Assembly: GCA_032161105.1 (NCBI GenBank)
Contig: JAVHTD010000010.1
Source: Candidatus Thermosaccharophagus tengchongensis
Lineage (GTDB): Bacteria > Armatimonadota > Fervidibacteria > Fervidibacterales > Thermosaccharophagaceae
Direction: 5' to 3' (one strand)
Length of the DNA: 64,000 bases
Each line of letters begins with the position of its first letter. Position 1 is the stretch's first letter. This document shows, one piece after another, positions 1-64,000 of this stretch. The notes under the pieces were generated by a model. The model searched no databases. It had not been told where the DNA came from and worked only from the letters and a program-made list of their open reading frames with translations. The position numbers and the translations under genes were made by a program.

Positions 1-1
1 C

Positions 2-472
2 ATGTCAAAGCGTGAGGGGCTCGGCTTTGAGACGGAGGTGGAAAGCGACTGCGCACCACTCTGGTCACTCGTTGAGGCGCTTCTAAACGGCTGCAAGACT
101 TTGCGCTGCTTGAAAGACCCAACGAGGGGTGGGCTTGCCACAGCCCTCCACGAACTCGCCGAGGCAGCCAATGTGTGCATTGAAATTGACGAGGACGCAA
201 TCCCAATACGCCCGCCGGTAATGACTGCATGTGAGTTGCTCGGCATTGACCCGCTCTATGTGGCTAACGAAGGTAAGTTGGTTGCCGTTGTGTCAGCGGA
301 TGAAGCGGAAGTTGCACTGAACATCATGCGCTCGCATGCTCTTGGCAGGCACGCAAGCATAATTGGGAGGGTGATCGCTGAGCCAAAGGGACAGTTAGTG
401 CTTCGGACTGCCATCGGCTCAAGGCGATTAGTTGAACCCTTCTCTGGAGAGCAACTCCCAAGGATTTGTTGA
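2..472 (+). CDS. hypE: Hydrogenase maturation protein HypE, C-terminal part (truncated by window edge)
   Basis: ESDCAPL, KDPTRGGLAT, LGIDPLYVANEGK motifs and C-terminal LPRIC. Confidence 0.95.
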   Translation: MSKREGLGFETEVESDCAPLWSLVEALLNGCKTLRCLKDPTRGGLATALHELAEAANVCIEIDEDAIPIRPPVMTACELLGIDPLYVANEGKLVAVVSADEAEVALNIMRSHALGRHASIIGRVIAEPKGQLVLRTAIGSRRLVEPFSGEQLPRIC

Positions 473-553
473 GGTCAATATAGGCAATAAGCGCAACGAA
501 GCGAGTCCCCTTCCACACCGTGTAAAGCTGCGATTGATGAAAAACAGCGCGCC

Positions 554-1342
554 TCATACACCCCTATGGTTCGGGATAGTTTTACGCGCCGCAATGATTT
601 GCTCATCATAGGTAGCATACACAGTTTCACCCGGCTGCACAATTAGAAATTCCGCCTCGTCCCATTGCCCATCCACCCATCTTTCCAGCAACCCTAAATC
701 ACCTTTCAATTCACGATATTCCCATCCACGCTGCCGGCAAATCTCCCGGACCTCCTCTCTGAGCCCAAGATGCTCGGTGAAGTCAAAGCTGATCAGCATG
801 CCGCACTTGTATTTCTGCGTCCATCCATGCGCAACCTCCAAGATGTAGAGGGCATTTTCTTCGCCATATTGCTCCACCAACTCAGCAAATGACCTCCCAA
901 AAGCGATGGGGACATTCTGTGACGGGAGTTCATCTCTCCCCAACCCATGCCGGCCACTTTCCCTTCTCTTGCACTTCGGCAACTCCAACCAACCGGCGGT
1001 GTAAAAGTAGGTGCCCGGATTGGCACTGAATACCTGTTGGTATCTCTCCTTAGAACCCAAGAAGAATGTGATGCAATCGTGCGCCCTCGGAATGACCAAT
1101 CTGGTATCCCTCGCCGTCAGACCAACGAGCATCGTATTGCATAGACCGTAACCGATTAATATGGCATCATATTGTCCCTTCGGCACGAGGTCTACATGCG
1201 CCTGAAGAATGCCCCTTCCAACTTGAGGTTCGTCGTGGTAACCGACCGGCAAAAACTCCAAGTCCACGATGTTGCGTGACTTCGCCACCACAAAACAAAT
1301 TTCACGACGGGCAATCTCGCATGCGATAACCTTGAGGAACAT
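554..1342 (-). CDS. DUF1638-like protein
   Basis: MFLKVIAC start after GAGGAGG RBS; GYGLC, PRAHDCITFFLGS and GTYFYTAGW motifs typical of DUF1638. Confidence 0.75.
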   Translation of the reverse strand: MFLKVIACEIARREICFVVAKSRNIVDLEFLPVGYHDEPQVGRGILQAHVDLVPKGQYDAILIGYGLCNTMLVGLTARDTRLVIPRAHDCITFFLGSKERYQQVFSANPGTYFYTAGWLELPKCKRRESGRHGLGRDELPSQNVPIAFGRSFAELVEQYGEENALYILEVAHGWTQKYKCGMLISFDFTEHLGLREEVREICRQRGWEYRELKGDLGLLERWVDGQWDEAEFLIVQPGETVYATYDEQIIAARKTIPNHRGV

Positions 1343-1478
1343 CGTTCCACCTCCTCTTACAGCTGTGAACTTGCAACAAGGAAGAGATGTCCCAAGGTAG
1401 GGCGGCGGATGCACCAAAGCAGCAAAATGTATTATGCGAGCGCCTTGGATCGCCGTTTGGGCGGGAGTGATAGAAAGG

Positions 1479-2576
1479 ATGCTCTCAGTTGGCATAGTTG
1501 GGCTGCCGAATGTTGGCAAGTCAACCCTTTTTAACGCCTTGACGAGGGCACATGCAGAAGTCTCCAACTACCCGTTTTGCACGATCTCGCCAAATGAGGC
1601 GATTGTTGCCGTCCCAGATGAACGCCCATACGAACTCGCGAAGATGTTCAATCAGGAACGGGTTGTGCCGGCGACTTTCAAGTTCGTTGACATTGCTGGG
1701 CTTGTAAGGAACGCACACAAAGGTGAGGGCTTGGGGAACGAGTTCCTGTCGCACATCAGAGGGGTGGATGCGATACTGCACCTTGTGCGATGCTTCAAAA
1801 GGTTGGATGTGGCACATGTTGATGGCAGCGTTGACCCAGTCAGGGATGTTGAGGTTGTTGAGCTTGAGCTCGCCCTCGCCGACATGCAGCTTCTTCAAAG
1901 GAGGCTCACGCACATTTCAAAGCGCGCAGCCTCCGGAGATAAGGATGCGCGAGCTGAAGTCGGCTTGCTTGAAAAGCTGATCAGCGAGTTGGACAAAGGG
2001 AAGCCGGTGAGAAAGATCCAATTCACATCCGAGGAGTCAGAACGCATTGGACAATATCAACTCCTGACGGCTAAGCCATGCATTTATGTCGGCAATGTGG
2101 ACGAGGGCGAGGAAAGCAACTTGGCATTCTTGGAACTCAAGCGTTGGTGTGACGAGCGTGGCTACCGTGCGTTGCCTATAAATGCGAAGTTGCACATGGA
2201 GTTGAGCGAGTTGCCGGAGGATGAAGCAAAGGAGATGGCGAGCGCCTTTGGAATTGAGACATCGGCGTTGGATGAAATAGTGAGGGAATGCTTCAGACTG
2301 CTTGATGCCATCGTTTTCTTCACAGCCGTCGGAAGGGAAGTGACAGCATGGGTGATAAAGCGAGGCACAACCGCAATCAAGGCTGCCGGAAAGATACACA
2401 GCGACTTTGAGCGCGGCTTCATAAGGGCTGAGGTTATACCTTTTGATCTGCTCAAGCAAGTTGGCTCATGGGAAATGGCGAGGCAAAGCGGTCTGGTGCA
2501 AATCAAGGGGAAGGATTACATCGTCCAAGATGGCGATGTCATTCATTTTCGCTTCCATGTGCCTCACGGGAGCTGA
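1479..2576 (+). CDS. ychF: Obg-family ATPase YchF
   Basis: GIVGLPNVGKST, NYPFCTI, DIAGLV, TGS domain (AAGKIHSDFERGFIRAE, GKDYIVQDGD). Confidence 0.97.
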   Translation: MLSVGIVGLPNVGKSTLFNALTRAHAEVSNYPFCTISPNEAIVAVPDERPYELAKMFNQERVVPATFKFVDIAGLVRNAHKGEGLGNEFLSHIRGVDAILHLVRCFKRLDVAHVDGSVDPVRDVEVVELELALADMQLLQRRLTHISKRAASGDKDARAEVGLLEKLISELDKGKPVRKIQFTSEESERIGQYQLLTAKPCIYVGNVDEGEESNLAFLELKRWCDERGYRALPINAKLHMELSELPEDEAKEMASAFGIETSALDEIVRECFRLLDAIVFFTAVGREVTAWVIKRGTTAIKAAGKIHSDFERGFIRAEVIPFDLLKQVGSWEMARQSGLVQIKGKDYIVQDGDVIHFRFHVPHGS

Positions 2577-2599
2577 CGAGATTACGCGAGCATCGCTTG

Positions 2600-5044
2600 C
2601 TATTCATCCCCCTCACTGTCGCGGTGTGCTTGTGCCGTGGCGCTGCTTAAAGCGTTGTCGCTTTGCACATCACGAGCATACTCACATTTGTCCGAACTGC
2701 ATTTGACGATAAGTTTTGAACGCTGCTTAACCTGAATTAGTGGTGAGCCGCAAATCGGGCACTGCTCACCCGTTGGCTTTCCGGGCAACAGGATGGTGCA
2801 CTTAGGGTAGTTGCTGCATCCGTAAAACACCTTCCCCCTGAACTTACCCTTGCGTGCTACTCTTGGGCGAAGGTAACCATTACAGCCATCTGCTGGGCAT
2901 GGTATCAAGTTGCTCTCATCAATCGGCATTGTGAACTTACACTGCGGATAGTTTGAGCAACCCCAAAATGCGCCGGTGCGACCGATGCGCTTGACCATTG
3001 GCGCACCGCAAACTTGACAGCTTCTTTCGGCGCTGCGGGCGTCTACTTCAACTTCGTATTGCCCCTCTTGCTCCCCCTCTTTGACTTGTTTGCTCGGCGC
3101 CTCGTGAATCGCTTCCTCTACCAGCTGGGCAGTGAATTTGCAATCCGGAAAGCCGCTGCACGCCAAGAACGGACCATAGCGGCTATACCTGATGACCATT
3201 CTCCTTCCGCACCTTGGACAAGCCTTATCAGTCTCAACACCACTAAACTGCTTCATACCCTCCTGTGCTCTCTCAAGTGCTTGCATGAACGGCTCATAGA
3301 ATGTCCGGACGACACTCACCCAATCGGCATTCCCCTCCTCAACGGCATCAAGATGCTCTTCCATTTGCGCTGTGAACTTGATGTTGATTAACTCGGGGAA
3401 GTGCGCAACGAGCTGGTCGTTGACAAGCATTCCAAGAGGTGTGGCATGCAGCTTCTTTCCCCTCACCTCAACATAGCCTCGCTTGATTATCGTTGAAACA
3501 ATTGGCGCATAAGTGCTCGGGCGACCTATACCGTAGCGCTCCAGCGCTCTTATAAGCGTTGCCTGGGTATATCTTGATGGTGGCTTTGTCCAATGCTGCT
3601 TCGGCATTACATCAAGTAGTCTTAACCTCTCACCAACTCTCACATCCGGAAGCCAACCCTCTTCCTCCCGCTCTTCCTCATCATCTCTACCCTCTTGGTA
3701 AACTGCCAAGTAGCCATCAAACTTGATCCTTGAACCAGTTGCGCAGAGCAAGTAATCTCCACCTTGAATGTCTATGCGCATGGTGTCATAAATTGCATCT
3801 GCCATTTGCGATGCAACAAACCTTTGCCAAATTAGGCTATAAAGCTCATGCTGAGCTCGGGTTAGATATGGTTCAACATTGTTCGGGTGACGCATGACTG
3901 ATGTTGGTCGTATGGCTTCGTGAGCATCTTGAGCTGAACGCTTTGGGCGATATTGCCTTGGCTTCTCTGGGAGGTATTGTTCGCCAAAAGCGGTCATGAT
4001 GAACTCTCTTGCCTGTTGAATAGCCTCCGGGGCAACGCGTGTTGAATCCGTGCGCATGTAGGTGATCAAACCGACGGAGCCTTCATCGCCAATTTCAATC
4101 CCCTCGTAAAGCTGTTGAGCGACGCGCATCGTCTGTTCAGGATTGAACCCGAGCTTCCTTGAAGCCTCCTGCTGCAGCGTTGATGTGATAAACGGTGGCG
4201 GTGGTGGCTTCGCTTTATCCTCACGCTTTAGGTCAATGACGATGAAGTGCTGCTGCCTGAGCTCATCAGCGATGCGCAACGCTTCCTGTTCATTCGGTAT
4301 CTGAATGTCGCTTCCGGCGAACTTTATCAGCTTAGCTTCAAATGGCTCATCTCTATCTTCGGGCGTGAGCAACACCGTTATCGTCCAATACTCCTGCGGG
4401 ACAAAATTTTGTATCTCTCGCTCGCGCTCACAAACAAGCATCAGTGCGACTGATTGGACGCGCCCAGCACTGAGTCCCTTTGCCACTTTGCTCCACAGCA
4501 GGGGGCTTAAGTGATAGCCGAATATTCTGTCAAGGACTCGCCGTGCCTGTTGCGCGTTGACTAATCGCATGTCAATGTCCCTTGGCGAGCTGAGCGCCCT
4601 TAAGACGGCGTCCCTCGTTATCTCGTGGAACTCAATCCGCTTTGTGTATGGGCAGTTGATCAGCTGAGCTACATGCCACGCAATAGCTTCCCCTTCTCTA
4701 TCTGGGTCTGAGGCGATGTAGACTTCCCTCGCCCTCTTCGCGGCTTCTTTTAACTCATTGATGACCTTGCGCCTTGAGGGGATGACGACATACTTTGGTG
4801 CAAAGTCATTCTCAACATCCACTCCAAACGAACTTTCGGGAAGATCACGCACATGTCCCATCGTGCTCAATACTTTGAATCCAGCTCCAACGATGCCCTG
4901 CACTGTGCGAGCCTTCGCCGGCGATTCAACAACGATCAACTTCTCGCCATTACATTCGTTTTGCGGTGATGCAATCCCTCTTTCCCTCTTCCCTTTTGAA
5001 CGCTTACTGACTTTGCCCTTGGAGCGCACATGCTTGCGCATCAC
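2600..5044 (-). CDS. topA: DNA topoisomerase I with C-terminal Zn-ribbon repeats
   Basis: IVVESPAK, DPDREGEAI, SAGRVQS, ITYMRTDS, DAHEAIRPT, GIGRPSTY; repeated CPxCG...CSxYPxC. Confidence 0.98.
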   Translation of the reverse strand: MMRKHVRSKGKVSKRSKGKRERGIASPQNECNGEKLIVVESPAKARTVQGIVGAGFKVLSTMGHVRDLPESSFGVDVENDFAPKYVVIPSRRKVINELKEAAKRAREVYIASDPDREGEAIAWHVAQLINCPYTKRIEFHEITRDAVLRALSSPRDIDMRLVNAQQARRVLDRIFGYHLSPLLWSKVAKGLSAGRVQSVALMLVCEREREIQNFVPQEYWTITVLLTPEDRDEPFEAKLIKFAGSDIQIPNEQEALRIADELRQQHFIVIDLKREDKAKPPPPPFITSTLQQEASRKLGFNPEQTMRVAQQLYEGIEIGDEGSVGLITYMRTDSTRVAPEAIQQAREFIMTAFGEQYLPEKPRQYRPKRSAQDAHEAIRPTSVMRHPNNVEPYLTRAQHELYSLIWQRFVASQMADAIYDTMRIDIQGGDYLLCATGSRIKFDGYLAVYQEGRDDEEEREEEGWLPDVRVGERLRLLDVMPKQHWTKPPSRYTQATLIRALERYGIGRPSTYAPIVSTIIKRGYVEVRGKKLHATPLGMLVNDQLVAHFPELINIKFTAQMEEHLDAVEEGNADWVSVVRTFYEPFMQALERAQEGMKQFSGVETDKACPRCGRRMVIRYSRYGPFLACSGFPDCKFTAQLVEEAIHEAPSKQVKEGEQEGQYEVEVDARSAERSCQVCGAPMVKRIGRTGAFWGCSNYPQCKFTMPIDESNLIPCPADGCNGYLRPRVARKGKFRGKVFYGCSNYPKCTILLPGKPTGEQCPICGSPLIQVKQRSKLIVKCSSDKCEYARDVQSDNALSSATAQAHRDSEGDE

Positions 5045-5080
5045 TACGCATCCCCCGAGGTATTAACGCTCAATCAAAAA

Positions 5081-5154
5081 TGGGCCGGGCAGGATTTGAA
5101 CCTGCGACCTTGGGATTAAGAGTCCCCTGCTCTACCTGGCTGAGCTACCGGCCC
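5081..5154 (-). tRNA. tRNA-Lys(CTT)
   Basis: GGGCCGG acceptor stem, anticodon arm GGGGA-CTCTTAA-TCCCA, GGTTCAAATCC T-arm; CCA not encoded. Confidence 0.95.
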
Positions 5155-5504
5155 ACTGCAGGTCAATTGTGCTAACAACGATATAAACGCTTCATTGCTT
5201 TGGGCTCTTACTACCGGTGTTCAAATTATAACGCATGCAAGTGCCCACATCATTTCGCCATGCTGCGTTAAATCTGCCCGCGCTGCCAGCCGCACAAGTG
5301 GACAGCTAACTTCACTGCCAAATCAAGATATGCAACCGAGATGCCCACAATGCCAATATGCCGAGACAGCCTCTAACCCATTTGCTGCCTCACTCAGAGT
5401 AGTTGCCTCGCAACAGTTGATAGAAGCGCTCAGCTACAACTAAGCATCGCTTTTCCCTCTGCTCCATTAGCCATATTGGGATAGGACCAAAATTGTAACC
5501 GCTC

Positions 5505-5975
5505 TCAAAACGAAACAGTCCACATCACCCTGATCTCGCATCGGGTTAATTTCCTCCTTTCAAACCCCCAGTCAAATCTTTCCACCTCAAACTTTGGTGG
5601 GGATACACAGGTAACAACTAACCCGTTGTCAAACGAGAACTGGTTTCCGTCCTGGGTAAAACTCTTGGCATTGACATGCAGGCAATAGGTTGCTCTAAGT
5701 TTGGGTCCGTTCCATTGGTCTCGCAAAACAAAATAATCGTGCCGTTCTGGGTGGCGTATGAATATGACTGTGCGACGATATGACGAAGATCGCTCGAAAG
5801 GCGAAGCACACATGGTTGCCCTGGTGTGGGATTGTAGTTGGCAAGCGGCCACTCGTGTGCCAAGCGGAGAGCTTTGCCTGAGGGTATAACTCCATCTAAT
5901 CCCTCAATCAGTTGATTAAGCCCCTCTGTTCCATAGCCGCCAATATAAACGCAATTTGGTGCCACAGCGACAGAA
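5505..5975 (-). pseudogene. Degraded gene fragment(s); the YRRTVIF...DYFVLRD segment resembles the C-terminal domain of heparinase II/III-like proteins
   Basis: Protein-like sequence is split across two frames with no clear start or RBS; lies between two tRNAs. Confidence 0.4.
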
Positions 5976-6058
5976 GTCAACTGGATTAAGCCTTTAGCGA
6001 ATACAGCTGCATTCAAGATGCGAGAGCCACTGCATCTCTTCAAAAGCATTATTCGGTA

Positions 6059-6136
6059 TGGCGCGCCCGGAGGGATTTGAACCCCCGACCCCGGGATCCG
6101 AAGTCCCGCGCTCTATCCAGACTGAGCTACGGGCGC
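6059..6136 (-). tRNA. tRNA-Arg(TCG)
   Basis: GCGCCCG/CGGGCGC acceptor stem, anticodon arm CGGGA-CTTCGGA-TCCCG, A20 in D-loop, encoded CCA. Confidence 0.93.
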
Positions 6137-6162
6137 GCCGTGCTTACTCACGCAATTGGCTA

Positions 6163-6254
6163 AGGCGGGCCTGGGAATCGAACCCAGCCTCTGCCTTACA
6201 TCGGCAGAGCCGACGGATTTGCGATCCGTGGGGCACACCAGCACCATACCCGCC
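6163..6254 (-). tRNA. Non-canonical tRNA-Sec-like tRNA with GCA (Cys) anticodon, U73 and long variable arm
   Basis: GGCGGGT-AT-GGTGC-TGGT-GTGCC-CC-ACGGA-TCGCAAA-TCCGT-CGG-CTCTGCC-GATGTAA-GGCAGAG-G-CTGGG-TTCGATT-CCCAG-GCCCGCC-T; all stems pair (some G-U). Confidence 0.85.
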
Positions 6255-6320
6255 ACTTCGGAAAATGCGCATTAACTTCCCCACTTCCTCCATGATGAAT
6301 GAGCCATCCTTTTCCCCTCA

Positions 6321-6911
6321 TCACCCAACAAGCAGCTTGAAAATGGCGGCAAGCAGCGCAACTAAGAGCGGAATTAACATACCAAACAACCATCGCTCAA
6401 GAAGGACGAACCGCCTCTCAAATTGCGCAAACCGCACCCTTATTTCGCCTCTCAGCTCTTCAAATCGTCTATCCATCTCACCTCTTAGCTCTTCAAACCG
6501 CTTGTCCATTTCACTGAACCGCCTATCCATTTCACCTCTTAACTCTTCAAACCGCTTATCCATTTCACCGAACCGCCTGTCCATTTCGCCTCTTAACTCT
6601 TCAAACCGCCTGTCCATCTCACTCCTCAATTCCTCAAACCGTTTGTTCATCTCACCCCTCAATTCTTCAAACCGCCTGTCCATCTCACTCCTCAATTCCT
6701 CAAATTGCCTATCTGCCTCGCCTCTTGAATATTCAATCTCCCGTTGGAGCGAACCTATGCGGGCTTCAAAGTAGCGTTCAAAGTATGGCGGCACCTCTGG
6801 CACAAGGGGCGCTACAACTGTCACGAGTGTGCGAAGGAAGTTCTCAACAGCCTCCTCGCTCATCCCAAGCCTGCGCGCAAGCTCATCAATCACTTGCTGC
6901 CTACTCGTCAT
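6321..6911 (-). CDS. Membrane-anchored coiled-coil repeat protein (DUF1640/CCDC90-like head-stalk-anchor layout)
   Basis: GGAGGA RBS; 7 RFEELRGEMDR-type 11-mers plus 7-mers; C-terminal hydrophobic helix WLFGMLIPLLVALLAAIF. Confidence 0.8.
   Translation of the reverse strand: MTSRQQVIDELARRLGMSEEAVENFLRTLVTVVAPLVPEVPPYFERYFEARIGSLQREIEYSRGEADRQFEELRSEMDRRFEELRGEMNKRFEELRSEMDRRFEELRGEMDRRFGEMDKRFEELRGEMDRRFSEMDKRFEELRGEMDRRFEELRGEIRVRFAQFERRFVLLERWLFGMLIPLLVALLAAIFKLLVG
6435..6710. repeat. Imperfect tandem 33-bp and 21-bp coding repeats
   Basis: Recurring units such as ...ctcttcaaaccgcctgtccat... on the + strand. Confidence 0.9.
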
Positions 6912-7049
6912 TGCATATCCTCCAAACAAAAGTTGAAAGCGTGGGCACCACGCATAGCATAAAGAGCAACCGACCTTTCAATGAGGGAATCTTCAAGCAT
7001 GGATGCGAACTTAATCCAACTCCGTTGATGGTGTTCATGCTGGAGAATG

Positions 7050-7123
7050 GGCGAGCGGCGGGACTCGAACCCGCGACCCCTGGGGCCACAGCCCAGTGCT
7101 CTAACCGCTGAGCTACGCCCGCC
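7050..7123 (-). tRNA. tRNA-His(GTG)
   Basis: Encoded G-1, C73, anticodon arm CTGGG-CTGTGGC-CCCAG. Confidence 0.95.
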
Positions 7124-7193
7124 ACAAACTTAACCATTCAAATTCTTCAAACTCACCACACCGTATTCAGCAGTTTGCAGCCTCAACCTTGTG

Positions 7194-7267
7194 CGCCCCG
7201 GGCAGGACTCGAACCCGCGACCAGACGCTTAGAAGGCGCCTGCTCTATCCACCTGAGCTACCGGGGC
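7194..7267 (-). tRNA. tRNA-Arg(TCT)
   Basis: GCCCCGG acceptor stem, anticodon arm GGCGC-CTTCTAA-GCGTC. Confidence 0.95.
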
Positions 7268-7310
7268 ACTCATCAAGTCCTCTTTCACATGCAAAGTATC
7301 CATCTAAAAT

Positions 7311-7385
7311 TGGAGCGGGAGACGGGACTCGAACCCGCGACCTACAGCTTGGAAGGCTGTCGCTCTACCTCTGAGCTACTCCCGC
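7311..7385 (-). tRNA. tRNA-Gly(TCC)
   Basis: GCGGGAG acceptor stem, anticodon arm ACAGC-CTTCCAA-GCTGT, U73, encoded CCA. Confidence 0.96.
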
Positions 7386-7409
7386 TCATAACCTATTGCA
7401 ATTGCCATA

Positions 7410-7484
7410 TCGGGGCGACCGGACTTGAACCGGTGACCTCCTGCTCCCAAGGCAGGCGCGCTAACCAAACTGCGCTACGCCCCG
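7410..7484 (-). tRNA. tRNA-Pro(TGG)
   Basis: CGGGGCG acceptor stem, anticodon arm CCTGC-CTTGGGA-GCAGG. Confidence 0.96.
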
Positions 7485-7605
7485 AATTGATCAACCTCAC
7501 CACACTTTTATTTTAGCGCACTCACTTTGAGCACATTCGTGAAGGGGCTTGCGCCGTTGATTAAGCACTAAGCACATTTGTGTAGATGACTTTAGCAGTG
7601 CTTCT

Positions 7606-8772
7606 TCACTTCACCTCGGCGCGCATTATTAACTCTGTCACGCTGCACGGCTGCAGACCCTTCTGGAGCAGCCCTTCAATTATGTCTGACAGGGAGTTTG
7701 ATGTGACCTTGCTTGTTGCGTGCAAAAGGACAATGTCGCCAGATGTTGATTTCGTCACCACACGCCTTATAACTTCCCCCTCACTTACTCCCTTCTTCCA
7801 GTCCAAACCATCAACAGCCCAGTAAGTCGGAATGTAACCCGATGAGAGTAAGACCCTTACGACCCTCTCATCCCTGTCGCCATATGGTGGGCGAACATAC
7901 GGAGTCAATGGACCATCGTTCCCGATGGCTTTAAGTATTGACTGCTCAGCGTGCTTGACTTCACCAACTATCTCGTCGTCAGAGAGTTCCGTCAACTTCG
8001 GATGCGAGTAAGTGTGATTGCCGATTTCATGCCCATGTAAAGCTATCGCCTTTAAGGTGCTCGGAAAGCTATCAGCCCAATGCCCGGTCACGAAAAATGT
8101 CGCACGCACATTGTATCGTTTCAACACCTCAAGTATGGGCGGCACATACTCGTTCGTAAAATGAGCATCAAATGAGAGTGCGACCAATCCCTCACTTACA
8201 GACAGGCGTGATAGCTCAAGTTGCCAAACCGGCTTACGGACTTCAATTCCATCAAGTGCTCCCTTAATGGCGGACGGCAAATGTGCCTTGAGAGCGTCAA
8301 TTGATGGGCGACCCAAACCGTGAGCTGGTGGAGATATAGATCGTGTGCCTTCATTTTTATCGGTGCGATGTTCTGTTGCGCCCTCAGCTTGCGACTTTAC
8401 CTCATCAATAGGATGAACTTTCTCCCTCGGCTTAGATGGGCGCTCAGCAATACGATGTTCGGATTCAACTGCTCTATTGGGGCGCAGGACTTTGACCCTT
8501 TCATTTGAGCTTGGGCGCTGGCTTTGATCCGCGTTGCGGACGCTAACATAAATCCCGATGCAAAGTGAAACGATGAGCATCATGATGAGCAGCAACACTT
8601 TTGCGCTCCCGCAATGGTGTGAGTTAAACATCCGGCAATTCAACTTCACCACTCGCTTAAACATTGCCCAACCTTTCACCACCATTCTGGCGAAGACACA
8701 CAGCGTGTCTAAAACAGCAGCATTGGCTTCGCATAATGTCGGCGAGACGCAAGCACTCACTGTATGCCGCAA
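7606..8772 (-). CDS. Membrane-anchored polysaccharide deacetylase (NodB/CE4); real start probably downstream, about 8664
   Basis: N-terminal TM helix; SFDA, HEIGNHTYSHP, RPPYG, DWK, IVLLH motifs. Confidence 0.9.
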   Translation of the reverse strand: MRHTVSACVSPTLCEANAAVLDTLCVFARMVVKGWAMFKRVVKLNCRMFNSHHCGSAKVLLLIMMLIVSLCIGIYVSVRNADQSQRPSSNERVKVLRPNRAVESEHRIAERPSKPREKVHPIDEVKSQAEGATEHRTDKNEGTRSISPPAHGLGRPSIDALKAHLPSAIKGALDGIEVRKPVWQLELSRLSVSEGLVALSFDAHFTNEYVPPILEVLKRYNVRATFFVTGHWADSFPSTLKAIALHGHEIGNHTYSHPKLTELSDDEIVGEVKHAEQSILKAIGNDGPLTPYVRPPYGDRDERVVRVLLSSGYIPTYWAVDGLDWKKGVSEGEVIRRVVTKSTSGDIVLLHATSKVTSNSLSDIIEGLLQKGLQPCSVTELIMRAEVK

Positions 8773-10211
8773 AGTTGCTTATATAACTCCGTCACCTTCT
8801 TGATGTAGCGCTGCGTTATCGGGTATGGGGGCACACCACCATACTTTGATACCGCGTTTGGTCCGGCATTGTAGCATGCGAGGGCGAGCGCAATTTGTCT
8901 CTCCGGTGGCAAATGAGCATAACTTGTGAGGTAGCGCGAGAGCAACCTCACACATCCCTCAATGTTCTGCTCCGGATCAAACGGATTTGATACGCCGAGC
9001 GATGCAGCAGTGCTCGGCATCAATTGCCCTAAGCCCATCTCCCCCTTTTGACCGACAGCATCGGGACGAAAGGACGATTCAACGGCTATCACAGCAACGA
9101 CAAACCTCGGATCAACTCCATACAGAATGCTGTAGTAAAGCAAAGCTCTGGCTATCCTTGTTGCCTGCTCATCGCTCAAAGACGGGTTGAAGTAAAGAGC
9201 TGCTCGTTTGTATGAGGGCAAAAGGTGTTGGACCTGTGTCCGTATAACATCCGACGATGGGAAGCCTTGCCAAATGATGTTCGGACGCAGCCTCGCATCA
9301 GTGTAAGTCCCTTCAAGTGCGGGCTGAGTTAATTGGTGGACGCGCTCACCCTGTTGCGCAGCATGAGTGCCATACTCACTTCGCCACCCAATGTAGTTAA
9401 CACCGCGAGAGGGCATATTACCGCGAGGCTGAATCGGCGGCGTCGCATAAACTGGCTGGATCTGAGTTGATGGGGCTTGGGGTGATGCTGCGGATGCATG
9501 GAGAGACAACGCTCCAAATGGTGTGGCTATTCCCTGCAGCGGTTGTGCAGGTGTTGTCCATGCGGAGTAAATTTGGACAGCGTTCGGTTGCCCTGAGAAC
9601 ACCGGTATATGTGATTGCACCGAATATGGCTGCTGACTTGCTGCATGTGTGCTTTGGGCAATCTGTGCCGGCGGTGCAGTTAAAGCGCGCTCAATCGGCG
9701 CCTGATAAATCACATTTGCCCCCTCCTGATAAGCTCGTGAGACAGAGGGAGACCATGCCGATTGAGCTTGTTCAAAATCAACGAGCTCAAGCGTGAGCAC
9801 GGAGCTCACATTTTCCGGCACGCGAGCAACCACAGTTACAGCAATACCTGTGTGCGTATATTTTGGTGGGAGCGAGCCGCGCACAAAGATGAGCGAGCCA
9901 TCCCTCGCCGTAATGCCGTATGTAACAGAGTTGCGCGCTATCACGAGCGATGTCAACCTACCATTGATTCTGATTAGGCGACCGCGATGGACAGAGAGTA
10001 TGGGTTTCACTTCATCGTAGTTGATGATGTCAGACTGCTTAGCGCTTCCGGTTGGAGCATCACCTTGATTGTTTGAGTTGTATGCGCTTTGAGCGAGTGC
10101 AACGCCTCGGATGCCAAGATGCGCGCACTCAAGCAGTATCAGTGTACTCAATATCGCCATCCGCACCAGCCTGACCAAACTCCAACCCGCCCACAAACTC
10201 GCGCCACCCAT
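8757..10211 (-). CDS. Exported lytic transglycosylase (C-terminal SLT domain, P/Q/A-rich linker)
   Basis: AVESSF catalytic Glu, GLGQLMP, YNAGP motifs; signal-peptide-like N-terminus. Confidence 0.9.
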   Translation of the reverse strand: MGGASLWAGWSLVRLVRMAILSTLILLECAHLGIRGVALAQSAYNSNNQGDAPTGSAKQSDIINYDEVKPILSVHRGRLIRINGRLTSLVIARNSVTYGITARDGSLIFVRGSLPPKYTHTGIAVTVVARVPENVSSVLTLELVDFEQAQSAWSPSVSRAYQEGANVIYQAPIERALTAPPAQIAQSTHAASQQPYSVQSHIPVFSGQPNAVQIYSAWTTPAQPLQGIATPFGALSLHASAASPQAPSTQIQPVYATPPIQPRGNMPSRGVNYIGWRSEYGTHAAQQGERVHQLTQPALEGTYTDARLRPNIIWQGFPSSDVIRTQVQHLLPSYKRAALYFNPSLSDEQATRIARALLYYSILYGVDPRFVVAVIAVESSFRPDAVGQKGEMGLGQLMPSTAASLGVSNPFDPEQNIEGCVRLLSRYLTSYAHLPPERQIALALACYNAGPNAVSKYGGVPPYPITQRYIKKVTELYKQLCGIQ

Positions 10212-10416
10212 TCAACTCAACCCCTTTAAATTGAAGCTACGCCATTAAATGCAGCGATGACTTTCAAGTTGCCTGTGGGAATGCTACGGACAGGTTAACA
10301 TCCTCTCCTACAAAAAGTGCCCCCTGCATTAAAGCAATTTAGCACAGTGCCGAAAGTTGGACAAGTTAACCCTTGAGGGCGCTCGGACAAATTATGCATG
10401 GGTTGCCAGTTTTCAC

Positions 10417-11541
10417 TCAGAGGCGGAGCTTGAAAATCACGAATTCAAGGAAGCGTGTGGCATACAGGAGAACATACGCCCCTATGACGATAGCAACGAA
10501 CACCTGAGCTATCGGAGTCATCAAGCCAGCTGGGTCAAACGGGATCTTTGTCGGTTCGTAAGCAATCTGCCTCCATAAGTTACTCGCTATGTGGACGAAT
10601 GCCTCGTATGCCTTCAAGTATGGCTGCCATAGGAAGTAAAAGGCAACTGGTATAGCGAGCATGATCAGCGGGCTAAAGAATTGATGCTTGAGCTGCTGGT
10701 GATACATGAAAATGGTGCACCTGTCGCAAGGTGCCTTTTTCTTGACCCTCTTCCATCTCCTTTTGATGAGCTCCTCCCTTCTTTCCGGTTCAAGTTCTGA
10801 GAGTGAGACAATCGTTTGCGTCCCTTCGGAAGACTCAACTGCCAACCCGCCAAGAAGGGCTTCAATAAGCATCGGGTCACATTGACAACCCTGCCCCAAC
10901 CTCCAGCATGAGCGCCTTCTTTGAAACACGGGGCATATGCGTTTCATGCTCTCGGAGCAAAATGGCAATTTCCAACACGGGCTGAATGCCCAAGGGCGTG
11001 CGCGCACAATTTTCTCTTTGGGCTTAACAACGAGCTTGCCGCCGCGCTCCCTCCTCACCTCAACTGGCGGCTTGCGCAGCAGATGATAGACGAGGGAGAC
11101 AATGCTACGCAACAACCCACCACCCAAAAGCACTATAGATAGCGAGCAGAAGGCGTTAACTATGACATCAGTGGCTTCGTTTGTGCCAGCGCCGCCAAGC
11201 AACATCTGGATCAAAAGTGGCATACCGACATACGCTGCGACACCGGCAATCAAGTAACAAGGTCCAAGTTGGGCGACTTCCCAATAGCGAATCAATGCTG
11301 CCGACAGGCTGATGCTGGCGCTCAGTAGGAATATGAAACTCACCCTGCCGGTCACTGCAACTATCCTTGCCATCTCCGGTGTCCCCGGGCGAGGGCGAGT
11401 TACAGCGCCACTGAGGATGCCATAAAACAGGTAAAGCAAAGCGAGCACAGCTATCACTGCACAGGTTAGAAAGAGCCAGTTCAATATTGTTCCTATGACT
11501 TCCTCAAGTGCCTCTCGGCGTGATGGACGCCACTTTGACAT
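10417..11541 (-). CDS. Polytopic membrane protein with an internal Cys-rich (two-CW-like) domain
   Basis: About 4 N-terminal and 2 C-terminal TM segments; CWKLPFC...CP...CWRLGQGCQC...CDRC; ATG overlaps the upstream TAA. Confidence 0.75.
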   Translation of the reverse strand: MSKWRPSRREALEEVIGTILNWLFLTCAVIAVLALLYLFYGILSGAVTRPRPGTPEMARIVAVTGRVSFIFLLSASISLSAALIRYWEVAQLGPCYLIAGVAAYVGMPLLIQMLLGGAGTNEATDVIVNAFCSLSIVLLGGGLLRSIVSLVYHLLRKPPVEVRRERGGKLVVKPKEKIVRARPWAFSPCWKLPFCSESMKRICPVFQRRRSCWRLGQGCQCDPMLIEALLGGLAVESSEGTQTIVSLSELEPERREELIKRRWKRVKKKAPCDRCTIFMYHQQLKHQFFSPLIMLAIPVAFYFLWQPYLKAYEAFVHIASNLWRQIAYEPTKIPFDPAGLMTPIAQVFVAIVIGAYVLLYATRFLEFVIFKLRL

Positions 11542-12638
11542 TATTCACCGCCTGCCGATGGATTGCTTGCCACTGCCACTTCCTTTCCGGCGAGCAGCTC
11601 TTCAAGTTGATCCGGGTCATTGGCATGTGCCATTGCTTCTTCCTTTGTCACGATGCCCTTCATGACGAGGTCCGCTAAATACCTCTCAAGTGTCGTCATG
11701 CCCTGCTTCATGCCTGTTTGAAGGATGGAGAAAAGTTGCGGTGTCTTTCCATCCCGTATAAGCGCCCTAACTGCTGGTGTTCCAACAAGTATCTCAAATG
11801 CGGCAACCATTCCCTTTCCATCCGCTCGCTTCAACAGCCTTTGGGCAATTATTCCGACAAGGTTCATTGAGAGCTGCACCCGTATTTGCTGCTGCTGGTG
11901 TGTCGGGAAAACATCAATGATTCGGTCAATCGTCCCTATGGCATCCGTCGTGTGCAAGGTTGAGATGACTAAGTGACCAGTCTCCGCAGCTGTTATCGCA
12001 AGCGCTATCGTCTCAAGGTCTCTCATCTCGCCAACAAGTATTACATCCGGGTCCTCACGGAGTGCCGCTCTGAGCGCGTTTGCGAAGCTATGTGTGTCCT
12101 GATAGAGCTCCCTCTGGTTTATTATCGCCTGCTTGTCCTCAAACACAAACTCAATCGGGTCCTCAACCGTTATTATGTGGCATGGGAAGCGCTCATTGAT
12201 GTAGTTGATCATCGCCGCTTGCGTCGTTGTCTTCCCAGAGCCGGCAGGTCCTGTCACAACAATGAAACCTCTTGGGCGTTCACAAAACTCCTTCACGACC
12301 GGTGGCAAGCCGAGTTCATCAATTGTCGGCACCTTCAGCGGTATGATCCTGAAGGCAGCGCCTATGCGACCACGCTGGTAGTAGCAATTGACTCTGAAGC
12401 GAGCCACCCCGGGTATGACATACGCAGTGTCAAGCTCCTTTGTTCGCTCAAACTTCTCCCGTTCCTCATCCTTGAGCGCCGAATAAATAAGCCTCTTAGC
12501 CTCCTCCTCAGAAAGCGGCGGAGTGTTTGCGCGGTATAGCTCGCCGAAGATGCGAAATATCGGCGGACAACCGGACTTTATGTGCACATCGGACGCCTTC
12601 TTTTGCATCCCAAACTTTAACAGCTCATCAAGTTCCAT
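11541..12638 (-). CDS. pilT: Type IV pilus retraction ATPase PilT
   Basis: ASDVH, GPAGSGKTTT, TVEDPIE, ALREDPDVILVGEMRD, TLHT, AVRALIR, GMTT. Confidence 0.95.
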   Translation of the reverse strand: MELDELLKFGMQKKASDVHIKSGCPPIFRIFGELYRANTPPLSEEEAKRLIYSALKDEEREKFERTKELDTAYVIPGVARFRVNCYYQRGRIGAAFRIIPLKVPTIDELGLPPVVKEFCERPRGFIVVTGPAGSGKTTTQAAMINYINERFPCHIITVEDPIEFVFEDKQAIINQRELYQDTHSFANALRAALREDPDVILVGEMRDLETIALAITAAETGHLVISTLHTTDAIGTIDRIIDVFPTHQQQQIRVQLSMNLVGIIAQRLLKRADGKGMVAAFEILVGTPAVRALIRDGKTPQLFSILQTGMKQGMTTLERYLADLVMKGIVTKEEAMAHANDPDQLEELLAGKEVAVASNPSAGGE

Positions 12639-12702
12639 AGTAAACTCACCTCGCAAGCCGATTGAAACTCGCAAATTGAAATTGCCCTCATACCTTCGCC
12701 CA

Positions 12703-13833
12703 TCATGCTTGGGTCAATTGTCTTGATAATTCCTCAAAGCGCTTTCTCTCCTCCTTCGGAACGAACTCAGCAGCGAGCGCCCTAAACTCAGCGGGATTGC
12801 TGCACTTGAGCAACGCATCTTCATAGCTTATGATGCCATCGCGAAGGAGCTGCAAAAGGTGGCTGTCAAGTGTTTGAGAGCCCAACTCCGCATCGGTCTG
12901 TATGTGGCTGTAAAGGTGTTGTGCTCTCCCTTGCCGTATGAGTGAGCGTATTGCTGGAGTCACTACCATGATCTCAAAAGCGGCTATCCTACCCGGACGG
13001 TCAATTCGCGGCACGAGCGTTTGCGATATCACAGCTTGAAGGCAGAGTGAGAGCTGCACTCTTATCTGCGCTTGCCTATCAGCTTCAAATGCATCCACAA
13101 TCCTATCAACAGTTTGCGCCGCATCAATCGTGTGCACCGTTGAAAAGACCAAGTGACCAGTCTCGGCTGCTGTTATCGCCCTCGCCATCGTCTCAAGGTC
13201 TCGCATCTCACCGACGAGAATGACATCCGGGTTCTGGCGGAGTATGTGCCTTAAGGCTGAGGCAAATGATTCCGTATCAACTCCAACTTCTCGCTGCGTT
13301 ATCGTTGAGAGTTTGTCCTCGTGCCAATATTCAATTGGGTCTTCAATTGTGATGATGTGTGCGCGCTTGTTCTCGTTGATGTAGTCAATCATTGCTGCAA
13401 GTGTCGTTGTCTTACCGGAACCAGTCGGTCCAGTGACAAGCACAAGCCCCCTCGGCAGCAATGAGAGCTTCTTCAAAACTTGCGGCAAGCCAAGCTCATC
13501 AATTGTGCGTATTTTTGAGGGAAGTGTCCGAAACGCACCACCAACATAGCCCTTCTGCTTGTAAATGTTCACCCTGAACCTTGACACACCCGGAAGCTCA
13601 TAAGCCAAGTCAAGCTCCCACTGCTCCTCAAAGCGCTTTATTTGCTCAGGTGTGAGGATTGAGTAGATTAACTCCTTTGCGACTTCGGGCGTCAGTGGCG
13701 GATGCTCAGAGCGGGTCAACTTGCCATAAATGCGAAACACAGGTGGTTCTCCAACCCTCATGTGCAAGTCAGAGCCATCACGCTCAACCACTTCCCTGAG
13801 CAAGTCATGCATGTCAACTGGATATGATGCCAT
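12703..13833 (-). CDS. pilT: PilT-family ATPase (second paralog)
   Basis: GSDLH, GPTGSGKTTT, EDPIE, LRQNPDVILVGEMRD, AIRSLIR. Confidence 0.93.
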   Translation of the reverse strand: MASYPVDMHDLLREVVERDGSDLHMRVGEPPVFRIYGKLTRSEHPPLTPEVAKELIYSILTPEQIKRFEEQWELDLAYELPGVSRFRVNIYKQKGYVGGAFRTLPSKIRTIDELGLPQVLKKLSLLPRGLVLVTGPTGSGKTTTLAAMIDYINENKRAHIITIEDPIEYWHEDKLSTITQREVGVDTESFASALRHILRQNPDVILVGEMRDLETMARAITAAETGHLVFSTVHTIDAAQTVDRIVDAFEADRQAQIRVQLSLCLQAVISQTLVPRIDRPGRIAAFEIMVVTPAIRSLIRQGRAQHLYSHIQTDAELGSQTLDSHLLQLLRDGIISYEDALLKCSNPAEFRALAAEFVPKEERKRFEELSRQLTQA

Positions 13834-13959
13834 CAACATCACCTCACCATTCCACAAGCAACTTTCGTCATAGCACTCCCTATGATGTCCCCATTCGCAA
13901 TCTGCTAAGCCGCTGCTTTACATGCACCGCTATCTATCTGCAGGAGCCTTGTGGGACAT

Positions 13960-15138
13960 TTATCCCTGTGAACCCTCCTGACCAAGCCTCTGCTGGCGAA
14001 GCAATGCAGCCCTTTTTCTTCTCTCCTGCTCCTCAAGCATCTGGCGCTCTTCCTCTTGAAGCCTGTGGAGTATGTGGCGCATCTCGCTCGGGTTGGTTGA
14101 ATAGCGCAGGGCATCCTCTGGGGTGATTAGCTTCTCCCTAACCATCTCAGCAAGGGCTTGATTCATTGTTTGCATGCCCCAATAACCGCCTTCCTGCTTA
14201 TCTTTGGCGATGAGCTGGTAGATTGTTCCGGAGCGCCCTTCTTCAATCTCCTTTGCGATTGTCGGAGTCACAATCATTATCTCAACTGCGGCTCTTCTCC
14301 CTGAGCCATCAGCGAGCGGAATGAGCTTCTGCGAGATAACAGCGAGAAGTGATTTTGACAGGCGAACGCAAACCATTGGGCGCTCATGAGGCGGAAACAT
14401 GTTTATGATTCTTTCAAGCGTCTCACTCGCACTCGGCGTGTGCACAGTTGAGAAAACCAAGTGCCCAGTTTCGGCTGCCGTCAGCGCTGCATGGAATGTT
14501 TCAATGTCCCTCATCTCACCGACAAGTATCACATCGGGACTTTCTCGGAGCACATACTTAAGTGCATCAAGAAACGAAGCGGTGTCAGTGCCAACTTCCC
14601 TCTGGCTGATGATTGAGAGCTTGTCCTCGTAGACATACTCAATCGGGTCTTCAATTGTGACGATGTGGGCACGCCTCGTTTGATTGATCAGGTCAATCAT
14701 TGCAGCGAGCGTCGTTGATTTGCCGCATCCGGTTGGACCTGTAACCAAGATCAAACCCTGAGAGAACATCGGGTCGGTGCAAAGGCGCTTGAGAACGGGA
14801 GGCAACTTCAACTCCTCAATCGTCCTTATGCGCAGCGGGATTACGCGAAAGACCATACCGAGTGTCCCGCGCTGCTGGTAGACATTGATTCTAAAGCGGC
14901 AAAGCCCCGGGAAGGTGAATCCGAAGTCAAGCTCGTGTCTCTTCTCAAAGCTGATGAGTTGATCCTCAGTCATTATGCAAAGCGCTATTTGCTTGAGGTC
15001 ATCCACAGTCAACGGTGGATGGTTGAGGCGATAAACCTTCCCGTGAATGCGCAACGCCGGTGGCGAACCAACCTTCAGGAAAATATCCGATGCCTCTTTT
15101 TCAACTGCATAGCGCATTAACCGTTCAAGGTCTATCAT
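13960..15138 (-). CDS. PilT/PilU-family ATPase (third paralog)
   Basis: GPTGCGKSTT, EDPIE, LRESPDVILVGEMRD, GMQTMNQ; AIRNLIRE motif degenerate (TIAKEIEE). Confidence 0.9.
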   Translation of the reverse strand: MIDLERLMRYAVEKEASDIFLKVGSPPALRIHGKVYRLNHPPLTVDDLKQIALCIMTEDQLISFEKRHELDFGFTFPGLCRFRINVYQQRGTLGMVFRVIPLRIRTIEELKLPPVLKRLCTDPMFSQGLILVTGPTGCGKSTTLAAMIDLINQTRRAHIVTIEDPIEYVYEDKLSIISQREVGTDTASFLDALKYVLRESPDVILVGEMRDIETFHAALTAAETGHLVFSTVHTPSASETLERIINMFPPHERPMVCVRLSKSLLAVISQKLIPLADGSGRRAAVEIMIVTPTIAKEIEEGRSGTIYQLIAKDKQEGGYWGMQTMNQALAEMVREKLITPEDALRYSTNPSEMRHILHRLQEEERQMLEEQERRKRAALLRQQRLGQEGSQG

Positions 15139-15343
15139 AGCTCCATCCCTCACACCGACGAGCTTATCGGTCTCACGATTTTAATATGCCGACCGATTCG
15201 CCCTCTCGTCAACACGCCTTGAGAAACCTTTCCCATGTCACCCTCGCAGCCAGTGAGATGCTTTGAGCAGATGAGCTATAATTGCGTTTGCCGTCAGAAT
15301 GATGAACCATCTTTCGTGCGGCTTTTGGAGGTGTCCTTTAGCG

Positions 15344-15772
15344 ATGCGGAGGAAGAAAAAAGCCGGCAAGAGAAGGACACAGCCAGAGGGCAAACCTGAA
15401 AGGGCGCAACGAAGGAAACGAACAGCGAGGAGGAAATCACTTGAGGAACAGGTGACGGAGGATATTGCTGCATTCGGCATTGATGAATGGACAGAGGAGG
15501 AAGCCGATCTTTACAGCGAGACAGAGCCACTCCCTGAAATCATGACGGTTGGAGATGTGCGCGAGCTGATAGAGAGTGGGCGTTACGACATCCTCAATCC
15601 ATATGAGGAGGTTGGCGAATGCTCGCTTTGTGGCAGACCGGTGAGATACATTGATTTAGCCCACTCAGAATATCTGGATGACACGCCAATTGATGAGGCT
15701 ACAGATGTGCTGTGCAGAATCTGCCGCGGGGAGGTCTCAGATTGGGAAGAATACCTTGAGGAGGATTACTGA
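15344..15772 (+). CDS. Hypothetical protein: basic N-terminus, acidic body, CxxC...CxxC Zn finger
   Basis: GGAGGTG RBS; CSLCG and CRIC. Confidence 0.7.
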   Translation: MRRKKKAGKRRTQPEGKPERAQRRKRTARRKSLEEQVTEDIAAFGIDEWTEEEADLYSETEPLPEIMTVGDVRELIESGRYDILNPYEEVGECSLCGRPVRYIDLAHSEYLDDTPIDEATDVLCRICRGEVSDWEEYLEEDY

Positions 15773-15778
15773 GCACAT

Positions 15779-16936
15779 ATGAGCGAAGTTATAAGCACGC
15801 TGTGCGAGTTGATTGAGATACCAAGTGTCAACCCCACACTCGCATCCCCGAGTGATCCACCAAACGGTGAGAGGCATCTCGCAGAGCACATTGCCGAATT
15901 GCTTAAGTGCATCGGAGCAAGCGTCATTCGGCAGCAGGTCTCAGATGGCAGGGATAACATCATTGCCATTCTCGGCAGCGGAAACATTGATGTCATGCTC
16001 TGCGCCCACATGGACACAGTTAGCGGGAATGGCATGCGTTACCAACCATTCAAGCCGACATTGGTTGGGGGAAAAATTTACGGGCGCGGTGCATGTGACA
16101 CTAAGGCGAGCATAGCTGCAATGCTTGTGGCACTCCGAAATGCCGCAAGGAGCGGCAGGCATGTAACAATCATGTTTGCGGCAACCGTTGATGAAGAATG
16201 TGGGGCATCAGGCGCAAAGGCGCTTTGCAAGTGGCTTGCGGAGCAGTTCGGACGAGACATGCTGCCGAAGATTTGCATTGTCGGCGAGCCAACGGATCTC
16301 AAAATTGCAGTGGCTCATAAGGGCTTTGTCAGGGGAACAATACGCACAACCGGCGTGAGCGCTCACAGCAGTATGCCCCACCTCGGAGTAAATGCCATCT
16401 GCAGGATGGCAAAGGTGATACCGTTACTTGAACTTTACGCTGACGAGGTCCTTTCAAAGCTCAACCATCCGTTGCTCGGGACGCCCACAATTAACATCGG
16501 GATGATACGCGGCGGTCTTGCACCAAATGTCGTTCCAGATCGGTGCGAGGTTGTCATTGACCTGAGGATACTGCCGTCGCAGGAGCCGATAGAGGCATGG
16601 CACAACTTGAGGGAGTTCATTCACTCATCTCTGGCAATTGACTTTTACACCGAGTTTGACCAGCCTGAGTTGATTGACACCGGAATGGAGACATCACCGG
16701 ATGAGCCAGCTGTCAAGCGGCTGATTGAGGCGACCCGCTCAGCACTGGGCAGCGTGGAAGTCATCGGAGTGCCATACAGCACCGACGCGAGCAAATTTGC
16801 CTCAATAGGCATACCGAGCGTCGTTTTTGGTCCGGGGAGAATTGAACAGGCACACTCAGCGGATGAGTTCGTTGAAGTTGAGCAGGTTGAAAAGTATGCG
16901 ATCGCGCTTGAGCGATTCCTCCTGCATTTGCAATGA
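15779..16936 (+). CDS. M20 family metallopeptidase (ArgE/DapE-like)
   Basis: AHMDTV, GRGACDTK, DEE, GEPT, AHSS, QAHSADE. Confidence 0.93.
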   Translation: MSEVISTLCELIEIPSVNPTLASPSDPPNGERHLAEHIAELLKCIGASVIRQQVSDGRDNIIAILGSGNIDVMLCAHMDTVSGNGMRYQPFKPTLVGGKIYGRGACDTKASIAAMLVALRNAARSGRHVTIMFAATVDEECGASGAKALCKWLAEQFGRDMLPKICIVGEPTDLKIAVAHKGFVRGTIRTTGVSAHSSMPHLGVNAICRMAKVIPLLELYADEVLSKLNHPLLGTPTINIGMIRGGLAPNVVPDRCEVVIDLRILPSQEPIEAWHNLREFIHSSLAIDFYTEFDQPELIDTGMETSPDEPAVKRLIEATRSALGSVEVIGVPYSTDASKFASIGIPSVVFGPGRIEQAHSADEFVEVEQVEKYAIALERFLLHLQ

Positions 16937-17009
16937 TGCGATTGCATCAACCTTCGCTTCAACTGCGCAGCCTTAGGGCAGCTTTAACTCGCCTTATTCG
17001 CTCAGGTGC

Positions 17010-18176
17010 TCATCGCTTACGATGAAGCAGCTTGCGCCGTTTATGTGAGAGGGCTTCACCGTAGAGGGAAATGGTATGCCTTGCTATCTCGTTCCATGCC
17101 TCCTCCCAACTTGGCACGGCTGAGAGAGCCGCTCGCTTCAGCTCCTCAAGCATTCCGCTGTAAAGCGATGCCAGCTTCTCTGCCATGCCATCACTGTCAT
17201 CCGGCGAATCAACAAGCAGCAGTGCCCTGCCAAATCTCCTCTCAACCTCAGCCTCACCGCGCACAGTCACAACCGGCAAGCCATGTTGAACGCACACAAT
17301 GAGCGTCCCACGGCGAGTTGATGCTCCATCCGGAAATGGCAATAGAGCTGCATCGCAAGCTTGCAAGAGGTGAGAGACTGTTTCATTCGGCTGTGCTCCC
17401 ATCCAAAGAAGCTTCCCGTAGATGCCGAGCTCATGCGACAACCTGAGGATGAATCGGTGATATGGATTTTCATGCGGCTCAAACTCGCCAATGAGCATCA
17501 TGCGGCTATTCGGCACGAGTTCAATGAGACGCCTGAACGCCATCAACGCAACCGAAGTCCCTTTGTGCGGATGAACGAATCCGAAGTAAGCAACGACAAA
17601 CTCGCCCCTGTCAATCCCAAGCCTTTCCCTCAACCTCATCCTCTCGCTCTCGGAAAGCCAACTTGGGCGTATTGTCGGACCGGCTGTGCTCACCCTGACC
17701 TTTGAAGCCAGCGGCGGAAAGAAGCGCGCAATTGCATCGCGTTCGCCGCTTGATGGCACAAGCACACCGTTCATCGGCAACATGAGAATGATGTCGGCGA
17801 GCTTCCTCATGACATGAGCCATTTTAAACTCGTGTAGTGTGAGCACAACCGGATAACCAAGCACAACCAAAATGTATGGCAATAGGATTGGAGAGAGAGA
17901 ATACCCATACGCCCTCGCTGGGTATATGAAATGCACGACATCCGGCTCACACTTGCGAACGAGCGAAGCAATGCCCGCAAGATGACTCAATGACCAACTG
18001 CGCACCGAAACGAGTTCGTATGGCAGCGATTCGTGCCCGTGCGGGATGCACGATGGCGAAACAAGCAATGTTGCCCTTACACCGAGGCGGTGCAATGCCA
18101 ATGCGAGCGGCGCAGTGTAATCGCCGATGCCGCAAATCAGCGGCGGATGAGAGCCGGCGATGATGCAAGTCCGCAT
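17010..18176 (-). CDS. Glycosyltransferase family 4 (GT-B)
   Basis: CGIGDYT, LTLHE, YFGFVHPHKG, LLPFPDGASTRRGTL, GLPVVT. Confidence 0.88.
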   Translation of the reverse strand: MRTCIIAGSHPPLICGIGDYTAPLALALHRLGVRATLLVSPSCIPHGHESLPYELVSVRSWSLSHLAGIASLVRKCEPDVVHFIYPARAYGYSLSPILLPYILVVLGYPVVLTLHEFKMAHVMRKLADIILMLPMNGVLVPSSGERDAIARFFPPLASKVRVSTAGPTIRPSWLSESERMRLRERLGIDRGEFVVAYFGFVHPHKGTSVALMAFRRLIELVPNSRMMLIGEFEPHENPYHRFILRLSHELGIYGKLLWMGAQPNETVSHLLQACDAALLPFPDGASTRRGTLIVCVQHGLPVVTVRGEAEVERRFGRALLLVDSPDDSDGMAEKLASLYSGMLEELKRAALSAVPSWEEAWNEIARHTISLYGEALSHKRRKLLHRKR

Positions 18177-18279
18177 TGCAGCGTTGCCAGCCAAAGAGCC
18201 ACTCCATGGGGAAGTCACATCGTTCATCGGCTCATGTTGAGAACCGAAGCCCACCAGACAATCACCGTTTGCAGCCCTC

Positions 18280-19281
18280 TTAAAACTCAACCACAAGCGG
18301 CTGATAGCGCATGAGCTTGAGGGCATAAATGTAATCCTCTCGCTTCACCAAACCCGGGTGCTTCCCAAGCAGTGCCACAACAACGCCCTCCATCACATTT
18401 GCCCCAAATGTGCGCCCATCAAATTCGGGCGTTGTGGTCACAAGCATGCGAACACGCCTCTTGCGCAACTCACCAATATCATCTTTCGTGGTCGTATTCG
18501 TGAGGATGACTTTCCCGCTCAAGTCACCCGGGATGTATCGCCTTATGAGGTGGAAGTCGCCGGCAATTATTTCAGCCCACGAGTAAAGGTTGGCAAACTT
18601 CGGCTCAATCCTCTCCTGAAGCTCACCAGTCGGGTAAACGAGCTTCATCGGTAGGTTCGTTACGAACGGCACAAAGATGTTGCTCAGGATGAGATACAAT
18701 AGCCAAGAGCGGACTGGCAAGTTCACACCGAGGCAAAACGCTAAATCGCCAAAGCGCAAGTCGCAACCGGCTTCGTATAGCGCCCTTGAGAGTGCAGCCC
18801 TGTCAACCGAACTCACAACGAGAGTCCTCCTGCCGAGGAAATCAACTATGCCATTTCGCTGCAGCCAATCAACCACGAGTGGCTCAACATGATTCTTCCA
18901 ACCACTGCCATCAACGACTGGCGTCAACTTCGGTATGCTCGCCAGCTTGAGAGCCTGCCTGAATGCATATCTCCTGTTGCCGCAATAGAGGTAAATGTCC
19001 ATTCCGCCAAAGCAAATTACATCGGCATCCCCGTCAACTTCCATGATGATCTTCACAAATTTGGCTATGTCGCCATCAGTCCCTATGCGCTCAATGTGAA
19101 ATAGCTTTCCACCAATCTCAACTTCAACAGCCTTATTCCGCAGCGATGTCCCGAGGCTCACACTCACAATGCGCTTTACATCGCTCGCACCTTTGGATTT
19201 GTGAGACAAGCCATTAGCACTCACCCTGACCACTTCTCTCTCCAACTTGCGTCTTCCACCGATAGCATTTGAAGCCCGCAT
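18280..19281 (-). CDS. Conserved protein of the family often labelled 'quinate 5-dehydrogenase'; function uncertain
   Basis: VSVSLG, ERIGTDGD, PVVDGSG, FGDL, YPTG, IAGDFH, LTNTTT, TTTPEFDGRTFGANVMEG. Confidence 0.75.
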   Translation of the reverse strand: MRASNAIGGRRKLEREVVRVSANGLSHKSKGASDVKRIVSVSLGTSLRNKAVEVEIGGKLFHIERIGTDGDIAKFVKIIMEVDGDADVICFGGMDIYLYCGNRRYAFRQALKLASIPKLTPVVDGSGWKNHVEPLVVDWLQRNGIVDFLGRRTLVVSSVDRAALSRALYEAGCDLRFGDLAFCLGVNLPVRSWLLYLILSNIFVPFVTNLPMKLVYPTGELQERIEPKFANLYSWAEIIAGDFHLIRRYIPGDLSGKVILTNTTTKDDIGELRKRRVRMLVTTTPEFDGRTFGANVMEGVVVALLGKHPGLVKREDYIYALKLMRYQPLVVEF

Positions 19282-19290
19282 GCTATCTCA

Positions 19291-19536
19291 TCATCGGCGC
19301 ATCAGATTCAGAAGCCAAAGCAGAAGGCTCAACCCAAGGCTAAAGGCAATGCTCAGCAGGATACAAGTGGTCAACGGAAAGTAAAAAGTGAACCCGTCGC
19401 GGCGGTAAAGTATGTCTCCGGGCAACGGGCGAATTGATATGCCAAGTTTGCTAAGCACCCATATGCCAAATCCGACCCCGAGGAGCAATGCGCCAAGTGC
19501 CGTGATCACTTTCGCAAGATGGCTGAGGTCGTTCAA
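19291..19536 (-). CDS. DUF2905 small membrane protein
   Basis: Two TM helices flanking LPGDI...FTFYFPLTTCILLS. Confidence 0.9.
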   Translation of the reverse strand: MNDLSHLAKVITALGALLLGVGFGIWVLSKLGISIRPLPGDILYRRDGFTFYFPLTTCILLSIAFSLGLSLLLWLLNLMRR

Positions 19537-19765
19537 ATGCCCTCACCCCTCTCGTTGAGGCTCAGGAGGGCAAAAGCCGCTTCAAACATTCAGATGCCTC
19601 AATATAGATGATGACGCAAATGCCACAAAGGCAAGCCCCATGTGCTAAAGAAGTCCAAAGCGGGCGCGCAAAGCCAACTTGGGCTTACTTTTGAGCCCGC
19701 TGATGCGCTACAATGGAAGATGACGAAGGTTAACATGTAAACCATTTTTGAATGGGGTGAGTGTA

Positions 19766-21298
19766 ATGGTGAGGCACGGTGGAGTTGGTCACTTGCCGCG
19801 CCCAATTGCGCTGGCTAAAGCTGCGCTTTCTTTTTTGGGCTCAAGCACATATGCCCTTAAACTCTTCCTCAGCGGAGAGCGAATAGAAGCTCAAGTGGAA
19901 CTTGCAAGGGCATTAGTGCGCCATGCCATCCCACTGCTCAAGGATGCTACAAAGCAGGACATGCTCCGTTTCCTAAAGATGCTTGAATTTATCGCGAGGC
20001 GCAAGCTGCATAAAGACCAATTGCGCCAAATACAAAAGCTGGTTGAGCAGGACCATCCAGCAGTGGGGTTGCTATGGAGATTGTTCAGGGAGGCAAATGT
20101 CAACTGCTTGCAACATTTGTTTGAGGGGCTCGGAGTGAATGCAGTTTGGCTCGGACACATCAAGCGGAGGGAGTTCGTAAGGAAGCATGGCTTCATACCG
20201 CCATTCCTCATACTCATAAGCCCAACGATGCGATGCAATTTGAATTGTGTCGGATGCTATGCTGGTCTATACCCGCGCACGAAAGACCCAATGAGCTTTG
20301 AGACGCTCGACCGAATCATCCGAGAGGGAAAGGAGATGGCGATTTACTTCTACACCATCACTGGCGGCGAACCGTTCTTGCGAGAGGACCTGCTTGACCT
20401 TTACGAGTTGCACAACGATTGCGTCTTCCAAGTTTACACCAACGGGACATTGTTCACGCCAAAGCTGGTTGAGAGGTTAGCCGAGCTTGGCAATGTTTAC
20501 CCCGCAATCAGCATTGAAGGCTATGAGAGGGAGACGGACGCAAGGCGTGGTAAAGGTGTCTTCCGAAAGATAATGGACGCAATGGACATGCTTAAGGAAG
20601 CGGGCATTATTTTCGGCTTCTCAACGACTGTGACACGATACAACGCCGATGTAGTTTCTGACATATCATTCTACGACTTCCTGATTGAGAAGGGCTGCAT
20701 GTTCGGATGGACATTCCTCTATGTTCCTGTTGGGAAAGACGATGACCCGGACATGATGGTGACTCCCGAGCAGCGTGATAGGCTCAGGCGAGTTGAAATT
20801 GAGGTTAGAAAGACACGCCCACTTGCATGGTTCGACTTCTGGAGCGACGCACCGTTGAGTGATGGCTGCCTTGCGGCAGGAAGGCTTTACATGCACATCA
20901 ACTATCGCGGTGATATTGAGCCATGCGTATTTGCTCACTTTGCGACGCACAATATCCACAACTGCACATTGATTGAAGCGCTTCAATCGCCATTCTTCCG
21001 TGAGTATAGGCGAGTGCAGAGGGCATGCAAAAATCGCCTTCGCCCGTGCATCATCATTGACCACAATGAACTGCTTGAGGAGGTCATCAAGAAGACAAAT
21101 GCTCATCCGACACATGATGGTGCTGATGCGATCATCACTTGCCATGCTCAAAAGCTGCGTTCGTGGTCGGCGGAGTATGCCAAGCTCGCTGATAAAGCAT
21201 GGGAGTCCGAAGAATACGACTGGGCGAGGAACGGATGGTATTGGGCATGGGCTGAAGAGGAGGATGAGCTTGAAGGCGTATTGGCAAGCGAAAGCTAA
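19766..21298 (+). CDS. Radical SAM protein with SPASM/twitch domain
   Basis: CNLNCVGC, GGEPF, YTNGT, GCLAAG...GDIEPC...C..RPC. Confidence 0.92.
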   Translation: MVRHGGVGHLPRPIALAKAALSFLGSSTYALKLFLSGERIEAQVELARALVRHAIPLLKDATKQDMLRFLKMLEFIARRKLHKDQLRQIQKLVEQDHPAVGLLWRLFREANVNCLQHLFEGLGVNAVWLGHIKRREFVRKHGFIPPFLILISPTMRCNLNCVGCYAGLYPRTKDPMSFETLDRIIREGKEMAIYFYTITGGEPFLREDLLDLYELHNDCVFQVYTNGTLFTPKLVERLAELGNVYPAISIEGYERETDARRGKGVFRKIMDAMDMLKEAGIIFGFSTTVTRYNADVVSDISFYDFLIEKGCMFGWTFLYVPVGKDDDPDMMVTPEQRDRLRRVEIEVRKTRPLAWFDFWSDAPLSDGCLAAGRLYMHINYRGDIEPCVFAHFATHNIHNCTLIEALQSPFFREYRRVQRACKNRLRPCIIIDHNELLEEVIKKTNAHPTHDGADAIITCHAQKLRSWSAEYAKLADKAWESEEYDWARNGWYWAWAEEEDELEGVLASES

Positions 21299-21389
21299 CG
21301 GCAAACCGCATCCATTGAATGGGAATGACCACAATTACACGCCGGGAGATATTACGGGGTTGCATTCCATCGTGCGTCAGGTGAGAGGG

Positions 21390-21752
21390 TTAGCTCTGCA
21401 CCTTGATGTCAACCGAATAATCCCACAACCCGTGTATGTTGCAGTATTCAACGGCATACAGTGTTGCTGACTTTTGCAAGCGCATCGTGAATGTGACCTT
21501 TGGCTCAGCAAATGTAGGACCAAGGTCAAATGTGGCAATGTGAACCGGGTTGCGCCCATCAATAGCCGCAAACACTTGAATCCACTTGATGTGGTGTTCA
21601 ACAGTGTTTGGATGTGGGACCTCCTTTCCGACCGTCACGGTGACTTGGAACGGCTCATCAGATTTGACCTCACTTGGAGCATCAATTACTGGAACATGCT
21701 TCTCCTTCCCCTCGCGCTCCGGTGGGTAGAAGATTTCACCAACTCGCTTCAT
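21390..21752 (-). CDS. Superoxide reductase, class II (neelaredoxin-type)
   Basis: EKHVP, HPNTVEHHIKWI, YCNIHGLW. Confidence 0.93.
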   Translation of the reverse strand: MKRVGEIFYPPEREGKEKHVPVIDAPSEVKSDEPFQVTVTVGKEVPHPNTVEHHIKWIQVFAAIDGRNPVHIATFDLGPTFAEPKVTFTMRLQKSATLYAVEYCNIHGLWDYSVDIKVQS

Positions 21753-21940
21753 GGTTCTCACCCCCGATGCCGTTTTGGCTGTATACTCTTGCGAGCTTTT
21801 AACAACACCCTCCATGAAGGCATCGCCAATTGCCACCCATAGCGCATACTTCCCGACCGCACACAAAAAAGCCCTCCTTATTCCTACCTCCTTAGGGGTA
21901 GAGTGCTTGCGCATCGCAACATCGTGAAAGACAAGCAGAA

Positions 21941-22357
21941 TTATTCCTCAAGCAATGTCTTAAACTCGTTATGATGCTCCTCTTCGTCGGCAAGTATTGA
22001 GCGCATCATGTGCGCCGTAACATGGTCGCCCTCCTGCGTTGCCACCTCAATTATCCGTCGGTAAAGCTCAATTGCCTCCTCTTCCGCCTTCAGGTCAATA
22101 CTTATCATCTCCTTAAGTGATTCACCGACCGTTATTTGTGCCGGTTGCGTCGTTGGCTTTCCGCCGAGGTAATCAATTCGCTCCGCGAGTGCCTCCGCGT
22201 GCTTCATCTCTGTTATCGCAATGCTGCGGAATATATCTCGGACTGCAGGGCTGCAAAGCCCCTTAGCCGTCACATGTTGCCACATGTATTGGATTGACAC
22301 CTGTATCTCACGAGCGAGGGCTGTATTGAGCAACTCAACCAACCTCTCCGACGCCAT
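21941..22357 (-). CDS. Ferritin-like (bacterioferritin-related) protein
   Basis: E..IQY..QH, EMKHAE, EEEAIELY, DEEEH di-iron motifs. Confidence 0.88.
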   Translation of the reverse strand: MASERLVELLNTALAREIQVSIQYMWQHVTAKGLCSPAVRDIFRSIAITEMKHAEALAERIDYLGGKPTTQPAQITVGESLKEMISIDLKAEEEAIELYRRIIEVATQEGDHVTAHMMRSILADEEEHHNEFKTLLEE

Positions 22358-22428
22358 CGCACTTCACCTCCACGGATGGTTTTGTTTGTTCATCACAGCG
22401 CTAATGACAATCCCCACATCACGCCAAG

Positions 22429-22905
22429 TTAACTTTGAAACTCCTTGAGCACATCTGCAAGCCTTCTGAGGTGCTCCCTCTCTTGCCCGATTATCCCCTC
22501 AACCATTTTTCGCTCCTGTTCGGGCACATATTCCCTCAGGGCTTCATAAAGTATAATGCTGTCCTTCTCGAGCGCTATCCCGACCTTGAGCGCCTCAACG
22601 AAATCTGCGCTGGCAGCAAGACGCTTGATGTCCTCGTCGCCGAGGATGGTGCGCGAGTTAATCAATGCTTGAACATAAGCCTGCCATTCGCCGGGATAAC
22701 TTTCCGAGAGGGTATATGAGCTTGCACTCTCACGCAGCCTCTCAAAATCCCTTTCGTGGTTGCGCTCCTCATTTGCGAGCCATTGAAACATCGCATGCGC
22801 CTCATCACTGGTGGCATGCTCTGCAAGCGCCGTATAAAACTTGACCCCAATGCGCTCCATCTCAATCGCCATGTCAATGACTTCGCCGCCGCTAAATAGA
22901 GCCAT
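22429..22905 (-). CDS. Rubrerythrin-type ferritin-fold protein (no rubredoxin domain)
   Basis: E..G..FY, EERNH, EKDSIILY, EREH. Confidence 0.88.
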   Translation of the reverse strand: MALFSGGEVIDMAIEMERIGVKFYTALAEHATSDEAHAMFQWLANEERNHERDFERLRESASSYTLSESYPGEWQAYVQALINSRTILGDEDIKRLAASADFVEALKVGIALEKDSIILYEALREYVPEQERKMVEGIIGQEREHLRRLADVLKEFQS

Positions 22906-22937
22906 TATTTTCACCCCCACCATTCAAAGCTAAAAAG

Positions 22938-23477
22938 CTATAATTGGACGAGCGAGAAGACATCATAACCCGCCAACCTCTCTCTCCCTTTGAGGTCAAC
23001 GAGTTCTATGACGAACGCCACTCCAACAACATTGCCACCAGCTCTCTCAACCAATTTCGCCATCGCCTGCGCAGTCCCGCCAGTTGCAAGCACATCGTCA
23101 AACACGAGCACGCGCTGTCCCGGCTGAATTGCGTCAATGTGCATCTCAATTGACTCCTCGCCATACTCAAGCTCGTAAGTGATGGATATGGTCTTGTAAG
23201 GCAGCTTGCCTTTCTTTCGCATCGGCACAAACGCAGCATTTAGCTCAAGGGCGAGCGGTGCTCCAAAGATGAAGCCGCGAGCCTCAACCGCCGTCACAAC
23301 TTCAATGCTGGCGTCCCTGTAACGGCGAACAAATGCGTCAATGACACCGCGGAACAAATCCGGCTTTTGAAGTATCGGAGTTATGTCACGAAAGAGAACG
23401 CCGGGCTTAGGGAAGTCCGGAATCGTCCTTATTGCCTCCCTCAATCCGGGCACCTCAATCCGCTCCATCGCCATCAA
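22938..23477 (-). CDS. apt: Adenine phosphoribosyltransferase
   Basis: [35 protein letters not shown]. Confidence 0.97.
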
Positions 23478-23493
23478 CCTCCCACAGGCACAT

Positions 23494-24309
23494 TCAATGA
23501 CCCTCTACAATCACACGGGCACCCTTAAGAGCCTCACCGCACTTGCATGTGCGTTCCCTCGGCATGCGCTCAATCATCAGCCGTATTAGCGAGCGTGCCT
23601 TTTCAACATTCTCCGAAAAGACCCTCATCACTTCCTCGGCGCTCACCGGTTCAACCTCCCCCTCCGCTACCAAGCCAGTGTCATAGTCAGTGACGAGCGA
23701 TATGTTCACATAGCACATCTCAAGCTCCCTTGCAAGGACGCACTCTGGGTATTGGGTCATGTTTATGACATCCCAACCGAGGCTTGTAAACCACTTGCTC
23801 TCCGCCTTCGTTGAGAATCTTGGACCTTCAATGACCACAACGGTCCCTCGCTCATGCAACGGTAAACCGAGCTCCCTCCCGCACTGAATGGCAAGCTCCC
23901 GCAACTGCGGGCAGTATGGGTCGGCAGTGGAAACATGCGTCGTTATCGGACCGTTGTAGAATGTGTCATCGCGGTGCCTTGTGCGATCAACGAATTGATC
24001 GCATATGACGATATCGCCCGGCTTGATGTGTCTTTGGAGGCTTCCGACCGCGTTCGGAGCGAGTATGCGCTCAACGCCGAGTTGCTTCATCGCCCACACA
24101 TTCGCCTTGTATGGGATCTTGTGTGGCGGGTATTGATGCATCCTTCCATGCCTCGGAAGGAAGGCAACAAGCCTTCCCGCAATCTCAACTATGGTGATGA
24201 CATCGCTTGGCGGACCATACGGAGTTTCCATGCGGACCGTTTCAACTGCCTCACCGAGTTCGTAAAAGCCCGAGCCGCCAAATACACCTATCTCAGCACG
24301 CTGTCCCAT
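23494..24309 (-). CDS. mtnP: S-methyl-5'-thioadenosine phosphorylase
   Basis: GGSG, TPYG, PRHG, EGPRFST, NMTQYPE, VTDYD. Confidence 0.93.
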
Positions 24310-24403
24310 AAACACCACCTCGTAGCCAATTCACTATTGGCGCAATCACCATAAACAGCGAGCAAAGGAAGTGCAAAAGGCAAAGCGCACATTGCTCATC
24401 TTG

Positions 24404-24907
24404 CTACAGCCTATCAACCGGAGTGCCATAAAGTATCGGTGGGGAAAGGTGCTCCGATTGCATTATCTCAACGACCTTCCACTCACCACCTACGCGCTTC
24501 ATGCGCACATATTGCACCTCGTTCTTTGATTCAAACACAAGCTCCACTCTGAGCACAACCTCATCCTCGGAGGGTTGCTCCAACTTGGACACTGCTATCC
24601 CTTTGATGCCGTCATGCATGCTCCTAAGCTGCCTTGCAAACTCCCCCTCACTGTATTCGCTGAGCGTCAATTCAGCCCTCCTTCTCGCCTCATCAGAAAG
24701 CAGCGAAAGATACGCCTTCACATCACCGCGTTCCATTGCATTGAACATCTCCAAGGCGACATCCTCTGGCGCTTGCCGATCTTCCCTCACACTGCTGCGA
24801 TACGAGCGAAGGAGCATAGCGCTAATGAAACATATTGCAACTACAACGCTCACGCACTTTGCGACCTTTCTTCCCATCTCGCCCGAGAGTATCCGGCATG
24901 TCTTCAT
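24404..24907 (-). CDS. Hypothetical exported or membrane-anchored protein (NTF2-like)
   Basis: N-terminal hydrophobic helix; PEDVALEMF...GD...L.LL...GEWKV pattern. Confidence 0.65.
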   Translation of the reverse strand: MKTCRILSGEMGRKVAKCVSVVVAICFISAMLLRSYRSSVREDRQAPEDVALEMFNAMERGDVKAYLSLLSDEARRRAELTLSEYSEGEFARQLRSMHDGIKGIAVSKLEQPSEDEVVLRVELVFESKNEVQYVRMKRVGGEWKVVEIMQSEHLSPPILYGTPVDRL

Positions 24908-24977
24908 TTGTCGCCCTCTGCCTTCGCAAGGCAACCCATGACTCATCTCGCCATAATGCTGCATACCGTAGGCACTA

Positions 24978-25451
24978 CTACTCCTGTGGAGCTTGTCCCG
25001 CTTCTGGCTGTTGCGGTTGTTGCGGTTGTTGCGGTTGTTGTGGTTGCTGTGTTTCTGGCGGTTGCGTCTTCGGCTGTTCGCCCTCAGTGGCTTCCTTCTT
25101 CGGAGCAGCTTCGGGGAGCTGTATGCCAAGCTTGCTCAACGCATCCTGTAGCTCCCGAAATGCCTTTGAAATTTGCTCCGCAGCTAACTCAGCTTGCTTG
25201 CGTGTCTCATTCGCCTTAACCACCATGTCTTGAAGGCGCATCAGTTGGTCTTGGAGTGATGCCTTTTCCTCCCTTTCGGACTGCAGCGGCATATACCACT
25301 CATACACCAGCACCGCCGTCATGGCAGCGCCGCCAATTATCAAGCCCAAAATGAACCCCCATAGGAAACTTGCACCGGCGCGCGGTTGCGTCGGCGGCTT
25401 CACCTCAGCCTGCTGAGCTTCCGTCGGAGTTACTTCAGGTCCCTGCGCCAT
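24978..25451 (-). CDS. Single-TM coiled-coil protein with Q/P-rich tail
   Basis: GGAGGTG RBS; FLWGFILGLIIGG TM; QQP repeats encoded by 9-bp tandem repeats at about 25005-25049. Confidence 0.75.
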   Translation of the reverse strand: MAQGPEVTPTEAQQAEVKPPTQPRAGASFLWGFILGLIIGGAAMTAVLVYEWYMPLQSEREEKASLQDQLMRLQDMVVKANETRKQAELAAEQISKAFRELQDALSKLGIQLPEAAPKKEATEGEQPKTQPPETQQPQQPQQPQQPQQPEAGQAPQE

Positions 25452-25600
25452 ACCAATCACCTCCGCAAGTTGTTTGATGACTATCCACTTGCTGTCCACC
25501 ACACACTCCAACACTCACGCAATTCAAAAGTTTGCCACACCATACCGCCAGCAGCAAACTACTTTGGCGCGTGCTGTGAGTGAACACGGACAACAAACTG

Positions 25601-26020
25601 TTAATCACAATTCCACCTGAAAGTTGCCCTTGCCACAATTGGGCGCTCACTCCCGATGAGGCGAGGTATGCCCGGGAGTAACTTCGCATCGTAAATGACG
25701 GTTACAGTCACTGGTCCGCCTTTGACTCGGCTGCCCTGTGGTGGGTCAATCAGCACCAGTGCCTTGTCATAGTTTGGAAGCGATGAGAGGCGCTCTCGCA
25801 CCACCGCTATCACTTCGCTATCAGTTTTGCAAAGGGCAGCATTGCGAGCACCCTCTCTCGCTGCCGTGTTGATAAGATGCAGGTAGTTGAACATCTGACC
25901 GAAGAACAGAATACCGCTAACAATGAGCACGAGTATGATCACGCCAACGGCAAGTTCAAGCAGCGCTTGCCCGCTCAATCCCTTCCTGTTGTTGAGACTC
26001 CTCACGATGTATCGTTTCAT
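25601..26020 (-). CDS. TadE-like pseudopilin
   Basis: GQALLE cleavage motif and AAREGAR signature. Confidence 0.9.
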   Translation of the reverse strand: MKRYIVRSLNNRKGLSGQALLELAVGVIILVLIVSGILFFGQMFNYLHLINTAAREGARNAALCKTDSEVIAVVRERLSSLPNYDKALVLIDPPQGSRVKGGPVTVTVIYDAKLLPGIPRLIGSERPIVARATFRWNCD

Positions 26021-26198
26021 TCGCTCACCATCCACCTTTCCAGATGGCGCTTTGGTAGCTAACACCGTCTCGCATGGGCAAACGGCATTGCTCACAAACA
26101 TCAAAACCGCCTTTTAGGCGGCTTGATTTAGCCGCCATCAAGGTTATACCCGATACCATCCGCCAGATCCCAGCGGTGCTAACCCGTGTGGCTGATCC

Positions 26199-26675
26199 TC
26201 AACCCTGCATCAAATTGAGCACGCAACTGAGATGCTCACGCTCATCTGTAATGAGCTGTTCCACCTTTGAGCGCTCATTCTCCGGGACATAGCTGAGCAG
26301 CGCCTCGTAAAGCAGTATGCTGTCCTTCTCAAGTTGCACGGCGAACTTCAGTATCTCCTCAATGCTGCCGGATTTTGCGAGCTGCTCTATTGCTTCTTTC
26401 CTGAGGACCGTGCGCGAAGTTACAAGGGCTCGCACATATGATTGCCATTCGCCCGGATAACTCTCAGGGGTGTCAGGCGCGCACTGCTTCAACACTTGAT
26501 AAAGCTCACGGAAGCGCTGCTCATGTTGGCGCTCACATTCAGCAAGTCTTTCAAACAGCTTGCGCCTCTCATCATCCTGAGTGAAGTGAGCGACCTGAGA
26601 GTAAAATTCGGCGCCCATCCTCTCAAGTTCCACCGCCACATCCACAACTTCACATGCTGTAAACAGCCTCGCCAC
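26199..26675 (-). CDS. Rubrerythrin-type ferritin-fold protein, paralog of 22429-22905
   Basis: Shares ESYPGEWQ.YV.AL, EKDSI.LYEAL and EREHL. Confidence 0.88.
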   Translation of the reverse strand: MARLFTACEVVDVAVELERMGAEFYSQVAHFTQDDERRKLFERLAECERQHEQRFRELYQVLKQCAPDTPESYPGEWQSYVRALVTSRTVLRKEAIEQLAKSGSIEEILKFAVQLEKDSILLYEALLSYVPENERSKVEQLITDEREHLSCVLNLMQG

Positions 26676-26856
26676 AACCGATCACCTCGCAAACCGCCGT
26701 GTTTACAGTGCCACAAAAGAATTTAGCACCTCGGGAGCCTTCACCGCTCTCCTTATGCAACGGATATGCCCAACCGAAGAGGGAAGCGCCGGAGCTTGTG
26801 CGGCATTTTCGCTCTGCACACCGAAGTGACACAGAGCTCCTCACACAAACGCGGGT

Positions 26857-28050
26857 TCAAATCATGTTCATCTCAACAGGCGGCAGCGGTATCGGAAAGC
26901 ATTCCTTCAAGAGGCGTTCACCGAGTCCGCATGCGCGCACACCAGAAATTGCCTCACCGGGAGGTTGCCCGAGCATCGTCCAAACCAAGTTTGTCTCACC
27001 CGTGATCTGCAGCCATCCGCCATTCCCCCATGCCACATACCTTTCCCTTCCAGCGTTTAATTCAAGGCTGCGCACAAATTCGGATGGCAGCACGCCCTCA
27101 AAGTATGGCGACAACTTGCGCATCGTTGAGACAAAGTCAACAACGACATAGGTGCCACTGCGCCTCACCTCCGAGCAACTCAACTTCAAGCTGCTCAGCA
27201 TGCGAGAGAGCATGTCGCCACACCACACATCAATCCAAACTTCGGCATCATCGGGCAGGCTCAATGCGAGTTCACGGAGCGCTGCAAGCAGGATGAGCCT
27301 ATCTGCGGCGAACTCAAACACCCTCACCCACTTCCTTCCATTGCGCTCTTGAAGGCTTGTCATAAGCAAGTATCCGGCTGGCTCACCATCATGTTCAATC
27401 ACCATGAACTCACACTTCTGACCGGCACAGTGTTCGTAACGCAATACGACCTCGTAGTCCGAGAGAGGGCGCACAAACCTCAACGCCTCCTGCTCATAAA
27501 GGCGGGACAGAAGTGGCGCATCCTCAACTGAGGCTTTTCGCAATGATACAGGCGGAGCACTGCCGATGGCGTTAACCATCTCGCCCTTTGATGCCATAAA
27601 CCTGAGCACGCCACCGGTTGGTCTTGCGCCAGCCCTGCGATACATCGGTCTATCTCCAGAGATGCAGACGAAGTCAACGCCATTCTCCCTGAAGCGCTGC
27701 ATGGTCGCAGCCAGTATGGTGCTCGCAAGTCCCCTGTTGCGAAATTCCGGGAGTGTGCTCACGCTCCCAACATATCCCAAGCGCAATTTGCATCCGTGAA
27801 CGATGAAGTCCCTCTCAAGGCGCTGTATGACTGACACCGCACGCCCTTCATAGAACATCGCCAGTGTCTCTTCCCTTGCTCCGGGGCGAAGCGCCATAGG
27901 CCATTTGCAAGCCCCGGCTACATACTCAGGTGCACCCTGTGCTTGAAAGAAGACGGAGTAAAGCACATGAATGACGCTCTCAACCTCTTCCTGTGTTGGC
28001 GTCCTTGGTCCATCAAACGGCTCAACATGCTCAAGGCTCTCAACACCCAC
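26857..28050 (-). CDS. GNAT-family acetyltransferase (Eis-like, multi-domain)
   Basis: VGSVSTLPEFRNRGLAS acetyl-CoA motif, ISGDR.MYRRAG. Confidence 0.85.
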   Translation of the reverse strand: MGVESLEHVEPFDGPRTPTQEEVESVIHVLYSVFFQAQGAPEYVAGACKWPMALRPGAREETLAMFYEGRAVSVIQRLERDFIVHGCKLRLGYVGSVSTLPEFRNRGLASTILAATMQRFRENGVDFVCISGDRPMYRRAGARPTGGVLRFMASKGEMVNAIGSAPPVSLRKASVEDAPLLSRLYEQEALRFVRPLSDYEVVLRYEHCAGQKCEFMVIEHDGEPAGYLLMTSLQERNGRKWVRVFEFAADRLILLAALRELALSLPDDAEVWIDVWCGDMLSRMLSSLKLSCSEVRRSGTYVVVDFVSTMRKLSPYFEGVLPSEFVRSLELNAGRERYVAWGNGGWLQITGETNLVWTMLGQPPGEAISGVRACGLGERLLKECFPIPLPPVEMNMI

Positions 28051-28186
28051 TTCATCTCACCCCCACGGGATGGAGTTAAAGCCAACCGGCCTAACAGAGC
28101 CATATCTTGATTTTGCGAGCTACACTGGATAACCGTAACATTGAAGTGGCGAACCGGAGAACGGCGACAGGGATGAGTGATGTCCC

Positions 28187-28828
28187 ATGGGTGGACTCTT
28201 CATCACATTTGAGGGCATTGAAGGCAGCGGCAAGTCAACGCAGGCGCACATGCTCGCAGAGAGGCTGAAGCGCAAGGGCTACGATGTCGTGCTAACGAAA
28301 GAGCCGGGTGGAACTGAAGTTGGAGAACACCTCAGGCAGCTGCTTTTATCAGCAGGGCATTTGAGGCTGAGCGAAAGATGCGAGCTCATGCTCTTCCTTG
28401 CCGACAGGGCACAGCATGTTAGCGAGCTAATCCTGCCGGCACTGCGCAGCGAAAAAATCGTTGTAAGCGAGAGGTTCGCCGATTCAACTGTAGCGTATCA
28501 GCATTATGGTTTGGGGCTGAGCCTTGAGCTAATTGAAAGGCTGAACGAGTTTGTGACTCAGTCACTCAAGCCGCATATCACATTCCTGCTTGACTTGGAA
28601 CCGAGCGAGGGGTTGAGGCGCCTGCGACTTGTTAAGGGTTCACTTGACCGAGTGGAGATGCGTCCCATTGAGTTCCATGAGAGGGTTCGCATGGGTTATC
28701 TGGAGATGGCGAAGCGTGAGCCGGAGCGCTTCGTCATAATTGATGCGAGCCTCCCACCAAACGAAGTGGCAGAGCGAGTCTGGGAGAGAATATTTCGCGC
28801 CCTTTGCGGGCGTGACCGCACAATGTAG
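28187..28828 (+). CDS. tmk: Thymidylate kinase
   Basis: FITFEGIEGSGKSTQ, KEPGG, ADRAQH, RF.DST.AYQ. Confidence 0.97.
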   Translation: MGGLFITFEGIEGSGKSTQAHMLAERLKRKGYDVVLTKEPGGTEVGEHLRQLLLSAGHLRLSERCELMLFLADRAQHVSELILPALRSEKIVVSERFADSTVAYQHYGLGLSLELIERLNEFVTQSLKPHITFLLDLEPSEGLRRLRLVKGSLDRVEMRPIEFHERVRMGYLEMAKREPERFVIIDASLPPNEVAERVWERIFRALCGRDRTM

Positions 28829-28872
28829 CACTGAATGGCATCTTTAGGCTTCGCCAAAACGGTGAGCATGTC

Positions 28873-29961
28873 ATGGCGCTAAAGGACATCATCGGAAACG
28901 AGCGGGCGATAAGGCTGCTAAAAATGGCGCTTGCAACGAAGAGGGTGGCGCATGCGTATGCCTTTTGCGGACCGGCTAATGTTGGCAAGCGAACGGCGGC
29001 TTTGCAATTCGCGAAAGCGCTCAATTGCTTATCGCCAGTCAAGGACGATGACGGCGTTGACTCGTGTGATGAGTGCCAAAGTTGCAAGCGCATAGGCTCA
29101 GGCACATCGCTGGATGTGCAACTTATAGCGCCAATGCAATCCCCCGGCTCAGCCGAAGATGGGAGGGGTTTTTCCATCCGCATTGACGAGATGAGGCGCA
29201 TGCGCTACGATGCGGCACTCTCAGCGAGGCATTCACAATTCAAAATCTACATCGTGGACAATGCCGAATTAGCCACAGAGGAAGCCGCCAATTGCATCCT
29301 GAAGACGCTCGAGGAGCCGGCACAAAATGTCGTCATCATTTTGGTTACGGCTAACCCGATGGCGCTCCCAAAGACGGTCATCTCACGCTGCCAAGTCGTG
29401 CGCTTTGGTCTTGTCCCGATGAGGGAAATAGCATCGGCTCTGATGAGGTTGAAGGGGCTTGATGAGGGCACGGCAGTGCTTTACGCCAAACTATCCTGCG
29501 GTCGCCCGGGATTGGCGTTAGCATATGCCGATACTGAGGGCGCAACTAATGTGCTCACAAAGGCGCTCAACATCTTCAACGAGATTTTGAATGCACAGCC
29601 GATTGATGCGGTAAGGCTTCCCGAACAGATCGTTGAATTGGGCGCTGAGCTATCAGCAATCGCGCCGGGGAGCGGAATGGAATTTGCGGAGGTTGAAAGG
29701 CGACAGGCAATAAGAGGCGTTGACATGCTGCTTACATGTGCAAGGGATGCGCTCGCAATCGCACTCGGAATGCGTCCCGATGAGACAACGACACAGCTTG
29801 CTGTCGTCCATTCAATGCAGCCCACAAAGGTTGAGCAGCATCGCTTAACCAAGCTGATTGATGCCCTTGTGGAAGCGAGAAGATACTTGCTTTTGAACGC
29901 CAACATCCAACTTGCCCTTGAAAGCGCGCTGCTGCGGTTTATCTGGTCCGGTTCGCGGTGA
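28873..29961 (+). CDS. holB: DNA polymerase III delta' subunit
   Basis: HAY.F.GP..VGK, Zn module CDEC.SC, AANCILKTLEEP, SRC; follows tmk. Confidence 0.92.
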   Translation: MALKDIIGNERAIRLLKMALATKRVAHAYAFCGPANVGKRTAALQFAKALNCLSPVKDDDGVDSCDECQSCKRIGSGTSLDVQLIAPMQSPGSAEDGRGFSIRIDEMRRMRYDAALSARHSQFKIYIVDNAELATEEAANCILKTLEEPAQNVVIILVTANPMALPKTVISRCQVVRFGLVPMREIASALMRLKGLDEGTAVLYAKLSCGRPGLALAYADTEGATNVLTKALNIFNEILNAQPIDAVRLPEQIVELGAELSAIAPGSGMEFAEVERRQAIRGVDMLLTCARDALAIALGMRPDETTTQLAVVHSMQPTKVEQHRLTKLIDALVEARRYLLLNANIQLALESALLRFIWSGSR

Positions 29962-30070
29962 GACGGCTGCTTGATTGAGCGATTTGATCGGTGTGGCAAA
30001 ATGTCATACGCTGCGCCTTGCTGGGTGCATTATCGGCGCGTCTGAGGCAGCTTTTAAGGGGGTGTCAGCG

Positions 30071-30394
30071 ATGGCGCTTGAATTGACGGCGGACAACTTT
30101 GATAGTGAGATACTGCAAAGCAACCTTCCGGCAATGGTTGACTTTTGGGCGCCGTGGTGTGGACCGTGCCGGCTTATGTCACCGATAGTTGAAAGCATTG
30201 CCGAACGCTACCAAGGCAAGGTGAAGGTGGCAAAGGTGAATGTGGATGAGAATCCGCAGCTCGCTGTGCGCTACTCAATCATGAGCATACCGACATTGCT
30301 TTTCTTCCGCAACGGGCAAGTGGTTGACAAAGTTATCGGGCTTGTGCCCGAACACGAGATTGAGGAACGGCTAAACAAACTCTTGGGTGAGTGA
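30071..30394 (+). CDS. trxA: Thioredoxin
   Basis: DFWAPWCGPC, SIPTL. Confidence 0.97.
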   Translation: MALELTADNFDSEILQSNLPAMVDFWAPWCGPCRLMSPIVESIAERYQGKVKVAKVNVDENPQLAVRYSIMSIPTLLFFRNGQVVDKVIGLVPEHEIEERLNKLLGE

Positions 30395-30597
30395 ACACCA
30401 TGCCGCTTGACCAGCAGAACATCGCCTTGGTGCTCATGGCTTTGATTGGGTGCATCGGCTACATCGCTTCCCAAGCAGCATGCATTATCTTCGCCTTTGA
30501 TAGGGATGGTAGGGTTAACGCAAAGGCGCTGCTTGTAACGGCGCTTTGCATTGTAATCTCGCTTGTGATGCTCATCGTCGGTCTTTGGCTTGTGTAA
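30391..30597 (+). CDS. Small 2-TM membrane protein
   Basis: Two hydrophobic helices; directly follows trxA. Confidence 0.55.
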   Translation: MNTMPLDQQNIALVLMALIGCIGYIASQAACIIFAFDRDGRVNAKALLVTALCIVISLVMLIVGLWLV

Positions 30598-30711
30598 GCC
30601 AGTGGCGTGGAAAAAGCCCTTGACCAGAAGCCCAATTAGGTGTGCAAGCCCATGTAATGCGGATGTGGAGGGAACAGCGCAGCCAATTGATGTGGCATTG
30701 GGAGGTGAGCA

Positions 30712-32289
30712 ATGGTGAAGAGAGTTGAGAGGGCGCTTTTGAGTGTATCGGACAAGAGGGGAATAGTTGAGTTTGCGAAGGGGTTGTATGAGCTCGGCAT
30801 TGAGCTCATTTCAACCGGCGGAACGGCAGCCGCGATAAGGCAAGCCGGGATAACCGTCAGGGATGTTTCCGAGGTGACCGGCTTTCCGGAGATGCTTGAT
30901 GGCAGGGTTAAGACACTCCACCCAAAGATACATGGTGGGATACTTGCTCTTCGTGACAACGAAGAGCATGTTCGCCAGCTCGGCGAGCACGGGATTAACT
31001 TCATTGACTTGGTCGCCGTTAACCTATACCCATTCGCTCAAACCGTCTCTCGCCCTGATGTGACACTGAGGGAGGCGATAGAGCAGATTGACATTGGCGG
31101 TCCGTCACTCATACGGGCTGCCGCGAAGAATTGTGAGAGCGTCATCGTCGTAGTTGACCCCTCCGACTATGACAGGGTGCTCAATGAGCTGCGCCAAAAC
31201 AATTGCATGACGACGGAGCAACTGCGCATGGAACTCGCTGCAAAGGCATTTAGGCACACGGCTGCTTACGATGCCTTCATTGCGAGCTACTTTAGCAAGC
31301 TCATCGGAGAGCCATTCCCAGAGACACTCACGATCTCATGCCAGCTATCCCTCAAACTGCGCTACGGTGAGAATCCACACCAAGAGGCAGCCTTCTATGT
31401 GTTCCCGAATGTGAGGCATGCTTGCGTCTCAACGGCGCGCCAAATTCATGGCATACCGCTCTCATACAACAACATCGCCGATCTGGATGCAGCGCTTGAG
31501 CTTGTGAGGGAGTTTGAGCAACCAGCTGCGGCAATCATAAAGCACACAAACCCTTGTGGGTGCGCGATAGGCGAGACGCTCGTTGAAGCCTTCGTCAAAG
31601 CGAGGGATGCAGACCCAGAGGCGCGCTTTGGCGGAATCATTGCCTTCAACAGGATAGTGGATGCGGCAACGGCAAATGAGGTTGTAACAAGGGGGAGCTT
31701 CTACGAAGCCATAATCGCGCCCGGATACGAAGATGCGGCATTTGAAACGATTGCCAACCGAAGCGGCTGGGGGCAGTCCATTCGCCTCCTGCTGCTTGAG
31801 GGCGCACTTGAGCCCGTCAGCGCTCTGAGCGGTGAGATGGTGTTCAAGTCGGTGACTGGCGGTGTGCTAATTCAAACTGCCGACGCGCCAGTTGAGGACA
31901 AATCACAATGGCGTGTGGTGACTAAAAGGGCACCAAGCGATGACGAGTGGCGTGAACTGGAATTCGCTTGGAAGGTCGTAAAGCATGTCAAGTCAAATGC
32001 GATTGTCCTTTCAAAGGACGGCGTTACAGTTGGCGTTGGTGCCGGGCAAATGAACAGGGCAGTCTCCGTCAGGCTCGCCGTTGAGCATGCCGGTGAAAGG
32101 GCAAAGGGCGCTGTGCTCGCCTCCGATGCCTTTTTCCCACATCCTGATGGTCCGGAGATCGCAGCCAAGGCTGGCATATGCGCCATCATCCAACCGGGTG
32201 GCTCAAAGCGTGATGAGGATGTGATAGCAGTTTGCGACAAGTATGGTGTGGCGATGGTGTTCACTGGCATGCGCCACTTCAGGCACTGA
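30712..32289 (+). CDS. purH: Bifunctional AICAR transformylase / IMP cyclohydrolase
   Basis: ALLSVSDK, GRVKTLHP, IDIGGP, RYGENPHQ, KSNA, SDAFF, RHFRH. Confidence 0.98.
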   Translation: MVKRVERALLSVSDKRGIVEFAKGLYELGIELISTGGTAAAIRQAGITVRDVSEVTGFPEMLDGRVKTLHPKIHGGILALRDNEEHVRQLGEHGINFIDLVAVNLYPFAQTVSRPDVTLREAIEQIDIGGPSLIRAAAKNCESVIVVVDPSDYDRVLNELRQNNCMTTEQLRMELAAKAFRHTAAYDAFIASYFSKLIGEPFPETLTISCQLSLKLRYGENPHQEAAFYVFPNVRHACVSTARQIHGIPLSYNNIADLDAALELVREFEQPAAAIIKHTNPCGCAIGETLVEAFVKARDADPEARFGGIIAFNRIVDAATANEVVTRGSFYEAIIAPGYEDAAFETIANRSGWGQSIRLLLLEGALEPVSALSGEMVFKSVTGGVLIQTADAPVEDKSQWRVVTKRAPSDDEWRELEFAWKVVKHVKSNAIVLSKDGVTVGVGAGQMNRAVSVRLAVEHAGERAKGAVLASDAFFPHPDGPEIAAKAGICAIIQPGGSKRDEDVIAVCDKYGVAMVFTGMRHFRH

Positions 32290-32457
32290 GCACCCAAAAG
32301 CGCATTGTGCTTGGTTGCTAAAGCGCTCAGCATAAGTTGATAAGTGCACGCTCGCGCACCCACTAAGGTTGATCGGTGACCAATCGGGAACGGCATCGTG
32401 GGCAATGTCTTTGCTGCAAAGCCGATTGTAAACTCGCGTGCGGGGGAAGCTGCGAAA

Positions 32458-33561
32458 ATGGCGATTTGGAATGAGCGTGTCAGGAAGTGCATTCACAGGC
32501 TCAAGCCATATATCCCGGGTAAGCCAATTGAAGAAGTGCAAAGGGAGCTTGGCTTAAGCGATGTCATCAAGCTTGCGTCAAATGAGAACGCCCTCGGTCC
32601 ATCACCAAAGGCTGTAGAAGCCGCATTGAGAATGCTCTCCCATGTGCACCTATATCCCGATGATAGCTGCTACAGATTGAAGCGGGCTATCGCGGAACGA
32701 TATCGCATGCCGGAAGATTGCATCCTCATCGGGAGAGGCTCGGACGAAATACTGCTTCATGCAGCGCTCGCTTTCCTTGAACCCGGAGATGAGGTCATCT
32801 ACGCCCATCCATCGTTTGTGATGTATAGCTTTGTGAGCGCCCTTATGGATGCCAAAGAGCATGTCGTGCCATTGAGGGACTTCACACACGACCTTGATGC
32901 GATGGCTGAGCGTGTCACTGAAAGGACAAAGCTGATATTCATCGCCAACCCAAACAACCCAACTGGGACAATAGTGAAAGAACCGCAGGTGCGCCGCTTC
33001 GTTGAATCGCTCCCCGATGGCGTGCTCGTCATCTTTGACGAGGCATATTGCGAATATGTTGAGGACGAGTCTTTCCCAAACACGCTGGATTACATCAGGG
33101 AGGGATTTGGCGTCCTGACGCTGCGCACATTCTCAAAAGTTTATGGCTTGGCTGGCTTGCGGATTGGCTACGGCTTTGCGCCGCCACACATAGCCAGCTT
33201 GGTTGCGAGAGTTAGGGAGCCATTCAATGTCAGCTCAATTGCACAGGTCGCTGCAGAGGCAGCATTGCAAGATGAGGAGCATGTTGAGAGGAGCAAAAAG
33301 CTTGTCGCCGATGGTAAGCGCACGCTATACAGGGCGTTTGACGAGCTCGGTCTCAAATATGTTCCAACTCAAGCCAACTTCATCTTTGTTGACTTAGGGA
33401 TGGATAGCCGTGAGGCGTTTAAATGGCTGCTCAAGCGCGGCATAATAATTCGCACAGGTGAAATATTCGGCATGCCAACATGGGCGAGGATAACAATCGG
33501 AAAGCCCGAGGAGAATGAGCGCTTGATTGAGGCGCTCAGGGAATTGCTCAAATGCCGTTGA
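32458..33561 (+). CDS. hisC: Histidinol-phosphate (aromatic) aminotransferase
   Basis: KLASNEN, NPNNPTG, DEAY, RTFSKVYGLAGLRIGY. Confidence 0.95.
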   Translation: MAIWNERVRKCIHRLKPYIPGKPIEEVQRELGLSDVIKLASNENALGPSPKAVEAALRMLSHVHLYPDDSCYRLKRAIAERYRMPEDCILIGRGSDEILLHAALAFLEPGDEVIYAHPSFVMYSFVSALMDAKEHVVPLRDFTHDLDAMAERVTERTKLIFIANPNNPTGTIVKEPQVRRFVESLPDGVLVIFDEAYCEYVEDESFPNTLDYIREGFGVLTLRTFSKVYGLAGLRIGYGFAPPHIASLVARVREPFNVSSIAQVAAEAALQDEEHVERSKKLVADGKRTLYRAFDELGLKYVPTQANFIFVDLGMDSREAFKWLLKRGIIIRTGEIFGMPTWARITIGKPEENERLIEALRELLKCR

Positions 33562-33767
33562 TGGGGGCTTGATGTGATGGGATTCAAGATGATAAGCGAT
33601 GCTGCATAAGTAAACCCACTGCATGTCACCCGCATAATTGCGCCCCGCTATGTGTCACCCCAACAGACACCGAAATGGAGAACGCAATACAGCCCTACAG
33701 CAGCGGGCGAAGTTGCCAAACCACCCCGCCTAAATATCAATCTCACGAGAGGGAGGTGCTACGGCGA

Positions 33768-34814
33768 ATGATTGTGATTATGCGTCCCGGGGTTTCCGAG
33801 GAGCAAATCCAAGAGGTCTGCAGCAGGCTTGAGGCTGCCGGATACAAAGCTGCAATCTCAAGGGGAGTTGAAAGGGTCGTCATCGGAGCAATAGGCACGC
33901 TTGATGAACCGATAAGGCAAATGCTCATTGACCAACTTCTCGTCCTTCCGTTCGTTGAGCAAGTCATACGGGTCACAAAGCCATACAAACTCGTCTCAAG
34001 CGAGTGGAAGAAGGAAAGGACAAAGGTTGCGGTGCGTGACATGCTCATTGGGTCAGATGAGGTCATCGTGATGGCAGGACCCTGCGCAGTTGAGAGCAGG
34101 GAGCAATTGCTCAAAACCGCTTATGCAGTGAAGGAAGCCGGTGCGGATGTGCTTCGCGGTGGTGCATATAAACCGCGCACATCACCACACTCATTCCAAG
34201 GGCTCGGTGAGGCCGGACTAAAACTCCTGAAGGAAGCATCAGAGCTAACTGGTCTGCCGATCGTCACGGAAGTGCTGGATGTGCGAGACCTTGAGAGCGT
34301 CATCTCGGTTGCGGACATAATCCAAGTTGGCGCAAGGAGCATGCAAAACTTCTCGCTGCTGCGTGAGCTCGGCATGGTTGACAAACCAGTCCTCTTAAAG
34401 CGCGGAATAGCGGCGACCATTGAGGAATGGCTACAGGCTGCCGAATACATCATGCTCGGGGGCAACATGAATGTGATGCTGTGCGAGCGCGGCATACGAA
34501 CATTTGAAACATACACGCGAAACACACTTGACTTGTCAGCAGTAGCTGCCGTAAAGGAACTCACGCACCTGCCGGTCATCGTAGACCCAAGCCATGCCAG
34601 CGGACGATGGAGCCTTGTAACGCCGCTCTCACTCGCTGCTATTGCAGTCGGAGCTGATGGGCTTTTGATTGAGGTTCATCCGGAGCCATCAAAGGCGCTT
34701 TCAGATGGACCGCAATCGCTAACTCCGGACAAGTTTGCCGAATTGGTGAGGAGGCTTGAGCCAGTGGCTAAAGCCGTTGGGAGAGAACTCAGGATGGGCG
34801 GTCAAAAGCAGTGA
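33768..34814 (+). CDS. aroF: DAHP synthase, type I-beta with N-terminal regulatory domain
   Basis: AGPCAVE, RGGAYKPRTSP, LKRG, CERGIRTFE, DPSH, SDGPQ. Confidence 0.96.
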   Translation: MIVIMRPGVSEEQIQEVCSRLEAAGYKAAISRGVERVVIGAIGTLDEPIRQMLIDQLLVLPFVEQVIRVTKPYKLVSSEWKKERTKVAVRDMLIGSDEVIVMAGPCAVESREQLLKTAYAVKEAGADVLRGGAYKPRTSPHSFQGLGEAGLKLLKEASELTGLPIVTEVLDVRDLESVISVADIIQVGARSMQNFSLLRELGMVDKPVLLKRGIAATIEEWLQAAEYIMLGGNMNVMLCERGIRTFETYTRNTLDLSAVAAVKELTHLPVIVDPSHASGRWSLVTPLSLAAIAVGADGLLIEVHPEPSKALSDGPQSLTPDKFAELVRRLEPVAKAVGRELRMGGQKQ

Positions 34815-34980
34815 GAGGCATCCTGCCAATGCCGGTTGCAATTTGCCATCCGACAACAACAGTGATGGGCGATGTGAGCGTCCAAAGCCATCGTCATTTG
34901 CGATTCGGAGGGGAGGTAATCTCACCATCCGATTGTCGTGTTGCTCACCACCTGCAACTTGCTCAGGTCGGTGATGGCTT

Positions 34981-35508
34981 ATGAGAAGGCGAAGGGTGAA
35001 GCGTATATCCGGGTTGGAGGGCATACTTGAGCGTGCGCTTGAGCTCGGCGCAGTTGGGGCAAAGTTTGTTGAACCGCAAAATGTCATCACGGGGACTTGG
35101 GTCAGGTTGAAATGCCAATATGGCTGTGGTGAGTATGGACAGCGTTTGACTTGCCCGCCATATTCGCCAACGCCAGATGTCACGCGAAAAATGATTGACG
35201 AGTATCGTCATATCCTGCTTGTTCATTGCAAGGCATGGACCAATGTCAGAGAACTCATAGCGAAGCTTGAGCGAGAGGCTTTCTATGCCAACTTTTACAA
35301 GGCATTCGGAATGGGTGCAGGTCCATGCTACCTGTGTGACAGGTGCGCGCTTGAAAAGGGATGCCGATACCCCGACATGGCAAGACCATCAATGGAAGCA
35401 TGTGGCATTGATGTGTATGCAACTGCGAGGCTCGCCGGCTTCCCAATTGATGTCGTCCCGCCAGAAGGCGGTGAGGAGAATTACTATGGCTTGCTCCTCA
35501 TTGACTGA
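34981..35508 (+). CDS. DUF2284 metal-binding protein
   Basis: KC.YGC..YG..LTCPP, GPC.LC..C, C.YP..ARPSMEACGIDV. Confidence 0.9.
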   Translation: MRRRRVKRISGLEGILERALELGAVGAKFVEPQNVITGTWVRLKCQYGCGEYGQRLTCPPYSPTPDVTRKMIDEYRHILLVHCKAWTNVRELIAKLEREAFYANFYKAFGMGAGPCYLCDRCALEKGCRYPDMARPSMEACGIDVYATARLAGFPIDVVPPEGGEENYYGLLLID

Positions 35509-35622
35509 ACGACACGCTAAACTAATCCGCAAGGTAACCCACATTAACACCCCTTAAATAACCCCTTCCATATGCCGCACTTTCAATCGCACATGTCAAA
35601 GGATGCGCCTTGACATAAGCAC

Positions 35623-35651
35623 TTGACAGTGCAATCTCAACTCACTAAAAT
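35623..35651 (+). promoter_or_regulatory. Sigma70-type promoter upstream of the DUF1559 gene
   Basis: TTGACA-17 bp-TAAAAT. Confidence 0.7.
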
Positions 35652-35866
35652 GAACAATGGCTCATCGGATAACGCACACGATGCCGATTTAGAAAATGCA
35701 ATGCGCATAATGCTAAAGCATGTCAATGAGCTGATAGGTGCAATTAAAACAATGCTTAGGGCGAAGGAGGTGATGAAAGGAAGAATCGGTAAGGCAGTGG
35801 AATGGATTGTTGTCCGATGAGGCTGTAAGGTGCTTCAATCCAGACTTCGTAAGGGAGGGATGTCAA

Positions 35867-36562
35867 ATGAGGATGGCGAGAAAAAGCGGTTTCACACTGA
35901 TTGAATTGCTTGTCGTGATAACTATAATCGCGATCCTGGCGGCAATCCTGTTTCCGGTGTTTGCCAGGGCGCGAGAAAAAGCTCGTGCATCAGGCTGCCA
36001 GAGCAATCTGAAGCAAATTGGGTTAGCGATATTGCAGTATGCTAACGACTACGATGATGTCCTACCAAGAGGCAGTTACGATTCCCCACCTTTGACAGGC
36101 ATCCGTTGGATGCATCAGATTTACCCTTATGTCAAGAACGCGCAAATTTTCACATGTCCAAGCGACCCAACTCGCACTTGGGATCCGAGCGCTTACGGCA
36201 ATGCGGGCAACTATGGATACAATGCTTATTTCCTTAACCAACAGCCGCTTTCATACATAGTAAAGCCGTCTGAAACAGTCATGGTTGGTGACACACCCGG
36301 AGGTCCAAGCGCATCAAACCGGTTTCGCATACGCCCATCAACAGCCTCTTGCTGGGGTCCAGATAGCGGTTTATGGAACCCGAATGAATCATGGCCTGCT
36401 TATAGGCACTTTGATAAGGCAAACATACTTTTTGTGGACGGTCATGTAAAAGCCATGGGGCTTGGAGGGCTTGAAGTGCAAGCTGATTATGAAGACGGCA
36501 TACCTATGCAAGGTCCGAACTCTTGTAACTCTAACCGCTACATCCTGTGGAACAGATATTGA
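35867..36562 (+). CDS. Prepilin-type N-terminal cleavage/methylation protein (DUF1559, H-X9-DG)
   Basis: [33 protein letters not shown]...[22 protein letters not shown]. Confidence 0.95.
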
Positions 36563-36601
36563 GACCGTTATCCCTAAGCGGGGCGCAAAACGCAGAAGTG
36601 C

Positions 36602-36636
36602 GGGGGCATGACCCACAATGCCCCCCAGATTATTTT
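36602..36636 (+). terminator. Putative intrinsic terminator
   Basis: GGGGGCAT-N8-ATGCCCCC followed by an ATTATTTT tract. Confidence 0.5.
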
Positions 36637-36893
36637 GCAAGTAGAGAGAGCAAATTAAGGTGCACCTCAACTAAACCGTTAACCACTCTCGGCTTTCAGC
36701 CGTGTAATTTCATCAAAAGCTTCCGCACGGCTGCGTGAATGGTATGCTCATTTTAGGTTGCTCATGCCGACGATGATGTAACTTCGCTTTGAAGCCTGCT
36801 GTTAGGTGGGCAATGATGTTGCATCATGACACACAGCAAACTGCAGGACTTGCCAGATCAACATGTCAACATGCAAAGGGGGGTGCCGATGAA

Positions 36894-37397
36894 ATGCACA
36901 GGATGACGGAAGAGAACATGAAAGCTGCATTTGCTGGGGAGAGCCAAGCTCACATGCGCTACCTCATCTTTGCCGAGGAGGCAAAGGAGCGAGGGTTTGA
37001 GAATGTGGCACGCCTTTTTACCGCCATAGCTTTTGCTGAGCAAGTGCATGCCAAAAATCACTTGAGCACCCTCGGTGGCATTGGCAGCACAAGTGAAAAC
37101 CTTGCAGCTGCAATCTCCGGTGAGACATTTGAGGTTGAGGAAATGTATCCGGCATACATTGAGGTTGCAAAGCTACAAGGTGAAAAGTCTGCAGAAAGGA
37201 GCGCCAACAACGCATTGGAAGCAGAGAGGATTCACGCAGCACTATATCAGCGTGCAAAGCAAGCAGTTGATGCCGGCAAGGACACCGATGTGGGCACCAT
37301 CTTCGTATGCGAAGTTTGCGGCTATACCCTTGAGGGGGAAGCGCCAGAACGCTGCCCATTATGTGGCGCTCCAAGGGAGAGATTTCGTCCTTTCTAA
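36894..37397 (+). CDS. rbr: Rubrerythrin
   Basis: AFAGESQA, AEQVHA, GETFE...MYP, E..H, C-terminal CEVCG...CPLCG. Confidence 0.95.
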   Translation: MHRMTEENMKAAFAGESQAHMRYLIFAEEAKERGFENVARLFTAIAFAEQVHAKNHLSTLGGIGSTSENLAAAISGETFEVEEMYPAYIEVAKLQGEKSAERSANNALEAERIHAALYQRAKQAVDAGKDTDVGTIFVCEVCGYTLEGEAPERCPLCGAPRERFRPF

Positions 37398-37461
37398 ACA
37401 CATACCTACCCTTTCCCTCCCACCTACCACGCACACCCAAAACCACCCTTTGTAACTTCTC

Positions 37462-37485
37462 GGGGCAGGGCAAATGCCCTGCCCC
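37462..37485. repeat. Perfect GC-rich hairpin (REP-like or bidirectional terminator)
   Basis: GGGGCAGGGCA-AA-TGCCCTGCCCC between convergent genes. Confidence 0.7.
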
Positions 37486-37503
37486 ATGCCGCTCCTCTCA
37501 ATC

Positions 37504-37726
37504 TTACCCCGGATCCTCAACGCCCCACATGCATTTGGAACTTGAACATGAGACATTCGTCGGGGTGAGCCGCTTCACATGCCCATCACAAATTCGCACC
37601 ATTAAGGTGGCGAGCCTCACCAGCGTTCCACGACCTCAAACAGCCATGAGCGTTACTTTGGTATGGATTTTTCGCATCAACCCAGCTCCATTGCGGCATT
37701 CGCCCATCGCAGTCAGCCACATAAGC
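37504..37726 (-). pseudogene. Internally deleted, frameshifted remnant of a DUF1559/H-X9-DG prepilin-like gene
   Basis: Manual translation: AYVADCDGRMP...WVDAKNPYQSN...RHLNGAN /frameshift/ CDGHVKRLTP...MWGVEDPG*. Confidence 0.7.
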
Positions 37727-37734
37727 GCACCGCT

Positions 37735-39057
37735 TCACTTACGAGCTGACAATTCACTCAACAGGCTTTTGGCTTTGTCCAGTATTAACCTCTCGCAATC
37801 TGGGGCAAGCATTAGCGTGCCATAGTATTTGTAAGCCACATCAACTTCATAGCCACCTTCCTCATATGCGCTTGATGTTGGAACATAACCAATGCACCCA
37901 TTGGTGTAGCCGAGCACAAGGGTTTCTTTAAATGGTGAGCTACTTCTGATGCTTAACGCATATTCAACGAATACCTCTCCTGACAACCCAATGATAGCCA
38001 CATCACCGATGCGCAAAGCGCTCATTTCAAACGGCTGCATGAAGCTTGTTTTGCGAGAGCGCGCCAGCTTGATGGCTCTTTCAGCCCAATTGAGCATTGC
38101 CGTCGCCACATTCTCCCTCACCCTATCTTTGGAACGCCTTGCCTCATTCAAATCCTTGCGGTATGAGCGCATCATCCTCCTGAGTTCATCCACTGGCGGC
38201 GGTGGCATCAACGGGAGTTGGAGTGTGCACCTTTGAGCTGCGATCGGCGTTGGCTCAATCTCATTCGCAAACGAAGCGGCTCTCAGAGCCGCGCCCGCAA
38301 GCGCCATGCCAACTCGCTCGCACTCCTCAAATGTCCCCTTCTCACGAATGGCATTTATGTTTCCACAGCATCCCTGAAGGAACACCGCCACAGCGCCATT
38401 GCCAAAGACCCTCTCAATCACCCTCACTGCGACACCAGGATAGTCAGCCGAGACATGCAAGTTGCTCGGACCAAGCACAACTGCATGTGCGGCATGGTGC
38501 ACAACGATGCCCATCACAGCGCCATTTTCATCCTCAACCCGTAGCACATACACATTTGGATCTATCGGACCTTCTGGGTTCCTGCCTATTTGGATTGAGC
38601 CGTTCGGTTTGCGCTCACGCCTGTTGATACCGACTGCGCCCTCGCACACGCCAAGCAGTATCTTCGCCGGCTTGAGATTATCATTTGCGAGCTTGACAGC
38701 TGTAGCGACCTTCATCGGAATGGTTTCAATATACGGCTTGTTAATGTCGCCCATGGCGCGAAGGAGATACACCGATGGACCGGAGTGAGTATGCGAGCAA
38801 TTGACGATGAGCGCCTCGCCACTTATGCCAACCCAATCGGAGACAAGCTTTCTAATCGCATCAACGGTTGCGAAATCAAGCCCGATGAGGTCAAGCGCAA
38901 CGATTGCTGCCTTTTGCCCATCGGAGCTCAACACGAGCGCGGTTGCGCGCAAATTGTCATGTATCCCTATTGCCGGTGAGGTGCGCGCCGCATAACCGCT
39001 CAGCCAGACATTGACCGGCGGAGTTATGTCCACACTTGCAAACCCAGCGTGAAGCAT
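37735..39057 (-). CDS. Neutral/alkaline ceramidase-like hydrolase
   Basis: DITPP...LSGYAAR...GIHD.L.A.A, SHTHSGP, SADYPG, QGCCGN, GY.NG..GY.P...YEEGGYE. Confidence 0.85.
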   Translation of the reverse strand: MLHAGFASVDITPPVNVWLSGYAARTSPAIGIHDNLRATALVLSSDGQKAAIVALDLIGLDFATVDAIRKLVSDWVGISGEALIVNCSHTHSGPSVYLLRAMGDINKPYIETIPMKVATAVKLANDNLKPAKILLGVCEGAVGINRRERKPNGSIQIGRNPEGPIDPNVYVLRVEDENGAVMGIVVHHAAHAVVLGPSNLHVSADYPGVAVRVIERVFGNGAVAVFLQGCCGNINAIREKGTFEECERVGMALAGAALRAASFANEIEPTPIAAQRCTLQLPLMPPPPVDELRRMMRSYRKDLNEARRSKDRVRENVATAMLNWAERAIKLARSRKTSFMQPFEMSALRIGDVAIIGLSGEVFVEYALSIRSSSPFKETLVLGYTNGCIGYVPTSSAYEEGGYEVDVAYKYYGTLMLAPDCERLILDKAKSLLSELSARK

Positions 39058-39269
39058 GCCTTCCACCTCCATGCGAGAAATCGTAAAGGGCTACCGAGGA
39101 CGCCGAGTCATCCGGAACCGTAAAAGCCATCCTCATAACCGACATCATATCCAATTATGAGAGCCAACAAAGGCTTGGTCGGCAACGACCAACATGCTGA
39201 ATGCGAGAACAGCATACTGTATCATTGAGGCAAAGCGCAATCAGCGCGCCGTTTGTGAGGTGTTAAGGG

Positions 39270-40700
39270 ATGTATTCAATCCTGCTGATTGGGGCGCTCA
39301 CTTTCGTCAGCGGCTTGATAGCTTACATCGGAGATGTGCTCGGAAGGAAGCTCGGAAAGAAGCGCTTGACGATATTTCGCTTGCGCCCGCGCCATACGGC
39401 AATGCTCATATCCGTGATTGCTGGCATCATCATCTTCGTCATGACAGTCACTGTCCTTGCCGCTGCCAGCCGTGAAGTCAGATTGGCATTGTTTGAGCTT
39501 GATAAGCTCCTCAGCGAACGAAATCAATTGCAAAAGCAGCTTGATGGGCTCCGCTCATCATACCATCTGTGGAAGAAGCAAGCCGAAGTCCTTAGCCGCA
39601 GGTTAAAGACCGAACAGGAAAGGGTGATGCAAGTCCAGCGCCGCTATGCCCAAGTGAACGCAGAGTTGCTCAAAGCCAAGCTCCAATTGGGTGAGTCAAA
39701 ATCTCGGCTCCAAAGGATGAGCAAAGAGTTGGCGCAGTTGGAGAGGGAGCTTTCAAGGTCTCAAGCTCAACTTGCAGCGAGCCGCTCGGAGTTGAGGCAA
39801 GTCAGCGCAGCGCTCAAGGATACAACGGAAAATCTGCAAAGCAGCCGTAAGGAGTTGGAAAGGGTTAAGCTTGAGATAGCCAAAGCTGACGAGACAGCGA
39901 GGCGCTCCATCGCCACAGCTCGCAAGCAGCTTGATGAGCTTCGCAGGCAAGTTGACGAGCTGCAAGCAATGAGGGCAGAGATGGAGCGATACAGAAAGAG
40001 CCTTGATGCATATGTGGCGCAACTGCTCTTCAGGGGGGATTTGATATACCGTGCCGAGGAGACGATCGCCATAGGCGTCATTGATGGTTCAATGCCGAAG
40101 GAGAGGATACTGGCGGAACTCCAGGGATTGTTGGATGATGCCGATAAGCTCGCCAAAAGAAAGGGTGCATCGGCTCATGACGGCGAGAGGGCTGTCAAAA
40201 TCTTCGGTATGCTCATCAAGCTCCCCGGACAGGATGATCCAGTTCTGTTCACTGAGAAGGACATCCTCAATGTCATTGCCGAGAACATAAGCGAGACTGG
40301 CGGGAGCGTCATCGCTGAGGTTTACGCCAAACGAAACTCATTCACAGGTGAGCAAGTCCCGGTTGACATAAGGTTGTATCGCAACCAACTCGTCTTCAAG
40401 CACGGAGAAGTGCTTGCCTCAAGAAAGCTCAATGGGAGGGCGCCTGTTGGAGAGCTAATGGAAGAGCTCGCCAGCATGATTTACACCGACTTGACCAGGG
40501 TGGCTCGCGAGAGGGGTTTGCTGATGCGCACCGATGGCGAGCGCCCAACATATGGCTCAATACCGTTCTTTGAGCTCGGCAATGTCATTGAGCAACTCAA
40601 GCGCATTAACGGTCCGGCAATAGTGGAAGCACTCGCAAAGCGAGACACATTCACAGTCGGACCACTTGAGGTTGAGTTGCGAATTGTTCCGGGAGGCTAA
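39270..40700 (+). CDS. DUF3084 domain membrane-anchored coiled-coil protein
   Basis: IAYIGD.LG.K.GKKRLT.F.LRPRHTA; long heptad coiled coil. Confidence 0.9.
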   Translation: MYSILLIGALTFVSGLIAYIGDVLGRKLGKKRLTIFRLRPRHTAMLISVIAGIIIFVMTVTVLAAASREVRLALFELDKLLSERNQLQKQLDGLRSSYHLWKKQAEVLSRRLKTEQERVMQVQRRYAQVNAELLKAKLQLGESKSRLQRMSKELAQLERELSRSQAQLAASRSELRQVSAALKDTTENLQSSRKELERVKLEIAKADETARRSIATARKQLDELRRQVDELQAMRAEMERYRKSLDAYVAQLLFRGDLIYRAEETIAIGVIDGSMPKERILAELQGLLDDADKLAKRKGASAHDGERAVKIFGMLIKLPGQDDPVLFTEKDILNVIAENISETGGSVIAEVYAKRNSFTGEQVPVDIRLYRNQLVFKHGEVLASRKLNGRAPVGELMEELASMIYTDLTRVARERGLLMRTDGERPTYGSIPFFELGNVIEQLKRINGPAIVEALAKRDTFTVGPLEVELRIVPGG

Positions 40701-40790
40701 GCCAACTCCATAAACACAATTTGCGCCACAGCAACCGTGCGGGATGAACGACAAACTTTAAACCGGACGGTGACGCCCGTGAGAAGTAGG

Positions 40791-41192
40791 ATGGCATTAT
40801 CTCTGGTGCTTGCGATTGCCTTAGCCGGTTGTTCGGGCAACCCATTCAAAAGCCTTTCCATCCTCTCGGTCAGCATTAACCCAACTGAGCTCCCGCCGGA
40901 GGGTGGGCAAGTCCAAATCGTCGTTGACGCCACAAGGGGTGATGAAGCAGTTGCAAGAGTGACAAGATACGGCGATTGGCTGTTTTTTGTGAGCTACACA
41001 GTCAGGCTTGCTGAAGTGACTGCCATTGATCTGGAAAAGAGGCGTTGGAAAGGCACGATTGACTTTCCACCAAACCATACTTCCAGAGACCAACGATACA
41101 TCATCGTTGTCACTGTGCGAGATGACCACAAGCAAGACCAGCGCATAAAAGAGGTCATTGTTAGAACGAGGGAAGCTAACCGCTCAGGGTAA
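40791..41192 (+). CDS. Putative lipoprotein (beta-sandwich-like)
   Basis: Lipobox LAGC after a hydrophobic stretch. Confidence 0.7.
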   Translation: MALSLVLAIALAGCSGNPFKSLSILSVSINPTELPPEGGQVQIVVDATRGDEAVARVTRYGDWLFFVSYTVRLAEVTAIDLEKRRWKGTIDFPPNHTSRDQRYIIVVTVRDDHKQDQRIKEVIVRTREANRSG

Positions 41193-41307
41193 CCATCACC
41201 CTTCTGAACGGAGTGAACATTGTTATTTCGCCGTGAAACCTTGTATGGGCTAAAGCCATTGCTGCAAGTTGGAGTGCCCTCATCACATCAATTCGGCGGT
41301 ATGAAAT

Positions 41308-41697
41308 TCATTGAGCCTTCCTCGGAGCATAAGCGATGACATCTATTTCAACGAGCATCCCGGGAAGGAGCGTTGATTGGACCGTTGTCCTCGTAGGCTT
41401 TGGGTCGGGGAAATACTCAGCGTAGACCGCATTGAACCTGTCAAACAGATTTATGTCAGCGAGGTGGACTGTGACCTTGACGCAATCTGCCAATGTTGCA
41501 CCGGCTGCTTCAAGGAGTGCCCTTATGTTTTCAAGTGTGCGGCGGGTTTGCTCCTCAATTGTCTCACCAACGAGCTTGCGTGTCTTCGGGTCTATAGCGC
41601 CCTGCCCGGAAACGAAAACGAAATCGCCCACCCTCAGTGCGGGAGAATACGGACCAACCGGCTTTGGGGCATCCTCTGAAATGATGAGCTCCTTCAT
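41308..41697 (-). CDS. RidA/YjgF family enamine deaminase
   Basis: AP.PVGPYS, FVSGQ, FN.VY..YF..P.PTRT.V, VEI. Confidence 0.93.
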   Translation of the reverse strand: MKELIISEDAPKPVGPYSPALRVGDFVFVSGQGAIDPKTRKLVGETIEEQTRRTLENIRALLEAAGATLADCVKVTVHLADINLFDRFNAVYAEYFPDPKPTRTTVQSTLLPGMLVEIDVIAYAPRKAQ

Positions 41698-41741
41698 TGC
41701 CACCACCCCATAGCTAAGCGCCTGCTGAGGTGAATCATGAA

Positions 41742-42845
41742 TCATTTGAGAAGGCTTGTGATAACCTCCTTTAGAGCGTTGAGCGCCATTAGCAGGTCAT
41801 TTTCATGCACCCAACCAACATGCCCGATGCGAATCATCTTGCCGCGCATGTGGTCCATTCCGCCGGCGACGATCACATTATGCTCCTCGCGCAACTTTTT
41901 CACCACAGCGCCTCCATCAAGCCCTTCAGGAAGTGTCACCCCTGTGACTGTGTTTGATGCCACATCGTCATCGGCGAGCAATCCAAGCCCCATGCCAATC
42001 TCGCGGATGCCATTGCGCACGATTTGTTTCATCCTCTCATGGCGAGCATAGACATTGCTCAGCCCATCTTCAAACAGCATGTCCAATGCCTCATCAAGCG
42101 CAAAGAGCAACGGCAATGCTGGAGTATACGGATTTTGATGGCGCTCCATATAGCGCTTGTGCAACTTGAAGTCCCAGTAGTAGCGCGGCATCTTAGCCCT
42201 CTCCACAGCCTCCCACGCACGCTCATTCAGGGCAACGAAGCTCAACCCGGGTGGTGTCATCAGCCCCTTCTGTGAGCCACCAATCACAACATCCACATCC
42301 CAATCGTCCATGGGAAGCTCAATAGCGCCGAGCGAGCTTATGGCATCAACGATGAGCAGTGCTTCATTCTCCCTCGCCAACTTGGCGAGCGGTTGTATTG
42401 GGTTTGTCACGCCAGTTGAAGTCTCGTTATGCGTCACAAGCAAAGCCCGGTAAGTTTTATCAGCCGACTTGAACGCCCTCTCAACTTCCTCAATCTCAAC
42501 CGCCTTCCCCCAAGGAAAACTGAGCACCTTTACATCGGCTCCAAACGCACTCGCTATATCGGCAAATCTATCACCGAAGTGACCAATTGATGTCGCAAGA
42601 ACTGCATCACCCGGTGAGAGCAAATTTGCCACAGCGGCTTCCATTGCCCCAGTGCCCGATGCCGGGAAAACAATCACATCGCCCTTAGTCCCGAAGACCG
42701 CCCTCAGCTTTGACAGAAGCTGCTCAAAGAAGGACTCATACTCCGGACCACGGTGGTTTATCATCGGGCGGCACATGGCTCTCAGCACTCTTGGCGGGAC
42801 CGGAGTTGGACCGGGTATGAGCAAAATTTGCTTCTCAGCAAACAT
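41742..42845 (-). CDS. Class V aminotransferase (alanine-glyoxylate/serine-pyruvate family)
   Basis: IPGPTPV, SGTGAMEA, HNETSTGV, DAISS, GSQKG. Confidence 0.93.
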   Translation of the reverse strand: MFAEKQILLIPGPTPVPPRVLRAMCRPMINHRGPEYESFFEQLLSKLRAVFGTKGDVIVFPASGTGAMEAAVANLLSPGDAVLATSIGHFGDRFADIASAFGADVKVLSFPWGKAVEIEEVERAFKSADKTYRALLVTHNETSTGVTNPIQPLAKLARENEALLIVDAISSLGAIELPMDDWDVDVVIGGSQKGLMTPPGLSFVALNERAWEAVERAKMPRYYWDFKLHKRYMERHQNPYTPALPLLFALDEALDMLFEDGLSNVYARHERMKQIVRNGIREIGMGLGLLADDDVASNTVTGVTLPEGLDGGAVVKKLREEHNVIVAGGMDHMRGKMIRIGHVGWVHENDLLMALNALKEVITSLLK

Positions 42846-43000
42846 GGCGCACATCCCCTTCATCGCTCGTTTTCTCTTCAGTCTTTCTGGCTACAGCATA
42901 TGAGCAACGATTTTGCCGACCGAGACAGACGGCGCACTGTAAGCCATCAATCCCAGTGACAAGGGAGCGTTGCTCTTGGTGACCTCTTCAAAACCGCCTC

Positions 43001-43621
43001 TCACACAAACATTGAGAGCATCGGCTTCGCCTCAGCGAGTGTGAATTCATTACCGTGCCCCGGGTGGATAACAGTGTCCGGGGGCAGCGTGAGTATTCGC
43101 TCCCGTATTGTCTTCATCATCTCCTCGTGTGATCCTCCGGGGAAGTCCGTTCGCCCGATGCCGCTCTCAAAGATGATGTCGCCACTGAACAAATGACCAT
43201 CAACAAACAGCGCTATGTGTCCGGGAGAATGACCGGGCGCACTAATGACCTTCAACTTGACGGCGCCAACTTCAATCTCTTGCCCGTCGTCAAGCAGTTC
43301 ATCCGGCTCTGGAACGGACGATGCAATGAAGCCGAAGAAAAGCGCCTGAGGCTTCGCATGCTTGAGCACATCCCGTTCCATACGCCCAACTGCGAAGGGC
43401 GCACCATATCTCCCCTTCAACTCGCCAACTGCCATAACATGGTCAAAGTGACCATGCGTTGCAATGATGCATTTGATGGCTGCTCCATGATAACTCACCA
43501 CCGCAGAAATCCTTGAAGCCTCATCCCCGGGGTCTATGATGGCTGCCTCCTTTGTCACATCGCAGACGACGATATAACAATTCGTTTGCAGAGGACCGAC
43601 GACCACCCTGTCAATCAGCAC
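43001..43621 (-). CDS. MBL-fold metallo-hydrolase (glyoxalase II-like)
   Basis: THGHFDH, PGHSPG, SGD, GRTD, PGHG. Confidence 0.93.
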   Translation of the reverse strand: MLIDRVVVGPLQTNCYIVVCDVTKEAAIIDPGDEASRISAVVSYHGAAIKCIIATHGHFDHVMAVGELKGRYGAPFAVGRMERDVLKHAKPQALFFGFIASSVPEPDELLDDGQEIEVGAVKLKVISAPGHSPGHIALFVDGHLFSGDIIFESGIGRTDFPGGSHEEMMKTIRERILTLPPDTVIHPGHGNEFTLAEAKPMLSMFV

Positions 43622-44676
43622 ACCACATCACCTCTCAGGGGCGAAACCCTCGCCCTCCCAACAATCGGGATGCACTCACCGCACCTCGGACACTTGTTCT
43701 CCTCGGCAAGGTTCACACTTATGGTCATGAAACTCATCCGCCGTATGAGCTCTTCACCGCATCGCGGGCAGTAAGTGTTTTCGCCACTATGCCCATGCAC
43801 ATTGCCGATGTATGGAAAACGCACGCCCATTTCCTTCGCCATATCGTAAGCGCGCTTGAGCCGGCTTACCGAGGTTGGTGAGGCTGTGAAATACCTCGCC
43901 GGAAAGTAGCGATTGAAGTGTATGGGGACTTCCTCACCGAGCATCTCAATGTGCCTCTTGATGAGCCACTCAATGGTTGCATCATCATCCGAAACGCCCG
44001 TGACGAGCAGGCAAACTATCTCCACATGCACGCCGCGTTCCTTGGCATGAGCAGCAACATTCCATATGTGCTCAACATCGGCACCACCGCAGTAGCGCTC
44101 ATATGCTTCTTGTCTTCCTTTGACATCCACATTCATTCCATCCATGCCGGCGTCAATGAGCGCATCAAGCGCTTCAAATGTCATGTAGCCATTTGAAACA
44201 AAGCAGCAATAAAGCCCATGGCGCTTTGCGAGTGGGAAAAGCTCAACGCAAAACTCAAACAGCAGCGTTGGCTCATTGAATGAGACGCATACGCCATCAT
44301 CGCCATGCATTAATGCCATCTCCAAGACCCTCTCCGGCGTAAGCAGCCGGCTCACCTTCGGCGGCGCAACTCCCGAAAGATGATAGTTCTGACACCACGC
44401 ACAGCTTAAGTTGCACGACCATGTTGAGAATGTGAGCGAGGTTGAGCCCGGGTGATAGTGGAAGAATGGCTTTATCTCAATCGGGCGTGACTCAATTGCC
44501 GAGATGTTGCCGTAAGTGAGCGTGAACAGCTCGCCGCCAAAGTTAACCCTCGCCCTGCAAAAGCCGCTTTTGCCGTCGCCAATGATGCAGCGCCTGTTGC
44601 AAAGCCCGCACCTCACTCTTGCCCCATTGAGCCTCTCATAAAGCATCGCCGGGTGCATTTGAACAACCACCGCCAT
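43615..44676 (-). CDS. amrS: AmmeMemoRadiSam system radical SAM enzyme
   Basis: C.LC...C...G.C..R, PIE.KPF.H..PG, CNLSCAWCQN, NEP, T.CP.CG. Confidence 0.88.
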   Translation of the reverse strand: MAVVVQMHPAMLYERLNGARVRCGLCNRRCIIGDGKSGFCRARVNFGGELFTLTYGNISAIESRPIEIKPFFHYHPGSTSLTFSTWSCNLSCAWCQNYHLSGVAPPKVSRLLTPERVLEMALMHGDDGVCVSFNEPTLLFEFCVELFPLAKRHGLYCCFVSNGYMTFEALDALIDAGMDGMNVDVKGRQEAYERYCGGADVEHIWNVAAHAKERGVHVEIVCLLVTGVSDDDATIEWLIKRHIEMLGEEVPIHFNRYFPARYFTASPTSVSRLKRAYDMAKEMGVRFPYIGNVHGHSGENTYCPRCGEELIRRMSFMTISVNLAEENKCPRCGECIPIVGRARVSPLRGDVVC

Positions 44677-44742
44677 CACTCGCGGAATGAATCGCAAAGG
44701 GTGACCACATATCGGAACGGTCGGCATCGCTCAGCGGCAAAG

Positions 44743-46803
44743 TTACTGGCGCACCTTCGCGCCGAAGCGCTCGCACACAACCCGCTTTACACGCTCCATT
44801 AGTTCTTCAACCTCTTCCCCCTTCAGCGTCCTATCGGCAGCCCTAAGTGAAATTGAGAACGCAAGGCTCTTCATACCCTCCCCAAGCTGCTCGCTGCGAT
44901 ATTCATCAAACGGCATAACTGACTCGGCAAGCCCACCGCATGCCTCCATAATGGCTTTCGCTATAGCGCCGGCTTCAACATCCTCCGGGACGACAAAAGC
45001 CAAATCGCGCTCAACAGCCGGGTAAATCGGCAGCGGCTTGAATTCCTTCCTCCGCTTGATAAAGCTTGCCAGTTCGTCAAAATCAAGCTCGGCTGCATAA
45101 ACCGGGTTTCGGAAATCATGCTCACGCTCTATGCTCTTGTGGATGCGCCCGAGAATGCCGACACTCTTTCCGCCGATCACGAGATGCGCAGTCTGGTGCG
45201 GATGAAAAGCTTCATGCGCTGCCCGAACATATTCGGAATCCGTTATCCCCAACGCGTTCAACAGCTCTTCCACAATTCCCTTGAGTGTATAGAAGTCAGC
45301 CACCATACCACCTTCAACGCCCCGCCTTACCGAATGAGCCGCTCCAGTTATGACGAGACAAAGATGCCTCCTCTCATCGCCGCGCTTCGTTCGCACATCA
45401 AACGAATAGACTTTCCCGAGCTCAAATATCCACACATCGTAAACCCTGCGCCTCATGTTCGTCTCAACAACCGAAAGCAACGATGGCAGCAAGCTTGTTC
45501 GCAGCATGCGATACTCCTTGACCAATGGGTTGCGCACTAACACAACGCTGTCACCGGTGTGAAATCCGAAGGCTTGTTGTGCCTCCGGACTCGTTAAGCT
45601 GTAGGTCACAACCTCGCTCAGACCGAGCCGAGTCAACAGCTCCTTGCAGCGCATCTCAATAACCCTTTGCGTGCTCTCACCGCTGGACTCCGATATACCC
45701 TTTGGAAGCGTCGCCGGTATGCGCTCATAGCCGTAAAGGCGAGCTACCTCCTCTATCAAGTCGGCTTCCTGTTCAATGTCATTCCTCCAAGTTGGCACTG
45801 TCACAAGAAGGACATCATCGCCTTCCGGATGCACAATTAACCCAAGCCTGCAAAGCATGCTTTGAGCCTCCTCAACGCTTACCTCAATCCCGAGCACCTT
45901 CCGCGCCCTGCTCACGCGCAGCCTCACTTCCTTGGGCTTGATGGGCTTGGGATAGATGTCAATGACTCCCTTGTGGACTTTGCCGCCGGCGATTTGGACA
46001 ATGAGCTCGGCTGCCAAGTCAAGCGCCCTCACAGTCCCATTCGGGTCAACCCACCGCTCAAACCGATACGAAGCCTCGGTGCGCATCCCCAAGCGCTTCG
46101 CCGTCTTTCGTATGCTTGAGTTCAGGAAGTGAGCTGACTCAAGCAGGATGCAGGTTGTATCGGGTGTGACCTCGCTCTCAAGCCCACCCATCACTCCGGC
46201 AACGGCTATCGGTTTCTTCTCATCGGCGATGACGAGCATATCCTCATTCAAGACCCTCAACTCGCCGTCAAGCGTCACAATCGTCTCGCCATGCTTAGCC
46301 CTGCGAACTATGACTTTACCACCGGCGATCCTCTCAAAATCAAATGCGTGCAGCGGCTGTCCAAACCCAAACATCACATAGTTGGTGACATCCACGACAT
46401 TGTTTATCGGGGCTTGACCGCATGCGTTCAACCTCTCCTGAAGCCACTTCGGTGACTCACCAACTTTTACATCGCTTATCAAGCGCGCCGAGTAGCGCGG
46501 GCACAGCACCGTATCCTCTACGGTGATGGTCACATGGTTGGCTATTTCATCGCCCTCTTCACGAACTGATGGCGTTATGCATCTCAAAGGGATGTTGAAT
46601 ATGGCTGCCACTTCCCTCGCCACACCTTCAACCGAGAGCCAGTCACCCCTGTTTGGTGTGATCTCCAAATCAAACACCGTGTCGCTCCCGATGTTCTCAA
46701 TGGCTTCAACTGATAACCCAGCCATTTCAAGCCTATGGGCAAGCTCGCTCACATCAACTCGCACATCAACGAACTCGCGCAGCCATGATAGCGGCACTCT
46801 CAT
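44743..46803 (-). CDS. pheT: Phenylalanyl-tRNA synthetase beta subunit (short form lacking the B2 OB-fold)
   Basis: ITPNRGD, INNVVD.TNY, EASYRFER, DLIEEVARLYGY, RDLA, C-terminal FDX-ACB domain. Confidence 0.96.
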   Translation of the reverse strand: MRVPLSWLREFVDVRVDVSELAHRLEMAGLSVEAIENIGSDTVFDLEITPNRGDWLSVEGVAREVAAIFNIPLRCITPSVREEGDEIANHVTITVEDTVLCPRYSARLISDVKVGESPKWLQERLNACGQAPINNVVDVTNYVMFGFGQPLHAFDFERIAGGKVIVRRAKHGETIVTLDGELRVLNEDMLVIADEKKPIAVAGVMGGLESEVTPDTTCILLESAHFLNSSIRKTAKRLGMRTEASYRFERWVDPNGTVRALDLAAELIVQIAGGKVHKGVIDIYPKPIKPKEVRLRVSRARKVLGIEVSVEEAQSMLCRLGLIVHPEGDDVLLVTVPTWRNDIEQEADLIEEVARLYGYERIPATLPKGISESSGESTQRVIEMRCKELLTRLGLSEVVTYSLTSPEAQQAFGFHTGDSVVLVRNPLVKEYRMLRTSLLPSLLSVVETNMRRRVYDVWIFELGKVYSFDVRTKRGDERRHLCLVITGAAHSVRRGVEGGMVADFYTLKGIVEELLNALGITDSEYVRAAHEAFHPHQTAHLVIGGKSVGILGRIHKSIEREHDFRNPVYAAELDFDELASFIKRRKEFKPLPIYPAVERDLAFVVPEDVEAGAIAKAIMEACGGLAESVMPFDEYRSEQLGEGMKSLAFSISLRAADRTLKGEEVEELMERVKRVVCERFGAKVRQ

Positions 46804-46969
46804 GGCGCATTCACCCCTTGCGCTAATCCCAGTTGAGCATCACAATACCGACGGAGCATCAACTATGATCATGCGAGGCTTATAACCGCAATTGCAGAAT
46901 GACAGCGTCACAATGGCTTGTAAAGTGGGCTTATAAGCCACAACGCTTGTGACGGGGAGTTTGATAGTG

Positions 46970-47542
46970 ATGGCGCACATTCGCAGCTTCATAGCTATTG
47001 AGCTTCCAGAAGATGTCCGAAGGCGCATAGCGGATGTGATATCCGAAGCTGCAAAGCATGGCGGCGCTATTAAGTGGGTGGAGACGCACAACTTACACCT
47101 GACCCTTAAGTTCCTCGGAAATGTGCGTGAGGAACTCATCCCGCATGTGAGCGCAACACTTGATGTCATCGCCAGACAGTCTACGCCATTTGAGTTTGAT
47201 GTCGCAGGCGTGGGCGGTTTCCCGAACATCAATCGCCCGAGAGTGCTATGGGTTGGCGTTACCGCAACGGATGAACTGTTCAAGCTGCAGGAGCAAATTG
47301 AGTGCGCAATGGAAAAGCTCGGCATGCCGAAGGAGGAGCGCACATTCCACCCGCACATCACAATCGGGCGAGTTAAATCACCGCATGGATTGCTCCATAC
47401 TTTGGAAACGCTTAAGAAGTTTGAAAAGGAGCAATTCGGGCGCGTGCCCGTGAAGCACATAGTGTTGATGCGAAGTGACTTGACGCCATCTGGACCAATT
47501 TATAACGCCATCTCTCGGCACGAGCTTTCGGGAAGGGATTAG
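46970..47542 (+). CDS. thpR: RNA 2',3'-cyclic phosphodiesterase (2H family)
   Basis: R.FIAI, HLTLKFLG, HPHITIGR. Confidence 0.95.
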   Translation: MAHIRSFIAIELPEDVRRRIADVISEAAKHGGAIKWVETHNLHLTLKFLGNVREELIPHVSATLDVIARQSTPFEFDVAGVGGFPNINRPRVLWVGVTATDELFKLQEQIECAMEKLGMPKEERTFHPHITIGRVKSPHGLLHTLETLKKFEKEQFGRVPVKHIVLMRSDLTPSGPIYNAISRHELSGRD

Positions 47543-47571
47543 CGGAGTCTGATACGATGCAGCCAAATAGC

Positions 47572-49167
47572 TCACTCACCCTTTTGGCGAGTGAGCAAAG
47601 CCGCAAGCAGCAATGCCATAAGCAGCAATGATGCGCAGGGAATCACGATATCACCGAAGCGCGCGTAAGCCGTCATGCGATGCCCATTCGGGATGCCTAT
47701 AGCGCCGTGCAGTATGCGCCGTTGGCGCAGTGGCAATTCAGCTACAACCCTCCCAATTGGATCAACGATGCAACTCACGCCAGAGTTGGCAGCCCTTATG
47801 AGGTAAAGCCTGAATTCAACCGCACGCAGCCTTGCCACAGCAGCATGATGCTCTGCCATCCAGCTCCCCCAAAACCACTCATCGTTTGTTATGATGACGA
47901 GAACATTTGCGCCGCCCTTCACCTGCAAACGCATCACCCACGGAAAGAGCGAATCAAAACATATGGCAACTGCCGCCGAAATGTTGCGCAGGTGCAACGG
48001 CTCAGCGTTTTCCCCATGGGAGAGGTCTTTCTCATGAGCTGCTATGCGCTCAAGAAATTTGAAGCGGTTGCGCAACGGCACAAACTCACCAAACGGCACG
48101 AGCTTCAACTTGCGGTATGTCCCAACTAACATGCCGTCTGCACTCACGCCATAGCATGCATTGTAAATCTTGCCCAATGAATGCTCCCTCTCCAGCGCAC
48201 CAATGAGCATATCAGCGCCCGACCGTTTGGCAAGCTCTCTCAGCATCAGGCTCGCTTCACCCCACTCGTTCAACGGTGCTGGAATGGCTGTCTCAGCCCA
48301 CGCAACAAGCTTTGGACGATGCCTCATAGATGCCTTCGTCATTGCCACATGAAGCCTGAGTGCCCTCTCCAACCCATCACGACTTTGCTTCTCACGCCAT
48401 CCCACATTGCCTTGAATTACTGCAACGGGGAGGGCGTTCCAACTCGCTCCATCTCCCAGTTGCTTCTCCCAAAGCTCAATCAACCTCCCGCCGATGCAAA
48501 ACCAACCGACAACGCAAGCGATGCCCAACAACCCATTGCACAGCCAACCACGCCAATTGCCCTCCACCGCTTCTGCCAGAGATAGCGCAAATATTCCGCT
48601 GAGCGCTGTGAGCAGAAAGCACAGCCCGTAAACCCCAACGAACTCAGCAGGTTGAAGCAGCTTCACGCATGGCAGCAGCGCATGCGCGATGCATCCCCAT
48701 TGCGAACTCATCACGCCAAGTGAGCGAAGCCACTCGGAAAGAGTCCACGCACATGCGCATGCGGGAACAAACCAAACCCTTCCAACCCTGCTGGCAACCA
48801 ATCGCAGGATAGCTCCAGCTGGGGCAAAGAAGGCGCTCTGCATAGCCGCGAGTCCGAGCCACGCAATGATGCTCAAGCATGAAGCAGCGAATGGAGAAAG
48901 GCGCACCATAGAACGGAGCGAGATAATCGTTGGCACGAGAGGTAGATTGAGCAGCGCTTGAATTGTGAAAGCGCAAACCCAGATGGCGAGCACCGCCCAC
49001 GGCAAATTGCATCTGCGGGAGCAAATCGGGGCAAGCACCAAAGAGAGGGCAAACACCAACCACCACGCGCCGACAGCGAATGAAAGTGCAACTATGGTGC
49101 CGCTTACAACCCCAAGCACTATGGCATAGCGCCAATCCAAAATGTTTCCGCCACCGTGCTTAACCAC
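47572..49167 (-). CDS. lnt: Apolipoprotein N-acyltransferase
   Basis: Multiple TMs; QGN, WAETA, K.KLVPFGE, ICFD, TND.W, R.VE, RAANSG. Confidence 0.93.
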   Translation of the reverse strand: MVKHGGGNILDWRYAIVLGVVSGTIVALSFAVGAWWLVFALSLVLAPICSRRCNLPWAVLAIWVCAFTIQALLNLPLVPTIISLRSMVRLSPFAASCLSIIAWLGLAAMQSAFFAPAGAILRLVASRVGRVWFVPACACAWTLSEWLRSLGVMSSQWGCIAHALLPCVKLLQPAEFVGVYGLCFLLTALSGIFALSLAEAVEGNWRGWLCNGLLGIACVVGWFCIGGRLIELWEKQLGDGASWNALPVAVIQGNVGWREKQSRDGLERALRLHVAMTKASMRHRPKLVAWAETAIPAPLNEWGEASLMLRELAKRSGADMLIGALEREHSLGKIYNACYGVSADGMLVGTYRKLKLVPFGEFVPLRNRFKFLERIAAHEKDLSHGENAEPLHLRNISAAVAICFDSLFPWVMRLQVKGGANVLVIITNDEWFWGSWMAEHHAAVARLRAVEFRLYLIRAANSGVSCIVDPIGRVVAELPLRQRRILHGAIGIPNGHRMTAYARFGDIVIPCASLLLMALLLAALLTRQKGE

Positions 49168-49649
49168 TTACTCACCCTTTCTCGGCGTGCGCGCTCAAAC
49201 TGCTCAAAATCCTTCAGAGCTCGCACTGTGGGAACGGGCAAACGCAATACCTTATCACCGAGCTGCGTCTGCAACTCGCTTAGCAGCAACTTCAACTCCT
49301 CGTCCACATTTGCCGGGAGCTCGTCAAGCAGGCTGGGCTTTTCCGACGGCTCAATGCCCAACGGCTGGACCAGCGTCTCGCCCTCATCAATGTATCCAAA
49401 AGTTCTTGCGAGCATCTTTTTTCCGTCGGGAGTTTTCAGGTAACGCAGCTTAGAGCGTGTCTTAGCCATCTCCTTTATCAATTGGCTTTGCTCATCGGTG
49501 AGCCGAAACCTCTCCCAAAGCAGCCTTTCAGTCACGCACACCTCGTCTCTCATTCGGCAGAGTGTGCCAATCAATGCCCAAAGCAAAAGCGCCCGCACTA
49601 ACGCCTGTAGTATGCCAATGGCACGCCCCTCCTCCGTCCTCTTCCTCAT
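49119..49649 (-). CDS. FtsB/DivIC-like protein
   Basis: Short basic N-terminus, one TM, coiled coil, AR..GY...GE motif. Confidence 0.5.
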   Translation of the reverse strand: MRKRTEEGRAIGILQALVRALLLWALIGTLCRMRDEVCVTERLLWERFRLTDEQSQLIKEMAKTRSKLRYLKTPDGKKMLARTFGYIDEGETLVQPLGIEPSEKPSLLDELPANVDEELKLLLSELQTQLGDKVLRLPVPTVRALKDFEQFERARRERVSKWLSTVAETFWIGAMP

Positions 49650-49675
49650 CCCGATTCACCATGCCCAGCGCAGCA

Positions 49676-51997
49676 TCAACACTCACTATACCCGCACGAA
49701 TAGCATTTCTGGCAACCCTCTTCATATACAAGTGTGGCGTTGCCGCATATTGGGCATATGTCTCCTATGCGCTCGCTGTTCTTTGAGAGCCCGGCATTGG
49801 TTGCCTCAACATGAGCCAGCTCAGCCCTTTCAGGCTCAATGCCAGTGTGCTCCGCAAGAACCTGCGCAATGGCATCGGGCAGGGAGCGCACCCTGCGCTT
49901 TCCAAAGCCGAGTTGTCTTCCGCCACCGATTCCCGAAAGCTGGTCAACGATTTCTTTGACTCTCTCCTTTGGTGGCATCGGTGACGGCATTCTCAAGCAC
50001 AGCGATATCAACCGCCCGATGGCTTCCGAAACTGAGGCTATATCGCTGCCAGCTTTGCCGACATTGATGAACACTTCAAACGGTTCCGGCTCACCATCCT
50101 CGGTGAGTTCATTAACCGTTATGAACGCAGTCCCAAGCGGCGTCTCACGCCTATAGGTCACGCCACTGAGCTTCTCCGGGCGGGGCTTCTGCCTCAAACC
50201 GACCCTGCGCATGTATGCCTCCGTTATAAGCACCCCTTCCCTGCTGCCCTCACGGTAGACTGTGATGCCTTTGCAACCGAGCTCCCATGCGAGGAAGTAA
50301 ATCTTGCTGACCTCTTCTACAGTTGTGTTGTGCGGCAGGTTGACAGTTGAACTTATGCTGTGGTCTATGTGGCGCTGTATTGTGGCTTGCATGCGAACAC
50401 GCATCTCTGGAGCAATTTGGTGCGCTACGACGAAATAGCTTGGCAGCTTGCTCTCCTCATCCACTCCAAACTTCTCCATGTATTCCAAAACCAACGGGTG
50501 GTAGACTTTGAACTCCCCACGGGAGAGTGACTCACTGCGCCTGATGTATGAGAGGGCGAAGATCGGCTCAATGCCGCTTGTCGTGCCCGCAAGTATTGCT
50601 CCGGAGCCAACTGGTGGAACTGTCAAACAGGCAGCGTTGCGTAACCCGTGCTTTTGAATCCGCTCAAGGACACGCTCATCAAGCCTCTGTATGAACGGCG
50701 AGCGCATGTGCTTCTCCAAATCAAACGCTGGGAACGGTCCTTTCTCAATGGCGAGGTTGACACTCTCGTCGTAGACGATATTCTTGATGCGCTCAAACAG
50801 CTTGTCGGCAAACTCAATTGCCTCATCCGAATCGTATCTCAGCCTGAGCTTGCACAGCATATCGGCAAGCCCAGTAAAACCGACGCCGATGCGCCTTGAG
50901 CGCAGGCTCGCCTCGCGCTGCTGCGGCAGAGGGTGCTTGTCCGCAGCATAGTCAAGCACATTGTCAAGGAAGCGCACAGCATACCTTGCAGCCCTCTCCA
51001 AATTCTCCCAGTCAACCATGGCTTGCGGTGTAAACGGATTGAGCACGAACTTGGACAGGTTTATGTTGCCGAGGTCACAGCACCCATACGGCTCAAGCGG
51101 TATTTCAGAACAAGGGTTTGTCGTGATTACTTCCATGCCGTTATATTGCGTGGTTGATTCCCGCACTACTGTATCCCAAAAGATGACTCCAGGCTCAGCG
51201 CTCTCCCAGGCGGCATGCACGAGCTTATCCCAAAGGTCCCTCGCCCTAACTTTGACCTCAATCCTTCCGACGACCTCGTTTTCAAACCAGAGGGTGAATT
51301 CGCCATCCGATTGAACTGCCCGCATCAACTCATCTGAGACCCTCACGGAAATGTTCGCATAGCGCACCCTCTGGCGCTCCGGGTCTCGCTTGATGTCAAT
51401 GAAGTCAAACACATCCGGATGGCTGTCCCGTATCGTTATCATCAGAGCGCCTCTCCTGCCAGCTTGCCCAATCGTGCCCGTCACAAGCGAGTAGAGCTCC
51501 ATGAATGAAACGGCACCAGTGGATGTCCTTGCAGCATTGTTCACCGGAGCTCCCTTTGGGCGCAGGATTGATATATCGCATCCGACGCCCCCACCATATG
51601 AATAGGTTCTCGCCGCCTCCTTAGCCGCGTCAAATATCGCCTCCAGAGAGTCGTCCTTTATGGGGATGACATAGCAATTGAGCAGGGTCACCTTCCTCGG
51701 ATTGCCAGCACCATGCATTATCCTTCCGCCGGGGACAAAGCGAAAGTCCTCAAGTAACCAAAGGAAGTTCTTCTCCCACAGCTTCTGAAGCTCTGGTGTC
51801 CGCTCAACCGAAGCTATCTCCGAGGCTACTCGCTTCCACATCTCCCTCGGCGTCAGCTCAACAACGGTGCCGTCATTTGAGCGCAATGCATACTTTTCCA
51901 AGAAGACGCGCGCTCGCAACTCATCACCATTGAAGAACTGGAGCGTCTCCGCTGGCAACCCCGCTGCCCTTGCGCCTGCTGCATCCGCGCCGCCCAT
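49676..51997 (-). CDS. nrdJ: Adenosylcobalamin-dependent (class II) ribonucleotide reductase with fused TSCPD domain and Zn ribbon
   Basis: PGGR, NC, GGG.G, RRGA.M, TNPCSE, TSGIEP, ISST.N, G.TVYR, PFEVF...GKAG, C-terminal CPICG...C..CGYSEC. Confidence 0.95.
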   Translation of the reverse strand: MGGADAAGARAAGLPAETLQFFNGDELRARVFLEKYALRSNDGTVVELTPREMWKRVASEIASVERTPELQKLWEKNFLWLLEDFRFVPGGRIMHGAGNPRKVTLLNCYVIPIKDDSLEAIFDAAKEAARTYSYGGGVGCDISILRPKGAPVNNAARTSTGAVSFMELYSLVTGTIGQAGRRGALMITIRDSHPDVFDFIDIKRDPERQRVRYANISVRVSDELMRAVQSDGEFTLWFENEVVGRIEVKVRARDLWDKLVHAAWESAEPGVIFWDTVVRESTTQYNGMEVITTNPCSEIPLEPYGCCDLGNINLSKFVLNPFTPQAMVDWENLERAARYAVRFLDNVLDYAADKHPLPQQREASLRSRRIGVGFTGLADMLCKLRLRYDSDEAIEFADKLFERIKNIVYDESVNLAIEKGPFPAFDLEKHMRSPFIQRLDERVLERIQKHGLRNAACLTVPPVGSGAILAGTTSGIEPIFALSYIRRSESLSRGEFKVYHPLVLEYMEKFGVDEESKLPSYFVVAHQIAPEMRVRMQATIQRHIDHSISSTVNLPHNTTVEEVSKIYFLAWELGCKGITVYREGSREGVLITEAYMRRVGLRQKPRPEKLSGVTYRRETPLGTAFITVNELTEDGEPEPFEVFINVGKAGSDIASVSEAIGRLISLCLRMPSPMPPKERVKEIVDQLSGIGGGRQLGFGKRRVRSLPDAIAQVLAEHTGIEPERAELAHVEATNAGLSKNSERIGDICPICGNATLVYEEGCQKCYSCGYSEC

Positions 51998-52029
51998 CTC
52001 CCCCACCTCCGTTCGGCATCTCCGATTAC

Positions 52030-52077
52030 CTACTAAATATAGCCATCTCAACGGCTATGGCACACAACATATTGTGC
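52030..52077. promoter_or_regulatory. Tandem NrdR boxes upstream of nrdJ
   Basis: Cores ACTAAATATAGC (52032-52043) and ACAACATATTGT (52064-52075), 32 bp apart; match the NrdR palindrome. Confidence 0.8.
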
Positions 52078-52175
52078 GCAATTAAATTATGCCCCGCTGG
52101 GTCGCATCTGTTAATACGCCTCCATAGGCGTGCAAACCGCGCTTTGAGAGGGAGAGCCCTCAAGATGCCCCCGAG

Positions 52176-54452
52176 CTATTCTGAAGGGTATTGCGCTGCG
52201 AGTTGATCAAGCACTATTGATCCACTCAGTGCCCCAGACTGCGTTGCGACTACATAAATTGCATTCAGTGTCAAAGGCGGAATCGCCTCCGCAGGCACTG
52301 CGGCTTCAACTGAACGCCATTCCCCACGCCATGTTATGCTGCTTGCCAGAGTCAAATAAAACACCCTGCCAATTGCATCCCTTATCTGCGCCCTCAGCCA
52401 CACCTTGCTGCCATCCCCATGCACAGCGCACCGCAGCTTCAGCGGAGAACCAATGGGACGATTGAAAACGAGATACGCAGCCCTCGTAATGTAACCGGAG
52501 CCGAGTTCAAATGAAAACTTCAAAGCCCTTCCCTTTGACAGCGCTGGGTTGCTCACAAGCTCACAATTCGCTTTTACTGTCCCATCGGATGGGACACATC
52601 TGATTGAGATGCCCTTCAGCGAATTAAACTCCTCAAGTATCACCCAGCGCTTCCCAACATGGACATCAACATGCGTCTTAGCGCCATAAAGCGTCAATGT
52701 CAGCCCTGTGCGCCCAACATTGCTTTTGGCGGATAAGGTCATCGCGCTGGCGTCAAACTCAATCAACTCGCCATCAAACTCAGCCCTCACATCGCTTGGG
52801 TTATAGTGAAGCTTGTATCCGTCGTCAGTCTCGGCAAGCAGGTGAAGTTTGATGCGCTCGTTCGGCTCAACGACGACGCGCCTCGGAATGGGAATCAACA
52901 CTTTTGGCACTCGGTGAACGAAGACAACGGCTTCTCCCGATATGCCTCTTGTTGGATCTATTGCACGCAAGACAAATTTCGCAGGTGCATCACCAACTTG
53001 AGAGTCGGCAATTTTAAGGGTTGGGATTGCCCCAAGTTCAACCTCACCAAACCTCCTCTCAACTTCAAACCTGATAGCGCCGTGCATTTCAACCCTGTGG
53101 CAGGCATCGTCTTCAAGCCAAAGCCTCAACGGTATGCGCGCGTTGGGAAGAGCGTGAATGACCTGCGGCTCTATGGCGATATGTGTTGGCTCACCAATTG
53201 GCACGGGATTAAACACCACTATGGCGTTGGCTATTGGGCGAGGCACGCCATCCGATGGCACTACGACCTCATCTGAAACGCACATACCAGTAGAGCTGCC
53301 GCAATCAAGCATCATCGCCTCTTTGCATCCGAGCTGAACCATAAGCTGCGCAAGTTGTGTGGCATTAATTCCGATTCCACCGCGAATGGGATCGCCCGCA
53401 ACAGCCACAAAGATAATGCTCTCCTCACTTAGCCCAACAGCAGAGCGCGGATATTGCTGAGATACCATTTCGGGCTTAAAGTTCTCCTCGCGCCATTCAA
53501 CGCTCACATTGCCATCTCGCACCAATCTCGGACCTGCTCCAACTGCCCAAGAGATGCCCGCCCCTGCTGGCTGCACCTCCGTCCGTATTTCCAATTCATC
53601 ACCGACGCGCACACTGCTTAAGGTGCCAACTGCCTTGCCCCTCGCTGCAATGACTATTCCATCACTCGGTATCTCAATGCTCCCGCCGTTGGTAACTGAT
53701 ATGACTGTCACCCTCAAAATGCCATTGGGGCGGAGCGGTAAGTTATGTGCTTTGGCAACGACTTGAATGGCATCCCACTCAGATGGGCAGTATGTCCACC
53801 TGCCAAAACGGGATGTGAACATGGTCACGCCATTTGCCACAACGCCCTGGTTGAGAGCCACTATGGGCACGGTCGCATCTTTGAGCAATAACTCAACGCG
53901 CCCACTTAAGCGCTCAATCTCAATATCACCGTTCTCCCAGCAGACGAGGGCTGAACGAGAATTCGGCGGTGAGATCAATTCACCGCGCCAAACGAATAAC
54001 CCTATTGGTGACATTCGGTATACGCCCGTGCCAGCCATAAAGTAGCCGCCGTTAATCGCACCGATTGCTTTCATTCCCGTGAACGCCTGCGCGTCTTGGA
54101 CTATAGCCCGTATCGGCTTTAAGCCAACATTGTGGATGTTTGCAAGCATCGGCTCTGCGGCGAAGCTACCACTGAAGCGCTTTTGGCAGACAAGCGCATG
54201 CACAACTATGGGCTGCGGTTGCTCAAGCCTGAATGAGACATATTCCACTCCTTGACCAACACGCCTTGTGAGCCAACCTTTAGCGCCCTCAACTATCGGT
54301 ATGGCTGCGAGCGGCATAATCGCAGGCTCGCCGATGAGCAACACCATGATCGCAATGATGCTCAACCTCGCTGCCCAAATGCGAGGAGGGGCGATGGAAG
54401 TCCTATGCTCGCCGATTGATTTGCACTTCGTTGAGCACCCTTGCAAGCTCAT
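52176..54452 (-). CDS. Exported phosphodiester glycosidase (NAGPA/DUF2233) family protein; start uncertain
   Basis: AINGGYF, GAGPRLV, PRSAVG, AMMLDCGSST, R.IANA. Confidence 0.85.
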   Translation of the reverse strand: MSLQGCSTKCKSIGEHRTSIAPPRIWAARLSIIAIMVLLIGEPAIMPLAAIPIVEGAKGWLTRRVGQGVEYVSFRLEQPQPIVVHALVCQKRFSGSFAAEPMLANIHNVGLKPIRAIVQDAQAFTGMKAIGAINGGYFMAGTGVYRMSPIGLFVWRGELISPPNSRSALVCWENGDIEIERLSGRVELLLKDATVPIVALNQGVVANGVTMFTSRFGRWTYCPSEWDAIQVVAKAHNLPLRPNGILRVTVISVTNGGSIEIPSDGIVIAARGKAVGTLSSVRVGDELEIRTEVQPAGAGISWAVGAGPRLVRDGNVSVEWREENFKPEMVSQQYPRSAVGLSEESIIFVAVAGDPIRGGIGINATQLAQLMVQLGCKEAMMLDCGSSTGMCVSDEVVVPSDGVPRPIANAIVVFNPVPIGEPTHIAIEPQVIHALPNARIPLRLWLEDDACHRVEMHGAIRFEVERRFGEVELGAIPTLKIADSQVGDAPAKFVLRAIDPTRGISGEAVVFVHRVPKVLIPIPRRVVVEPNERIKLHLLAETDDGYKLHYNPSDVRAEFDGELIEFDASAMTLSAKSNVGRTGLTLTLYGAKTHVDVHVGKRWVILEEFNSLKGISIRCVPSDGTVKANCELVSNPALSKGRALKFSFELGSGYITRAAYLVFNRPIGSPLKLRCAVHGDGSKVWLRAQIRDAIGRVFYLTLASSITWRGEWRSVEAAVPAEAIPPLTLNAIYVVATQSGALSGSIVLDQLAAQYPSE

Positions 54453-55404
54453 CCCGTGAGGTGATGTTGACTCGTGATCGCATGAGCTTTTCCAGAGCGC
54501 CATGCATCAAACACCTCGCACTCACAAACGCCCTCTCAAACCCACCAATCTCAAGCAGCGAGGTTATAATTGCCACACCGGCATAAAACACCGATGCCCT
54601 CTTAGGCTCAAAAGCCAAGAGCGCCTCGCAGTCCGCAAGCGACATGCCGCTCAGTCTCTCAAGTGTGGATGTCAAGTATGCCTTAGTCAAAACAGTGCCA
54701 TGTACCGCCTCGGTTGAAAAGGAGAGCTTGTTATGAACCAGCATCGCAAGCGCTACCGCTGTCCCACCCGAAACGATCATGTGGCTTGCCTCGCGCATGA
54801 CTTCCGCATATGGCGAAAGTGTTGCCCGAATGAGGGAGTGCAGCCTTAAGCGCTCGCTATCGGGTATTGGATATGCTGTGATGAACTTGCGCGTGAGCTC
54901 CCTTGAACCGATGTTCAGACCATGCACTGAATATAAACTGCCAGCTGCATCTCCTATGACTAATTCGGTTGAGCGTCCTCCGACATCAGCAAAGGCAATG
55001 CTTGGTAGCGAGCTTCTGTCAATGAATGACATCCCCGAGATGGCGCCGATGAAGCCCAAGCATGCCTCCGCTGGTTGCGAAAGCGGAATGATCGGTATAC
55101 CTGTGCTGCCTTCCAGCTGCGAGATAATTTGGTCTGCGTTTTTGGCGTCGCGAAATACCGCCGTTGCAAGCGCGCACACCGGGGTAGCGTCAGCTTCCAC
55201 TGCCAACCTGACGAACCTATTTAGCGCCATCACCGTCGGTATCAAACCATCAAAATTAATCTCTCCCCTCTCATTGACTGCATCCGATGCGCCCGTTATC
55301 TCACCGCCGATGAAACGCTCAATCAACTTCTCATCTGCCCACTCGGCTATCAAATACCTGACCGCATTTGAACCGATATCAAAGCACGCCAAGCGCACCG
55401 TCAA
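54403..55404 (-). CDS. ppx: Ppx/GppA-family phosphatase (short form)
   Basis: DIGSNAVR, ATAVFRDAKN, AEA, DVGGRSTE, GGT. Confidence 0.88.
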   Translation of the reverse strand: MTVRLACFDIGSNAVRYLIAEWADEKLIERFIGGEITGASDAVNERGEINFDGLIPTVMALNRFVRLAVEADATPVCALATAVFRDAKNADQIISQLEGSTGIPIIPLSQPAEACLGFIGAISGMSFIDRSSLPSIAFADVGGRSTELVIGDAAGSLYSVHGLNIGSRELTRKFITAYPIPDSERLRLHSLIRATLSPYAEVMREASHMIVSGGTAVALAMLVHNKLSFSTEAVHGTVLTKAYLTSTLERLSGMSLADCEALLAFEPKRASVFYAGVAIITSLLEIGGFERAFVSARCLMHGALEKLMRSRVNITSRDELARVLNEVQINRRA

Positions 55405-55522
55405 TCACCCGTAAAAAACCGCAGCCATCGGTCACATGCGTATGACCGATGGCTGCATTTCATCCAATCATCAGCTCAGATGAATCAGCTGCGTCATCAT
55501 GCGCCACCGACAAGTTTACATA

Positions 55523-55894
55523 TCACAGACCTGCCATCGCCTTCACAACATCGGCTCTGCTGACTATGCCCACAACCTTGCCCTCCGAAACCACTGGCAC
55601 GCGCTTGATCTTGCGCTTTGCGAGAATGGAGATTATCTCCTCAAGCGGCGTATCGGGTGATACGGTCACCACGCGCTTCTTCATTATGTCACCCACTGTC
55701 TTTGCGCCTGCTGGCTTTGCGAGAACATCAGCCTCAGTGACGATGCCAACGAGGCGCTTGCTCTTCAAGTCCTCAACCACTGGCGCACCGCTTATCTTGT
55801 GCTTTGCGAGCAACGCAGTCAGCTCATTGATTGATGTGTCGGGAGTGACACACACTACGCGCTTCGTCATGATATCACTTGCCACTTTCGCCAT
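55523..55894 (-). CDS. Stand-alone CBS-pair protein
   Basis: Two CBS repeats (DIMT...PVV...GIV...D). Confidence 0.93.
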   Translation of the reverse strand: MAKVASDIMTKRVVCVTPDTSINELTALLAKHKISGAPVVEDLKSKRLVGIVTEADVLAKPAGAKTVGDIMKKRVVTVSPDTPLEEIISILAKRKIKRVPVVSEGKVVGIVSRADVVKAMAGL

Positions 55895-55943
55895 TACACC
55901 TCACCTCCATACATGCGATATTTGAATGCTATCTCACTTTTGT

Positions 55944-55973
55944 AGCATAGCGAAAGATGTTACCCTCTGTCAA
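55944..55973 (-). promoter_or_regulatory. Putative sigma70 promoter for the CBS gene
   Basis: TTGACA-18 bp-TATGCT on the minus strand. Confidence 0.5.
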
Positions 55974-55981
55974 GAGCTAAC

Positions 55982-56722
55982 CTATACGCCGTAGTAAAGC
56001 CTTATCGCGAGCTCCCTTGGCAAGCCAGCCTCAATTATCTTCTGGGCAGCCTTGTCAACATCGTATTCCACTCGCTTGATTGTGACCTCCCCAGAGTCAA
56101 CATCGTAGACTGCGAAGCTCGCCATGCGGTTATAATCCCTTGGCTGACCAACGCTCCCGCAGTTGATGATGTAATGAGCCTGCTCCAATATTCGGATTGA
56201 ACCACCCCTTGAAAGGCTGACCCTTCCCATTGTCTTTGTCCTCGGATACCACTCATAAGCCTCCGCGACATGCGTATGACCGCAAAACATCACCCTCACA
56301 TCAGGCGGCATTCGCTTCATGGATGCAAGGGCTATTTCCTCGCTCAAGATGTATTCCTCAAGCGGATCACGAATTGAGCCGTGAACGGCGATGAGCAGAT
56401 TGTCAATCCTCTTTACCGAGCGGAGCGACTTCAAGAATTTAAGGTTCTCCTGACTCAGCTGTTGCCTCGTCCAGAGTATCGCGTCCTTGGCGAATGGATT
56501 GAACCATTGTAGGTCCATCATCCCGATGACAGCCGCATCGTGATTTCCCATCAGGATGACGCTACATGTGTTTCTGATGCGTTCGCAGCATTCGTTTGGG
56601 TTAGCGCCGTATCCGACGACATCGCCGAGGCATATCACTTCATCGGCATCGCCCAACTCTTCCAACACCCGCTCCAACGCTTCAAGGTTGCCGTGTATGT
56701 CGGATATGATTCCGTAGCGCAT
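55982..56722 (-). CDS. Calcineurin-like metallophosphoesterase
   Basis: SDIHGN, LGD.VGYG, GNHD, HGS, GHTH, GSVGQPRD. Confidence 0.93.
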   Translation of the reverse strand: MRYGIISDIHGNLEALERVLEELGDADEVICLGDVVGYGANPNECCERIRNTCSVILMGNHDAAVIGMMDLQWFNPFAKDAILWTRQQLSQENLKFLKSLRSVKRIDNLLIAVHGSIRDPLEEYILSEEIALASMKRMPPDVRVMFCGHTHVAEAYEWYPRTKTMGRVSLSRGGSIRILEQAHYIINCGSVGQPRDYNRMASFAVYDVDSGEVTIKRVEYDVDKAAQKIIEAGLPRELAIRLYYGV

Positions 56723-56833
56723 CCCATTCACCTGCCGCCACTCGCGCATCAATGCTCGGCAGCTTGCCCATCAAATGCGCACACGGGATTCAACTTGCCA
56801 TGCGCGGTTGAATCCAATCTGGGGCGGTAAAAC

Positions 56834-58180
56834 TCATAGCTCCACGAAGTATGTTTCGCACACTATGTCTATTAGCTCCCTCGTGAGCTTCGGTTGGATG
56901 CCCATGTAGTTGCAATAGTCAATGAGCTGCAACATAAGGTCGCGAGGGTGAACGGCTCGCAGTTCCCTTCCAGCCTGCCTGTAGTGCTTTTCAAGCAGGT
57001 AGTCAACGACATCTTGGTCATACTCAACCCCGAAGGCGGCACACACCCGTTTGAATATCTCAATGAATTCCTCCTCGGTTGGATCGCCAACCTCAATCTT
57101 GTATCGTATTCGCCTGAGGAAAGCCTCCTCAACAAGCTCCCTCGGATTTAGGTTTGTTGAGAAGATGATGAGCACATAGAATGGAACGCAGATTTGCTCC
57201 CCAGTTATGAGGGTGTGGAAGTCAACCTGCTTCTCAAGCGGAACTATCCATCGGTTGAGCAAGTCCCTTGGCGGGACTTGCTGTCTTCCAAAGTCATCAA
57301 TCATGAACGCTCCACCATTCGCCTTCATCTGGACTGGAGCGGTGTAGAATTTGAGCGAGCGATCGTAATGGAGTTCAAGGTGCTCAAGTTTCAGCTCGCC
57401 ACCGACAACAATGAATGGCTGCTTGCAAACTATCCAACGCTGATCAAATTGCTGCTCTCCAGCCCTCCGCGCCCTATCGGTTTCGTCCAACTTCACCGGC
57501 TCATGGTATGCAGGATCAAAATAGCGTATGACTTGTCCGTGAGTTTCAATCGCATATGGGATGACAACTGCACCACTCATCGCCCTTGCAAGCCTTTCAG
57601 AGATGGATGTCTTTCCATTCCCCGGGTTCCCGTAAAGGAAGAGCGACCTGCCGGAATTGAAAGCCGGTCCGAGCTTCCTGAGCAATCGCTCGTTTATCAC
57701 GAGGTCACTGAGAACCTGCCTGAGAAGCTGATCAGTAATACCAGACCATTGAGTCCTGTTGTATTGCATCTGCTGAACATAGTGGCTCAACGGGACTGGT
57801 GCAGGACCAACATAACCGTTGTATTCAAAGATCTCCCTCGCCCTTTGTATACCCTTTGATGTGAGCCCAAGTTCCCATTGAGTTTCAAACCTGCTAATCC
57901 CCCTCTTAACCTCAACTAACTCCTCATGCCTTAGCCTGCTCAGGATGGTTTGAACAATGTTGAAGTATGGGAGTTTAAGAGCATCTGAAAGTTCCCCCGA
58001 GAGCATAGTGCCGCGTGTGTAAAGTGTCTTGAGTATGAGCTCGGCAATGAAACTCTCCTTTAAGCCAGTCTCCTCAATGCTCGCCGGAGCCAACGGTCTA
58101 TACGGTGGGACTTGCTCCCGCTTCACCTCCTCAACTTCAACGCCTAAAAACTCTCCGAGGGCATATTTGGCTTCCGCCAT
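56834..58180 (-). CDS. AAA+ ATPase with N-terminal winged-helix-like domain
   Basis: GNPGNGKT, IDDFGRQ, NRWIVPLE, FSTNL, AFLRRI. Confidence 0.88.
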   Translation of the reverse strand: MAEAKYALGEFLGVEVEEVKREQVPPYRPLAPASIEETGLKESFIAELILKTLYTRGTMLSGELSDALKLPYFNIVQTILSRLRHEELVEVKRGISRFETQWELGLTSKGIQRAREIFEYNGYVGPAPVPLSHYVQQMQYNRTQWSGITDQLLRQVLSDLVINERLLRKLGPAFNSGRSLFLYGNPGNGKTSISERLARAMSGAVVIPYAIETHGQVIRYFDPAYHEPVKLDETDRARRAGEQQFDQRWIVCKQPFIVVGGELKLEHLELHYDRSLKFYTAPVQMKANGGAFMIDDFGRQQVPPRDLLNRWIVPLEKQVDFHTLITGEQICVPFYVLIIFSTNLNPRELVEEAFLRRIRYKIEVGDPTEEEFIEIFKRVCAAFGVEYDQDVVDYLLEKHYRQAGRELRAVHPRDLMLQLIDYCNYMGIQPKLTRELIDIVCETYFVEL

Positions 58181-58241
58181 AAACCTTTCACCTCGCATTC
58201 ACATTTCGTCCTGCTGCATGAAACGCTCAGCACTATGCCAT

Positions 58242-59060
58242 TTATTCCTCTCCGAGCTCCTTAGCCACTGCGTGTATTGGCGCTATCAACTGTGGATCAA
58301 ATTGCTTTCCGGCACCCTTATCAATCTCGGCGAGTGCCTCCCTCAAACTCATCGCCGGTCTGTATGGGCGTGGCGAGATCATTGCGTGCAGCGCATCACA
58401 AATGTGAATGATGCGAGCACCAATTGGTATCTGCTCACCTGAAACACCGCCCGGATAACCACTGCCATCATAATGCGTATGGTGGTAAAGTATCATCGGG
58501 ACGATTCGGCCCAAAAACTCAATTGGTCGTATCATCTCGGCTCCGACAACACAATGGTTCCTCACACGCCTCAGCTCTTCTTCCGTCAACCTCCTCGGCT
58601 CAAGGTAGAGTCTTTGCGCATCATTGATTAAGCCTATGTTGTGTATCCCAGCGGCGTATTCAATCTCTTCAACTTGTGCATCCGGCAAACCAATCATGGC
58701 TGCCACTTTGCCCGCTGATTGGCGAACTCGTTTGCAATGCCCAATCATGTATTCAGTTTGCGCCTCTATAGCCTCCACGATGAGCGATGCAGCCTCATAG
58801 AACACTTGCTTCAAGTCGGCGAGCTTTCCGGTGCCAAGCACACTGACACCCTCTGCTTCCCCAAGGAATCGGATGATGTGCAATATGAGCGAGTAAAGCA
58901 ATGGCTTTACCTCTTCGCTATGAAGGAAGGTTACATCCGGGTTAGATGCGCGGACTTCAGCGAGCCAACTTTCAAGCAGATCATATGATGAGTCTTCAAG
59001 GCGCCTTATAAGCCTTCGGATCACCTCTACATGCTCTGCTGCCACTTTCTTCACCTCCAT
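58242..59060 (-). CDS. HD-GYP domain protein with degenerate active site
   Basis: GH..RV, HNIG (for HDIG), HHTHYDGSGYP (for HHExxDGxGYP), RPYR. Confidence 0.88.
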   Translation of the reverse strand: MEVKKVAAEHVEVIRRLIRRLEDSSYDLLESWLAEVRASNPDVTFLHSEEVKPLLYSLILHIIRFLGEAEGVSVLGTGKLADLKQVFYEAASLIVEAIEAQTEYMIGHCKRVRQSAGKVAAMIGLPDAQVEEIEYAAGIHNIGLINDAQRLYLEPRRLTEEELRRVRNHCVVGAEMIRPIEFLGRIVPMILYHHTHYDGSGYPGGVSGEQIPIGARIIHICDALHAMISPRPYRPAMSLREALAEIDKGAGKQFDPQLIAPIHAVAKELGEE

Positions 59061-59304
59061 CCGTTCGCCATAAGTAAGGATGCTATCACGCTGTGGTCGT
59101 GCATCTCACCCGCCGCTCAGCTTGCCCCGCAGTGAGCTACATGCATTCAACGAACGAGCTCACAATCGGTTCAAACGCGCTGATGTGGTGCCCAGTTAAA
59201 CGGTGCTTATCCAGTGCACTGGTCTCGTGCGCTAAATTTATTGTGAGCTTGCTGAGCACATAAATGCATGCAACTCGCTGTAGGGGCAAGATGAGGTGAT
59301 AACC

Positions 59305-60063
59305 ATGCCGCAAGTTAAAGTGGGAATACAGCTCATCATATATGGGGAACGGGTAAGGGAAGACCTTGCGAGCGTGTTGAGCGAAGTCAAGTCCTGCGGG
59401 TTTGAAGGGATTGAGACGGGCAACCTCTTCAACATTTCCCCGCCTGACAGGGTCATGGAACTGCTCAGAGAACACGACCTCTCAGTTGCGGCTGTGCATG
59501 TTGGTTACAGCGATGTTGCCGATGAGGAGAAGCTTTCAAAGCACATAGAGTATTTGAAGCGAGTGGGTGGGAAGTTCCTCATCTGCTCGGGTGTGGCACA
59601 GGCTGAGGGAATAAAAGCATATGAAGTGGCAGCGGAAACTTTTAACGCTGTCGGGAAGAGATGTATGAGCGAGGGGTTGACCTTCTGCTACCACAACCAC
59701 GCATGGGAGTTTGAGGAGTTTGAGCAGTTTGACGGGGTCAAAGGCATACACAGATTGGCTGAGTTGACGGACCCAGAGCTCGTTCGGCTATGCGTTGATG
59801 TGTATTGGGTTACGGTTGGCGGTGAAGACCCAGTTGAGTTCATACAACGCTACATATCCCGTTCACCGTATTTTCATTTCAAGGATGGTGCTCCCGGGGA
59901 ATTCACAGAGCTCGGGAAAGGTAAGGTCAACCTCGCCGGCTGCTTGCAGGCAGCACTGGCTGCCAACGCTGAGTGGATCATCTACGAACAGGACAGGACA
60001 AGCAAGCCAGTAATTGAGTCAATTCAAGAAAGCCGAGAGTATCTTCGGAAGCTCGGTGTGTGA
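59305..60063 (+). CDS. Sugar phosphate isomerase/epimerase (IolE/AP-endonuclease-2 TIM barrel)
   Basis: GFEGIE, YHNH..EF, D.YW, HFKD, ELG.G, EQD. Confidence 0.9.
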   Translation: MPQVKVGIQLIIYGERVREDLASVLSEVKSCGFEGIETGNLFNISPPDRVMELLREHDLSVAAVHVGYSDVADEEKLSKHIEYLKRVGGKFLICSGVAQAEGIKAYEVAAETFNAVGKRCMSEGLTFCYHNHAWEFEEFEQFDGVKGIHRLAELTDPELVRLCVDVYWVTVGGEDPVEFIQRYISRSPYFHFKDGAPGEFTELGKGKVNLAGCLQAALAANAEWIIYEQDRTSKPVIESIQESREYLRKLGV

Positions 60064-60114
60064 TGAAATTTTATTTCGTGTGTGCCAGAGGATGAGGTGG
60101 CTTGAGGGGACGGG

Positions 60115-61488
60115 TTAGTCAAGTTCCTCAAGCTCTTCAAGCTCCTTGGCGATGTGCTTTTGGATGAAATTAACATATGTCTCGCCGCGCCTGAAAAAGG
60201 TGTTGCTTATCACTCGCTTGTGAATCGGTATGGTTGTCTTCACGCCCTCAATAATGCATTCATCAAGCGCCCTTTGCATGCGTGCAATGGCTTCATCCCT
60301 ATTGCGACCATATGACACCAACTTGCACAGGAGTGGGTCATAGTAAGGGCTGACTGTGTATCCGCTATAGATGTGCGTATCAACTCGTATGCCGGGACCG
60401 CCTGGCGGAATGAATTGAGTTATTAATCCGCAGGATGGTGCGAAGTTGCGCTTTGGGTCTTGAGCAGTTATGCGGCACTCAATTGCATGCCCACGAATTT
60501 CAACTTGATGTTGCCTTACGCTCAAGCGTTCACCAATAGCTATCCGTATCTGCTCCTTAACTATATCAATCCCAGTGACCATTTCGGTGACGCAGTGCTC
60601 AACTTGCAGCCGTGTGTTCATTTCAATGAAGTAGAACTCGCCATCCTTATCAAGGAGGAACTCAACCGTGCCTGCGTTGACATACCCAACTGCTGCAGCG
60701 ACTCTCAATGCGGCTCTTCCGAGGCGTTCTCTCAACCTCGGGTGGGTGATGGTTGCGACCGAAGGAGCTTCTTCAATCAGCTTTTGGTGGCGCACTTGAA
60801 TTGAGCATTCCCTCTCACCGAGGTGAACGAGGTTGCCGTGCTCATCAGCCAGGATTTGCACCTCAATGTGCCTCGGCTCCTCAATATACTTCTCAATGTA
60901 GCATGAGCCATCGCCAAAGGCTGCCTCAGCTTCAGCACGCGCCGTTGCGAGTGCTTTGAGCAAGTCGGAATCAGTGTGGACGACACGCATTCCCCTTCCA
61001 CCGCCACCCGCAGCCGCCTTGATGATGACCGGGTAACCTATCTCCCTCGCAGCTTTAAGCGCCTCTCGCTCATCGGTCACTTGGTGATATCCGGGGAGCA
61101 CACGCACATCCACCTTTTCGACGAGTTCCCTTGCCTTAATCTTGTTGCCGAGAAGCTCAATCACATCCGGTGGCGGTCCAATGAACTTGATGTTGTAGTG
61201 AGCGCATATCTCAGCGATGTTTGGATCCTCAGCTAAAAACCCATAGCCCGGATGAATTGCATCCGCACCAGTTACGAGAGCGGCACTTATGATGTTGGCA
61301 ATGTTAAGGTAACTCTCCTTTGGCGATGGCGGTCCTATGCAAATTGCTTCATCTGCCATCCTTACATGCAAGGAGTCCCTATCAGCCTCCGAATACACAG
61401 CAACTGTGCGAAGCCCAAGTTCCTTGCACGCCCGTATTATGCGCAATGCGATCTCACCGCGATTGGCTATCAACACTTTTGAGAACAT
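60115..61488 (-). CDS. accC: Acetyl-CoA carboxylase, biotin carboxylase subunit
   Basis: ANRGEIA, HPGYGFL, GGGGRGM, RECSIQ.RHQK, EMNTRLQVEH, PGGPGIRVD. Confidence 0.97.
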   Translation of the reverse strand: MFSKVLIANRGEIALRIIRACKELGLRTVAVYSEADRDSLHVRMADEAICIGPPSPKESYLNIANIISAALVTGADAIHPGYGFLAEDPNIAEICAHYNIKFIGPPPDVIELLGNKIKARELVEKVDVRVLPGYHQVTDEREALKAAREIGYPVIIKAAAGGGGRGMRVVHTDSDLLKALATARAEAEAAFGDGSCYIEKYIEEPRHIEVQILADEHGNLVHLGERECSIQVRHQKLIEEAPSVATITHPRLRERLGRAALRVAAAVGYVNAGTVEFLLDKDGEFYFIEMNTRLQVEHCVTEMVTGIDIVKEQIRIAIGERLSVRQHQVEIRGHAIECRITAQDPKRNFAPSCGLITQFIPPGGPGIRVDTHIYSGYTVSPYYDPLLCKLVSYGRNRDEAIARMQRALDECIIEGVKTTIPIHKRVISNTFFRRGETYVNFIQKHIAKELEELEELD

Positions 61489-61616
61489 ATCTCACCGCCC
61501 CTTGGCATCCAATTCGTTAGGCGATTGGATGCCATTATGTTTGACACCAAATTCGGAGCTGCTGTTTGAGCTGCCCATCAGTTGACGATATGCTTACCGA
61601 GAGGGAAGTTCGCAGC

Positions 61617-62009
61617 TCAATACTTTGGATGCTGCGGACAGGCAACCCTCCCAGTCTGAGGATCGTAGATATATGCAGCACCAGTTACAGGGCATGTAAG
61701 GGTTACACCCGGAGGAGCATGCAATTCCTTTAGCGAGGCGGGATTTGAGCCATGGTCAATCTGATACATCGTTATGAGTTGCCTCAGCTGTTGCAGGTTG
61801 TTGAGGCATTCAACTCCTTTCCCCTTCTCCATCACCTTGCCCAATGTGGTTTCGGCTTTCCTCTGCTCTTCCTCAACACTCTTCACTTTATACCCGATGT
61901 AGAATGTGCCGATGAGCAGGGCTATGATGATGAGGCTAATCAACATGCCGAGCAAAGTCTGCGCCCTCCTGTGGTTCAAGTTGTCAATTGCACACAACAT
62001 CTTCATCAC
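61617..62009 (-). CDS. Pilin/pseudopilin-like protein (GspG-like, atypical processing site)
   Basis: RRA|QTLLGMLISLIIIALLI helix; C..NL.QLR..I.MY..D.G..P.SL.EL; CP...Y.YDP. Confidence 0.7.
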   Translation of the reverse strand: MMKMLCAIDNLNHRRAQTLLGMLISLIIIALLIGTFYIGYKVKSVEEEQRKAETTLGKVMEKGKGVECLNNLQQLRQLITMYQIDHGSNPASLKELHAPPGVTLTCPVTGAAYIYDPQTGRVACPQHPKY

Positions 62010-62443
62010 CTCACTCGGTTGTTTTCGCTCAACTCCGGCAATGGCTCAAGCACCATTAATGGTTGTCCATATTCAACGACTTGTCCATCGTCAACGAGTA
62101 TCTGAGTGATGATGCCCTTTGTTGGGCTGCGTATCTCATTCGGCACTTTGAGGGATTCAACGATGCATACGACTTGTCCCTCTTCAACCATATCGCCAAC
62201 TTCAACAAGTGGCTTGCCTCCGGGAGGGTAGTTGCGATGGAATGTTCCCACCCACGATGATGTTATCATGACTTGCTTTGGCTGTTCCTGATGAACTTGC
62301 TGTATTGGTTGCGCCGCAAGCAAAGCGATGTCACGCTTTATCGTTATGCGTCCTTCACCCGTGCGTATCGTGAGCTCGGTTAATTGCGCACTGTGCATCA
62401 GTTCAATGAGCTTGCGCAGCTTCTCAATGTCTATCTCAATCAT
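62006..62443 (-). CDS. accB: Biotin carboxyl carrier protein-like (variant biotinylation motif)
   Basis: I..L..LIE...LTEL N-terminus; GTF, V.VGD.V..GQ, ESLKVPNEI, VEYGQPL. Confidence 0.85.
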   Translation of the reverse strand: MIEIDIEKLRKLIELMHSAQLTELTIRTGEGRITIKRDIALLAAQPIQQVHQEQPKQVMITSSWVGTFHRNYPPGGKPLVEVGDMVEEGQVVCIVESLKVPNEIRSPTKGIITQILVDDGQVVEYGQPLMVLEPLPELSENNRVR

Positions 62444-62830
62444 CCCCCAGCGCCTCCGTGAACAAACTCCAAATGCCACGCCGCCGTTAAGCAACGCTAT
62501 TAATAGCATTGCACGCTTATGCGGACACTGCTATTTGCCCTTGCATCTCTAACCGCTACTGACCTTGACCGGAATTGTCCAAAACTATGGACGCACTTGA
62601 GTAATAATTGGGAAGGTGACTGCTTTACATTGGCAATGGTTGCCCTGAAGCTTGAGTGCAGTTGCGCGATGCTACCGAAGGCGTCTGAATCTGAACATGC
62701 GCGAGCATGAGCAAGTATGAGGCAGGGTCATTTCAAGCAATGTCAAAGAGGCGGTGATGGTAATCTACACACACCATCCACTTGATGCCATTACAAAAGA
62801 CTACATTGAGAGCGAGGTCATCGGGGCAAA

Positions 62831-63943
62831 ATGGTAAGGAGCTTAATGGTCATCCATGTTGAGTGGGGAAGGCATTGGTCTGGCGGAACGCAGCAGGTCG
62901 CTTTGCTTTTGGAAGGTTTGGCGCAAAGAGGGATCAACAACTACCTCGTTTGTCAGGAAGGTTCAATGATTGCCGAGCGGATGCACGGGAAAGTGCCGTT
63001 GAAGACCTTCAACCTGCGTGGTGAACATGATTTGAAGACTTGGTGGGATTTCGCCCGTTGGCTCAAAGTTTTTTGGGAGCGTCAATCTTCCCTCAACCAC
63101 ATTTTGCTCGTCCATGTCCACAGCAGGAGGGGTGCTTTGCCAACGCTTTTTATTGCTTGGCGGCTCAAATTGCCTACCGTGCTTCACTGGCGAGTTGCAG
63201 CCCCGATACGATTCCCGCTCAAGTTCGTTGACGCTGTCATTGCGGTCTCCGATGCAGCGGCGCAACAGGTGCTCAAAAGCGGTTTACCGCCAGAAAAGGT
63301 GACAGTCGTGAGAAGCAGCATTGACACGAGATTTTTTGAACCCACCGACGGGGCAAAGGAACAAATGCGCGCTTATTTGGGACTCAAAGGAAACGAGTTC
63401 GTCATTGCTGCCGCCGGGCGTTTGGTCAAAGGCAAAGGTTACGATGTGCTTTTACGCGCAATTTCTCAACTTTCTCCCGCTGATCGCCCTATTTTGCTGT
63501 TAGCGGGTGACGGCAGTGAGCGCCAATCGCTTGAGAACTTGTCAACCCAATTAGGCATATCTGAGTGGACAAAGTTTTTGGGTTTCCAAACCGATGTCAG
63601 ACCTATCTTGTGGGCAGCGGATGCGTTCGTCCATGTTCCAACCAATTTCCCAGAAGGGACTCCGAACGCAATTTTGGAGGCGATGGCTGCAGGGTTACCT
63701 GTCATCGCTTCAAAAGTCGGTGGTATCCCGGAAGTCGTGAGAGATGGCGAAACTGGGTTAATCATCCCACCAAATGACCCTAAAGCGCTTGCAGAGGCAC
63801 TCAACAATTTGCGCCAAGACAAGACTTTAAGTGAACGACTTGGCAGACAGGCTCAAGCGTGGGCAAGAGAGCATCATGATGTCCACCAATTGCCCGAGCG
63901 TGTGCTTCAAGTTTACAATCAAGTGATGGTTAGGAAACTTTGA
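62831..63943 (+). CDS. Glycosyltransferase family 4 (GT-B)
   Basis: W.GG.QQ, AVS, GRL..KG, EG.PNAILEAMA.G.PVIA..VGG.PE. Confidence 0.93.
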   Translation: MVRSLMVIHVEWGRHWSGGTQQVALLLEGLAQRGINNYLVCQEGSMIAERMHGKVPLKTFNLRGEHDLKTWWDFARWLKVFWERQSSLNHILLVHVHSRRGALPTLFIAWRLKLPTVLHWRVAAPIRFPLKFVDAVIAVSDAAAQQVLKSGLPPEKVTVVRSSIDTRFFEPTDGAKEQMRAYLGLKGNEFVIAAAGRLVKGKGYDVLLRAISQLSPADRPILLLAGDGSERQSLENLSTQLGISEWTKFLGFQTDVRPILWAADAFVHVPTNFPEGTPNAILEAMAAGLPVIASKVGGIPEVVRDGETGLIIPPNDPKALAEALNNLRQDKTLSERLGRQAQAWAREHHDVHQLPERVLQVYNQVMVRKL

Positions 63944-64000
63944 GCCCTTGCAAGGTGCGCATAGACAGTGACATTGATGATGGTTGCGAGGAGGCTAAAA

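Follow-up and report, generated by a model that had tools for sequence, protein, structure and literature searches.

The closest described relatives of the tRNA reported here are the selC* tRNA-Cys species (Mukai et al. 2017), which resemble tRNA-Sec, carry U73 together with a GCA or UCA anticodon, and were found in genomes with a full selenocysteine (Sec) apparatus (PMC5389517). As described in that survey, each phylum has its own selC* arrangement, and an 8/4 acceptor/T branch with an A51a bulge is restricted to "certain delta-proteobacteria" (PMC5389517). One such molecule, the tRNA-Cys(GCA) of Desulfotomaculum nigrificans, is shunned by EF-Tu and delivered by SelB (Vargas-Rodriguez 2018, as recounted in PMC11415595 and PMC13582414); it decodes SECIS-linked UGA as Cys and was named tRNAReC. 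In the accounts given by these two papers, the recoding role has been demonstrated only for the D. nigrificans tRNA, in E. coli. The operational definition of tRNAReC given in PMC13582414 is a length of at least 80 nt, a GCA or UCA anticodon, a discriminator U and alignability to a reference, and by that paper's count tRNAReC-like genes are present in five of five Armatimonadota genomes that have UXXU hydrogenases. Among the entries in Supplementary Table 1 of the same paper are tRNAReC(GCA) genes at JBGOEK010000024.1 12506-12598 and JBGOEV010000032.1 7825-7917, with the taxon given as GTDB c__HRBIN17, f__DRYI01, g__DRYI01.

We analyzed a 64,000-nt stretch (the window) of contig JAVHTD010000010.1 from Candidatus Thermosaccharophagus tengchongensis, which belongs to a thermophilic lineage of the Armatimonadota, class Fervidibacteria (assembly GCA_032161105.1; 2.74 Mb in 44 contigs, 52% G+C, 97.4% complete). 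ARAGORN called a 92-nt tRNA-Cys(gca) at 6163-6254 (-), with the following parts:

6163-6254, minus strand: tRNAReC or selC*-type tRNA-Cys(GCA), 92 nt, no encoded CCA (ARAGORN, RF01852, fold, model R1)
6163, minus strand: discriminator U73 (sequence and fold; invariant in alignment A1)
6171-6187, minus strand: T-arm with 5-bp stem CUGGG/CCCAG and loop UUCGAUU (comparison with the genome's own tRNA-Sec)
6189-6209, minus strand: long extra arm with a loop of 7 nt on a 7-bp stem (fold)
6220-6222, minus strand: anticodon GCA (ARAGORN and fold; the same in eight of eight aligned Fervidibacteria sequences)
6223-6224, minus strand: anticodon-loop positions 32 (U) and 33 (C) (sequence)
6232-6245, minus strand: D-arm resembling that of tRNA-Sec, with a UGGU tetraloop on a 5-bp stem (fold)

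The minimum-free-energy and centroid structures of this tRNA were the same cloverleaf (-49.6 kcal/mol; z = -3.95), and none of 200 shuffled sequences was as stable. The acceptor has 7 bp, the seventh pair being U.G, and is followed by A8-U9. Since A8 faces G, there is no eighth acceptor pair; an 8/4 branch was thereby ruled out, and the fold is unambiguously a plain 7/5 branch of 12 bp. The anticodon loop reads U-C-G-C-A-A-A, and the extra arm comprises 21 nt, compared with the variable loop of 4-5 nt in a class I tRNA-Cys of ~74 nt. When covariance models were applied, the tRNA-Sec model RF01852 matched the sequence end to end with 46.7 bits (E = 2e-8), which is 0.3 bits below its gathering score of 47; the general Rfam tRNA model did not report the gene at its gathering score and reported six neighboring tRNAs. 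The original prediction had proposed such scoring and had described a 92-nt tRNA-Sec-shaped molecule with a 7/5 branch, a UGGU D-loop, A8, a 7-bp extra arm and the cysteine identity set of GCA and U73. ARAGORN, RF01852 and the fold agree with it in all of these points.

We then compared the gene with the published class. Its 92 nt include a long variable arm with a 7-bp stem, the anticodon GCA and U73 are both invariant in the aligned relatives, and the match to RF01852 marks the body as tRNA-Sec-like, with a D-stem of 5 bp rather than 6. The two tRNAReC(GCA) genes listed in the literature coincide with our loci L065 and L114, and their tRNAs are orthologues from congeners, 93% identical to the one in the window. 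A covariance model (R1), built from an alignment of eight Fervidibacteria sequences (A1), scored the window's gene at 107.3 bits and also matched loci of Desulfacinum infernum and D. hydrothermale (L022, L030) with 71-74 bits, both of which are published selC* hosts. The window's gene is therefore very likely a functional member of the selC* tRNA-Cys/tRNAReC class. As a kind of molecule it is not new, because it fits a published class and its congener orthologues are already tabulated as tRNAReC(GCA). Novelty had been expected from the 7/5 branch as opposed to the 8/4 type, an expectation that did not survive our parsing of the sequences listed in Supplementary sheet 3 of PMC5389517: the Thermodesulfatator selC* entry is 7/5, and the class is not confined to 8/4. 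The original prediction had also made novelty depend on the tRNA lying outside the selC* and allo-tRNA classes already described, and the orthologues tabulated in PMC13582414 settle this against it. In the record provided by these papers, selC*-type tRNAs were described in 2017, assigned a function in 2018, and tabulated for this genus in 2026 alongside double-Sec-codon hydrogenases.

Within the Armatimonadota, BLAST detected the tRNAReC gene in each of the three remaining genus genomes (93% identity) and in four of 20 genomes of the sister family (71-74%). With R1 at a threshold of 93 bits or more, it was found in four of four genus genomes and eight of 20 sister-family genomes, with no such match in the other 77 Armatimonadota genomes searched; the 18 lower-scoring R1 loci that were inspected were all tRNA-Sec(tca). 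Among the four congeners, eight columns varied, corresponding to 0 of 62 paired versus 8 of 30 unpaired positions. Five of the eight lie in the extra-arm loop, and the others are positions 32 and 33 and the bulge that follows the anticodon stem. Between the genus and the sister family, both sides had changed in the seventh acceptor pair, in two anticodon-stem pairs and in most of the extra-arm stem, which reads CUCUGCC/GGCAGAG in the genus and CGGAACG/CGUUCCG in the sister family. One sister-family copy, in G013, has an acceptor mismatch. The gene was also recovered without any internal difference, C33 included, in contigs of three sequencing runs from three studies; the flanks differed from the window in two of them (X3 and X9), and run X1 was identical throughout. 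In the metatranscriptome run X20, contigs matched only the neighboring, widely conserved tRNAs, with 3-5 mismatches, leaving the gene without usable cover.

In the sister family (Ca. Fervidibacter), each of the eight genomes with the tRNA has a small Rdx/SelW-like CxxC gene starting ~40 nt downstream of it (L155:1201-1461 (-), L014:1205-1465 (-), L015, L016, L017 and L156-L158), its CxxC being encoded as TGT..TGC. Three further sister-family genomes have the Rdx gene with no tRNAReC match, and an Rdx paralogue, G013:C324, contains an in-frame TGA. A link to SelW/Rdx was rejected as an explanation of the window's tRNAReC gene, because its genome has no Rdx homologue (best tblastn E = 0.036).

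Beyond the phylum, a degenerate pattern scan using one genome per species returned at least 119 stretches, and ARAGORN called a long tRNA-Cys(gca) in at least 108 of these. By record title, the matches listed include Acidobacteriota, Nitrospirota, Thermodesulfobacteriota/Deltaproteobacteria, Bacillota/Firmicutes, Actinomycetota, Cloacimonadota, Planctomycetota, Armatimonadota, Spirochaetota and one Thermoflexales MAG. R1 was run on 100 loci, consisting of 88 of the at least 119 scan loci (L018-L109 without L033, L065, L074 and L104) and 12 Fervidibacteria loci, and gave 99 matched sequences, of which 95 were distinct. Across these 95, 95.1% of cells were paired and 26 of 31 pairs had changed on both sides. 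In this alignment, which was fitted to R1 and so favors the structure, the covariation score was 0.679, compared with 0.18 for shuffles (0 of 500 reached the observed score) and 0.07-0.11 for slid partners. The fitting also trims some 13-bp members, making any tally of branch types rough. Compensatory stem changes in relatives, for which the original prediction had suggested a search, were thus present both between genus and sister family and family-wide. Kept in relatives, strongly covarying and, within the genus, variable only where unpaired, the gene is not a pseudogene but, as judged from these comparisons, a conserved and structurally constrained tRNA under purifying selection. Furthermore, R1 scores reached 80.1 bits (L059) for class members in other phyla, as against 58.0 bits for the genome's own tRNA-Sec, which places the window's gene in this family rather than as a recent local copy of selC.

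We also looked at what adjoins these genes. Of 80 loci (L018-L097, the first 80 of at least 119), 30 encode a SelB homologue no more than ~2.5 kb away from the tRNAReC-type gene; these 30 belong to Deltaproteobacteria/Thermodesulfobacteriota, Nitrospirota, Coriobacteriia, a Cloacimonadales MAG and Ca. Geothermocultor. None of the same 80 loci, with flanks of up to 2.5 kb, showed a CysRS homologue near the gene, and no SelB homologue was found beside the tRNA in the Fervidibacteria loci.

In the window, the gene belongs to a group of seven tRNA genes that ARAGORN found on the minus strand at 5080-7485, arranged as follows:

7049-7485, minus strand: upstream part of the array, tRNA-Pro(tgg) 7409-7485, tRNA-Gly(tcc) 7311-7385, tRNA-Arg(tct) 7193-7267 and tRNA-His(gtg) 7049-7122 (ARAGORN, Rfam)
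6321-6929, minus strand: repeat-rich coiled-coil ORF of 202 aa with a hydrophobic C-terminal tail, between tRNA-His and the tRNAReC gene
5080-6136, minus strand: downstream part of the array, tRNA-Arg(tcg) 6059-6136 and tRNA-Lys(ctt) 5080-5155, ~900 nt apart (ARAGORN)

The tRNAReC gene lies 26 nt upstream of tRNA-Arg(tcg), and ARAGORN thus bore out both this spacing and the predicted co-orientation with a housekeeping tRNA array. In two congeners, the array is compact, with the order Pro-Gly-Arg-His-(11 nt)-tRNAReC-(47 nt)-Arg-(17 nt)-Lys, for which reason co-transcription of the tRNAReC gene with essential tRNAs appears likely. Compared with these two congeners, about 0.8 and 0.9 kb are inserted on either side of the tRNAReC gene in the window's genome. 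A scan of 4900-7700 for promoters and terminators returned one promoter-like and two terminator-like sites, below the shuffle means, and no candidate transferase was found among the neighboring ORFs.

The inserted stretches have features of their own. The 202-aa ORF at 6321-6929 (-) consists of RRFEELRGEMD-type repeats and had only sub-threshold matches to coiled-coil Pfam families; the gap in which it sits measures ~840 nt in congener L013 and 11 nt in two congeners. The ~900 nt between tRNA-Arg(tcg) and tRNA-Lys(ctt) (5156-6058), which are 17 nt in two congeners, hold a 143-aa ORF at 5618-6049 (-) without a Pfam match, and the run contigs include a joined form that skips 5111-6109.

We next surveyed the Sec and Cys machinery of the whole assembly. 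ARAGORN identified a canonical 74-nt tRNA-Cys(gca) at C5:103083-103156 and a true tRNA-Sec(tca) at C23:35895-35989, the latter with 95 nt, an 8/5 branch, G73 and 75.9 bits on RF01852, so that all three tRNAs coexist in the genome; the original prediction had suggested a search for the latter two. Odd ARAGORN calls elsewhere (on C21 a His of 87 nt and a Ser(act) of 83 nt, and on C9 an Arg of 98 nt) had poor stems and were rejected as false positives. The genome has a single selB, with winged-helix domains and unlinked to the tRNAReC gene, and a single cysS, whose product has catalytic and DALR_2 anticodon-binding domains; no second copy of either was found in the genome. The specialized synthetase or elongation factor that the original prediction had envisaged is therefore not seen here. 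The selD gene (C5:91187-92119 (-)) contains one in-frame TGA, which suggests that SelD is probably itself a selenoprotein. A group-4 [NiFe] hydrogenase large subunit (C1 at ~107.3 kb; L178:1051-2400) contains a pair of in-frame TGA codons spaced by three codons and, with TGA read as U, reads ...AERIUGIUGF..., the UXXU motif of a [NiFeSe] hydrogenase of the type reported in PMC13582414. Among the Sec genes that had been proposed for checking, selC, selB and selD were thus present, and selA (PF03841, TIGR00474) was not found in the 97.4%-complete assembly, nor in one congener (G001). Since relatives carry selA (two of three congeners and 17 of 20 sister-family genomes), the lineage uses Sec and the missing selA is probably an assembly gap. 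The indirect Sep pathway was rejected, the SepSecS/SepCysS family PF05889 being found in 0 of 25 genomes.

A further feature concerns the anticodon loop. U33 is near-universal in tRNAs, and the base 5' of the anticodon in the window's tRNA, which the original prediction had listed without remark, is C. Positions 32/33 read UC, CC, UU and GC in the four congeners, C33 being present in three, while GCA, A37, A38 and all stems are fixed; in the sister family, 12 of 12 sequences have YU. Among the matches listed and the Fervidibacteria, C33 occurred in 10 of 109 distinct class sequences and U33 in 99 of 109, counts that kinship inflates. The loci with a replaced U33 or a varying position 32 are the window's and L011-L013, L058, L062, L075, L083, L102, L113 and L115, together with L043, a class sequence that has A33. 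C33 was found, among the matches listed, in this genus, a Terriglobia/Acidobacteriota group, one Nitrospirota MAG and Desulfofundulus thermobenzoicus. By comparison, none of 32 other tRNAs and none of 15 tRNA-Sec in the same loci departed from U33, which was also present in 48 of 48 credible other tRNAs of the window's genome. U33, almost invariant in tRNAs generally, has thus been replaced repeatedly in the tRNAReC class, apparently with several independent origins as far as these sequences indicate. In the published list, Desulfotomaculum gibsoniae has a second copy, which likewise carries C33 (PMC5389517). Besides this genus, at least four lineages of the class thus show C33 or, in one case, A33. 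The terms "U33", "C33" and "position 33" had no match in the main text of that paper, and no discussion of position 33 surfaced in the literature on this tRNA class, in searches that were not aimed at it.

How might such a tRNA be used? In the explanation that we favor and regard as fairly probable as a whole, it is a functional tRNAReC providing backup Cys at Sec UGA codons. The single canonical CysRS would charge it with cysteine, reading U73 and GCA, and the SelB/SECIS machinery would then use it to insert Cys where UGA specifies Sec, in support of Sec-tRNASec; candidate sites are the UGA of selD and the pair of UGA codons in the UXXU hydrogenase. Besides the structure, conservation and class membership of the gene, the Sec genes of the genome, the SelB homologues near other class members and the published function of the class speak for this explanation. 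By analogy with the D. nigrificans tRNA, Cys charging and SelB-dependent insertion at Sec UGA codons in this very organism is, if only by a little, the likelier outcome. Several observations count against it. In a structural model of SelB (Itoh et al. 2015), a 13-bp helix gives selectivity for tRNA-Sec and turns the extra arm toward domain 3, whereas the extra arm of the 12-bp tRNA-Ser points away from that domain (PMC4605307). The tRNA tested experimentally, that of D. nigrificans, appears to be 8/5 in our own parsing of the published sequence. On this model, the 12-bp (7/5) branch would count against recognition by SelB, and the SelB route is uncertain. A single unlinked selB and a selA that was not found also count against SelB-dependent reading of UGA, and C33 with a freely varying position 32 is odd for any decoding tRNA.

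With only one SelB in the genome, either this factor accepts both geometries or tRNAReC uses EF-Tu as a second Cys isoacceptor. In the latter case, the tRNA would be charged by CysRS, carried by EF-Tu and read UGC/UGU, its Sec-like shape being a relic. Such an ordinary isoacceptor would agree with the unambiguous 7/5 branch, which is the canonical EF-Tu geometry, with a location in a housekeeping tRNA operon, with a genome devoid of dedicated selB or cysS paralogues, and with a 49-65 pair that is C-G here and G.U in the genome's own tRNA-Sec. However, a canonical tRNA-Cys(GCA) is already encoded at C5:103083-103156; a compensated 92-nt Sec-like architecture is hard to explain in a redundant tRNA; C33 and a variable position 32 speak against normal decoding being under strong selection; and the class co-occurs with Sec machinery, often adjoining selB, as is also reported in the survey of selC* (PMC5389517). 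We thus consider this alternative rather unlikely. The variation at positions 32 and 33 has led us to a third use that does not involve the ribosome. The Cys-charged tRNA would serve as a sensor or regulatory RNA or, as the original prediction had also proposed, donate its amino acid, and would keep GCA only as a CysRS identity element: in the genus these two positions drift as freely as the extra-arm loop around a fixed GCA, A37, A38 and stems, and C33, present in 10 of the 109 class tRNAs among the matches listed, is absent from the other tRNAs compared. Yet the tRNA has an intact, canonical T-loop and D-loop, no candidate transferase adjoins the gene, and U33 is retained in 12 of 12 sister-family sequences and in 99 of 109 class members among the matches listed. 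The activity published for the class takes place on the ribosome, too, according to PMC11415595 and PMC13582414, and an off-ribosome role is accordingly improbable.

Two further alternatives are less probable still. In one, the tRNA inserts Sec with a sense anticodon, being charged by SerRS, converted by SelA and delivered by SelB to UGC/UGU or UGA. In allo-tRNAs, SerRS is said to accept a long extra arm combined with U73 (PMC5389517), and a natural tRNA-Sec(GCA) is described from Aeromonas (PMC11415595), with a tRNAReU derivative offering a further likeness. Against this, U73 and GCA form the CysRS identity set, the true tRNA-Sec of the genome has G73 and an 8/5 branch, and a 12-bp branch departs from the length suited to the Sec enzymes, making Sec insertion by this tRNA very improbable. 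The other alternative, a decaying selC duplicate, would account for the noncanonical C33, for an RF01852 score just under the gathering score and for the acceptor mismatch of the sister-family copy in G013, but we regard such a pseudogene as the least probable of all. Across four species, loops changed and 0 of 62 paired positions were substituted; compensatory changes occurred across families; the gene was identical in contigs of three studies, with differing flanks in X3 and X9; and R1 places it nearer to class members of other phyla (up to 80.1 bits) than to the genome's own tRNA-Sec (58.0 bits).

Returning to the favored explanation, a functional tRNAReC supplying backup Cys, the genus provides a natural test case in which a single SelB faces a 12-bp, 7/5 Sec-like tRNA despite the 13-bp rule. 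We also entertained the idea that the tRNAReC of this genus has escaped normal decoding constraints, considering its drifting positions 32/33, its 12-bp branch and the single SelB; this idea is distinctly doubtful. If it is true, SelB/SECIS-forced decoding with a programmed G34-A mismatch may need no U-turn or, alternatively, the anticodon may be kept only as a CysRS handle for an off-ribosome role. The 7/5 branch faced by a single SelB and the repeated loss of U33 bear on whether positions annotated as "U" in such genomes are Sec or Cys.

Finally, we compared the window's tRNA with the known systems that it resembles. Allo-tRNAs share the 12-bp branch and the long extra arm and were likewise discovered as tRNA-Sec look-alikes, but their branches are 8/4 or 9/3 and that of the window's tRNA is 7/5, and the window's tRNA has neither their serine-type identity nor their varied anticodons. 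Bacterial tRNA-Sec, including the genome's own at C23:35895-35989, has in common with it the extra arm, the UGGU D-loop, an identical UUCGAUU T-loop and the match to RF01852, and the T-arms of the two tRNAs in this genome differ solely in the 49-65 pair. tRNA-Sec, on the other hand, shows a 6-bp D-stem and U33, together with the defining UCA, G73 and 8/5 (13-bp) branch; the genome's own tRNA-Sec has all three of these defining features, and the window's tRNA does not. The delta-proteobacterial selC* tRNA-Cys (8/4) agrees in its 12-bp branch, U73 and Sec-like body; unlike the window's tRNA, it has an 8/4 branch with an A51a bulge, often a UCA anticodon, and it is followed downstream by a second selB (selB*) and in some cases by a gene for a CysRS without an anticodon-binding domain (cysS*), whereas here a 7/5 branch and GCA are accompanied by one selB, one canonical cysS and tRNA-gene neighbors.

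The clostridial tRNAReC of D. nigrificans is alike in its Sec-like shape, long extra arm, D-stem with tetraloop, GCA and U73, and also in coexisting with a true tRNA-Sec and a canonical tRNA-Cys without a dedicated CysRS. It differs, in our own parsing, in that its acceptor has 8 bp and its 5-bp T-stem carries a bulged pyrimidine, which places it in the 13-bp class, compared with the clean 7/5 branch (12 bp) and C33 of the window's tRNA; charging by CysRS and use of SelB are reported for the clostridial tRNAReC only (via PMC11415595 and PMC13582414). Nearest of all are the g__DRYI01 tRNAReC(GCA) entries of PMC13582414. In the sections of that paper on which we draw, the 7/5 branch, C33, the variation at position 32 and the operon context receive no comment, and the entries themselves are orthologues of the window's gene, with 93% identity, in genomes that carry the same UXXU hydrogenase motif.
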